From assembly GCA_028698185.1 (NCBI GenBank), contig JAQVDW010000004.1, positions 30,001 to 62,000 of the forward strand: a DNA stretch of 32,000 nucleotides, given 5' to 3'. The notes below the pieces were generated by a model. That model did no database searches, was not told where the DNA came from, and was given only the letters and a program-made list of their open reading frames with translations. The translations under genes were made by a program, and so were the position numbers. Source of the DNA: Erysipelotrichaceae bacterium (lineage in GTDB: Bacteria > Bacillota_I > Bacilli_A > Erysipelotrichales > Coprobacillaceae). Shown here one piece after another: positions 1-32,000 of this stretch (the first letter of the stretch is position 1; the number at the start of each line of letters is the position of its first letter).

Positions 1-1
1 C

Positions 2-202
2 AAGGACAAAGACCTTAGCGATTCAATCCTGGCATCCGATGCCTTCTTCCCTTTTAGCGACTCTGTTGACGCGGCTTACAAGGCAGGGGTACGCGCAGTC
101 GTGCAACCAGGCGGTTCAATCAAGGACCAGGATACCATTGATTACTGTGATGAAGTGAAAATTCCAATGTGCTTTACTGGAATCCGTCATTTCAGACACT
201 AG
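2..202 (+). CDS. purH: 3' end of bifunctional AICAR transformylase / IMP cyclohydrolase (partial; start is upstream of the window)
   Basis: Frame 2 is open from the window edge to TAG at 200-202. It reads ...[56 protein letters not shown], a typical PurH C-terminus. purD follows, as in pur operons. Confidence 0.85.
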
Positions 203-210
203 GAGGCCAA

Positions 211-1458
211 ATGAAAGTACTAGTAGTCGGAAGCGGTGGCCGTGAACATGCCATCTGTTACAAACTGAACCAATCAGCTGATGTTGAAAAAATATATGCG
301 ATCCCGGGAAATCCGGGAATCGCCCAGCTTGCCACTTGCGTGGCTGGAAGCGTCGAAGATATCGATGCGATCGTTTCCTTTGTCAAGGAGAACGCGATCG
401 ACCTGACTGTCGTGGGACCGGAAGTGCCTTTGTGCCTGGGTCTTGTCGATGCGATCGAAGATGCCGGTTATCTGGCATTCGGTCCTAAAAAAGCGGCAGC
501 AGCCCTTGAAGGATCAAAAGCCTTCTCGAAAGATTTCATGGTGCGCCATGGCATCAAGACAGCCAAATATGTGGAAGTCGACACAATCGAGGAAGCCAAG
601 GCAGCTTTGGCTGGCTTCTGTTATCCGGTGGTGATCAAAGCCGACGGTTTGGCAGCTGGCAAAGGCGTTATCATCTGCGAAGATGAAAAAATGGCAAACG
701 AAGCCCTTGAGGACCTTATGGTAACCAAGACATTGTCGGACGCCGGAGACAAGGTGGTAATCGAAGAGTTCCTGAAAGGATTCGAATGTTCATTGCTTTG
801 CTTTGTCGACAACGACACTATCCTGCCGATGGTTTCGGTCAAAGACCACAAACAGATCGGTGAGGGCAATACCGGTCTTAATACCGGAGGGATGGGAACT
901 GTCAGCCCGAATCCGTTCCTGCCTGCTGCCATCGAAGCCCGCTTCGAACAGGAGATTCTCGACAAATTCATGGCGGGAATCAAGGCCGACAATCTTGACT
1001 ACCGCGGAATCGTCTTTATCGGCCTGATGATTGATGGAGAAGAGATCAACGTATTGGAATTCAATGTCCGTTTCGGAGATCCGGAAACCCAATCGATTTT
1101 GTTACGTCTTGAATCTGATCTGGCCCAAGTGATGAAAGCCTGTGCGACCAACACTCTTGCCACACAGAAACTCGTTTGGAGCGACAAGACAGCGGTGACC
1201 CTGGTTCTTTCAGCACCGGGATATCCAGGAAACTATCCAAAAGGATCGAAGATTTCCAACCTTGACCAATGCGAATGCGTTGTTTTCCATGCCGGAACCA
1301 AGGAAGTTGACGGGGATATTGTGACCAATGGAGGCCGGGTGTTGAATATCTGCGCTTTAGGTGATGACCTCGAAGATGCCCGGGCTAAAGTATACAAAGA
1401 TGCTCAGGTGATTCATTTTGATGGAATGTACTATCGTAAGGATATTGGCTTAATTTAG
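211..1458 (+). CDS. purD: phosphoribosylamine--glycine ligase (GAR synthetase)
   Basis: ATG at 211 lies 5 nt after AGGAGG (201-206). The N-terminus is MKVLVVGSGGREHAI and the body is ATP-grasp. The ORF-track start at 169 is a GTG inside purH and is not used. Confidence 0.95.
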   Translation: MKVLVVGSGGREHAICYKLNQSADVEKIYAIPGNPGIAQLATCVAGSVEDIDAIVSFVKENAIDLTVVGPEVPLCLGLVDAIEDAGYLAFGPKKAAAALEGSKAFSKDFMVRHGIKTAKYVEVDTIEEAKAALAGFCYPVVIKADGLAAGKGVIICEDEKMANEALEDLMVTKTLSDAGDKVVIEEFLKGFECSLLCFVDNDTILPMVSVKDHKQIGEGNTGLNTGGMGTVSPNPFLPAAIEARFEQEILDKFMAGIKADNLDYRGIVFIGLMIDGEEINVLEFNVRFGDPETQSILLRLESDLAQVMKACATNTLATQKLVWSDKTAVTLVLSAPGYPGNYPKGSKISNLDQCECVVFHAGTKEVDGDIVTNGGRVLNICALGDDLEDARAKVYKDAQVIHFDGMYYRKDIGLI

Positions 1459-1467
1459 GAGGGTAAT

Positions 1468-4400
1468 ATGAGCGTCAATCGAATTTATGTTGAGAAAAAA
1501 CCGGGTTTTCGATCTCAGGCCAACAGCTTGAAAGAAGACCTGAATGAACAGTTAAAATTGAATATTAAAGATCTTAGAATCGTCAATTGTTATGACGTTA
1601 CCGGAGTGGATGAAGCCGTTCTTGAAGAAGGGTTGAAAACAATCCTGTCGGAACCGATGGTTGATGACACTTACCAGGAAACATTCCCGATCAAGGCCAA
1701 TGAGCTTGTTTTCGGGGTTGAACCGCTGCCAGGTCAATATGACCAACGTGCCGATTCATGCAAGCAGTGTTTTCAGATTTTGACCGGGGAAGACAAGGTC
1801 AATGTCAAAACAGCTATTTTCTACTGTGCGGAATTGGAAACTGCCAACGACAACGCATTGGAAAGCATGAAAAAATACATCATCAATCCGGTTGATTCAC
1901 GGGAATGCACGACTGAAAAACCGGCTTCTTTGGAAATGGAAGAAGTAGTGGTTGAGGATGTTCCAGTTTTCACTGGCTTCAATGAATTGGATGACGCCGG
2001 ATTACAAGCCTTCCTTGAAGATTATTCTTTGGCAATGTCGTTGGATGACCTTAAAGTCACCCAGACATACTTCAAAACCGAAGAAAACCGCGATCCCACT
2101 GAAACAGAAATCCGCGTGTTGGACACCTACTGGTCTGACCACTGCCGTCATACAACTTTCGCGACAGTGATTGAAAATGTCGAGTTCGCAGATGGGCCGA
2201 TGAAAGCTGTCTACCAGAAAGATTACCAGGATTACATCGCCAGCCGCCATCTGGTGTATGGAATCGATACGAAACGTCCGATCACGATGATGGATTTGGC
2301 GACAATTTCAATGAAGGAATTGCGCAAAGCCGGATATCTTGACGATCTTGAAGTTTCTGAAGAAATCAATGCCTGCTCGGTTGAAGTCGACATCAATGTC
2401 GAAGGTCAGACTGAACGCTGGTTGCTCATGTTCAAGAATGAGACCCACAACCATCCAACTGAAATCGAACCGTTCGGTGGAGCGGCGACTTGTCTGGGGG
2501 GAGCGATCCGCGATCCGCTTTCAGGACGTGCCTATGTCTACCAATCAATGCGGATCACCGGAGCTAGCGATCCTCGCGTGAGCCTGGAAGACACGATTCC
2601 TGGGAAACTGATGCAACGCAAGATCTGTCAGGAAGCTGCCCATGGTTTCTCTTCTTACGGTAACCAGATCGGTCTGGCAACCGGATATGTCCATGAACTT
2701 TACCATCCTGGTTATCAGGCAAAACGGATGGAGCTGGGTGCCGTTGTGGCAGCCGCGCCAAAAGAACAGGTAAAACGTCTGATTCCTCAAAAAGACCAGA
2801 TTGTCCTGCTTTTAGGCGGACGTACCGGTCGTGATGGAATCGGCGGGGCAACCGGTTCATCTAAATCCCATGATGTGAAATCGATCGAAACAGCTGGAGC
2901 TGAAGTCCAAAAAGGGAATCCGGTCGAGGAAAGAAAGATCCAACGACTTTTCAGAAACATGGAATTCTCTAAACGCATCGTGCGTTGCAACGATTTCGGT
3001 GCCGGTGGGGTCTGCGTGGCTGTTGGCGAACTCGCTGATGGTCTTGACATCAACCTTGATGCCGTTTTGAAGAAATATGAAGGCTTGAACGGTACGGAAA
3101 TCGCCATTTCCGAATCGCAAGAGCGGATGGCTATCGTCATCAACAAGGAAGATGAGGCTTTCTGTCGCCAGGCGTGTGCCGATGAGAACCTTGAAGTTGT
3201 CCAAGTGGCGACAATCACCGACAAGAACCGTCTGACCATGGTTTACCGCGGCCAGACAATCGTCGATATCTCTAGGGAATTCCTTGACGGTTCGGGAGCG
3301 AGCCGCTACCAGGATGTAACCCTGACTTCTCCGGATTTTTCAACTTTGCCTTTTAGCGAAGGGGAAACCGAAGATTTCGAAAAATCGGTAGAGGAAGTCC
3401 TTACCCGTCTTTCGACCGCTTCCCAAAAAGGTCTGATCGAACGTTTCGACTCGACCATCGGGAACAACACCGTGCTTTCACCTTTCGGGGGCCGCAAATA
3501 CCACAGCGAAACCGAAGGGATGGCAGCCTTGATTCCGGTATTGAACAAGGAAACCACAAGCGCATCATTGATGACCTATGGTTACAATCCTTTCATCGCT
3601 TCTTGGTCACCTTACCATGGTGCGATGTATGCCGTAGTGGAATCGGTGGCGAAAATCGTGGCAATGGGTGGCGACTATCATAAAATCCGCTTCTCATTCC
3701 AGGAATACTTCGAAAAACTTCTTGACGACAAAGTCAAATGGGGTAAACCATTTGGCGCCCTGCTTGGTGCTTACCGGGCCCAAAAGGAACTTAACCTTGC
3801 GGCAATCGGAGGGAAAGACAGTATGTCAGGTACCTTCGAGGACATTTCGGTGCCGCCGACATTCGTATCGTTTGCGGTTGCGCTTGAAGAAGTTGACAAC
3901 ATCATCACTCCGGAAATCGACGATTATGGAAACCAGCTTGCGGAAATCATCGTTCCTCGTGACGAAAACCATATCTTCGACTTCGAAGTGCTAAAAGACA
4001 CATATGACAAGCTTACTGCCCTGATCCGCGAAGGGAAAATCATGGCGGCCTACACTGTCAAAGACGGCGGGGTCCTTGAAGCGGTGGCAAAAATGGCATT
4101 TGGTAACGGGATCGGGGTAGCATTCAACCCGGACTACGAACTTGCCACATACCTTAACAAGGATTATGGAAACATCGTGGTCGAAATCGAATCCGAAAGC
4201 GATCTAAAAGAAATTCAAAACTACCGGATCGTGGCCGCTACCATCAACTCGCCAGTCCTTTCATACAAAGGAGCGAAGGTTGATCTTGACGAGGCTTATG
4301 CATTGAACAAATCGGTTCTTGAAAAAGTTTATCCGACCCGTAAACCGGCTCCGACCAACGACATCAAGATCGCCAATTGCAAGACCCGTTCTACCTTGAG

Positions 4401-5223
4401 CCCGAAAGCCAAAGTGGAAAAGCCGCTGGTTGTCATTCCGGTATTCCCGGGAACAAACTGCGAATGGGACAGCCAAAGAGCGTTCCTGAAAGCCGGAGCT
4501 GATGTTGAACTGGTGCAAATCCGCAACCTGACTTCAGCTATGCTTTCTGACTCGATTGACGCTTTGGAAGCCGCAATCAAAAAAGCGAACATTGTCATGC
4601 TTCCAGGTGGATTCTCGGCTGGTGACGAACCTGAAGGTTCGGCTAAATTCATCGCCACATTCCTGCGCAATCCGAAATTGAAAGCCGCATTGGAAGACCT
4701 GCTCAACAACCGTGACGGTCTGATGATCGGTATCTGCAACGGATTCCAGGCTTTGGTCAAACTTGGATTGTTGCCTTATGGCCAAATCAAGGAAATGGAC
4801 GCCAACGATCCTACCTTGACTTTCAACACCCTGAACCGCCACGTATCGCAATTCGTCGATACCCGCATCGGTTCAGTCAACTCACCATGGCTTGCCAACG
4901 TCGGTGTCGGGGATGTTCATACAATCCCGGTATCACATGGGGAAGGACGCTTTGTAGCCAACGAGAAAGTCATCGAAGAGTTGTTCAAGAACGGACAGGT
5001 ATTCTCGCAATATGTCGACCGCGATTTCAAACCGACAATGGAAACACCATACAATCCTAACGGATCAATGGCGGCGATTGAAGGTCTGATTTCCAAAGAC
5101 GGCCGGATCATCGGTAAGATGGGGCACAGCGAACGTCAAGGCGACAACCGTTATAAAAACATTTATGGCCGTTTCGATCAGATGTTGTTCGAAGCCGGTG
5201 TAAATTATTTCAAAAAAGGATAG
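1468..5223 (+). CDS. purL: phosphoribosylformylglycinamidine synthase, single-chain large form (synthetase plus C-terminal glutaminase)
   Basis: 1251-aa ORF preceded by AGGAGGG (1457-1463). The C-terminal amidotransferase motifs GICNGFQ and GHSER are present. The pur operon context fits. Confidence 0.95.
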   Translation: MSVNRIYVEKKPGFRSQANSLKEDLNEQLKLNIKDLRIVNCYDVTGVDEAVLEEGLKTILSEPMVDDTYQETFPIKANELVFGVEPLPGQYDQRADSCKQCFQILTGEDKVNVKTAIFYCAELETANDNALESMKKYIINPVDSRECTTEKPASLEMEEVVVEDVPVFTGFNELDDAGLQAFLEDYSLAMSLDDLKVTQTYFKTEENRDPTETEIRVLDTYWSDHCRHTTFATVIENVEFADGPMKAVYQKDYQDYIASRHLVYGIDTKRPITMMDLATISMKELRKAGYLDDLEVSEEINACSVEVDINVEGQTERWLLMFKNETHNHPTEIEPFGGAATCLGGAIRDPLSGRAYVYQSMRITGASDPRVSLEDTIPGKLMQRKICQEAAHGFSSYGNQIGLATGYVHELYHPGYQAKRMELGAVVAAAPKEQVKRLIPQKDQIVLLLGGRTGRDGIGGATGSSKSHDVKSIETAGAEVQKGNPVEERKIQRLFRNMEFSKRIVRCNDFGAGGVCVAVGELADGLDINLDAVLKKYEGLNGTEIAISESQERMAIVINKEDEAFCRQACADENLEVVQVATITDKNRLTMVYRGQTIVDISREFLDGSGASRYQDVTLTSPDFSTLPFSEGETEDFEKSVEEVLTRLSTASQKGLIERFDSTIGNNTVLSPFGGRKYHSETEGMAALIPVLNKETTSASLMTYGYNPFIASWSPYHGAMYAVVESVAKIVAMGGDYHKIRFSFQEYFEKLLDDKVKWGKPFGALLGAYRAQKELNLAAIGGKDSMSGTFEDISVPPTFVSFAVALEEVDNIITPEIDDYGNQLAEIIVPRDENHIFDFEVLKDTYDKLTALIREGKIMAAYTVKDGGVLEAVAKMAFGNGIGVAFNPDYELATYLNKDYGNIVVEIESESDLKEIQNYRIVAATINSPVLSYKGAKVDLDEAYALNKSVLEKVYPTRKPAPTNDIKIANCKTRSTLSPKAKVEKPLVVIPVFPGTNCEWDSQRAFLKAGADVELVQIRNLTSAMLSDSIDALEAAIKKANIVMLPGGFSAGDEPEGSAKFIATFLRNPKLKAALEDLLNNRDGLMIGICNGFQALVKLGLLPYGQIKEMDANDPTLTFNTLNRHVSQFVDTRIGSVNSPWLANVGVGDVHTIPVSHGEGRFVANEKVIEELFKNGQVFSQYVDRDFKPTMETPYNPNGSMAAIEGLISKDGRIIGKMGHSERQGDNRYKNIYGRFDQMLFEAGVNYFKKG

Positions 5224-5232
5224 GAGACTTAC

Positions 5233-6528
5233 ATGTTAGATAGATATTCACGTGAAGTGATGCGCAATATTTGGAGTGAACAAAGCAAGTTTGATGCCTG
5301 GTTGAAGGTTGAAATCCTGGCGTGTGAAGCTTGGTCTTCTTTAGGGGAAATCCCTGAAGAAGATGTCAAGGCTTTATGGGCCAACGCTTCTTTCGATATT
5401 GACCGCATTTATGAGATTGAACAGGAAACCCGTCATGATGTCGTGGCTTTCACCCGTGCCGTATCGGAAACTTGCGGACCGGAAAAGAAATGGGTCCACT
5501 ATGGTCTGACTTCGACTGACGTTGTCGACACTGCCTATGGTTACCTTTACAAACAGGCAAACGTGATCCTGCGCGAAGACCTGAAGACATTCATGGAAAC
5601 GCTGCGCACCCAAGCTCTTAAATACAAGGATACCGTGTGTATGGGCCGGACCCATGGAGTTCATGCCGAAATCACAACTTTCGGTTTGAAATTCGCTCTA
5701 TGGTACGAAGAAATGAAACGGAATATGGATCGTTTCGAAGCTGCCTGTGCGGCTGTTGAAGCGGGGAAAATTTCCGGAGCTGTCGGTACTTTCGCCAACA
5801 CGCCTCCTCAAGTCCAAGACTATGTCTGCGACAAACTGGGAATCAACTCATCAGCGATTTCGACTCAGACTTTGCAACGTGACCGTCATGCCCAATACTT
5901 CTCGACATTGGCTCTGATCGGTTCGTCACTTGAAAAAATGGCTACGGAAATCCGTCACTTGCAAAGAACCGAAGTCCGTGAAGTTGAGGAATATTTCCGA
6001 AAAGGACAAAAAGGTTCTTCAGCGATGCCTCACAAACGCAATCCGATCTCTTCGGAAAACATCTGCGGATGTGCCCGGGTGTTGCGTGGTTACATGCTTA
6101 CATCATATGATAACATCCCTTTATGGCATGAACGCGACATTTCCCACTCTTCAGCGGAACGTCTGATCGCCCCTGATGCGACAGCCTTGCTTGATTACAT
6201 GCTTGTCCGTTTCAACGGAATCCTCGCCAACCTGACGGTTTTCGAAGACAACATGCTTGAAAACATCAACAAGACATATGGTGTTATCTTCTCGCAACGT
6301 TTCATGTTGAAACTGATCGAAAAAGGATGGACCCGTGAGCAGGCTTATGACACGGTTCAGCCAAACGCGATCAAATCATGGGAAAACAAGATTTCATTCA
6401 AGTCATTGATGGAAGACACCCAAAAAGTTCGTGAAACCTTGACCCAGGAAGAAATCGATGATTGCTTCAATCCTGCATACCAGGTCAAAAACGTCGACGT
6501 CATCTTCAAAAGAGTCGGTTTGTTATAA
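5233..6528 (+). CDS. purB: adenylosuccinate lyase
   Basis: 431 aa with the fumarate-lyase family signature [11 protein letters not shown]. An AGGAG RBS is present and the gene follows purL. Confidence 0.95.
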
Positions 6529-6533
6529 TAATG

Positions 6534-6564
6534 AACTCTGTCTGTTTATCAGGCGGAGTTTTTT
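6534..6564 (+). repeat. direct repeat, left copy (DR-L)
   Basis: aactctgtctgtttatcaggcggagtttttt matches 9415-9445 at 25 of 31 positions, including 9 of 13 loop bases. Confidence 0.8.
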
Positions 6565-6566
6565 CT
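6534..6566 (+). terminator. intrinsic terminator of purB (also the left copy of the islet-flanking direct repeat)
   Basis: Stem aactctg (6534-6540) pairs with cggagtt (6554-6560), including one G-U pair. The loop is 13 nt and a T-run follows. Confidence 0.7.
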
Positions 6567-6600
6567 TTCTCTCCATATTTTTGAAAGTTACTTCCTGTGA

Positions 6601-6660
6601 ACTTGAAATAAGGAATTTGATTTCGTTTCCATATTTCAAGTTGAGGGATAAAAACGAAAT
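6601..6660 (+). other. two interleaved perfect stems (pseudoknot-like or mutually exclusive hairpins)
   Basis: acttgaaata (6601-6610) pairs with tatttcaagt (6632-6641). atttcgttt (6620-6628) pairs with aaacgaaat (6652-6660). The 5' arm of the second stem lies in the loop of the first. Confidence 0.5.
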
Positions 6661-6856
6661 AATCTTAGTTCATTTGGACTTTCTAACCATATAACAGATT
6701 TGGTATTCTAACTGGGCATTCAATACTAAACGCTTTTGTTTTAATTATTCGCCTTTTTTAAATCATCTTGAGTGATTGAGGTATTATCATATACTTTTAT
6801 TTTTGGTTTCTAAGGTCCAGTGTAGGAATAAAATTGCGGATTCATCTTGGTCCACT

Positions 6857-7114
6857 TCACCTAGTCCTGAACTTTCTTGCAAAATGCAGTTGTGATAATG
6901 TCAACAAATGTTGACCTCCAACTGTAATCTCATTCTTACTCGCAATTGATCGCAAAATCAACTCAGAAAGAGACCATGACAGCATTTTTTTATGAAGCTG
7001 ATGCCTAAAATTTTGATCAGTGTCAGAAGCTAGGATTGGCAGGTCTGGTGAGAATAATTTACGTAATTGTACTCTCAACTGGTCAGGATTCCAGGTTCGA
7101 AAAATTGCGGCTAA
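6857..7114 (-). pseudogene. possible gene remnant (about 85 open codons, no recognisable family)
   Basis: The frame is open from the TGA at 7115-7117 down to the stop at 6857-6859. The only start is a TTG with no RBS. Short open stretches in other frames adjoin it across an A8 tract (7117-7124). Confidence 0.25.
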
Positions 7115-7481
7115 TCAAAAAAAACAGCAAGGGCATCATGGACAACAACATCAAAAGGAATTATATTTTTGGAATTTACTATCTATTGAGTACTGATAGT
7201 ACAAATACCTATAACGACTTGATAGAATGCATCAACTTACGGAATTAAAAGGTTGATAAAAAGATAAAGCGTCATTGATTATAGTGGATATATATCATAA
7301 GCGGCTACGGCCAAAATAATATACTATTATAAATTGGCGCGAAGTCCATATTAATGATATCTAGCGTTTTGGATTTATCTGAACCTTGTTTTTAAGGTGT
7401 CTTAAGCATGTCGTCATTCAAATTTTTATTTGAAATTATTTTTTAAATGGAACAAAAGTATCAATAATGATAAATTACTCA

Positions 7482-7509
7482 TTGACTTTCAAAAAGATTA
7501 CTTTATAAT
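7482..7509 (+). promoter_or_regulatory. sigma-A type promoter of the islet operon
   Basis: TTGACT (7482-7487), a 16-nt spacer, then TATAAT (7504-7509). Confidence 0.6.
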
Positions 7510-7548
7510 ATGAAGTGGATAGTCACTTCATATTATAAAGTGACTATC
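7504..7548 (+). promoter_or_regulatory. two overlapping perfect palindromes across the -10 box and transcript start (candidate operator and/or 5' stem-loop)
   Basis: tataatatgaagtg (7504-7517) pairs with cacttcatattata (7524-7537). gatagtcactt (7518-7528) pairs with aagtgactatc (7538-7548). The two pairings share bases. Confidence 0.55.
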
Positions 7549-7590
7549 AGGGTTGCTACTAGTAGTGAAATATTTTGTGGAGGAGATATT

Positions 7591-8268
7591 ATGAATGAAG
7601 ATATTCAAAGTGCCATGAATCAAATAAAATTGATCAATAATTCTATTGAAAAAGCAAAGAACAAGGGCAATATTATAGGGAAAATGTTTATATATTTTGG
7701 AATAATAAATTTGGTTAATTATATATTATCTATAATATCAAGTCTTTTTATTTCAAGTTTCAGCGAATTTATTTTAATTGGCGTAATCATTAATGCGATC
7801 ATGTTAGCTACACTGTATTTAGAGGTCCGCAAAATTTTGAAGACATCAAGATATTCTACAAATATATATTTTTTAGGCTTTCTTAGATTATTTGTCTTTA
7901 TTACATTTTTACTACCGTTGATACTGCTTGCGGCCAGGTTTTTCTTATTTTATTTTACAGATATTGATCCATCGTTGTTCATCGCACAATCTACAAAGAT
8001 AAGAGTATTATCTAACTTGGTATTGTTCTTTTATGCATTGATTAATTTTACAAATCTTTCGAGTCTTAAAAGAAACATTTCTTTAATTGCATTAGCAATA
8101 TTTATGATTTTCGTTTTATATGTGATGGATATTGGTTTGAATTTTAGCTTGAATAATTACGTTGTGTCATATTATTTGTGGTCTATTGTGCTAAATCTAA
8201 TGTTTTCAATTGGTTATGTTATCATAGGAATACGTATAAGACAAAAAGAACTTCAAAATGGAAATTGA
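7591..8268 (+). CDS. polytopic membrane protein, function unknown (about 6 hydrophobic segments after a polar N-terminal helix)
   Basis: ATG at 7591 lies 5 nt after GGAGGAG (7579-7585). The 225-aa product is rich in I/L/F stretches. The ORF-track start at 7510 falls inside the promoter and is rejected. Confidence 0.75.
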   Translation: MNEDIQSAMNQIKLINNSIEKAKNKGNIIGKMFIYFGIINLVNYILSIISSLFISSFSEFILIGVIINAIMLATLYLEVRKILKTSRYSTNIYFLGFLRLFVFITFLLPLILLAARFFLFYFTDIDPSLFIAQSTKIRVLSNLVLFFYALINFTNLSSLKRNISLIALAIFMIFVLYVMDIGLNFSLNNYVVSYYLWSIVLNLMFSIGYVIIGIRIRQKELQNGN

Positions 8269-8554
8269 AGATATACCTCAAGCGCTTACCCTTCCATTAA
8301 GACTAATAATTATTAGTATTTTAATTGGCGCGGCTAAAAATTTTAATGATTTGAAAATTTTATCCAACAGTTCAGACGGCAACTTAAGTGTACAGTTAAA
8401 GAAGTTGGAAACCTGGGGATATGTTTCATCAAGCAAAATAAAACAACAAAATAGAACAGTCACCTATTACAATTTGACAAAATATGGGCAAGAGCAATTT
8501 GAAAATTACGTCAAATTACTTTCACGGATAATAGGTAATGTTGATGATTTTTAA
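8258..8554 (+). CDS. winged-helix transcriptional regulator (HTH_34 / ArsR-PadR-like)
   Basis: 98 aa with LRLIIISIL..FNDLK...SDGNLSVQLKKLETWGYVSS...RTVTYYNLTKYGQEQFENYV, a typical wHTH pattern. It overlaps the upstream membrane gene by 11 nt. Confidence 0.8.
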   Translation: MEIEDIPQALTLPLRLIIISILIGAAKNFNDLKILSNSSDGNLSVQLKKLETWGYVSSSKIKQQNRTVTYYNLTKYGQEQFENYVKLLSRIIGNVDDF

Positions 8555-8688
8555 ATTAATTTACAACAAAACTTTTAAGCAACAAATAGCAATCCAAAAC
8601 AATAAATACTGTACTTTGCAGGAATTATAAGGTTTTGATTTAATTTCTATTTTGTCAAATACTAGGGCATCAGAACACAAAACTTCAT

Positions 8689-9312
8689 ATGAAAGAAGAG
8701 GGGATTATTCTGAAGAAATTATTTAGTATTTTACTCATTGTAACAATAATGTTGAGTTTTAATATGAATGTTTATGCACAGGACAAGATATTGCGAGTTG
8801 ACAATTATGAAGATGCGTTTAATTTAATTATTGAAGAATTCGACGTAGATATGACATATTTACCGGTTGACGAATCGAGAATTTCGCTTAATGATTATAT
8901 CAAAATTACCAGAGAGGTTGCTGAAGAACAAAGAGAATTGTTGGACTACATCGAATTTAGACAATCAAATAATTTTGAATTATTTTCACCGCTGACAATG
9001 AGTATAGATTCAGTAACCGTTACAAAAACAAGAACGAAAGATGCTTGGGGAGATATGGGTACATACTTTGGTATTAAAGCCACATATAATGTAACAGGGA
9101 CGCAAGTAAGTTACTTGAGAAATTCTAGTATATCTTATAAATATGCTACAGTAACTTCAAATGTTTCATTGGGTAATATCAGTAACCCAACGTATTCATA
9201 TCTTGACGGTGGTCGTACTGGGGCTGTTAAATACACTGCTGAAATGTACTATGACTTTTTTTGGAGTGCTGGAAACGTCACCATATATACAGAATTTTAT
9301 TATAGTGAATAA
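8689..9312 (+). CDS. secreted protein, function unknown (Sec signal peptide; helical N-domain and beta-rich Tyr/Thr/Ser-rich C-domain)
   Basis: MKEEGIILKKLFSILLIVTIMLSFNMNVYA/QD has n-, h- and c-regions with a VYA-Q cleavage site. The RBS before the ATG at 8689 is weak, so the start is uncertain. The DR-R hairpin terminates it. Confidence 0.7.
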   Translation: MKEEGIILKKLFSILLIVTIMLSFNMNVYAQDKILRVDNYEDAFNLIIEEFDVDMTYLPVDESRISLNDYIKITREVAEEQRELLDYIEFRQSNNFELFSPLTMSIDSVTVTKTRTKDAWGDMGTYFGIKATYNVTGTQVSYLRNSSISYKYATVTSNVSLGNISNPTYSYLDGGRTGAVKYTAEMYYDFFWSAGNVTIYTEFYYSE

Positions 9313-9317
9313 ATGTA

Positions 9318-9386
9318 GGTGGCTCTGAAGAGTGAAAATGGGTGGCTCTATATCGGTGAACAAGGTGGCTCTCAACTAGCGGAATA
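9318..9386 (+). repeat. three tandem 23-bp units, each starting with GGTGGCTCT
   Basis: GGTGGCTCT occurs at 9318, 9341 and 9364, exactly 23 bp apart. Units 1 and 2 also share GTGAA near their 3' ends. Confidence 0.85.
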
Positions 9387-9414
9387 TTCAATTGTTGTTG
9401 GAATTGTAAATATC

Positions 9415-9445
9415 TACTCCGCATGTTTATCATACGGAGTTTTTT
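9415..9445 (+). repeat. direct repeat, right copy (DR-R)
   Basis: tactccgcatgtttatcatacggagtttttt matches 6534-6564 at 25 of 31 positions. Confidence 0.8.
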
Positions 9446-9447
9446 TT
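9416..9447 (+). terminator. intrinsic terminator of the islet's last gene (part of DR-R)
   Basis: actccg (9416-9421) pairs with cggagt (9435-9440). The loop is 13 nt and T7 follows. Confidence 0.7.
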
Positions 9448-9454
9448 GTATAAT
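9447..9454 (+). promoter_or_regulatory. extended -10 element (TGTATAAT) for the SDR gene
   Basis: TG plus TATAAT (9449-9454) sits 22 nt upstream of the ATG at 9476, with AGGAGG at 9461-9466. The -35 is weak. Confidence 0.45.
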
Positions 9455-9475
9455 GTACCAAGGAGGTAAATTAAT

Positions 9476-10183
9476 ATGGATTTTACCAATAAAGTAGTAG
9501 TCATCACCGGGGGCGCCCGAGGCATCGGCCGAGCCATGGCTGAGGCATTCGAACAGGCCGGAGCCCAAGTCGCCATCATCGATATCATCGAAAATGATTA
9601 TTTTGTCGGGGATATCGCCAACCCGGAAATTCTCGAATCGTTCCATGGAAAAGTGATAAAAGATTTTGGCCATATCGATTTTCTGATCAACAACGCGATG
9701 CCCTTGTTCAAGGGCATCGACAACTGCTCCTATGAACAGTTCAATTACGCCCTGCAGGTGGGGGTTAGCGCGCCGTTTTATCTGACCAAGCTTTTTCTTG
9801 ACAATTTCACAACCACCGGGGCGATCGTGAACATCTCCTCATCCCGCGATCGGATGAGCCAGCCCCAAAGTGAAAGCTACACCAGTGCCAAAGGGGCGAT
9901 AAGTGCCTTGACCAGGTCGTTGGCGATCAGTCTTGGGGGTAGAGTCCGGGTCAATTCCGTTTCGCCGGGCTGGATTGACACCAAAAACCAGGACCATCAA
10001 GGGCCCGATGCCTCCCAACATCCTGTTAGACGAGTAGGCAAGCCGGAGGATATCGTCAATGCGGTCATGTTCCTGTGCGATGAAAAGGCCGGGTTCATCA
10101 CCGGAGAAGACATCTGTGTCGATGGGGGGATGACCAAACTGATGATCTACCATGATGATTTTGGTTGGACTTACAATGAATAG
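9476..10183 (+). CDS. SDR family NAD(P)-dependent oxidoreductase
   Basis: TGGARGIG Rossmann motif, NNAM, a catalytic Ser and YTSAK (YxxxK). Confidence 0.9.
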   Translation: MDFTNKVVVITGGARGIGRAMAEAFEQAGAQVAIIDIIENDYFVGDIANPEILESFHGKVIKDFGHIDFLINNAMPLFKGIDNCSYEQFNYALQVGVSAPFYLTKLFLDNFTTTGAIVNISSSRDRMSQPQSESYTSAKGAISALTRSLAISLGGRVRVNSVSPGWIDTKNQDHQGPDASQHPVRRVGKPEDIVNAVMFLCDEKAGFITGEDICVDGGMTKLMIYHDDFGWTYNE

Positions 10184-10212
10184 ACACAATTTCGATGAAG
10201 TGAGGTGGATGG

Positions 10213-11097
10213 ATGTTTCTATTGCAGAAAATTGAGGAACTGATGGTGAATTACAGCGATGCCCGGCATACCGTCGGAGAATTCGTCCTGAACGAGAAGG
10301 CGGCGATTGGCGACTATACGATCGCCCAGATCGCCCAGAAAACCTACACTTCCAAGGCGACAGTGGTAAGGTTTGCCAAGACATTGGGATATGAGGGTTG
10401 GAAAGAATTCAAAAAGGATTACCTGGCTGAACTCAACTACCGGGCAAGTCACAGCGATGATGTCGACGTCAATATTCCCTTTAAAAAGGGCGACAGCATG
10501 GATGTTCTGGTCAACAACCTGATGAATCTCCTGATAGAGAGCGTCAGGGATACCGTTGATCTTTTGGACTATGCGATGGTGGAAAAGGCGGTTGAATATC
10601 TTAAAAATGCCCGACATGTGATCATCTTCGGCATCAGTCCCAACGATTATCTTGGTCAACTTTTCAAAAGAAAGCTGCTCACGATTGGAAAGTACGCTGA
10701 TGTGGTCCAGTTTTCGGAAATCGGCCTGATGTCGAAATTCATGACCAAGCAAGACTGTGCGATTGTGATATCATATTCGGGCAACACCCGGTTCTCCGAA
10801 CCGATAAGCAGCCTCAAAACGCTGATTGGCAAAAAAATTCCGATAATCGGAATCACCAGTGGCGGCGACAATTTTATCAGAAACAATGTAACCTGCGTCC
10901 TGACCATTTCTTCAAGAGAGAGACTGTACTCGAAGATATCGAATTTTGCGACGGAGAACTCGATCAACTTTATCCTGAATTTGATATTCTCGCGCTATTT
11001 CATGGACGATTATGAGCGGAACCTGATCTACAAGATTGAAAACGCCAAGGATCTTGAAGTCCAAAGAGCTGCCACATTGAAAGAACTTAAAGACTAG
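10213..11097 (+). CDS. MurR/RpiR family transcriptional regulator (HTH_6 + SIS domain)
   Basis: N-terminal ...IAQIAQKTYTSKATVVRFAKTLGYEGWKEFK and a SIS-like VIIFGISPN...VISYSGNT. The RBS is GAGGTGG. Confidence 0.9.
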   Translation: MFLLQKIEELMVNYSDARHTVGEFVLNEKAAIGDYTIAQIAQKTYTSKATVVRFAKTLGYEGWKEFKKDYLAELNYRASHSDDVDVNIPFKKGDSMDVLVNNLMNLLIESVRDTVDLLDYAMVEKAVEYLKNARHVIIFGISPNDYLGQLFKRKLLTIGKYADVVQFSEIGLMSKFMTKQDCAIVISYSGNTRFSEPISSLKTLIGKKIPIIGITSGGDNFIRNNVTCVLTISSRERLYSKISNFATENSINFILNLIFSRYFMDDYERNLIYKIENAKDLEVQRAATLKELKD

Positions 11098-11122
11098 AAC
11101 GACTGCAAAGCGGTCGTTTTTT
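11098..11122 (+). terminator. intrinsic terminator after the RpiR gene
   Basis: aacgac (11098-11103) pairs with gtcgtt (11113-11118), followed by a T-run. Confidence 0.65.
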
Positions 11123-11207
11123 GCAGGGCAAAAGTTTCGCATAGTTTCACCATTTTGAAATTTTGAAGGCGATTCCATGAAACTCCGTTCCATATCCGTC
11201 CGATTTG

Positions 11208-11236
11208 TTGAAAGCAAAAAATATCAATGATAGTAT
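11208..11236 (+). promoter_or_regulatory. promoter of the PTS/glucosidase operon
   Basis: TTGAAA (11208-11213), a 17-nt spacer, then TAGTAT (11231-11236). A small inverted repeat gatag-tat-ctatc overlaps the -10. Confidence 0.5.
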
Positions 11237-11244
11237 CTATCCAT

Positions 11245-11325
11245 GGATGTGAGACACATCCGATTTAGGCGATCGAATCTGGAATCCGGAATTGCATGCA
11301 ACCAGTTGGGATCGCTTCTAAATCC
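11245..11325 (+). promoter_or_regulatory. structured 5' leader of the PTS gene (class not recognised)
   Basis: Hairpin ggatgtg/cacatcc (11245-11261). A long-range helix gatttag..cgatc / gatcg..ctaaatc (11262-11324) encloses the palindrome ttgcatgcaa. Its 3' arm abuts the RBS at 11326-11331. Confidence 0.4.
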
Positions 11326-11339
11326 AGGAGGAGAAACTG

Positions 11340-13112
11340 ATGAGTAAAAAATATGAAAGCTTGGCCCACGATATTGTCGAAAATATCGGTGGCAAAGAAA
11401 ATGTATTGAATGTATATCATTGCATGACCCGTTTGCGTTTCACTTTAGCAGACAATGCCAAAGCAAACAAAGAAGCAATTGAAGAAATCGAAGGTGTCAC
11501 TAAAGTTATCATCAACGCAGGTGTCTATCAGGTTGTAATCGGGCCCCATGTCAGTGATGTGTTTGAAGAAGTAATCAAACTGGTGGATATCAATCCAAAT
11601 AAGGAAGATGTTCCGGCTGCTAAAAACGGGATCTTGAATACTATATTTGATTTCATCTCCGGAACTTTCCAACCGGTCATTCCAGCCTTGTCTGGAGCGG
11701 GAATGGTCAAAGCGGTTCTGGCAATCCTGGTTGTCTTAAAACTGATAACCAATGAGTCGCAAACTTATTACTTGCTCAATATGTTTGCCGATGGGGTATT
11801 CTATTTCCTGCCGCTGATATTGGCGTACACGGCAGCCCAGAAATTGAAAGCGAACCCGATCCTGGCGGTCAGCGTGGCGGCGATGATGCTTCATCCCAAT
11901 TGGTTCGCCTTGGTTACAGCGGGTGAGCCGGTAAGCTTCTTTGGAGTTGTTCCTTTCACTTTGGCCCGCTACTCGTCTTCGGTAATCCCGATCATCCTGG
12001 TGGTGCTGGTTCAGGCAAAAGTGGAGAAACTGCTCCGCAAATATGTGCCAAAATCAATTGAACTGGTTATTGTGCCCTTGTTGACTTTCCTGATCATGGG
12101 AACCTTGGCATTTTCAATCCTGGGACCGATCGGAACCATCCTTGGTGGTTACCTGGCGACATTCTTCACTTTCTTGAGTGTCAAAGCGGCCTGGGCACCG
12201 GCAGTGCTGATCGGAGCTTTTTGTCCGTTGATGGTCATGATCGGTTTGCACAATGCGGTAGCGCCATTGGGGGTCGTCCAAATGTCAAATCTTGGATTCG
12301 ACAGTATCTGGGGACCGGGAAATATCTGTTCTAATATGGCCCAGGCGGCAGCCGTTACTGTAGTCGCGCTAAGAACGAAAAACAAACAGACAAAACAGAT
12401 TGCAGCAAGCGCTAGTGTCACTGCCTTTATGGGGATCACGGAGCCGGCACTGTACGGGGTCAATCTTGTTAAAAAATATCCTTTGGTCGCATCAATGATT
12501 GGTGGGGGGCTAGGCGGGCTTTATGCCGGGTTGACCCATACCCATCGTTTCGCTACCGGATCAGGCGGTCTTCCAGCAGTTGCCTTGTACATCGGTGACA
12601 ACACGATGAGATTTTTCTACAATATTATCATTGCCATGGTCATCTCGGCGATTGTATCGGCGGCGTTGACCTTTGTATTGAGTCTCAAATATGAAAATAA
12701 TGAGGGAGGAGTCCAGGCTCCGACGGAAAAAGAAAAGACCGGATTTGCCGGAGCGATTGTCGAATCGCCACTCAAAGGCGAAGTGCTGCCACTTGAGCAA
12801 TGCAATGACCAGGCTTTCGCAAGCGGAAGCATCGGCAAAGGGGTTGCGATCAATCCGACCGAGGGCAAGGTTGTCGCGCCATTTGATGGTACTGTTGTAA
12901 CACTGTTTCCGACCAAACATGCAATCGGCCTTGTTTCAAAAGACGGGCTGGAATTGCTGATCCATGTCGGTATCGATACTGTCAATCTCAATGGCAAATA
13001 TTTTGAAGCGCTGGTCAAACAAGGCGACCAGGTCAAAGCCGGGCAGGATTTGATCGAGTTCGATATCGAGGGGATTGAAAAATCCGGATATTCCCCCAGA
13101 CAATTGTCGTAG
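11340..13112 (+). CDS. PTS beta-glucoside-family transporter, fused EIIB-EIIC-EIIA (reading frame breaks near the 3' end)
   Basis: EIIB motif HCMTRLRF, a polytopic EIIC, and EIIA-Glc motifs TKHAIG and LIHVGIDTV. The annotated frame ends prematurely at ...GYSPRQLS*. Confidence 0.9.
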   Translation: MSKKYESLAHDIVENIGGKENVLNVYHCMTRLRFTLADNAKANKEAIEEIEGVTKVIINAGVYQVVIGPHVSDVFEEVIKLVDINPNKEDVPAAKNGILNTIFDFISGTFQPVIPALSGAGMVKAVLAILVVLKLITNESQTYYLLNMFADGVFYFLPLILAYTAAQKLKANPILAVSVAAMMLHPNWFALVTAGEPVSFFGVVPFTLARYSSSVIPIILVVLVQAKVEKLLRKYVPKSIELVIVPLLTFLIMGTLAFSILGPIGTILGGYLATFFTFLSVKAAWAPAVLIGAFCPLMVMIGLHNAVAPLGVVQMSNLGFDSIWGPGNICSNMAQAAAVTVVALRTKNKQTKQIAASASVTAFMGITEPALYGVNLVKKYPLVASMIGGGLGGLYAGLTHTHRFATGSGGLPAVALYIGDNTMRFFYNIIIAMVISAIVSAALTFVLSLKYENNEGGVQAPTEKEKTGFAGAIVESPLKGEVLPLEQCNDQAFASGSIGKGVAINPTEGKVVAPFDGTVVTLFPTKHAIGLVSKDGLELLIHVGIDTVNLNGKYFEALVKQGDQVKAGQDLIEFDIEGIEKSGYSPRQLS

Positions 13113-13201
13113 TGACAAATCACAGCCAATATGGCAATATCGCCAGCACAAATGAAATGAGAGTCGGTTTTTCTGACAGCCTGCTGGCAATAGAAGGATA
13201 G
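13097..13201 (+). other. out-of-frame continuation of the EIIA domain (34 codons plus stop)
   Basis: After the C5 run (13093-13097) the next frame reads QTIVVVTNHSQYGNIASTNEMRVGFSDSLLAIEG*. This is the expected EIIA C-terminus. It stops at 13199-13201, 9 nt before the next gene. Confidence 0.75.
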
Positions 13202-13207
13202 GGGTAA

Positions 13208-14635
<1,428 letters not shown>

Positions 14636-14691
14636 AACATTCGTATCCAGTTGGGGCTGTCTGCATCCAAACCGGATAATTCGCGACCATG

Positions 14692-14735
14692 AAGACCATG
14701 ACAAATTGGAAAGTGATTTGTCATGGTCTTTTCGC
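14692..14735 (+). terminator. strong intrinsic terminator
   Basis: Perfect 15-bp stem: aagaccatgacaaat (14692-14706) pairs with atttgtcatggtctt (14716-14730). A T-rich tail follows. Confidence 0.8.
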
Positions 14736-14800
14736 TGTTTTCTCTGACTGGTTTGCTCTCAAACTGGATTGGACAAATAACTATTTATGCGTTTTTTATT

Positions 14801-14861
14801 ATACATGTATACATTGAGTGTATAGATAGTATTTGACTTAAAGAGCACTTTAAAGTAAAAT
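14801..14861 (+). promoter_or_regulatory. promoter and candidate operator of the PadR-like operon
   Basis: 10-bp palindrome ATACATGTAT (14801-14810). Then TTGACT (14833-14838), a 17-nt spacer and TAAAAT (14856-14861). Confidence 0.55.
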
Positions 14862-14881
14862 GGGTTTAGGAGGATAGGTAT

Positions 14882-15184
14882 ATGGATCTAATCAATCATA
14901 AAACCTTTCGCGAATTTATAATATTGTCGTGTTTGCAGCACAATCCCGAAGGCTTGAACATTCATCAGCTGCTATCGGCCCTGAATGAGTTCTTTAGCGT
15001 TGACGAAGTCGAGCTGTTTCTCGCATTGTCAAAACTGCTTAAGGAAAACCGGATCCAGGGCCAGAACAACGCTGAGAAGATGCAGGTTTTCTATATCCTG
15101 ACCAAGGATGGAAAGCAGGCATGTCAGTCATACAGGCTGATGTGGGATGGCCTGCAGGACAAGCTAGACAAACTGGTAAAATGA
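14882..15184 (+). CDS. PadR-like small winged-helix transcriptional regulator
   Basis: 100 aa. The RBS is AGGAGG. The ...FIILSCLQHNPEGLNIHQL...YILTKDGKQ pattern fits, as does its position ahead of DUF1700 and DUF4097 genes. Confidence 0.7.
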   Translation: MDLINHKTFREFIILSCLQHNPEGLNIHQLLSALNEFFSVDEVELFLALSKLLKENRIQGQNNAEKMQVFYILTKDGKQACQSYRLMWDGLQDKLDKLVK

Positions 15185-15194
15185 GGTGATGTAC

Positions 15195-15815
15195 ATGAAC
15201 AAATATGAATTTCTCGAAGCCCTGGAGCGCAATCTTCAGGATGTCGATTTCCAAATCCGGCATGATGCCTTGCGCTACTACCAGGATCTCATCGAAAACG
15301 GCGGGTATGACCAGGAAGCGACCATTAGAAATCTAGGCGCGCCTGAGGTTATCGCTTCAAGAATCAAAGCGGAACAAGTCAACAAAGCATTTGAAGAAGG
15401 ACAATTCGACAATGGGCCCGAAGTCAAGGTGCCAACCGGTCAGAAAGTAGATAAGAATTTGATCTTGATAATCGCTATCGTGATTGTCATCGCATCTTTT
15501 TCTTTAGGTGGGATTGGTGGGGCTTTTGGAATACTGATTGGCATGGGAGCGGGGATTTTTGGCTTATTGGCGGGCTTGCTGTCCTTTGGTATTATTTCAT
15601 TCGTTCACGGCGTTAATACGCTGCTGCTTATTGAAAACGGGTTCGACACCGGCAATGTCCTGATCCATGTCGGGATATTATTGGTCAATATCGCCCTGAC
15701 TTTCCTGTGGCTCGCCCTGTTTATCGCCATTGTCAAGGCGCTGCCTCTGATTGTCAAAGCAGTCATTGAGGCGGTTACGCGGTTTGTGGCCTGGCTGAGG
15801 AGGTTGCTGTCATGA
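15195..15815 (+). CDS. DUF1700 (HAAS) family membrane protein
   Basis: N-terminal MNKYEFLEALERNLQDV...RYYQDLIENGG is typical of DUF1700, and the C-terminal half is Gly-rich TM. The start could also be 15189. Confidence 0.8.
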   Translation: MNKYEFLEALERNLQDVDFQIRHDALRYYQDLIENGGYDQEATIRNLGAPEVIASRIKAEQVNKAFEEGQFDNGPEVKVPTGQKVDKNLILIIAIVIVIASFSLGGIGGAFGILIGMGAGIFGLLAGLLSFGIISFVHGVNTLLLIENGFDTGNVLIHVGILLVNIALTFLWLALFIAIVKALPLIVKAVIEAVTRFVAWLRRLLS

Positions 15816-16573
15816 AAAAATTATCTAACGCCCTGGTCTTTTTCTTCGTGGTCTGCCTGGTTGTTGGGGTAGCCATGATTTCGGTGGGATACGGGATAAC
15901 CGACCAGAAAAGCTTCAGACTGACTGATATCCTGGGATTTGGCGTAATCGAAGACAAGGATTACCAATCCCTGAACTTAAGCGATATCGAAAATGTCAAG
16001 ATCGAGGCCAATTCGAAAGTCATTTTCCGCCAAGGCGACACCCTCAAACTGATCTACACGACCCCTAGCGACAGTGTCAGTGTCAGCGGCGACAACCTTA
16101 CGGTCAAGGAAAAGAACACCAATACGATTGGGTTCTACTTTGGCAAGGTAAAGGTCGATACCATCATTATCGAATATCCCGCTGATTACGAGTTTTCCAA
16201 TGTCGATTTGAGCATCGATGTTTCAAGCATAATCATCGACGACCTCAATGCCCTTAATCTTTACATCGACAACGACGCGGGGAGCAACGAGGTCAACGGC
16301 GGCGCCATCGGCAATATCGATATCGACAGTGACGTCGGTTCGACCAAGATTGACGGGGTGGACTTTGGCTCTCTCAAGGGAAAGGTCGATGTCGGTTCAA
16401 TCACAATCAACCTGATTGACGATGTTTCACAATACTCGATGAAGCTTTCCGGCGATGTGGCAAGCATCAAAGTCGACGGCGAAGATGTCGGCGATTACAA
16501 TTCCGACGGCCTTAGCGACAAGACGATCGATCTTGCCAGCGATGTCGGTTCGATCAAGATCAACTCCCGCTGA
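15812..16573 (+). CDS. DUF4097 family beta-strand-repeat protein with N-terminal TM anchor
   Basis: ATGA overlap with the upstream gene. Repeated D-V-G-S-(I/T)-K-I-(D/N) strands occur in the C-terminal half. Confidence 0.8.
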   Translation: MKKLSNALVFFFVVCLVVGVAMISVGYGITDQKSFRLTDILGFGVIEDKDYQSLNLSDIENVKIEANSKVIFRQGDTLKLIYTTPSDSVSVSGDNLTVKEKNTNTIGFYFGKVKVDTIIIEYPADYEFSNVDLSIDVSSIIIDDLNALNLYIDNDAGSNEVNGGAIGNIDIDSDVGSTKIDGVDFGSLKGKVDVGSITINLIDDVSQYSMKLSGDVASIKVDGEDVGDYNSDGLSDKTIDLASDVGSIKINSR

Positions 16574-16575
16574 TC

Positions 16576-17121
16576 ATGGCTATCGAAGAGGTTGAAAGGC
16601 GGCTCAAACGCGACAACAAGATCCTCTTTGCCAGGGACAGTCCCTCTCTTGCCAGCCTTGTAGCGATTCTTGAGACAATGGACAAGAAGGCCGTTGTGCT
16701 TTGGGCGCTCGACCAGGCAACAGCGGTCGTGATGGAACTTGATGGCAAATACCCCGAAATCGGGCTGTTTGTCGAGTCCCTCAATCTCGCAAATCTCTGG
16801 TTCCAGGGCCAGGTAAAGATGGCCCCGGTCAAAAATGCGATCCTGCAATTGCATAAAATTGCCGGCGAGTTCGAAAAGGATGGCAGCACCAGGGCAGACG
16901 GCCTCAAAATCCGGGCGCTGGCCCATGGCCTGGCCACAATCCATTCCAAGAAACACGCCATCGGTTTGCCCATGTACTATCTAAGTGCCCTGGTATGTCG
17001 CGACAAAGACAATTACCAGGTGCTAGTAACCGACATGATCAAACAGTATCGTGCCGCCCTGGAATATTATGATTCACATCTAAGTGAATGCAATGTCCAC
17101 TGGGCCAAATTCATGCAATGA
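16576..17121 (+). CDS. all-alpha hypothetical protein, possibly Imm-5-like putative immunity family
   Basis: It starts 2 nt after the DUF4097 stop. The pattern ...VLWALDQATAVV...YPE....ANLWFQGQVKM..VKNAILQLHK....ALAHGLATIH...HAIGLPMYYL resembles that family. This is judged from memory only. Confidence 0.45.
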   Translation: MAIEEVERRLKRDNKILFARDSPSLASLVAILETMDKKAVVLWALDQATAVVMELDGKYPEIGLFVESLNLANLWFQGQVKMAPVKNAILQLHKIAGEFEKDGSTRADGLKIRALAHGLATIHSKKHAIGLPMYYLSALVCRDKDNYQVLVTDMIKQYRAALEYYDSHLSECNVHWAKFMQ

Positions 17122-17126
17122 AATCC

Positions 17127-17152
17127 AACGGAGTCTGCGGGCTCCGTTTTTT
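17127..17152 (+). terminator. intrinsic terminator
   Basis: aacggag (17127-17133) pairs with ctccgtt (17142-17148), followed by a T-run. Confidence 0.7.
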
Positions 17153-17181
17153 CAAATAATTAGGGATAAATAGACAAATCG

Positions 17182-17210
17182 TTGTAAAGATTTCGCAATT
17201 TTTGTATAAT
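17182..17210 (+). promoter_or_regulatory. proBA promoter
   Basis: TTGTAA (17182-17187), a 17-nt spacer, then TG-extended TATAAT (17205-17210). Confidence 0.6.
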
Positions 17211-17229
17211 ACCCTTGTGAGGTAAAACC

Positions 17230-18354
17230 ATGAGAGATGTAAGCAAAATCAAAAGTGTAGTAATCAAAATCGGGAGCTCGTCACTGTGCGATGCGTCCAA
17301 TAAAATAAATAAGGAAAAAATCCTGAAGCTGATCAACCAGATCGCCATCTTGAAACGACGCGGCCTGAAAGTGACGCTTGTCTCATCGGGGGCGATCATG
17401 GCGGGTATGGACAAGCTCGGCTTGGAAACCAAACCGACAAACATTCCCCAGAAGCAGGCCCTTGCGGCAATCGGCCAGGCTTCGTTGATGCAGATCTACG
17501 AGGACCTGTTCGAGCTGTTCGATCTCAAATGCGCCCAGGTCCTTTTGAACCATGACGATTTCGGGGAGCGGATGCGGCTGCTCAACCTGACCAACGCCCT
17601 GAATTCGATGTTTGAATACGATGTGATCCCAATCATCAACGAGAACGACACCCTGGCGGTTGACGAGATCAAGGTTGGCGACAACGACACCCTGGCGGCA
17701 TTGATGGTGCCCATGGTCGACGGCGACCTGCTTGTGCTCGTATCGGACATAAACGGGCTTTACGACGACAACCCCCATACCAATCCCGAAGCGACGCTGA
17801 TCCACAATGTCGTGTGCATCGACGACAGTATCCGCTCGATGGCCAAGGACCCGACCACGAAAGTGGGAACCGGGGGCATGGTGACCAAGATCAAGGCGGC
17901 CAAGATCGTCAATGACTATGGCTGCGCGATGGCGATCGTCAACGGGCAACAGCCCGATGTGATCGTCGATCTCCTTGACGGTGAGATTGTGGGAACCTGG
18001 TTTGATGGCAAGGCGGGAAGAACCCTTACGTCAAGACAACATTGGCTTTTCCACCGTTCGTCACCCAAAGGCAAGATTGTGGTTGACAAGGGTGCGGCCA
18101 AGGCGTTGCTTGAAAAGCACACTTCGCTGCTGCCAAAAGGCATCATCGATGTAACCGGCGACTTCTTGATGTCGGCGGTGGTGGAAATAGTCGACCAACA
18201 GGGCAAAGTGCTGGCCCGGGGCCAGACCAATTACTCTTCCGATGAGATCCGCCTGATCAAGGGTCTGAAAACCGACCAGATCGAAGCGGTGCTGCATTAC
18301 AAAGATTACGATACGATAATTCATGCCAACAATCTGGTATTGAACAAGGAGTAG
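17230..18354 (+). CDS. proB: glutamate 5-kinase (with C-terminal PUA domain)
   Basis: VVIKIGSSSL N-terminus, an amino-acid-kinase fold and a PUA-like tail. proA follows. Confidence 0.93.
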   Translation: MRDVSKIKSVVIKIGSSSLCDASNKINKEKILKLINQIAILKRRGLKVTLVSSGAIMAGMDKLGLETKPTNIPQKQALAAIGQASLMQIYEDLFELFDLKCAQVLLNHDDFGERMRLLNLTNALNSMFEYDVIPIINENDTLAVDEIKVGDNDTLAALMVPMVDGDLLVLVSDINGLYDDNPHTNPEATLIHNVVCIDDSIRSMAKDPTTKVGTGGMVTKIKAAKIVNDYGCAMAIVNGQQPDVIVDLLDGEIVGTWFDGKAGRTLTSRQHWLFHRSSPKGKIVVDKGAAKALLEKHTSLLPKGIIDVTGDFLMSAVVEIVDQQGKVLARGQTNYSSDEIRLIKGLKTDQIEAVLHYKDYDTIIHANNLVLNKE

Positions 18355-18357
18355 ACA

Positions 18358-19602
18358 ATGGATGAAACAATAATCAGACAATTAGAGAAAACCAAACAGG
18401 CCAAGAAGTTCATGCTTACCTGTGAAAAGACGAAAAAAGAGGCGGCGTTGACAGCCATCGCCGCGGCTTTGAAAGCCAACACCGATATCATCGTGGCTGA
18501 AAATGAAAAGGATGTGGCCATGGCTGGTCAAAACGGCATCTCGGAAGCGATGGTCGACCGGCTGCTGCTCACCCCTGAAAGGATCACGGCGATCGCCAAT
18601 GACGTTTTGAAAGTCCGCGACCTGCCTGATCCAATCAACGAGGTGATCCGGGTGATTGAACGGCCCAACGGACTTGTCATCAAGCAGGTGAGAATCCCGA
18701 TCGGGACGGTCGGTGTCATCTATGAATCCCGGCCTAACGTCACGGTCGACATTTCCGCGATCTGCATCAAGACAAACAATGTGGCGGTATTAAAAGGCGG
18801 CAAGGAGGCTTTGAACTCGAACCGGATTTTAGTCAAGGTCATCAATGACGCGATCAAGGACATCCTAGGAGATGGTTGCGTCGAATTGATCGAGACCAGC
18901 GACCGTGACCAGATTGCCAGATTGATGCAGGCCAACGATTATCTTGATGTGATCATCCCAAGGGGTTCGGCGGCGCTGATCCAGGCGGTTGTCAAGAACG
19001 CTTCGGTGCCGGTTATCGAAACCGGGGCGGGCATTTGCCATCTTTATATCGACAGCGAAGCCGATCTGACCATGGCTTTGGAAATCGCCCTTAACGGCAA
19101 GGTCCAACGGCCATCGGTGTGCAACGCAATCGAGACCATTTTGGTCAACGAAGCGGTGGCTGAGGAGTTCGTGCCCAAGCTGGCAAAGGCGTTCAAGCCT
19201 TACAACGTGACGATCTACGGCGACGAGCGGGTCCAAGGCCTTATTGACGCCAAATTGGCCACAGCGCAAAACTATGCGACCGAGTATGACGACTATATCT
19301 GCAACATCAAGACAGTCAAGGATGTCAACGAGGCCATCGAACATATCTATCAATACTCGACCAAACATTCCGAAGCGATTGTTACCAGAAATGATGCGAC
19401 AGCGGAATATTTCCTGAGCGCTTTGGATTCGGCCTGTGTCTACCATAATGCCTCGACCCGTTTCTCCGATGGGGGCGAGTTCGGATTTGGCAGCGAGGTC
19501 GGGATTTCGACCCAGAAACTCCATGCCCGGGGACCGCTGGGGCTCCAGGAGATGACTTCAAGCAAATACAAAGTTTACGGTAAAGGGCAGGTAAGAAAAT
19601 GA
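18358..19602 (+). CDS. proA: glutamate-5-semialdehyde dehydrogenase (gamma-glutamyl phosphate reductase)
   Basis: 414 aa of the aldehyde-dehydrogenase type with a catalytic Cys context (PSVCNAIETILV). The RBS is AAGGAG. Confidence 0.93.
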   Translation: MDETIIRQLEKTKQAKKFMLTCEKTKKEAALTAIAAALKANTDIIVAENEKDVAMAGQNGISEAMVDRLLLTPERITAIANDVLKVRDLPDPINEVIRVIERPNGLVIKQVRIPIGTVGVIYESRPNVTVDISAICIKTNNVAVLKGGKEALNSNRILVKVINDAIKDILGDGCVELIETSDRDQIARLMQANDYLDVIIPRGSAALIQAVVKNASVPVIETGAGICHLYIDSEADLTMALEIALNGKVQRPSVCNAIETILVNEAVAEEFVPKLAKAFKPYNVTIYGDERVQGLIDAKLATAQNYATEYDDYICNIKTVKDVNEAIEHIYQYSTKHSEAIVTRNDATAEYFLSALDSACVYHNASTRFSDGGEFGFGSEVGISTQKLHARGPLGLQEMTSSKYKVYGKGQVRK

Positions 19603-20012
19603 ACGTCGACATGAGAGTGGAAAGAGCCATCGAACTGCGTGGCCAGAAGTACAATTGTGCCCAGACTGTCATCGGGGCCTACGCTGATGCCATCGCTGTG
19701 CCTTTCGAACAGCTGATGAAAATGAGCGAAGGTCTGGGAGGTGGCATCGCCGGAACCGGCGACACCTGCGGGGTCATATCGGCGGCGGCTCTGGTCCTTG
19801 GTCTTCTCAAAGGTACAGGCGAGCCGGATCTGGCCCACAAGGAACAGCTTAACGCCACCATCAAGGCCCTAATCCAGGAGTTCAAGGAAGAACACGGCAC
19901 AATAGCCTGTTTCGAACTCAGAGGTATCATCAATCCCGAAGTCCGCAAGAAATCATCGACATGCAACGAACTGATCTTCAATATGGTCCGCATGATCGAC
20001 AAATATCTCTAA
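19599..20012 (+). CDS. C_GCAxxG_C_C family (putative redox-active) protein
   Basis: YNCAQTV, GDTCGVISAA, ACFELRG and STCNELI match the family's Cys pattern. It has an ATGA overlap with proA. Confidence 0.8.
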   Translation: MNVDMRVERAIELRGQKYNCAQTVIGAYADAIAVPFEQLMKMSEGLGGGIAGTGDTCGVISAAALVLGLLKGTGEPDLAHKEQLNATIKALIQEFKEEHGTIACFELRGIINPEVRKKSSTCNELIFNMVRMIDKYL

Positions 20013-20036
20013 AATCCCGCATTCCGGGATTTTTTT
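20012..20036 (+). terminator. intrinsic terminator
   Basis: aaatcccg (20012-20019) pairs with cgggattt (20025-20032), followed by a T-run. Confidence 0.75.
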
Positions 20037-20037
20037 G

Positions 20038-20082
20038 TTGACTAAAAACAGGATAGGTCTATAATGTTAGTAGACTAACTAA
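20038..20082 (+). promoter_or_regulatory. promoter plus candidate MarR operator
   Basis: TTGACT (20038-20043), a 16-nt spacer, then TATAAT (20060-20065). The inverted repeat TTAGT-N6-ACTAA is at 20067-20082. Confidence 0.55.
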
Positions 20083-20098
20083 TTGCAAGGAGGTTAAT

Positions 20099-20539
20099 AT
20101 GAAAGACAAAAAGATCGAACAGCTTTCATTGGATGTTCACTTTTTTTCCAAGGAAGTCAAGGATTACGCCAAGGCGAAGTTCTGCCACCAGGAGTTCAAC
20201 CATCACCAGGGCCAACTGCTTATGGTGCTCGCGGAAAATCCCGATTTCAATCAGGCCCAACTGGCCAAAAAACTGGAGATAACCCCGGCGACCCTGTCGG
20301 TCAGGCTCAAGAAGCTCGAGGATTCCGGCTATGTTCGAAGGATTGAAAACCCGGATGACAAAAGGAACTATCGACTTGTCGTTTCCCCAAAGGGTCTCGA
20401 AAACATCGCTGCCATCAAAAGGTCGTTCAAGGAGATGTCCAAGGCGATTTTTTCCTGCCTCGATGACCAGGAAATCGATCAGTTAAGCAAACTGATAAAC
20501 AAATGTCGCAACAATTTAAAGGATAAGAAAACATGTTAA
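20099..20539 (+). CDS. MarR family transcriptional regulator
   Basis: 146 aa with wHTH ...QAQLAKKLEITPATLSVRLKKLEDSGYVRRIENPDDKRNYRLVVSPKG. The RBS is AAGGAGG. Confidence 0.9.
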   Translation: MKDKKIEQLSLDVHFFSKEVKDYAKAKFCHQEFNHHQGQLLMVLAENPDFNQAQLAKKLEITPATLSVRLKKLEDSGYVRRIENPDDKRNYRLVVSPKGLENIAAIKRSFKEMSKAIFSCLDDQEIDQLSKLINKCRNNLKDKKTC

Positions 20540-22740
20540 AACTCAAGAAATTTTACGTCCGCTACCTGGTAGCCATCCTCCTGTGTCTAGGGATGCTGGT
20601 GGTCCAGGCCAAGGGCCAATTGGATCTGCCGGACATGATGTCCCAGATCGTCACAACCGGTATCCAGGCCGGGGGGAACGAGGATCAAGTACCCGAACTG
20701 GTTGACAGCACGACCTACAGCCACCTGCAATCGGTGATGCTCGAACCGGAACTGCTCGAAAACGACTATGAATATGTCACCAAAGCAGATTTGGGCGCCA
20801 GCCTGCAAAGCAAGTATCCCGATTTTACCGAAGGTTACCGGCTCAAAGACATCACCGCGGGGGACAAGGACACGCTAAAAAACAACATGGCGGTGGCCCT
20901 GATTCTGGTGAACATGGTCGACAACAATCCTGACCAGGCGTCGTCACTCTTGGAAATGACCCAGGGAATGGATTTCTACGTCTTCATGTCGGTGATCACC
21001 AGCGACCAGAAAGCGCAGATCATCAATTCATTCTCAAACCAGCTCACCCAGATGGGCGAGTCGAATCTCGTCCTGGCGGTAAGCGGGGCGGTTCTTGAAT
21101 TCTATGAGAATATGGGTGCTTCCGGAGCGGCGATCCAGAGCGACTATGTCCTGAACAAAGGGATCGAGATGCTTGGCGTCACCCTGCTTGTGACAGTGGC
21201 GACCATCCTGGGCGGCCTGTTCTCGGCCCGGGTTGGAGCCGGTGTGGCCAAGGACATCCGCAAGGCTGTCTTTGAGAAGGTGGCCCAGTTCTCGCAAAAC
21301 GAATTCAACCATTTCTCCACCGCATCGTTGATCACCCGGACGACCAATGACATCACTCAGGTGCAAAACGTCGTGATCATGCTGCTGCGCATCGCGATGT
21401 TCGCGCCGATCATGGGCGTCATGGCCATCTACAAGGCGGTCAATTTCGCTCCGACGATGACCTGGATCGTATGGCTGGTCCTGGCGGTTCTGTTGGTCAT
21501 CATCATGGGAACATTCACAATCGTTTTGCCAAAATTCAAGATTGTTCAAAAACTAGTCGACAAGATCAACCTGGTCATGCGCGAAAACCTGAGCGGGTTG
21601 CTTGTCATCCGGGCTTTCTCGAATGAAAATGTGGCCAAACGCCGTTTCGAGGATGCCAACAAGGACCTGCTTGACGTCAACCTGTTTGTCAACCGGGTCA
21701 TGGGAGCATTGATGCCGATTATGATGTTCATCTTCAACGCGACCACGCTGCTTGTCATCTTCTACGGTGCCAAGGAAGCGGATACCGGTTCGATCGCGAT
21801 CGGGCAGATCATGGCCTTTATGCAGTATGCGATGCAGATATTGATGTCATTCTTGATGCTCGCAATGATCTTCTTCATGGTGCCCCGGGCTTCGGTGGCA
21901 TCGAAACGGATTTCTGAGGTGCTGGATTTGCCCGTGGAAATCAAAGACCCCCAAAATCCAAAATCTTTCAACGTGGAACAAAAGGGGAGCCTGGAATTCG
22001 AGAATGTCACTTATTGCTACCCTCATGCCAACGAGGCTGTGCTAAGCGACATCTCATTCAAAGTCCGACCTCAGGAAATAACCGCCATCATCGGTTCGAC
22101 CGGTTCAGGCAAATCGACATTGATCAACCTGATTCCCCGGCTGATCGAAGCGACGGTCGGTGTCGTGAAAGTCAACGGTGTCGATGTCGCCAAAGTCAAC
22201 CAACACGATTTGCGTGAGGCAATCGGCCTGGTGCCCCAGAATGCCAAACTGTTTTCCGGAACAATCCGCGAAAACATCAAATATGGCAATGACAACCTGA
22301 GTGATGAACAGATCCAGACGATTCTCGAAACAGCCCAGGCCTGGGATTTCGTTTCAGCGATGCCTGAGGGCATTGACACCCCGGTGGCCCAAGGGGGCAG
22401 CAACTTCTCCGGCGGGCAAAAGCAGCGGTTGGCGATTGCCCGGGCGTTGGCCAAAGAAGCGGATATCTACATCTTCGATGATTCGTTCTCGGCGCTCGAT
22501 TTCAAAACCGATGCGACGCTGCGCGCCAAGCTGGCAAAGATGCTTGAAAAGAAAAAAGCGGCGGTGCTTATTGTCGGGCAACGGATCGCCTCGATCATGC
22601 ACGCCAACCAGATAGTGGTTCTCGACAAAGGCAAGATTGTCGGAGTGGGAACCCACAGCGAACTGTTGGCAAATTGCCAGGTATACCAGGAAATAGCCGC
22701 ATCGCAATTGTCTAAGGAGGAACTTGAAGATGGACAATAA
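20533..22740 (+). CDS. ABC exporter half-transporter (permease + ATPase), the degenerate-site subunit, with a large insertion after TM1
   Basis: Walker A GSTGSGKST, signature FSGGQKQR, Walker B IYIFDDSFSALD (Asp in place of the catalytic Glu), and H-loop GQR instead of AHR. There is about 150 aa of extra sequence between TM1 and TM2. Confidence 0.9.
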   Translation: MLKLKKFYVRYLVAILLCLGMLVVQAKGQLDLPDMMSQIVTTGIQAGGNEDQVPELVDSTTYSHLQSVMLEPELLENDYEYVTKADLGASLQSKYPDFTEGYRLKDITAGDKDTLKNNMAVALILVNMVDNNPDQASSLLEMTQGMDFYVFMSVITSDQKAQIINSFSNQLTQMGESNLVLAVSGAVLEFYENMGASGAAIQSDYVLNKGIEMLGVTLLVTVATILGGLFSARVGAGVAKDIRKAVFEKVAQFSQNEFNHFSTASLITRTTNDITQVQNVVIMLLRIAMFAPIMGVMAIYKAVNFAPTMTWIVWLVLAVLLVIIMGTFTIVLPKFKIVQKLVDKINLVMRENLSGLLVIRAFSNENVAKRRFEDANKDLLDVNLFVNRVMGALMPIMMFIFNATTLLVIFYGAKEADTGSIAIGQIMAFMQYAMQILMSFLMLAMIFFMVPRASVASKRISEVLDLPVEIKDPQNPKSFNVEQKGSLEFENVTYCYPHANEAVLSDISFKVRPQEITAIIGSTGSGKSTLINLIPRLIEATVGVVKVNGVDVAKVNQHDLREAIGLVPQNAKLFSGTIRENIKYGNDNLSDEQIQTILETAQAWDFVSAMPEGIDTPVAQGGSNFSGGQKQRLAIARALAKEADIYIFDDSFSALDFKTDATLRAKLAKMLEKKKAAVLIVGQRIASIMHANQIVVLDKGKIVGVGTHSELLANCQVYQEIAASQLSKEELEDGQ

Positions 22741-24580
22741 CAAAAGACAAGAACCTCGCCGGGGTGGCGGTGGCCCGGGAATGCACCATGGCCTGGGCCA
22801 AGGTGAAAAAGCCAAAAACCTGAAAGTCGCCTTAAGAAAAATTGGTGCCTACTTGAAGCCTTATTCGTTCAAGCTTACCGTAGTATTGGTTTTTGGAATC
22901 ATCGCGACAGTCTTCTCGATTGTCGGACCGAAAATCCTGGCCGGCGCGACTGATGAAATGGTCAACGGAATCATTGCCAAAATCCAAGGAACCGGTGGCA
23001 TCGACTTCACCAAAATCGGCCAGATTGTCCTGATGCTGGCCGGACTGTATCTGATTTCGATGCTGTTTAGCTTCATTCAGGCCTGGGTGGTCACCGATGT
23101 CGCGCAAAAAGTGTCATACAATTTGCGTAACGAGATCAATGAGAAAGTCAGCCGCCTGCCTTTGAAATATTTTGACACCCATCCTTTGGGTGATACCCTG
23201 TCTAGGGTTACCAACGATGTCGACACCCTGGCGCAATCGTTGAACCAGGCCTTGACCCAAATTGTCAATTCGACAATCACCGTCATCGGGGTGGTCGTGA
23301 TGATGTTCACGATATCCTACCAGATGACATTGATAGCCATCATTGTCATCCCGGTAAGCTTCATTCTGATCGCAATCGTGATGAAGTTTTCGCAGAAATA
23401 TTTCACCGCCCAACAAAAATCGCTGGGTGGGGTCAACGGGCAGATCGAGGAGATATACGGCAACCATCTCATCGTCAAGGCCTATAACGGAGAACAAAAG
23501 GCGGTCAGCGCCTTCAACAAGTACAATGACGAACTCTATGATTCGGCTTGGATTTCCCAGTTCTTCTCGGGCCTGATGCGGCCGATCACCGTGTTCGTCG
23601 GCAATGTCGGCTACGTCGCAGTGACACTTGTAGGGGGCTATCTTGCCCATGGCGGCACCATCACCATCGGTGATATCCAGGCCTTCATCCAGTATGTAAA
23701 CCAGATCAACCAGCCAATCGGACAGATCGCCCAGACGATGAGTCTGCTGCAATCGACCGGCGCGGCGGCTGAGCGGATCTTCGAATTCCTTGAAGAAAGT
23801 GAGATGGTCGAATCGCATACGACAGTAGCCCCTGAGGCCTACGATGCGATCCAGGGCCATGTCCAATTCGACCATGTCCACTTTGGCTACAATGAGGGGA
23901 CGACGATCATCAACGACTTCACCATGGATATCCAGGCGGGTCAGACTGTGGCGATCGTGGGACCGACCGGTGCCGGGAAGACGACCATTGTCAAGCTGCT
24001 GATGCGTTTCTATGAGCTCAACGGCGGCGCGATCAAAATCGACGGCCACGATATCAAGGACCTGTCATACCATGACCTGCGCGACCTGTTCGGGATGGTG
24101 CTTCAGGACACCTGGCTTTTCAACGGCACAATCAAGGACAACCTGAAATACGGCCGGCTTGATGCGAGCGAACAGGAAATCGAACAGGCGGCCAAACTGG
24201 CTTATGTCGACCACTTCGTCAACACGCTCGAAGCCGGGATGGACACTCAAATCAATGAAGATTCATCGAACATCTCCCAGGGGCAAAAGCAGCTGCTTAC
24301 CATCGCCCGGGCCTTCTTGAAGGATCCTAAGATCCTGATCCTCGACGAGGCGACATCTTCAGTCGACACCCGGACCGAAGTCCTTATCCAAAAAGGGATG
24401 GAACGGCTGATGGAAGGGCGGACGAGCTTCATCATCGCTCACCGCCTTTCGACAATCCGCAACGCTTCCAAGATCATCGTCCTCAACCAGGGGGATGTGG
24501 TGGAAGTCGGTTCCCATGAACAGCTTATGGCCAACAACGGGTTCTATGCGAATCTTTACAATTCCCAATTCTCATCATAA
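22730..24580 (+). CDS. ABC exporter half-transporter (permease + ATPase), the consensus-site subunit
   Basis: ATG at 22730 lies 9 nt after AAGGAGG. Walker A GPTGAGKTT, Walker B ILILDEATSSVD, H-loop AHR, and a deviant signature ISQGQKQ. Confidence 0.9.
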   Translation: MDNNKRQEPRRGGGGPGMHHGLGQGEKAKNLKVALRKIGAYLKPYSFKLTVVLVFGIIATVFSIVGPKILAGATDEMVNGIIAKIQGTGGIDFTKIGQIVLMLAGLYLISMLFSFIQAWVVTDVAQKVSYNLRNEINEKVSRLPLKYFDTHPLGDTLSRVTNDVDTLAQSLNQALTQIVNSTITVIGVVVMMFTISYQMTLIAIIVIPVSFILIAIVMKFSQKYFTAQQKSLGGVNGQIEEIYGNHLIVKAYNGEQKAVSAFNKYNDELYDSAWISQFFSGLMRPITVFVGNVGYVAVTLVGGYLAHGGTITIGDIQAFIQYVNQINQPIGQIAQTMSLLQSTGAAAERIFEFLEESEMVESHTTVAPEAYDAIQGHVQFDHVHFGYNEGTTIINDFTMDIQAGQTVAIVGPTGAGKTTIVKLLMRFYELNGGAIKIDGHDIKDLSYHDLRDLFGMVLQDTWLFNGTIKDNLKYGRLDASEQEIEQAAKLAYVDHFVNTLEAGMDTQINEDSSNISQGQKQLLTIARAFLKDPKILILDEATSSVDTRTEVLIQKGMERLMEGRTSFIIAHRLSTIRNASKIIVLNQGDVVEVGSHEQLMANNGFYANLYNSQFSS

Positions 24581-24606
24581 AGCGAGCAACCCTCGCTTTT
24601 TTTTTG
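24580..24606 (+). terminator. intrinsic terminator
   Basis: aagcgag (24580-24586) pairs with ctcgctt (24592-24598), followed by a T-run of about 9. Confidence 0.8.
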
Positions 24607-24700
24607 TTTGAGTAAGCGTTCATTATTCCCGGGAAATACCGGCAGCCCCCGTAAGGGGCTGGAAATTCAACAATCCAAGCCGACACGGGAGCCGGTCAAA

Positions 24701-24729
24701 TTGACAAACGGCCATGGCTGTGCTACAAT
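24701..24729 (+). promoter_or_regulatory. promoter of the folate operon
   Basis: TTGACA (24701-24706), a 17-nt spacer, then TACAAT (24724-24729). Confidence 0.7.
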
Positions 24730-24736
24730 TTTTTGG

Positions 24737-24832
24737 CACAGAGTAGAGACAAGTACGTGAAGTGTTTGATGGACGGGGAGTTGTCATCAAAACGAAAGGT
24801 AAGCCTGCGATATTTGTCTTGCATCCCGCTGG
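24737..24832 (+). promoter_or_regulatory. THF (tetrahydrofolate) riboswitch aptamer
   Basis: Conserved blocks appear in the same order as the Eubacterium siraeum THF aptamer as I remember it: AGAGUAG, ACGUGAAGUG, GGGGAGUUGUC, AACGAAAG, GCG and UGCAUCCCGCUG. Helices agacaa/ttgtct and tttgatg/catcaaa covary. It lies upstream of folate genes. Confidence 0.8.
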
Positions 24833-24844
24833 AATCTGAAATTT

Positions 24845-24875
24845 GACGGGATGGGTGACAAACCCGTCCTTTTTA
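24845..24875 (+). terminator. riboswitch expression-platform terminator
   Basis: gacggg (24845-24850) pairs with cccgtc (24863-24868), then CTTTTT. The 5' arm cgggatg (24847-24853) can alternatively pair with aptamer catcccg (24822-24828). Confidence 0.7.
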
Positions 24876-24915
24876 ATACAGGAATTCCAATTGGAAATTG
24901 GAAAGGAGTGTTTCG

Positions 24916-25395
24916 ATGATGGAACGCGTCGATTTGATTATCAACCATCCTGACTTCATCAGGATAATTACCAAGCTTAAAAAGGTGGAAAAAAACCGGG
25001 AGTTCTGCATCCACGATCTCGAACATCTCTTGAATGTCGCGAGGATCATGATGATCAAAAACCTCGAGGAAAACCTGGGATTCGAGAAGGAAATCATCTA
25101 CGCCACGGCCCTTTTGCATGATATCGGCAAACTGCACCAGTACAAGACCAAAGAGAAACATGCCCCCTATGGAGCCATCCTGGCAGCTGGGATCCTACGT
25201 GACTGCCGCTTTAATGAAGCGGAAACTGCGATGATGGCTCAGGCCATAAAGACCCACAGCGATGACGAGGCCACCAATCCCTTAGGCGAGCTGCTGCGAA
25301 CCAGTGACAAGCTCTCCCGGAATTGCTTTTTATGCCCGGCCAGGGACAAGTGCAACTGGGACGACAAGAAAAAAAACAAAGGAGTGACGATATGA
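24916..25395 (+). CDS. HD-domain metal-dependent phosphohydrolase with a Cys-rich C-terminal tail
   Basis: ATG at 24916 lies 8 nt after AAAGGAG. H..HDLEH ... LLHDIGK ... D motifs are present, and the tail is CFLCPARDKC. The TTG at 24898 is rejected as the start. Confidence 0.8.
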   Translation: MMERVDLIINHPDFIRIITKLKKVEKNREFCIHDLEHLLNVARIMMIKNLEENLGFEKEIIYATALLHDIGKLHQYKTKEKHAPYGAILAAGILRDCRFNEAETAMMAQAIKTHSDDEATNPLGELLRTSDKLSRNCFLCPARDKCNWDDKKKNKGVTI

Positions 25396-26204
25396 TCATC
25401 AAAGACAGGAAATTCGATACCAAAAACAATCATTACATCATGGGGATAGTGAACATCACTCCTGATTCATTCTCCGACGGGGGAAAATACAACAATCTCG
25501 AACAGGCTCTAAAGCGGATCGAAGAAATGATCGCCGAAGGCGCCCACATCATCGACATCGGCGGGGAATCGACCCGTCCGGGCCATGTCCGGATTTCCGA
25601 CGAGGAGGAAATCGGCCGGATCATGCCGCTGTTGAAGGCAATCAAGGAACGTTTTGACATTCCGGTTTCGCTTGACACCTACAAGCCTGGCGTGGTCAAG
25701 GCGGCCATCGGCTACATCGACCTGGTCAACGACGTCCATGGCCTGAAATACGATCCGGAAATGGCACATATAATCGCGGCAAACAACCTTTCGGTCTGCA
25801 TCATGCACAACCGGGACAACCAGGATTATGATGACTTTTGGAACGACCTGAAAAGCGACCTGAAGGAAAGCCTGGCCATCGCCAAAGCGGCGGGAATCCC
25901 TGATGAGCGGATCATGCTCGACGGAGGGGTCGGGTTCCCCAAGGATTACAACCAGAACCTCATTACTCTCAACCGGACCGATGAGCTGGTGGAGTGGGGG
26001 TATCCCGTTTTGATCGCGACGTCAAAAAAAGGCTTCATCGGCCAGATCACCGGCAACCCGGTTGACAAGAGGACGGCAGGAACCGTGGCGACCACGGTAT
26101 TTGGAGCCATGAAAGGCGCTTCGTTTTTCCGGGTCCACGATGTCAAGGAAAACAGTGACGCCTTGAGGGTGACCAAAGCCATACTCAATGAAAGCATCGA
26201 TTAG
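25392..26204 (+). CDS. folP: dihydropteroate synthase
   Basis: ATGA overlap with the HD gene. IMGIVNITPDSFSDGG and IIDIGGESTRPG motifs are present. The upstream-extended ORF start at 25323 is rejected. Confidence 0.93.
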   Translation: MIIKDRKFDTKNNHYIMGIVNITPDSFSDGGKYNNLEQALKRIEEMIAEGAHIIDIGGESTRPGHVRISDEEEIGRIMPLLKAIKERFDIPVSLDTYKPGVVKAAIGYIDLVNDVHGLKYDPEMAHIIAANNLSVCIMHNRDNQDYDDFWNDLKSDLKESLAIAKAAGIPDERIMLDGGVGFPKDYNQNLITLNRTDELVEWGYPVLIATSKKGFIGQITGNPVDKRTAGTVATTVFGAMKGASFFRVHDVKENSDALRVTKAILNESID

Positions 26205-26214
26205 AGGAAAAATT

Positions 26215-27027
26215 ATGGACAAGATAAAAATACATGGGTTGAGCTTTTTCGCCCACCATGGCGTTTTCGAGCAGGAAAAAATCAAGGGGCAGGAATTCAT
26301 CATCGACTGCGAATTCGAGATTGACACAAGTCGATGCAACGATCAACTTGACAAGACGGTGAATTACGGCGAAGTGTCATTGGATATCGTCGATTTTGCC
26401 ACAAAGAACCAGTATGATCTGCTTGAGGCGCTTGCGAACAAGCTGGCCAGATACCTGCTTGGAAAGTTCCATCTGATGGCCGGACTGACCCTGACAATCC
26501 ACAAGCCCAACGCACCGATTCCAACCAAGTTCGATGACGTGACTTTGACAATCCACCGCCAGTGGACCACGGCTTTTCTGGCGACCGGATCGAATTTGGG
26601 CGACCGCCAGGCCAATCTGGACTCGGTACTCGACCAGATAGCTGCCGACCCCAATATGGAATTGGCAGGAAAATCAAGTTACCTGGAAACCCCACCTTAT
26701 GGTGTGGTTGACCAGCCCGACTTTTACAACGGGGTCATCAAGATACAAACCATCTACACCCCATACGAGTTGCTTGATTTTTGCCACCGGGTTGAGACGC
26801 TCGCGGGCCGGGTAAGGAAAAGAAGATGGGGCGAGCGCACCCTGGATGTCGACATCCTAACCTTTGGTGATGTTGTCATCTACAACGACAATCTCAAAAT
26901 TCCCCATCCCGAGATGCACCTGCGCGATTTCGTCTTGAAGCCGTTGTGCGAGATCGAGCCGTATCTGATCCATCCGGTATTGAAAAAAAATGTGACGGCG
27001 CTCTTGAAAGAATTAAGTGAAAACTAG
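26215..27027 (+). CDS. folB-folK: bifunctional dihydroneopterin aldolase / 2-amino-4-hydroxy-6-hydroxymethyldihydropteridine diphosphokinase
   Basis: The N-terminal half is FolB-like (IHGLSFFAHHGVFEQEK...VNYG). The C-terminal half is HPPK-like (ATGSNLGD...RWGERTLDVDIL...PHPEMHLRDFVL). Confidence 0.9.
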   Translation: MDKIKIHGLSFFAHHGVFEQEKIKGQEFIIDCEFEIDTSRCNDQLDKTVNYGEVSLDIVDFATKNQYDLLEALANKLARYLLGKFHLMAGLTLTIHKPNAPIPTKFDDVTLTIHRQWTTAFLATGSNLGDRQANLDSVLDQIAADPNMELAGKSSYLETPPYGVVDQPDFYNGVIKIQTIYTPYELLDFCHRVETLAGRVRKRRWGERTLDVDILTFGDVVIYNDNLKIPHPEMHLRDFVLKPLCEIEPYLIHPVLKKNVTALLKELSEN

Positions 27028-27095
27028 ACGACCTCGCAAAAAAGCGATGCCGTTTTTTCCAATGCCATAAAAATCACGACAAGGACACTTTTAGA

Positions 27096-27125
27096 GCCGG
27101 GGCGGGGACGAATTCCGGCATTTTT
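27096..27125 (+). terminator. weak intrinsic terminator
   Basis: gccgg (27096-27100) pairs with ccggc (27115-27119), then ATTTTT. The stem is only 5 bp. Confidence 0.4.
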
Positions 27126-27145
27126 GTTCTTAAAGGTTGAATTTG

Positions 27146-27174
27146 TTGTGAAAATACCCTAAAGTGTTTATAAT
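27146..27174 (+). promoter_or_regulatory. promoter of the CinA-like gene
   Basis: TTGTGA (27146-27151), a 17-nt spacer, then TATAAT (27169-27174). Confidence 0.5.
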
Positions 27175-27304
27175 GAAGTTAGGAAGACTCATGGACCATG
27201 GTGGCATTTGCCAGTCAGGGAACATGAGCCAAATGATAAACTAAAACATTTTTCATGGCCGATAGTTTATCCATATTTTAATCGAAAGAGACGGACAGGA
27301 TATT

Positions 27305-28348
27305 ATGAATGTGGAAATTATCAATGTCGGAACGGAACTGCTTTTAGGTGAGATTGTCAATACCAACGCCACTTATCTCCAGAAGATGTGCAAAGAACTG
27401 GGGTTCGATGTGTTCTTCCAGCAGACCGTCGGTGACAATCCCGACCGGGTCAAGCAGGCCCTTGATGTCGCTTTTGCCCGCGGGGCGGACTGTGTCATCA
27501 CTACCGGGGGGCTGGGGCCAACCCAGGACGATCTCACCAAGGAGATCGCTACCGATTATCTTGGTTTGCGGCTGGTCTACGACAAGGAGCAGGCGGCGAC
27601 AGTCATGGCCAAGATGCTTTTCTTGACCAAGGGCCAGGAGGTCACCTCCAACAATCTCAAGCAGGCGTTCTTCCCCGAAGGTGCCCATATCCTCGAAAAT
27701 GCGGTGGGGACAGCCAACGGCTGTGTGATGACCAGCGGTGACAAGATGATCATCAACCTGCCCGGACCGCCAAAGGAACTGCGTTACCTGGTCGACAGCC
27801 AGCTCAAGGATTATCTCAAGCAGTTCCGCCAGGCCCGGATCTACACCTTGGATATCTTCACCCTGGGCATCGGCGAGAGCAAGGTGGCCCATCTTCTTGA
27901 AGACATCATCAACAACCAGGAAGGCGTTTCGATCGCCCTGTATGCATCGGAAATCTCAGTCCGGGTCCGTTTGGGCTGCAAGGCCCTGAACCGGGAAGAG
28001 GCTCTTGAGCATCTTTCCAAGGTAAAGCAGGAAATCACCGAAAAGCTCAAGGACTATGTGGTCGATAAGCTGGATCTCAAGAAATACATTTATGACCATA
28101 TCCCCGCCTATACCATCAACCTGCCCGAAGGCTGCGAAATTTTCGCCAAGCCCCTAGGTCCAGTCCAAGGCGGCGACCTGGTCGTGACCATTACCAAAAA
28201 GGCCTACCCGCTAGGTGAGGAGCTCAGGCTCAACATCAACTATCAGGGCGAAAAATTCATCACGAAAATCCGCTATCTCGGTACGTCAAGCTACTCGAAG
28301 GAAAAGATCGAACATCGGATCCTGGAAGCGATCGCCAAAATACTTTAA
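27305..28348 (+). CDS. CinA-like protein: N-terminal MoCF-biosynthesis (MoaB/MogA-like) domain plus middle domain, without the C-terminal PncC deamidase domain
   Basis: MNVEIINVGTELLLGEIVNTNATYL and ITTGGLGPTQDDLTKE are typical CinA N-domain motifs. The protein is 347 aa, against about 410-420 for full-length CinA. Confidence 0.85.
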   Translation: MNVEIINVGTELLLGEIVNTNATYLQKMCKELGFDVFFQQTVGDNPDRVKQALDVAFARGADCVITTGGLGPTQDDLTKEIATDYLGLRLVYDKEQAATVMAKMLFLTKGQEVTSNNLKQAFFPEGAHILENAVGTANGCVMTSGDKMIINLPGPPKELRYLVDSQLKDYLKQFRQARIYTLDIFTLGIGESKVAHLLEDIINNQEGVSIALYASEISVRVRLGCKALNREEALEHLSKVKQEITEKLKDYVVDKLDLKKYIYDHIPAYTINLPEGCEIFAKPLGPVQGGDLVVTITKKAYPLGEELRLNINYQGEKFITKIRYLGTSSYSKEKIEHRILEAIAKIL

Positions 28349-28379
28349 AAAACTCCCGGACATTGTGTTCAGGAGTTTT
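28349..28379. terminator. bidirectional terminator between convergent genes
   Basis: aaaactcc (28349-28356) pairs with ggagtttt (28372-28379). It overlaps the LysR stop codon. Confidence 0.6.
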
Positions 28380-29268
28380 CTTCATTCAGGCCGGTGGCTG
28401 TCTGCTGGAAGACGTTGAGGAAATGTTCGCATTCCTTGGAGAACAGCTGATACTTTTTGTAGATAAGATAATGGTTGGTGTTCAGGTCGGGATGAAACGG
28501 CACGAAGGATAAGCCCGGGATATTCAGCTGGTGGCTGTGGCTTTCCAGGCTCAATGCCAGACTTCCGCCCTGGGCGACGATCTGGGCGGCGTTGTAGAGA
28601 AGGTTGTAAGTGTTGGAAATGAGGAACCCGCGATAGTTGCCACCCAGCCAACCGGCGAATTCGTTCTTGACCATCTCCTGGTCGGGACACATCACTTCCA
28701 TATTGTAAATCTCATGCGACTGGACATGATTTTGGGCGGCCAGGCGATTGTCGTCTTTGACAAGCAGGCCCCAGCGGTCGTGGATCGGGAGCTTAAAAAA
28801 ATCGAACTTGGCCAGATTGACCGGGTCGAGCACGAGGCCGAAGTCGAGCAGACCCGATTCCAGCCGGTCGGCGATATCCTGGACATTGCCGCTGTAAAGA
28901 TGGAAATGGATCTGGGGATGATCCTTCTGGATGGCGGCGATCGCTTTTGCCAGGATGGAAGATGCCGCGGTCTCCGTCGCCCCGATATGGATGTCGCCCG
29001 AGAGGATATCGGGACTGCTTTTCATCATTTCCTCGGTCTTGTCGACTAGAAAGAGTATCTGCTGGGCCTGTTTTTTCAAAAGGAGCCCGTCATCGGTCAG
29101 GATGATGGTGCGGTTGGTCCGGATGAACAGCTGCTTGTCGAATTCTTCCTCGAGCTCCTTCATCTGGCGCGACAGGGTCGGCTGGGTGATGTGGAGCTTC
29201 TTGGCGGCCTGGACGATTGTCTTTTCCTGGGCGATAGTCAAAAAATAGCGTAAAGTTCTGATTTCCAT
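28369..29268 (-). CDS. LysR family transcriptional regulator
   Basis: MEIRTLRYFLTIAQEKTIVQAAKKLHITQPTLSRQMKELEEEF. The start at 29268 has a GGAG 7 nt upstream. The longer ORF-track start at 29289 lacks an RBS. Confidence 0.9.
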   Translation of the reverse strand: MEIRTLRYFLTIAQEKTIVQAAKKLHITQPTLSRQMKELEEEFDKQLFIRTNRTIILTDDGLLLKKQAQQILFLVDKTEEMMKSSPDILSGDIHIGATETAASSILAKAIAAIQKDHPQIHFHLYSGNVQDIADRLESGLLDFGLVLDPVNLAKFDFFKLPIHDRWGLLVKDDNRLAAQNHVQSHEIYNMEVMCPDQEMVKNEFAGWLGGNYRGFLISNTYNLLYNAAQIVAQGGSLALSLESHSHQLNIPGLSFVPFHPDLNTNHYLIYKKYQLFSKECEHFLNVFQQTATGLNEENS

Positions 29269-29372
29269 AGGCTTTCTCCGTTTCCCCATAGTGATATGGA
29301 CTGTTGATATTTTACCATTTAAAAGAGGAAAAATGCAAATGGGATCGGGGAAAAAATATTCTCCAAAACTAT

Positions 29373-29402
29373 TGACTTAAAGCCGGCTTTAAGGTTTAGA
29401 AT
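29373..29402 (+). promoter_or_regulatory. divergent control region: perfect 16-bp palindrome overlapping a promoter
   Basis: TTAAAGCCGGCTTTAA (29377-29392) is a perfect palindrome, a plausible LysR-type dimer site. It overlaps TTGACT (29373-29378) and, after an 18-nt spacer, TAGAAT (29397-29402). Confidence 0.55.
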
Positions 29403-29471
29403 CAAACTGGTTGCCATCAATATATCATAGCTGGGAAGCTTCAACGATGATGGCAAAGTGAAGGAGAACCT

Positions 29472-30353
29472 ATGGAAACAATCAAAAACAAGACATTGAC
29501 CGGAGAACGGGCACTTTTTGCCAGCGACGGTCTTCATATCGAACAGTGCATCTTTGAAAACGGGGAATCACCCCTGAAGGAAAGCGGCAACCTTGACATC
29601 GCCCAAAGCATCTTCAAATGGAAATACCCACTGTGGTATTGCCATGATGTGACCGTGGCCAACTCGATGCTCACGGAAACAGCCCGTTCGGGCATCTGGT
29701 ATACCCATGGCATTGGGATTGTCAACAGCACAATCGAAGCACCCAAGACATTCCGGCGCTCTTCGAACATAACACTTGACAATGTCAGCCTGCCATTGGC
29801 CCAGGAAACACTGTGGAACTGCAACGTTATCACAATGAAAAATGTCACTGCCCGGGGCGACTATTTCGCGATGAACAGTACCGATATCACCGCCACCAAT
29901 CTCAACCTCACCGGCAACTACGGCTTCGATGGCTGTACGAATGTCACAATCGAAAATTCGACGTTGCTGTCGAAGGATGCCTTCTGGAACTGCGAGAACG
30001 TGACTGTGAAGAATTGTACGATCATCGGCGAGTACCTTGGTTGGAACTCGAAAAATGTGACTTTCATTGATTGCACCATTTCGAGTCTGCAGGGGCTGTG
30101 TTACATCGATAACCTGAAAATGGTCAACTGCAAGCTGCTTGACACGACCCTGGCTTTCGAATATTCGACAGTCGATGTCCAAGTTGATGGCGAAATCGCC
30201 AGTGTCATCAACCCGACAAGCGGAATCATCAAAGCAAAGGCCATCAACGAGCTGATCATGGATGGGACAAAAATAGATCCGGCCAAAACCCAGATAATCA
30301 TTGATGAATTTCATCAGTCTGATCCCAGGCAAGCAGGAATAGTCTGCAACTAA
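29472..30353 (+). CDS. DUF3737 family protein (predicted right-handed beta-helix)
   Basis: Periodic N-(V/I)-T / NxT coil repeats (NVTARGD, NLNLTGN, NVTIENS, NVTVKNC, NVTFIDC). The N-terminus LTGERALF...IFENGESPLKES is as I recall for DUF3737. Confidence 0.7.
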   Translation: METIKNKTLTGERALFASDGLHIEQCIFENGESPLKESGNLDIAQSIFKWKYPLWYCHDVTVANSMLTETARSGIWYTHGIGIVNSTIEAPKTFRRSSNITLDNVSLPLAQETLWNCNVITMKNVTARGDYFAMNSTDITATNLNLTGNYGFDGCTNVTIENSTLLSKDAFWNCENVTVKNCTIIGEYLGWNSKNVTFIDCTISSLQGLCYIDNLKMVNCKLLDTTLAFEYSTVDVQVDGEIASVINPTSGIIKAKAINELIMDGTKIDPAKTQIIIDEFHQSDPRQAGIVCN

Positions 30354-30363
30354 GGAGAATCAT

Positions 30364-31524
30364 ATGAGTGAATTCGACAAATTGACTGACCGCTTCAATA
30401 GCGGTTCATACAAGTGGGACATCAAGGAGAATGAATTGCCGATGTGGGTGGCGGACATGGATTTCAATACCGCCCCTGCTGTCGTATCGGCTTTGTATGA
30501 ACGCGTGGACCATGGTATTTTTGGCTACAACATCGTACCGGACGAATTTTTTGAAAGTTATCGGAAATGGTGGGGCAACCGCCATGACTTCAATATTGAA
30601 AAAGAATGGATGATGTTTTGCACCGGCGTTGTTCCGGCCATTTCATCGATTGTCCGCAAGCTGACGACGGTGGGCGAAAATGTCCTGATCCAATCACCAG
30701 TCTACAACATCTTCTACAACTCGATCTTGAACAATGGCCGCAATGTCCTGTCAAGCGACCTGGTGTATGATGATGGGGCCTACCGGATCGACTTCGCCGA
30801 TTTGGAAGCCAAGCTGGCAATGAAACAGACGACGCTGATGATCCTGTGCAATCCCCACAACCCGATTGGAAAAATCTGGGACAAAAGCACCCTGAGAAAA
30901 ATCGGGGACCTTTGCGCCAAGCATCACGTGTTGGTGGTCAGTGATGAAATCCACTGTGACATCACCGCGCCGGGGAAAAGCTATATCCCATTTGCGAGTG
31001 TCTCGGACAATAATCTCAACAACTCGATCACCCTGATCGCTCCAACAAAGGCCTTCAATCTGGCTGGGTTGCAGACATCGTGCATCGTTGTGGCTGATGA
31101 ATATCTCCGCCACAAAGTCAACCGGGGCATCAACACCGATGAAGTGGCCGAACCAAACAGCTTCGCGGTCACTGCCACAATTGCCGCGTTCGAACATGGT
31201 AGTGAATGGCTTGAACAGATGAAAGAATATGTCCAAACAAACAAGCAGACAGCCACCGCTTTTATCCGGGAACAAATCCCCCAAATCAAAGTGGTTGAAA
31301 GCGAGGCCACCTACCTGATGTGGCTCGACTGTTCGAGCATAACGACCGCCAGCGATAAGCTCGTGGAGTTCATCAGGGAAGCGACCGGCCTGATTTTAAG
31401 TTCGGGTCAGGAGTACGGCCCAAACGGATCCGGGTTTGTCCGGATGAACGTGGCCTGCGCCAGGGAACGTCTCGAAGATGGGCTGGCACGGCTGGAAAAA
31501 GGGATTAAGGGTTTTAAAATTTGA
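30364..31524 (+). CDS. MalY/PatB family PLP-dependent C-S lyase (cystathionine beta-lyase type aminotransferase)
   Basis: FDKLTDRFNSGSYKWD....LPMWVADMDF N-terminus and an aminotransferase class I/II body (SPVYN, CNPHNPIG, TKAFNLAG). Confidence 0.88.
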   Translation: MSEFDKLTDRFNSGSYKWDIKENELPMWVADMDFNTAPAVVSALYERVDHGIFGYNIVPDEFFESYRKWWGNRHDFNIEKEWMMFCTGVVPAISSIVRKLTTVGENVLIQSPVYNIFYNSILNNGRNVLSSDLVYDDGAYRIDFADLEAKLAMKQTTLMILCNPHNPIGKIWDKSTLRKIGDLCAKHHVLVVSDEIHCDITAPGKSYIPFASVSDNNLNNSITLIAPTKAFNLAGLQTSCIVVADEYLRHKVNRGINTDEVAEPNSFAVTATIAAFEHGSEWLEQMKEYVQTNKQTATAFIREQIPQIKVVESEATYLMWLDCSSITTASDKLVEFIREATGLILSSGQEYGPNGSGFVRMNVACARERLEDGLARLEKGIKGFKI

Positions 31525-31534
31525 ATATAAATGT

Positions 31535-31569
31535 AAAAACAGCCATCCAGTGATATAGTGGCTGTTTTT
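31535..31569. terminator. bidirectional terminator between convergent genes
   Basis: aaaaacagcca (31535-31545) pairs with tggctgttttt (31559-31569), a perfect 11 bp. Confidence 0.75.
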
Positions 31570-32000
31570 ACATGGAAAATCGGTCGCGGTATTGCTTGGG
31601 GGTGCAGTTGTAGCGCTCCTTGAACTTCCGGTAGAAAAAATTCAGGTTGTTGTAGCCGCAATTTTGAGCCACCTGTTCAATCGGATCGGTCGTGTTGACA
31701 AGCAATCTGACGCCGTGGTCGAGCCGCAACTTGATGACAATGTCCTTGAAAGACTTTCCAAAATTCTTCTTAAGCAAAGTTGTCAAATAGCAGGGGTTGA
31801 CGTTCACGTGGGCTGCGGTCTGTTCCAAGGTACATGATTGGAAATTGTTTTCCATGAAGCGCATCGCCTTGATCAATACGGAGTTGGAGCGGGAAACGGA
31901 GTTCAAGTCGAGGTTGTTCTCGAGATTGTTGCTTATGTCCAGGATTATCAGGAAAAAGAGGTTCTTTATTATTTCCTGCGCATTGGCAGAGGGCCGATAG
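31568..32000 (-). CDS. AraC family transcriptional regulator, C-terminal part (5' end lies beyond the window)
   Basis: Dual HTH ...TAAHVNVNPCYLTTLLKKNFGKSF...IEQVAQNCGYNNLNFFYRKFKERYNCTPKQYR. My hand translation shows the frame stays open to position 32000, so the TTG at 31906 in the ORF track is not the true start. Confidence 0.85.
   Translation of the reverse strand, partial: YRPSANAQEIIKNLFFLIILDISNNLENNLDLNSVSRSNSVLIKAMRFMENNFQSCTLEQTAAHVNVNPCYLTTLLKKNFGKSFKDIVIKLRLDHGVRLLVNTTDPIEQVAQNCGYNNLNFFYRKFKERYNCTPKQYRDRFSM

Follow-up and report, generated by a model that had tools for sequence, protein, structure and literature searches.

The purB–SDR junction and its low-G+C islet

In an uncultured member of the Erysipelotrichaceae, a gut or digester bacterium, the adenylosuccinate lyase gene purB is separated from a downstream SDR gene by an islet running from about 6565 to 9445 (2,881 bp) of the window, that is, of the whole 32,000-nucleotide stretch of DNA that was analysed. 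The junction is laid out below; L091 and L110 are two other loci with which it was compared.

5233..6528, + strand: purB, adenylosuccinate lyase (open reading frame; Pfam Lyase_1 and ADSL_C)
6534..6564, + strand: attL, the purB terminator hairpin, with an 11-bp stem, a TTTAT loop and a T6 run; it resembles the right copy from 6523 onward
6565..6661, + strand: conserved left element end, 97 bp, matched at 83% identity by the L091 occupant, whose cargo is different
6662..7481, no strand: A+T-rich stretch without an intact gene, holding one weak 85-aa ORF
7482..7548, + strand: predicted promoter TTGACT-16-TATAAT (11/12), overlapped by a palindrome
7591..8268, + strand: polytopic membrane protein, 225 aa, 5–6 TM segments, no known family, no Pfam match
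8258..8554, + strand: winged-helix regulator, 98 aa, PF13601 HTH_34 (E = 1.4e-17)
8689..9312, + strand: secreted protein, 207 aa, signal peptide end VYA/QD (cleavage between VYA and QD), orphan family
9318..9372, + strand: GGTGGCTCT three times at 23-bp spacing, in one islet variant only
9402..9414, + strand: conserved right element end TTGTAAATATC, common to L091 and, more loosely, L110
9415..9445, + strand: attR, the second hairpin copy, with the element-type left arm TACTCCGCATG
9449..10183, + strand: right flank, with a TATAAT −10 (9449–9454), an RBS and the SDR gene (9476–10183), from ORF and promoter prediction

The islet stands apart from its surroundings in composition. Its G+C content is 30.6% over 6565–9414 against 49.5% in the remaining window, and 500-bp windows fall to 26–35% over 6500–9500 against 44–57% in other parts. 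GC3 is 27% in the three islet genes and 50–72% in the neighbouring genes, and the tetranucleotide L1 distance of the islet is 0.67, compared with 0.187 ± 0.013 for the other tiles. Windowed G+C and tetranucleotide deviation thus bear out the low-G+C islet described in an earlier note on this DNA. In all, 9 samples yielded 10 contigs with the same islet, its sequence being 99–100% conserved among carriers, and the insertion site is identical in every carrier contig long enough to judge. Taken together, the segment is probably a strain-variable insertion of foreign origin, situated within a Rho-independent terminator hairpin of the purB/SDR intergenic region.

The right-hand part of the islet carries the cargo. 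The HTH_34 gene starts before the membrane-protein gene has ended, and the two would form an operon behind the palindrome-overlapped promoter, with the secreted-protein gene next. A perfect 18-bp inverted repeat at 7500–7541 overlaps this promoter, accompanied by a second inverted repeat of 15 bp, and these repeats are probably the operator of the HTH_34 regulator. A search of 5.8 billion clustered proteins yielded only 5 relatives of the secreted protein, which has no PDB, Pfam, PHROG or PADLOC match; its AlphaFold2 model, built on the 5-sequence alignment, is unusable at a pLDDT of 45. For this protein and the membrane protein alike, PDB profile search, PADLOC and NCBIfam returned nothing, and BLAST against plasmids and phages yielded no match to either the islet DNA or the secreted protein. 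The module is found again in a Sedimentibacter MAG, at 22–49% identity: the regulator is 49% identical to its homologue there (its PadR match falling under the cutoff), and the membrane protein aligns with its counterpart over the full length at 22% identity (E = 2e-8). The Sedimentibacter region also codes for sigma/HTH genes, a PemK toxin and a large serine recombinase, and is a mobile-element-like region. Tentatively, the cargo may be read as a membrane sensor paired with a regulator, which together would control an exported factor.

Small PadR/HTH_34-type regulator genes coupled to a gene for a multi-pass membrane protein are known from HAAS/PadR-like wHTH dyads (PMC11237479). As an analogue of the cargo only, these dyads resemble the islet pair in that regulator and multi-pass membrane protein are encoded side by side with coupled translation. 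The islet pair differs in its reversed gene order and in a membrane protein devoid of any HAAS/DUF1700 match. Assignment of the cargo to the HAAS–PadR signalling dyads was rejected, the membrane partner matching nothing in Pfam and the regulator being HTH_34. A bona fide PadR–HAAS–DUF4097 set is found elsewhere in the window, at 14882–16573.

The left-hand part, about 950 bp (6565–7510), is non-coding. The left element end carries the inverted repeat AACTTGAAATA..TATTTCAAGTT at 6600–6642; the 85-aa ORF, on the minus strand at 6860–7114, has a weak, repeat-driven similarity to TPR_10, and no Rfam family matched in 6662..7481. Neither an integrase relic nor an ICE relic was detected in these 950 bp, which gave weak, repeat-inflated matches to a TPR_10 protein and a Big_13 protein, the former just a weak TPR_10-like fragment. 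Searches of ORFs and six-frame fragments against Pfam and PHROGs found no integrase, excisionase, transposase or relaxase in the islet, in agreement with the earlier note, and the whole 32-kb window likewise yielded no integrase, transposase, relaxase or other recombinase. The triple GGTGGCTCT was considered as a set of arm-type integrase sites and discarded as not conserved: in the other islet variant its place is taken by about 55 bp of unrelated sequence, and L091 lacks it as well. Rfam and tRNA scans gave nothing in the islet, eliminating a tRNA or ncRNA as the target. The islet is a real yet fairly ordinary small mobile-type island that lacks a recombinase gene of its own.

Paired terminator hairpins and empty sites

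A repeat search delineated the borders of the islet as a 42-nt direct repeat of 76% identity, at 6523–6564 and 9404–9445, with a spacing of 2881 bp. Within it, the 31-mers at 6534–6564 and 9415–9445, to which attention had been drawn before, again match at 25 of 31 positions on recounting. The shared core TGTTTATCANNCGGAGTTTTTT, 22 nt long with 20 bases specified, is present in the window twice and no more, against 0 copies expected from 100 shuffles, and the similarity reaches 11 nt upstream of the hairpin. Both copies fold into a hairpin followed by a T-run, at −16.5 kcal/mol for attL and −10.3 kcal/mol for attR. An 11-bp stem carries a loop of just 5 nt, in place of the 13-nt loop that had been proposed. 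Among the conserved bases of this supposed loop, TTATCA also makes up the −35 predicted for the SDR promoter. A further correction concerns the insertion site, which is the intergenic terminator, its left hairpin beginning 5 bp after the purB stop codon, and not the 3′ end of the purB coding sequence.

The two hairpins differ in the provenance of their arms. In attL, the left arm is identical to the empty-site arm in L099, hence attB-type, and is followed by element sequence; in attR, the left arm is of element type and the right side, TTTTTTTTGTATAAT, is that of attB. As read directly from the sequence, attL would still terminate purB, and attR would restore both a terminator and the −35 (TTATCA) of the SDR promoter, so that neither neighbouring gene should be damaged. 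The reconstructed attB is AACTCTGTCTGTTTATCA..CGGAGTTTTTTTTGTATAAT and the reconstructed attP is ..TTGTAAATATCTACTCCGCATGTTTATCAGGCGGAGTTTTTTCTTTCTCTCC..; rebuilt by swapping hairpin arms, they fold at −10.7 and −12.6 kcal/mol, no improvement on the −16.5 of attL, and the crossover is not locatable from them. An overlap of exactly 127 bp between two MAG contigs ends on the final T of attL and represents an assembly-graph branch at the left islet boundary; a second path therefore leaves the attL T-run.

The empty site predicted in the earlier note is present at two loci, L099 and L100, and the segment is therefore not common to all relatives. Here purB is followed by one hairpin, TGTATAAT (TATAAT) and the SDR gene, with an intergenic distance of 63–65 bp and no islet. 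The purL of both is 99–100% identical to that of the window, a figure given likewise for purL and purB. Occupied and empty intergenic regions differ by 2882 bp, in agreement with the repeat spacing. Moreover, the site admits other occupants: in a third lineage, L091, the two hairpins, the 97-bp left end and about 12 bp of the right end enclose an unrelated 434-bp interior, and L110 has a longer version of this cargo adjoining the element-type hairpin. A second, unrelated cargo with the same ends fits an att site serving a family of elements. In the outgroup loci L092 and L093 (purB 82% identical at the nucleotide level), the purB terminator is different and the spacer measures 400–500 bp; the polarity of gain and loss is thus drawn from composition, not phylogeny. 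Further afield, a scan of GTDB genomes with purB gave Breznakia pachnodae as the nearest among the matches listed, at 85% and without synteny, and an exact-purB look-up returned one 4-kb contig ending at the purB stop.

No dispersed copies pointing to a multicopy, REP-like terminator family were seen in the sequences covered: the 32 kb hold two copies, and among 116 loci it is confined to the purB–SDR junction. A degenerate-pattern scan of metagenomes found no dispersed related copies, its 5 matches being unrelated chance hits, from which it follows that the organism's locus is absent from that collection; viral-contig scans gave 0 matches for the left-end hairpin and 0 for the element-type hairpin. 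Neither kind of scan revealed a cognate recombinase, an attP junction or a circular form.

Superimposed on this arrangement is a strongly mosaic flank. Compared with the window, the empty-site loci are ~100% identical on the left and 72–82% identical on the right over 3–4 kb, with graded recovery in L100; their SDR–rpiR–PTS segments differ by 18–28% despite the near-identical purL. Since their SDR allele is divergent (77–81%), these strains are not isogenic "before" states, and homologous recombination alone could swap presence and absence of the islet. The SDR gene of L091 is 86% identical to that of the empty-site L099. Carriers show divergence patches inside purB, whose final ~700 bp form a recombination-prone patch. 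Homologous recombination clearly moves the purB–SDR region between strains, and the present-day spread of the islet appears to take place mainly inside larger tracts exchanged in this way.

Origin of the islet and its relation to known elements

The likely origin of the islet is site-specific integration of a CIME-like element into the terminator hairpin. Conservative recombination would have joined the chromosomal hairpin (attB) to an element-borne attP resembling a terminator; the blocks TGTTTATC and CGGAGTTTTTT are common to both sites. The enzyme would have acted in trans, or its gene would since have been lost, hence the designation CIME-like. The empty sites and the second cargo between the same ends lend support to this reading, which the earlier note had put forward. 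Its argument that the repeats are homologous rather than convergent gains from the 22-nt core, the upstream extension and the element-type hairpin in L091 and L110. Convergence, with the right hairpin a terminator of the secreted-protein gene that happens to resemble that of purB, is hardly credible: both copies are plausible intrinsic terminators, but the core, with 0 expected by chance, its upstream continuation and the element-type hairpin beside unrelated cargo in L091 and L110 all count against it.

A more substantial alternative, possible though doubtful, is that the junction is a replacement hot spot of homologous recombination in which no integrative element took part. The hairpins would be ordinary terminators that arose when one was duplicated locally long ago, foreign cargo would have entered between them on one or two occasions, alleles would have been swapped through purB and PTS/GH1 homology, and the single-hairpin sites would be deletions between direct repeats. 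The mosaic flanks and the patches in the carriers' purB are congruent with such a history, as are the lack of a recombinase and the identity of the repeats, 76%, which resembles the SDR allele figure of 77–86%. It would still require DNA of 27–31% G+C to be placed precisely between the hairpin copies at least twice. Furthermore, the element-type left arm and the 97-bp left end accompany differing SDR alleles in the window, L091 and L110, and are therefore linked to the insert, not to the flank allele. The element-type arm in L091 and L110 also weakens the notion that the right hairpin is a terminator allele tied to the window-type SDR. Very unlikely, in turn, is hairpin-directed single-strand recombination of the integron-attC or HUH/IS200–IS605 kind, whereby an unlinked enzyme inserts cassettes at the folded terminator. 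Target and repeat are imperfect palindromes, and varied small cargos occupy one hairpin-bounded slot, as this would predict; yet the window holds no IntI, TnpA or TnpB, the hairpin lacks a GTTRRRY core, the hairpins at the left and right ends of the insert are mutually unrelated, and the cargo has its own promoter.

Among described elements, CIMEs, or cis-mobilizable elements, retain attL and attR, are mobilised by the integrase of a cognate ICE or IME, and originate from decayed ICEs or IMEs (PMC5704250). The CIME-like reading draws on several shared traits: a position directly after a housekeeping gene, imperfect direct repeats as attL and attR (single-copy in the empty sites), an empty site in sister strains, cargo of foreign composition, and the absence of integration and transfer genes (no integrase, relaxase or transposase by Pfam and PHROGs). 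The islet departs from CIMEs in that no related ICE/IME or cognate integrase is known for its site, in its small size of 2.9 kb without recognisable ICE backbone relics, and in an att core that is an intergenic terminator hairpin, not a coding 3′ end. Streptococcal CIMEs occur at the fda locus beside ICESt1/ICESt3.

The intY islands of Pseudomonas integrate at tmRNA and tRNA 3′ ends, encode their own tyrosine integrase and AlpA, span 20–55 kb and depend on helpers for transfer (PMC12595487). They share with the islet a single conserved docking site, short direct repeats of which one is chromosomal and one element-borne, cargo that varies by strain, and the absence of transfer genes; the islet differs in having neither tyrosine integrase nor AlpA and in targeting a protein-gene terminator. 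A self-encoded tyrosine-integrase island was rejected, no integrase gene lying beside either att end. IMEX elements, which integrate at dif via host XerCD, likewise have no recombinase of their own and lie between paired copies of an imperfect palindrome, but the islet site is the purB terminator, not dif, with an arm/spacer pattern of 11-5-11, and the window has no GC-skew switch. Also discarded were an integron gene cassette (core TGTTTATC does not fit GTTRRRY, the promoter is strong and internal, IntI is absent from the window) and an IS200/IS605-type element or PATE (the 6600–6642 and right hairpins are unrelated, the target is duplicated, TnpA/TnpB are absent). A transposon was rejected for want of terminal inverted repeats and transposase; a target-site duplication is contradicted by a repeat of 31–42 nt that is just 76% identical although the islet is 99–100% conserved.

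Significance

Apart from its cargo and the signs of integration, the islet represents ordinary accessory-genome variation. It nevertheless provides a clean natural case of a very small integrase-less islet with att-like repeats, exact empty sites and alternative cargos, in a poorly studied family of uncultured Erysipelotrichaceae. Its att site doubles as a working terminator and as the source of the −35 for the downstream promoter, and shows how integration can proceed without harm to neighbours. The cargo of membrane protein, HTH_34 regulator and orphan secreted protein, common to the Sedimentibacter mobile region, constitutes an uncharacterised accessory module. Were a trans-acting recombinase to be identified, the short hairpin att sites may offer a compact integration system. 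An unlikely but broader proposal is that the purB terminator hairpin is a dedicated dock, at which recombinase-less cassettes with terminator-mimicking attachment hairpins are swapped by an unlinked, possibly host-encoded, recombinase. If true, it would amount to a single-site, integron-like cassette platform in Erysipelotrichaceae, in which each exchange rebuilds the terminator and the promoter −35.

An insertion/deletion polymorphism at the purB terminator hairpin

Between purB (5233..6528, plus strand) and the SDR gene (9476-10183, plus strand), the window carries an A+T-rich islet with a G+C content of 30.6% over 6565-9414 versus 49.5% elsewhere, in agreement with the low-G+C segment described at this place in the earlier note. 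In 500-bp windows, G+C runs at 26-35% between ~6500 and ~9500 and at 44-57% in the rest; GC3 is 27% in the three islet genes and 50-72% in neighbouring genes, and in tetranucleotide usage the islet lies at an L1 distance of 0.67 from the remaining window, compared to 0.187 ± 0.013 for other 2.9-kb tiles. The insert is compositionally foreign. It is bracketed by the top direct repeat of the window (6523-6564 and 9404-9445; 42 nt at 76% identity, 2881 bp apart), and a recount of the 31-mers in which flanking repeats were originally recognized likewise returns 25 matches of 31. The core TGTTTATCANNCGGAGTTTTTT, common to both repeats, occurs exactly twice in 32 kb, where no occurrence is expected. 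Each copy folds as a hairpin with a T-run behind it, with an energy of -16.5 kcal/mol for the left copy (attL, 6534-6564), a predicted intrinsic terminator, and -10.3 kcal/mol for the right (attR, 9415-9445). The repeat match thus stands, and the 13-nt loop once ascribed to the hairpin does not: the stem spans 11 bp and encloses a loop of just TTTAT. Moreover, the conserved TTATCA doubles as the predicted -35 element of the SDR promoter (TTATCA-16-TATAAT), which provides a second possible cause for loop conservation.

The left flank comprises purD, purL and purB, and the right flank SDR, rpiR, PTS-EII and GH1. The closest named purB among the matches listed, that of Breznakia pachnodae (85% aa), lies in no synteny; informative comparisons came from a graded set of purB homologues, followed by inspection of their contigs. 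Two strains, L099 (140-kb contig; purL 99.6% and purB 98.6% identical to the window) and L100 (74-kb contig), have purB and SDR only 63-65 bp apart. The L099 interval reads TAAtattcAACTCTGTCTGTTTATCGGACGGAGTTTTTTTTGTATAATgtttacaggaggtaattattATG, and that of L100 holds a compensated variant of the same hairpin. This is the arrangement of purB, one terminator, promoter and SDR that had been predicted for an empty site. The islet is an insertion/deletion polymorphism placed precisely at the terminator hairpin, of which empty sites have one copy and occupied sites two. In the junction alignment, attL consists of a left arm and hairpin of the empty-site type (attB) followed by element sequence (CTTTCTCTCC...), while attR has element sequence (...TTGTAAATATC), a left arm of its own (TACTCCGCATG) and then the right side of attB (CGGAGTTTTTTTTGTATAAT). 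Invariant across all hairpin copies are the blocks TGTTTATC and GGAGTTTTT. Rebuilding attB and the supposed element hairpin, attP, by arm swap did not improve folding energies; the exchange may lie in the loop or in the T-run.

Shared ends, differing cargos and a mosaic flank

The same site also houses a second cargo. In L091, a 2.88-Mb genome whose purB is 92.6% identical to that of the window at the nucleotide level, both hairpin copies are present; homology ends at 6661 on the left and restarts at 9402 on the right, enclosing an unrelated interior of 434 bp (31% G+C). L110, with the SDR allele nearest that of the window (94% aa), carries a longer version of the L091-type cargo, then an element-type hairpin. 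The same ends enclose at least two cargos. Common to occupants with different interiors are the hairpin pair, a ~97-bp left end, in which 6600-6642 is an inverted repeat (AACTTGAAATA..TATTTCAAGTT), and a right end of ~12 bp; judged by sequence, such shared ends around differing interiors have the look of the att region of an element family. These shared ends also show that more than one SDR allele can accompany the element-type arm. The second cargo (579-698 and 2-529 in L110) encodes a conserved 49-aa ORF (MCKIKNA..YGIEQI.YNAVSNRSPVF; 9650-9799 in L091) and a partial ORF of >175 aa without known family, of which only a truncated remnant is left in L091. In the outgroup lineage L092/L093 (purB 82% nt), purB is followed by another terminator and the spacer measures 400-500 bp, so gain versus loss is polarised by composition and not by phylogeny.

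The exact regulator protein of the islet occurs on 10 contigs, drawn from 9 samples; all contigs of sufficient length have the same arrangement. Carriers share 99-100% identity over the islet, apart from three stretches:

7133-7232: patch
9333-9400: replaced ~55-bp segment, where the window has three GGTGGCTCT repeats
6133-6432: patch inside purB

The GGTGGCTCT repeats (three exact copies at 23-bp spacing, 9318-9372) occur only in the islet variant of the window and carrier L083, other carriers having an unrelated ~55 bp. Over the 300 bp of the purB patch, the window is 91-95% identical to carriers L082 and L095, and otherwise 100%; the patch looks like a short recombination tract. Compared to the empty-site strains, the window is ~100% identical on the left, up to ~5.8 kb, and on the right identity is only 72-82% over 3-4 kb (SDR, rpiR, PTS; 9476-13200); farther out, identity is 90% in L099 and rises gradually in L100, reaching 100% from ~12.3 kb. 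All SDR alleles of the clade differ pairwise by 14-23%. Together, flank identity and SDR divergence mark the locus as a recombination mosaic, and 9476-13200 reads as a hypervariable, recombining region adjoining the islet. Whatever its first entry, the islet probably spread between strains with its SDR allele by homologous recombination.

The rpiR, PTS-EIIBCA and GH1 genes (10213-14635) form a beta-glucoside-type utilisation cassette that is an indel in its own right; PadR-HAAS genes directly follow the SDR gene in L110 and L092/L093, without this cassette. The window has its own cluster of PadR-like, HAAS, DUF4097 and Imm5-like genes at 14882-17121, the Imm5-like one encoding a putative immunity protein and the other three a typical HAAS-PadR signalling set. 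In MAG GCA_028690185.1, the end of contig L096 and the start of L083 overlap by exactly 127 bp (window 6438-6564), up to the final T of the attL T-run; this assembly-graph branch at the islet boundary hints at alternative paths, or strain heterogeneity, in the sample. Other public assemblies also break near the islet ends (L001 ends at 6530, L084 starts at 9321).

The cargo module

The islet of the window encodes the following:

7482-7509: strong predicted promoter; two palindromes overlap it, one of 18 bp and perfect (7500-7541), the other of 15 bp
7591-8268: membrane protein, 225 aa, 5-6 TM segments
8258-8554: HTH_34 winged-helix protein, 98 aa (E = 1.4e-17), overlapping the end of the membrane-protein gene
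8689-9312: protein with signal peptide, 207 aa

The overlapping 18-bp and 15-bp inverted repeats (7500-7548) cover the -10 region of the promoter and likely form an operator; a related motif, ACTTCATATGAAAG, lies at the start codon of the secreted protein (8677-8692). This protein, for which structure prediction gave no usable model (pLDDT 45), has only five relatives in 5.8 billion clustered proteins (37-43% identity, the islet's own variant aside). In L102, a Sedimentibacter MAG, its homologue adjoins a divergently transcribed pair comprising a 222-aa membrane protein (aligned along its full length to the islet's at 22% identity, E = 2e-8) and an HTH_34 protein (49%), in a module of 27% G+C. 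Some ~4-8 kb off this module, at 14620-18436, are genes for Sigma70_r4-like, HTH_16 and PemK toxin proteins and a 561-aa large serine recombinase; such a set is of the kind known from the regulatory and recombination end of Tn5397/Tn916-like conjugative transposons. From this gene content, we infer a conserved three-gene accessory module riding mobile DNA in Clostridia. Dyads of a membrane partner and a PadR-like regulator have been described (PMC11237479); the islet membrane protein, however, has no HAAS match, and the likeness is one of analogy only. By that analogy, and as no more than a guess, membrane protein and regulator might form an autoregulated sensor pair in control of an exported protein.

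Recombinase search and routes of entry

Pfam and PHROGs searches found no integrase-, transposase- or relaxase-like match in the three islet ORFs, and no recombinase- or relaxase-like match among all stop-free fragments of at least 25 aa across 6529-7600, which extends to fragments the earlier note's remark that such genes are missing; the other genes of the 32-kb window are housekeeping. No local gene for a recombinase is present. Searched exhaustively with HMMER, the longest fragment, an 85-aa frame at 6860-7114 (minus strand), gave only two matches, a TPR_10-repeat protein and a Big_13 protein, both repeat-driven and with E-values that multiple repeat matches inflate. Residues 47-78 of the frame are similar to a single TPR_10 unit; the frame is possibly what remains of a repeat-protein gene. 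The window holds no tRNA genes and the islet no match to Rfam families; a THF riboswitch lies at 24737-24833 (77.6 bits, E = 2e-16), upstream of an HD-domain, folP (Pterin_bind) and folB-folK operon.

The islet would have entered by site-specific recombination between the chromosomal hairpin and a look-alike attP, through an enzyme supplied in trans or since lost. A tyrosine recombinase would be the most plausible catalyst, given the 76% similarity over 42 nt and the inverted arms around a short spacer. The main rival, in which two related terminators mark a hot spot of homologous recombination, is rather unlikely, as it would still need an initial insertion mechanism. An integron-like or HUH hairpin mechanism, a transposon target duplication and a chance resemblance of the hairpins each failed on at least one tested feature. 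The islet comes close to the cis-mobilizable elements (CIMEs), whose published definition it matches in two features, the flanking attL/attR and the lack of a local recombinase; that definition also covers descent from an ICE/IME and mobilisation by the cognate integrase (PMC5704250). Empty sites, two hairpins and no recombinase thus support the original reading of a decayed or CIME-like islet at the purB terminator. What emerges is a small, integrase-less, CIME-like islet whose attachment site is a terminator doubling as a promoter element; a demonstrated trans-acting recombinase and cassette exchange at the hairpin, if true, would raise its significance.

Follow-up and report, generated by a model that had tools for sequence, protein, structure and literature searches.

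We identified three adjacent genes, named here mem, reg, and sec, in a low-G+C islet of a 32,000-nucleotide stretch of DNA (the window). They encode a membrane protein with six transmembrane (TM) helices, a winged-helix regulator, and a protein predicted to be exported by the Sec pathway. The co-occurrence of the three genes is more than chance because the trio recurs elsewhere as a unit: at least 10 distinct clostridial loci have the three genes side by side, in three gene orders. Judged from the genomic settings of these loci, the trio is a previously undescribed mobile module of anaerobic Clostridia, whose carriers are plasmids, conjugative elements, and islets in the genome. Comparison of the loci also provides good support for the prediction that mem-reg is a self-repressed, translationally coupled operon and for the view that the sec gene is kept beside it.

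Gene organization in the window

The genes, their promoter, and the direct repeats around them are all read on the forward strand. A sigma-70-type promoter (7482..7509) consists of a -35 hexamer TTGACT (7482-7487) and a -10 hexamer TATAAT (7504-7509) separated by 16 nt; with a score of 11/12, it was the best promoter-like site within 6300-9800. The mem gene (7591..8268; 225 aa) follows, with a Shine-Dalgarno sequence GGAGGAG (7579-7585) before its ATG at 7591. The program-called mem open reading frame starts at 7510 and would encode 252 aa. The ATG at 7510 lies inside an operator and directly after the -10 hexamer; transcription from this promoter would thus begin 3' of this ATG. The reg gene (8258..8554; 98 aa) overlaps the mem stop by 11 nt, and an overlap of 11-14 nt was present in every reg-bearing locus, an arrangement that indicates translational coupling. 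The sec gene (8689..9312; 207 aa) follows after a spacer (8555..8688) that contained no terminator-like and no promoter-like site. The first intrinsic terminator 3' of the promoter is a hairpin (9416-9440) followed by U8, which ends at 9447 and lies within a direct repeat, DR-R, on the right side of the islet. Because the spacer has no terminator or promoter, sec in the window is probably made by read-through from the mem promoter.

The first-pass annotation, made from the sequence of the window alone, had described a near-consensus promoter, a 225-aa membrane protein with about six hydrophobic segments, a 98-aa winged-helix regulator overlapping it by 11 nt, a 207-aa protein with a Sec signal peptide, and no terminator before DR-R, and our analysis recovered all of these features. 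It mentioned neither the inverted repeat over the -10 hexamer nor the lack of a Shine-Dalgarno sequence at the sec ATG, both of which are described below. Its proposal of a single three-gene operon agrees with the window, where the reg-sec spacer is free of terminators and promoters, but not with most other loci, where sec lies upstream of mem-reg and a terminator separates them.

Features of the membrane protein

The AlphaFold model of mem (pLDDT 68) comprises an N-terminal amphipathic helix and six long helices. Hydropathy and the positive-inside rule gave an N-in/C-in topology with six TM helices, in which the amphipathic helix is cytoplasmic. Conservation is concentrated on this helix, the cytoplasmic TM2-TM3 loop, and TM3; the outer loops have 4-6 residues and are variable and poorly conserved. 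The protein diverges much faster than sec: in the comparison of loci L015 and L019, the identity was 54% for mem and 92% for sec. A metagenome scan with mem gave one locus only.

The window protein and its 10-11 homologues matched no family in Pfam, NCBIfam, PHROGs, or PADLOC, and the mem profile gave nothing below E=0.1 against PDB sequences. The best Foldseek match to the PDB had E=1.3 and a TM-score of 0.38, with a query model of only moderate quality (pLDDT 68). An assignment to AgrB, the ECF S-components, or another small six-TM family was rejected, as no Pfam match and no structural match of the pLDDT 68 model was found, and a role as an ECF S-component or transporter was likewise discarded for want of support. 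A CPBP/Abi-type immunity protein was also considered; no Pfam, NCBIfam, or PADLOC match was obtained, and the EExxxR, FxxxH, and HxxxN motifs are absent. The mem alignment contains no conserved His and no Glu-Glu motif, and mem and 10 homologues showed no Pfam match to Peptidase_M56, no HExxH motif, and no extracellular sensor domain.

The regulator and its predicted operators

The reg protein matched the Pfam family HTH_34 (PF13601) with E=1.4e-17 and 64 bits against a cut-off of 27; the match covered residues 14-92 and profile positions 1-80 of 80. Its homologues, which share 44-49% identity with it, gave the same match in all loci. Two other assignments were rejected: the match to PadR (PF03551) was partial and reached 25.4 bits against a cut-off of 27, and Penicillinase_R (PF03965) was not among the Pfam matches at E up to 1. 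The best PDB sequence matches of reg were 1ub9 and 3l7w (E of about 2e-3), and the Bacillus cereus regulator BC4206 was not among them. Our literature search found no paper naming HTH_34 or PF13601.

The mem promoter carries two predicted operators. O1 (ACTTTATAATATGAAGT, 7500..7516, forward strand) is a 17-bp palindrome with one mismatch that includes the -10 hexamer, and O2 (ACTTCATATTATAAAGT, 7525..7541, forward strand) is the exact reverse complement of O1 and spans the expected transcription start. Together they form an 18-nt perfect inverted repeat (7500-7517 / 7524-7541) that overlaps the -10 hexamer. The consensus is a 17-bp palindrome, ACTTTAT-N3-ATAAAGT, and the pattern ACTTTATNNNATAAAGT with up to 2 mismatches gave 2 matches in 32 kb against 0.08 expected. 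In 10 other reg-bearing loci, this palindrome coincides with the -10 hexamer of the mem promoter or follows it immediately, and a TTGACA-17-TATAAT promoter was found at the same position upstream of mem in 10 other loci. In the 18 loci examined, the exact operator pattern occurred upstream of mem only; L022 has a looser operator-like sequence upstream of sec that the exact pattern missed. Locus L025 has neither reg nor the operator. In L016, which encodes the most distant mem homologue (P0018), the operator half-site differs (GGTTTAT). Palindromes placed on the -10 hexamer and the transcription start have the geometry expected of repressor sites. Because this conserved putative operator sits on the mem promoter, reg is a probable autorepressor of its own promoter.

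Features of the exported protein

The sec protein begins with a typical predicted Sec/SPase-I signal of about 30 aa (8689-8778), MKEEGIILKK-LFSILLIVTIMLSF-NMNVYA, which is followed by QD, and a signal peptide is present in all sec homologues. The mature window protein would have a mass of ~20.5 kDa and a pI of ~4.4 and ends in YTEFYYSE; across the family, the mature protein has 18-20.5 kDa and a median pI of 4.9. Its N-terminal part is helical and its C-terminal part is beta-rich. The only near-invariant residues are a Tyr, an Asp, and a Gly-Arg-Thr motif, with no conserved nucleophile, and sec is probably non-enzymatic as judged from this alignment. The ATG at 8689 has no Shine-Dalgarno sequence and is a poor translation start; a Shine-Dalgarno-like sequence GAAGAGGGG (8695-8703) and a CTG at 8710 align with the start of the sec homologues.

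The window protein and 68 homologues matched no real family in Pfam, NCBIfam, PHROGs, or PADLOC. Profiles built from 5 and 68 sequences gave nothing below E=0.1 against PDB sequences, and tblastn with sec against the plasmid and phage collections gave no match. The structure model obtained from 5 sequences was of low confidence (pLDDT 45), and its Foldseek matches, to GFP-like barrels (E at least 0.13), carry no meaning. A weak match to NF053514 'JUQZ_fam_ocin' (BLB8/JUQZ-1, a reported Brevibacillus bacteriocin) was found in 3 of the 68 sec members (29 bits against a cut-off of 40); it covered residues 1-40, i.e., the signal peptide only, and the assignment was rejected. The window protein itself did not match NF053514. 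An AgrB relationship of sec was also rejected, the single AgrB match being a chimeric AgrB-sec open reading frame (P0054).

Recurrence, gene order, and mobility of the trio

The sec gene adjoins mem in 11 of the 13 distinct sec loci in three arrangements, and this adjacency spans Lachnospiraceae, Sedimentibacter, Thermoclostridium, Clostridium, Acetobacterium, and the host of the window. The hosts of the module are Clostridia from the human gut, the mouse gut, and anaerobic digesters. The usual order is sec, a terminator, and mem-reg, and in most loci sec is transcribed separately, from a promoter of its own. The window has the order mem-reg-sec with no terminator or promoter between. The locus L004 is divergent, sec and mem-reg lying on opposite strands. 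The pairwise identities of mem, reg, and sec are correlated with one another (r 0.84-0.94).

Several loci lie on mobile DNA. L021 is a circular contig of ~7.3 kb that encodes Rep_3 and a resolvase and has no evident cargo apart from the trio. L022 carries MobA/MobL and Rep_3, and L019 carries LPD25, PAPS reductase, and NlpC/P60, which are typical of a conjugative element. The G+C content of the trio is below that of its flanks in every locus. Incomplete forms were also found: mem-reg occurs without sec in L016-18, sec is interrupted by a stop codon beside an intact mem-reg in L024, and L006 and L007 have sec but lack mem, L006 carrying a different, overlapping membrane protein gene beside sec.

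Four broader suggestions of the first-pass annotation stood up to these comparisons. The placement of mem and sec outside known families is in line with the lack of a confident match in Pfam, NCBIfam, PHROGs, PADLOC, PDB sequences, and Foldseek. The idea that the trio might be conserved as a unit in other genomes is borne out by its adjacency in the loci described above. The autoregulatory role suggested for the winged-helix protein is strongly supported by the phylogenetically conserved operator on the mem promoter. The foreign, low-G+C character assigned to the islet agrees with the base composition of the trio in all loci and with its carriage on plasmids and a conjugative element.

A quorum-sensing-type promoter in one clade

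Three loci share a box, AAT(T/A)ATTACA-N11-AATTATTACA, that lies 26 nt before a -10 hexamer. In L015 it precedes both sec and an adjacent agr-like operon (AgrD-like peptide and AgrB); in L008 and L019 it precedes sec. In all three, the box consists of two direct repeats with a 21-bp period, which is the signature of LytTR regulators (PMC6193735). As the LytTR criterion, we used two direct repeats of ~9 bp, ~12 bp apart, upstream of the promoter of a structural gene. The sec promoter of this clade thus appears to be of the quorum-sensing (LytTR direct-repeat) type. The box is confined to this clade, and the window lacks it.

Comparison with known systems

In the blaR1-blaI-blaZ and mecR1-mecI systems, the gene of a winged-helix repressor overlaps the end of the preceding membrane-protein gene, and palindromic operators lie on the promoter. 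These loci are borne by plasmids or transposons, and the linked gene of the secreted effector may be divergent. The module resembles blaR1-blaI-blaZ in the position of the membrane-protein gene, the overlap, the promoter palindromes, and the divergence seen in L004. Unlike BlaR1 and MecR1, mem has no Peptidase_M56 domain, HExxH motif, conserved His, or penicillin-binding sensor domain; unlike BlaI and MecI, reg lies outside Penicillinase_R, and sec is no beta-lactamase.

Dysgalacticin is a plasmid-borne protein of 220 aa with a Sec leader, and the membrane immunity gene DysI is adjacent (PMC8308785). The large, Sec-dependent, non-lytic class III bacteriocins dysgalacticin (with DysI) and streptococcin A-M57 resemble sec in having a precursor of ~200-220 aa, a Sec leader of ~28-30 aa, and a mature protein of ~20 kDa; small plasmids (L021 and L022) and a neighbouring membrane-protein gene are further common features (PMC8308785). 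For this type, we took a Sec leader and a heat-labile mature protein of ~17-22 kDa as criteria; the 18-20.5 kDa of the sec family lies within this size range. No similarity of sec to this type was detected by tblastn in the plasmid and phage collections, from which the GenBank accession of the dysgalacticin plasmid is absent. The module also differs from dysA/dysI, as described, in the HTH_34 autorepressor coupled to the membrane protein, and from the dysgalacticin type in its hosts, which are anaerobic Clostridia.

With regard to mem-reg, enterocin AS-48 induces B. cereus BC4206 (PadR) and BC4207 (a membrane protein), which confer protection from it (PMC2774856). Both pairs combine a winged-helix repressor of ~100 aa with a co-transcribed small polytopic membrane protein whose fold is unassigned (PMC2774856). 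They differ in gene order, the membrane protein being first in the module only, in regulator type (HTH_34 against PadR), in the number of TM helices (six in mem against four in BC4207), and in the linked secreted protein, which is found in the module only. The Streptococcus mutans transmembrane inhibitors HdrM and BrsM antagonise co-transcribed LytTR-family regulators, and HdrRM and BrsRM are functionally tied to bacteriocin genes (PMC6193735). These are also autoregulated two-gene operons of a DNA-binding and a transmembrane protein (PMC6193735). Their gene order is opposite to that of mem-reg, and they use a LytTR activator, direct repeats upstream of the -35 hexamer, and positive feedback, whereas the module has HTH_34 and palindromes on the -10 hexamer and transcription start.

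The 21-bp-period direct repeats at the sec promoter of L015, L008, and L019 resemble those of class II bacteriocin loci under quorum-sensing control (LytTR/agr or three-component), and this promoter layout is usual for pheromone-controlled bacteriocin genes (PMC6193735). Unlike class II bacteriocins, which are small peptides with a double-glycine leader, sec is a 200-aa Sec substrate; the module also has no dedicated ABC exporter, and its immunity-like gene is not co-transcribed with sec.

Possible functions of the module

Our preferred explanation, held tentatively and at somewhat less than an even chance, is that the module encodes an exported effector, probably antagonistic, and a membrane protection or sensor protein that partners an autorepressor. 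The reg protein, presumably as a dimer, would bind the 17-bp palindromes on the -10 hexamer and the transcription start. Exported sec would be an extracellular effector, most likely an antagonistic one (a large Sec-dependent bacteriocin-like toxin), and mem would protect the producer and/or report the action of the effector at the membrane. The conserved N-terminal helix and TM2-TM3 loop of mem, both cytoplasmic, would hold or release reg, and release would derepress mem-reg, and in the window also sec, when needed. The first-pass annotation had proposed either an antagonism/immunity cassette or a surface-sensing module. Plasmid carriage, the quorum-sensing-type promoters, and the orphan and decayed variants favour antagonism and immunity; the variants in L016-18, L024, and L006 resemble the decay patterns of toxin and immunity genes. 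The fact that mem is conserved chiefly on the cytoplasmic side, together with its very short outer loops, favours a role as a sensor or in docking of the regulator. Against the antagonist reading, sequence and fold searches gave no match to any bacteriocin, toxin, or immunity family, and mature sec is acidic, unlike most membrane-active bacteriocins. The much faster divergence of mem than of sec also counts against this reading, and the tiny, poorly conserved outer loops are unlike those expected of a specific toxin-binding immunity protein. Our preferred explanation is further weakened by the fact that mem is mostly not co-transcribed with sec and the operator was not found at sec promoters, by the restriction of the LytTR-type box to one clade that excludes the window, by the poor translation start of the window sec, and by the low-confidence sec model. 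A more specific form of it, which we regard as unlikely, is a new mobile toxin-immunity-regulator family of gut and digester Clostridia comprising a ~20 kDa Sec bacteriocin, a new six-TM immunity protein, and an HTH_34 autorepressor captured at the membrane. Here sec would have a new fold, its expression in some lineages would be triggered by quorum sensing of the agr type, and capture of the autorepressor by the immunity protein would induce immunity on demand. In a further variant, the cell would sense its own exported sec through mem, as a protein-based self or kin signal.

The cytoplasmic conservation of mem and its short, variable outer loops would also fit a membrane-gated one-component switch, in which mem would inhibit or sense the HTH_34 repressor in the manner of HdrRM and BrsRM, and sec would be its output or a self-sensed extracellular cue rather than a toxin. 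The constant translational coupling of mem and reg, implying a fixed stoichiometry, their occurrence alone in L016-18, the predicted autoregulation of their operon, and the precedent of two-gene systems of a regulator and a transmembrane inhibitor (PMC6193735) point the same way. We nevertheless consider this switch doubtful: the operator occurs at the mem promoter only, so that no wider regulon is visible in the fetched loci, the short outer loops offer little surface for binding an extracellular protein, and neither the adjacency in three gene orders of a freely secreted sec (no lipoprotein, no anchor) nor the trio as sole cargo of a small plasmid is explained. Inducible resistance, in which mem would shield the envelope from a foreign membrane-active compound or bacteriocin under a ligand- or stress-responsive repressor, or secreted sec would be protective or neutralising in the manner of blaR1-blaI-blaZ, appears improbable. 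A small winged-helix repressor and a membrane protein in a self-repressed operon match the BC4206/BC4207 precedent (PMC2774856), divergent L004 mirrors blaZ and blaR1-blaI, and carriage on plasmids and conjugative elements is typical of resistance cargo. Against these likenesses stand a sec protein without conserved catalytic residues or a match to a hydrolase or binding-protein family, a mem protein without the M56 protease motif, a conserved His, or an extracellular sensor domain, and a reg protein below the PadR cut-off and outside Penicillinase_R; quorum-sensing-type control of sec would also be more expected of an offensive product than of a resistance factor. Finally, the three genes could be neighbours without a common function, sec being an unrelated exoprotein (surface, matrix, or nutrient-related) hitch-hiking beside mem-reg, as its separate transcription unit in most loci and the loci with sec but no mem (L006 and L007) or mem-reg but no sec (L016) would allow. 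We regard this as very improbable given the sec-mem adjacency in 11 of 13 distinct sec loci across diverse hosts, its persistence through three different rearrangements, the co-divergence of the three proteins, and the 7.3-kb plasmid with the trio as its only cargo.

The mem and sec families have no annotation in any curated library searched, yet they are conserved and mobile. If sec is antagonistic, as in our preferred explanation, the module would add large Sec-dependent bacteriocins of a new class, in which immunity and regulation follow a new logic; it would bear on strain competition in anaerobic communities and would be a new addiction or competition cargo of plasmids and conjugative elements. 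Whatever its function, mem-reg is well suited to testing how a membrane protein might control a regulator of an uncharacterised family, and the predicted operator is precise enough for its regulation to be tested directly.

Boundaries of the islet in the window

The G+C content of the islet is 28-33% over 6501-9000, compared with about 45-55% in the flanks. Imperfect 42-nt direct repeats with 76% identity bound the islet: DR-L (6523-6564), directly after the stop codon of a purB-like gene, and DR-R (9404-9445, or to 9447 with the U-tract), which were located by a repeat search and, for the terminators within them, a terminator scan. DR-L holds a terminator-like hairpin and T-run (6533-6561). 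The left arm (6565..7481) is low in G+C and has no intact gene; its short ORF fragments matched no family and showed no similarity to the other module loci. The islet gave no match in Rfam and tRNA scans or in an IMG/VR scan, nor did its full sequence in blastn against the plasmid collection. We looked for an empty purB-SDR site and saw none; the right end of the islet was present on every SDR-bearing contig. In the 3' region of sec, three exact GGTGGCTCT repeats with a 23-nt period (9318..9372, forward strand) form the only stretch that was polymorphic between samples.

Layout of the islet in the window

The three genes lie in an islet with a G+C content of 28–33%, compared with approximately 45–55% in the flanks, between a purB-like gene (5233–6528) and a short-chain dehydrogenase gene (SDR; 9476–10183). 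Its boundaries are imperfect 42-nt direct repeats with 76% identity (DR-L, 6523–6564; DR-R, 9404–9445); both hold a terminator-like hairpin, whose loop, TGTTTATCA, is common to the two. It appears that the purB terminator either was the insertion point of the islet or was duplicated by it. No integrase or tRNA gene was found in the window, and a search for an empty insertion site found none. The left arm of the islet (6565–7481, about 0.9 kb, 31–33% G+C) contained no intact gene, matched no protein family or Rfam entry and was unlike the other loci carrying the three genes; it may be what decay has left of the element that brought them in.

Every feature of the cassette listed in the first-pass annotation was recovered. 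The promoter TTGACT-16-TATAAT (7482–7509) matched at 11/12 positions and was the top promoter-like site in 6300–9800. The gene for the membrane protein (mem, 7591–8268, 225 aa) starts at ATG 7591, which is preceded by GGAGGAG (7579–7585); the list of open reading frames offered an alternative of 252 aa from ATG 7510, directly after the −10 element. The regulator gene (reg, 8258–8554, 98 aa) overlaps mem by 11 nt, and the gene for the exported protein (sec, 8689–9312, 207 aa) encodes a typical Sec signal peptide. The first terminator is a hairpin at 9416–9440 followed by U8, inside DR-R.

Conservation of the three genes as a unit

HMM searches over all fetched loci confirmed that the genes co-occur outside this genome, with mem adjoining sec in 11 of the 13 distinct sec loci. 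This adjacency was observed in a Sedimentibacter MAG (L004), Thermoclostridium (L011–14), a human-gut contig (L019), Clostridium (L021), Lachnospiraceae (L024 and L026), Acetobacterium (L025) and the contigs L008, L015, L022 and L028. Linkage of a Sec-exported protein to the other two genes is strongly supported. Three gene orders were found, namely sec-mem-reg in most loci, sec divergent from mem-reg in L004, and mem-reg-sec in the window, and the overlap of mem with reg was constant across them. The pairwise identities of the three proteins were correlated (r 0.84–0.94, nine loci), and mem was the fastest-evolving. Variants were also present: mem-reg without sec (L016–18), an intact mem-reg beside a sec interrupted by a stop codon (L024), sec and mem without reg (L025), and sec with an overlapping downstream gene for an unrelated membrane protein (L006). 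In L028, the sec terminator and the mem promoter are separated by a G+C-rich insert of about 350 nt (3540–3860) in otherwise AT-rich surroundings.

The proposal that the three genes form one transcript fits the window, where neither a terminator nor a promoter was predicted in the reg-sec spacer, but not the usual arrangement, in which a terminator hairpin stands between sec and the mem promoter and sec is therefore a separate unit.

Predicted operator and autoregulation

An 18-nt perfect inverted repeat (7500–7517/7524–7541) at the mem promoter consists of two copies of the 17-bp palindrome ACTTTAT-N3-ATAAAGT, at 7500–7516, which contains the −10 element, and at 7525–7541; the chance expectation for such palindromes in the window is 0.08. 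Alignment of 11 mem promoters gave TTGACA, a spacing of about 17 nt and a −10 element, with the same palindrome on or just after the −10. The palindrome was absent from L025, which lacks reg, and became GGTTTAT-N3-ATAAACC in L016, which encodes the most distant mem homologue (P0018). This conservation, together with the loss without reg and the change beside a distant mem homologue, argues strongly, on comparative grounds, that reg is the repressor of its own operon, presumably by binding the palindrome. A self-repressed, translationally coupled mem-reg operon is strongly supported.

Within the 18 loci searched, the exact palindrome pattern was confined to mem promoters. A looser, operator-like sequence outside the exact pattern, ACTTTATAAGGTAAAG, was observed upstream of sec in L022 (approximately 5530–5610), where it follows a second TTGACA-17-TATAAT promoter and directly precedes a strong terminator hairpin. 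This second promoter may be left over from a mem promoter or may drive a small regulated RNA.

Promoters of sec and the agr-like locus

Two 10-nt direct repeats, AATTATTACA, 11 nt apart, were found upstream of the sec promoter in L015, L008 and L019. An adjacent agr-like operon in L015 is likewise preceded by these repeats, at an unchanged distance from the −10 element, so that boxes stand before this operon (2292–2322) and before sec (4161–4191). The agr-like locus (401–3679) is complete and directly upstream of the three genes; genes for a LytTR response regulator and a histidine kinase come first, then the operon, which encodes an AgrD-like peptide of 49 aa (...SACCYIFHQP...) and AgrB, and the locus also contains a receiver-like 143-aa protein without a Pfam match. 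The hallmark of LytTR regulators is direct repetition with a period of about 21 bp (PMC6193735). These repeats, and their presence before the agr-like operon, give sec in the L015/L008/L019 clade the look of an exoprotein under quorum-sensing control, and promoters of the quorum-sensing type on sec are strongly supported in this one clade. The direct-repeat box was absent from the window, where transcription of sec probably relies on read-through from the promoter that reg controls.

One sec-family member, P0054, is a chimeric open reading frame in which about 60 residues of the AgrB N-terminus are fused to sec without its signal peptide. Either sec and agr are here physically linked a second time, independently, or the chimera is an artefact of assembly or deletion.

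Properties of the three proteins

The first reading had placed neither the membrane protein nor the exported protein in an enzymatic or transport family by motif, and profile searches agree: mem matched nothing in Pfam, NCBIfam and PADLOC, and sec nothing in Pfam, NCBIfam and other family libraries. Among all named families tested, the only established membership was that of reg in HTH_34, as a clear winged-helix protein (PF13601, E = 1.4e-17). Similarity of reg to the PadR, HxlR and ArsR families was sub-threshold, and its best solved relatives were uncharacterised proteins (1ub9 and 3l7w, E ~2e-3). A full-text literature search found no paper naming PF13601 or HTH_34.

The mem model (pLDDT 68) begins with an amphipathic helix at the N-terminus and continues with six TM helices, with an N-in/C-in topology by the positive-inside rule. 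No relative was found in the PDB by sequence, or by fold with this model as the query. Among 11 homologues, conservation peaked in the cytoplasmic N-terminal helix (I-K-E-T-I-E..K), the cytoplasmic TM2–TM3 loop (S-N-K-Y-Y-L) and TM3, and was lowest in TM2 and the outer loops of 4–6 residues. No His or Cys was conserved among them, which makes a protease or other enzyme role unlikely.

Exhaustive searching of 1.84 billion cluster representatives with a profile gave only 119 relatives of sec; full-length relatives have about 200 aa, and many of the 119 matches were shorter fragments. The mature protein is acidic (pI 4.4 in the window, family median 4.9), Cys-poor and 18–20 kDa, and in a low-confidence model its N-terminal part is helical and about eight beta strands make up the C-terminal part. 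The motifs EQRELLDYI, KTRTK, ITATY, D-x-G-R-T and, at the C-terminus, YTEFYYSE are conserved. The family alignment contains no conserved nucleophile, a point in favor of a binding or membrane-active protein over an enzyme. A match of the family to the "JUQZ-1 bacteriocin family" was rejected as a signal-peptide artefact. In the window, ATG 8689 has no Shine-Dalgarno sequence; CTG 8710, downstream of an SD-like GAAGAGGGG (8695–8703), occupies the aligned position at which all homologues have their ATG. The alignment suggests that the start codon has mutated, and sec translation may therefore be weak in this organism.

Small signal-peptide, beta-strand-rich proteins that did not match the sec profile adjoin the sec homologues of L006 (6694–7182, minus strand, 162 aa) and L012 (238–666, plus strand, 142 aa).

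Mobility

The islet had been called foreign and low in G+C, and the other loci agree: the three genes were below their flanks in G+C in all of them, and some carriers are plasmid or conjugative elements. Mobility of the module is strongly supported. L021, a 7429-nt contig of a Clostridium sp. MAG, has a 115-nt terminal overlap and is therefore circular, of about 7.3 kb; it is a Rep_3 plasmid with a resolvase, in which sec-mem-reg is the only evident cargo besides replication and resolution genes. MobA/MobL and Rep_3 are encoded on L022, and LPD25, PAPS reductase and NlpC/P60, as is typical of conjugative elements, on L019; in L004 the module has recombinase, PemK and sigma-factor genes as neighbours. 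Searches of plasmid, phage and IMG/VR collections did not recover the module.

Possible function

The module is built from two unannotated protein families, and no description of this combination was found. Known kinds that may work similarly are an autorepressor with a membrane partner, and a large Sec-dependent bacteriocin with a membrane immunity protein. We tentatively favor a system in which sec would be an extracellular effector, most likely antagonistic, mem would protect or sense at the membrane and communicate with the autorepressor reg through its conserved cytoplasmic face. Antagonism with immunity is favored by the three genes being the sole cargo of a small plasmid, by the LytTR-type control of sec, and by orphan and decayed variants of the sort that toxin/immunity loci usually show. 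The layout also resembles that of dysgalacticin/DysI (PMC8308785), and there is a precedent in BC4206/BC4207, where a protective membrane protein is under the control of a small winged-helix repressor (PMC2774856).

The acidity of sec speaks against antagonism and immunity. So do the fast divergence of mem relative to sec (54% and 92% identity, respectively, between L015 and L019), the tiny, variable outer loops of mem and the separate transcription of sec and mem in most loci, and these last observations favor a pure sensory switch, in which mem would mainly partner or inhibit reg from the membrane, as an analogue of the transmembrane inhibitors HdrM and BrsM (PMC6193735). We consider such a switch a less probable reading than the effector system. 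An inducible resistance module is unlikely, and it is more unlikely still that the genes are unrelated neighbours.

Variation between samples

The exact window sequence was found in only one MAG (GCA_028690185.1) and a few sequencing runs. In one sample, a sec copy with 93% identity (L032, 1–105) gives way, at the point equivalent to window 8770, to unrelated DNA of higher G+C content, so that the signal-peptide region and everything upstream are replaced; L032 represents either a rearranged strain or a chimeric assembly. Three exact repeats of GGTGGCTCT with a 23-nt period (9318–9372) lie between the sec stop codon and the terminator, and could serve as an array for protein binding or be the scar of a recombination event. 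The sole difference between samples within 7553–10437 was the stretch 9323–9389, with one allele in the window, L001 and L030 and an unrelated allele in L003, L031, L033 and L034; mem, reg and the SDR gene were identical across samples.
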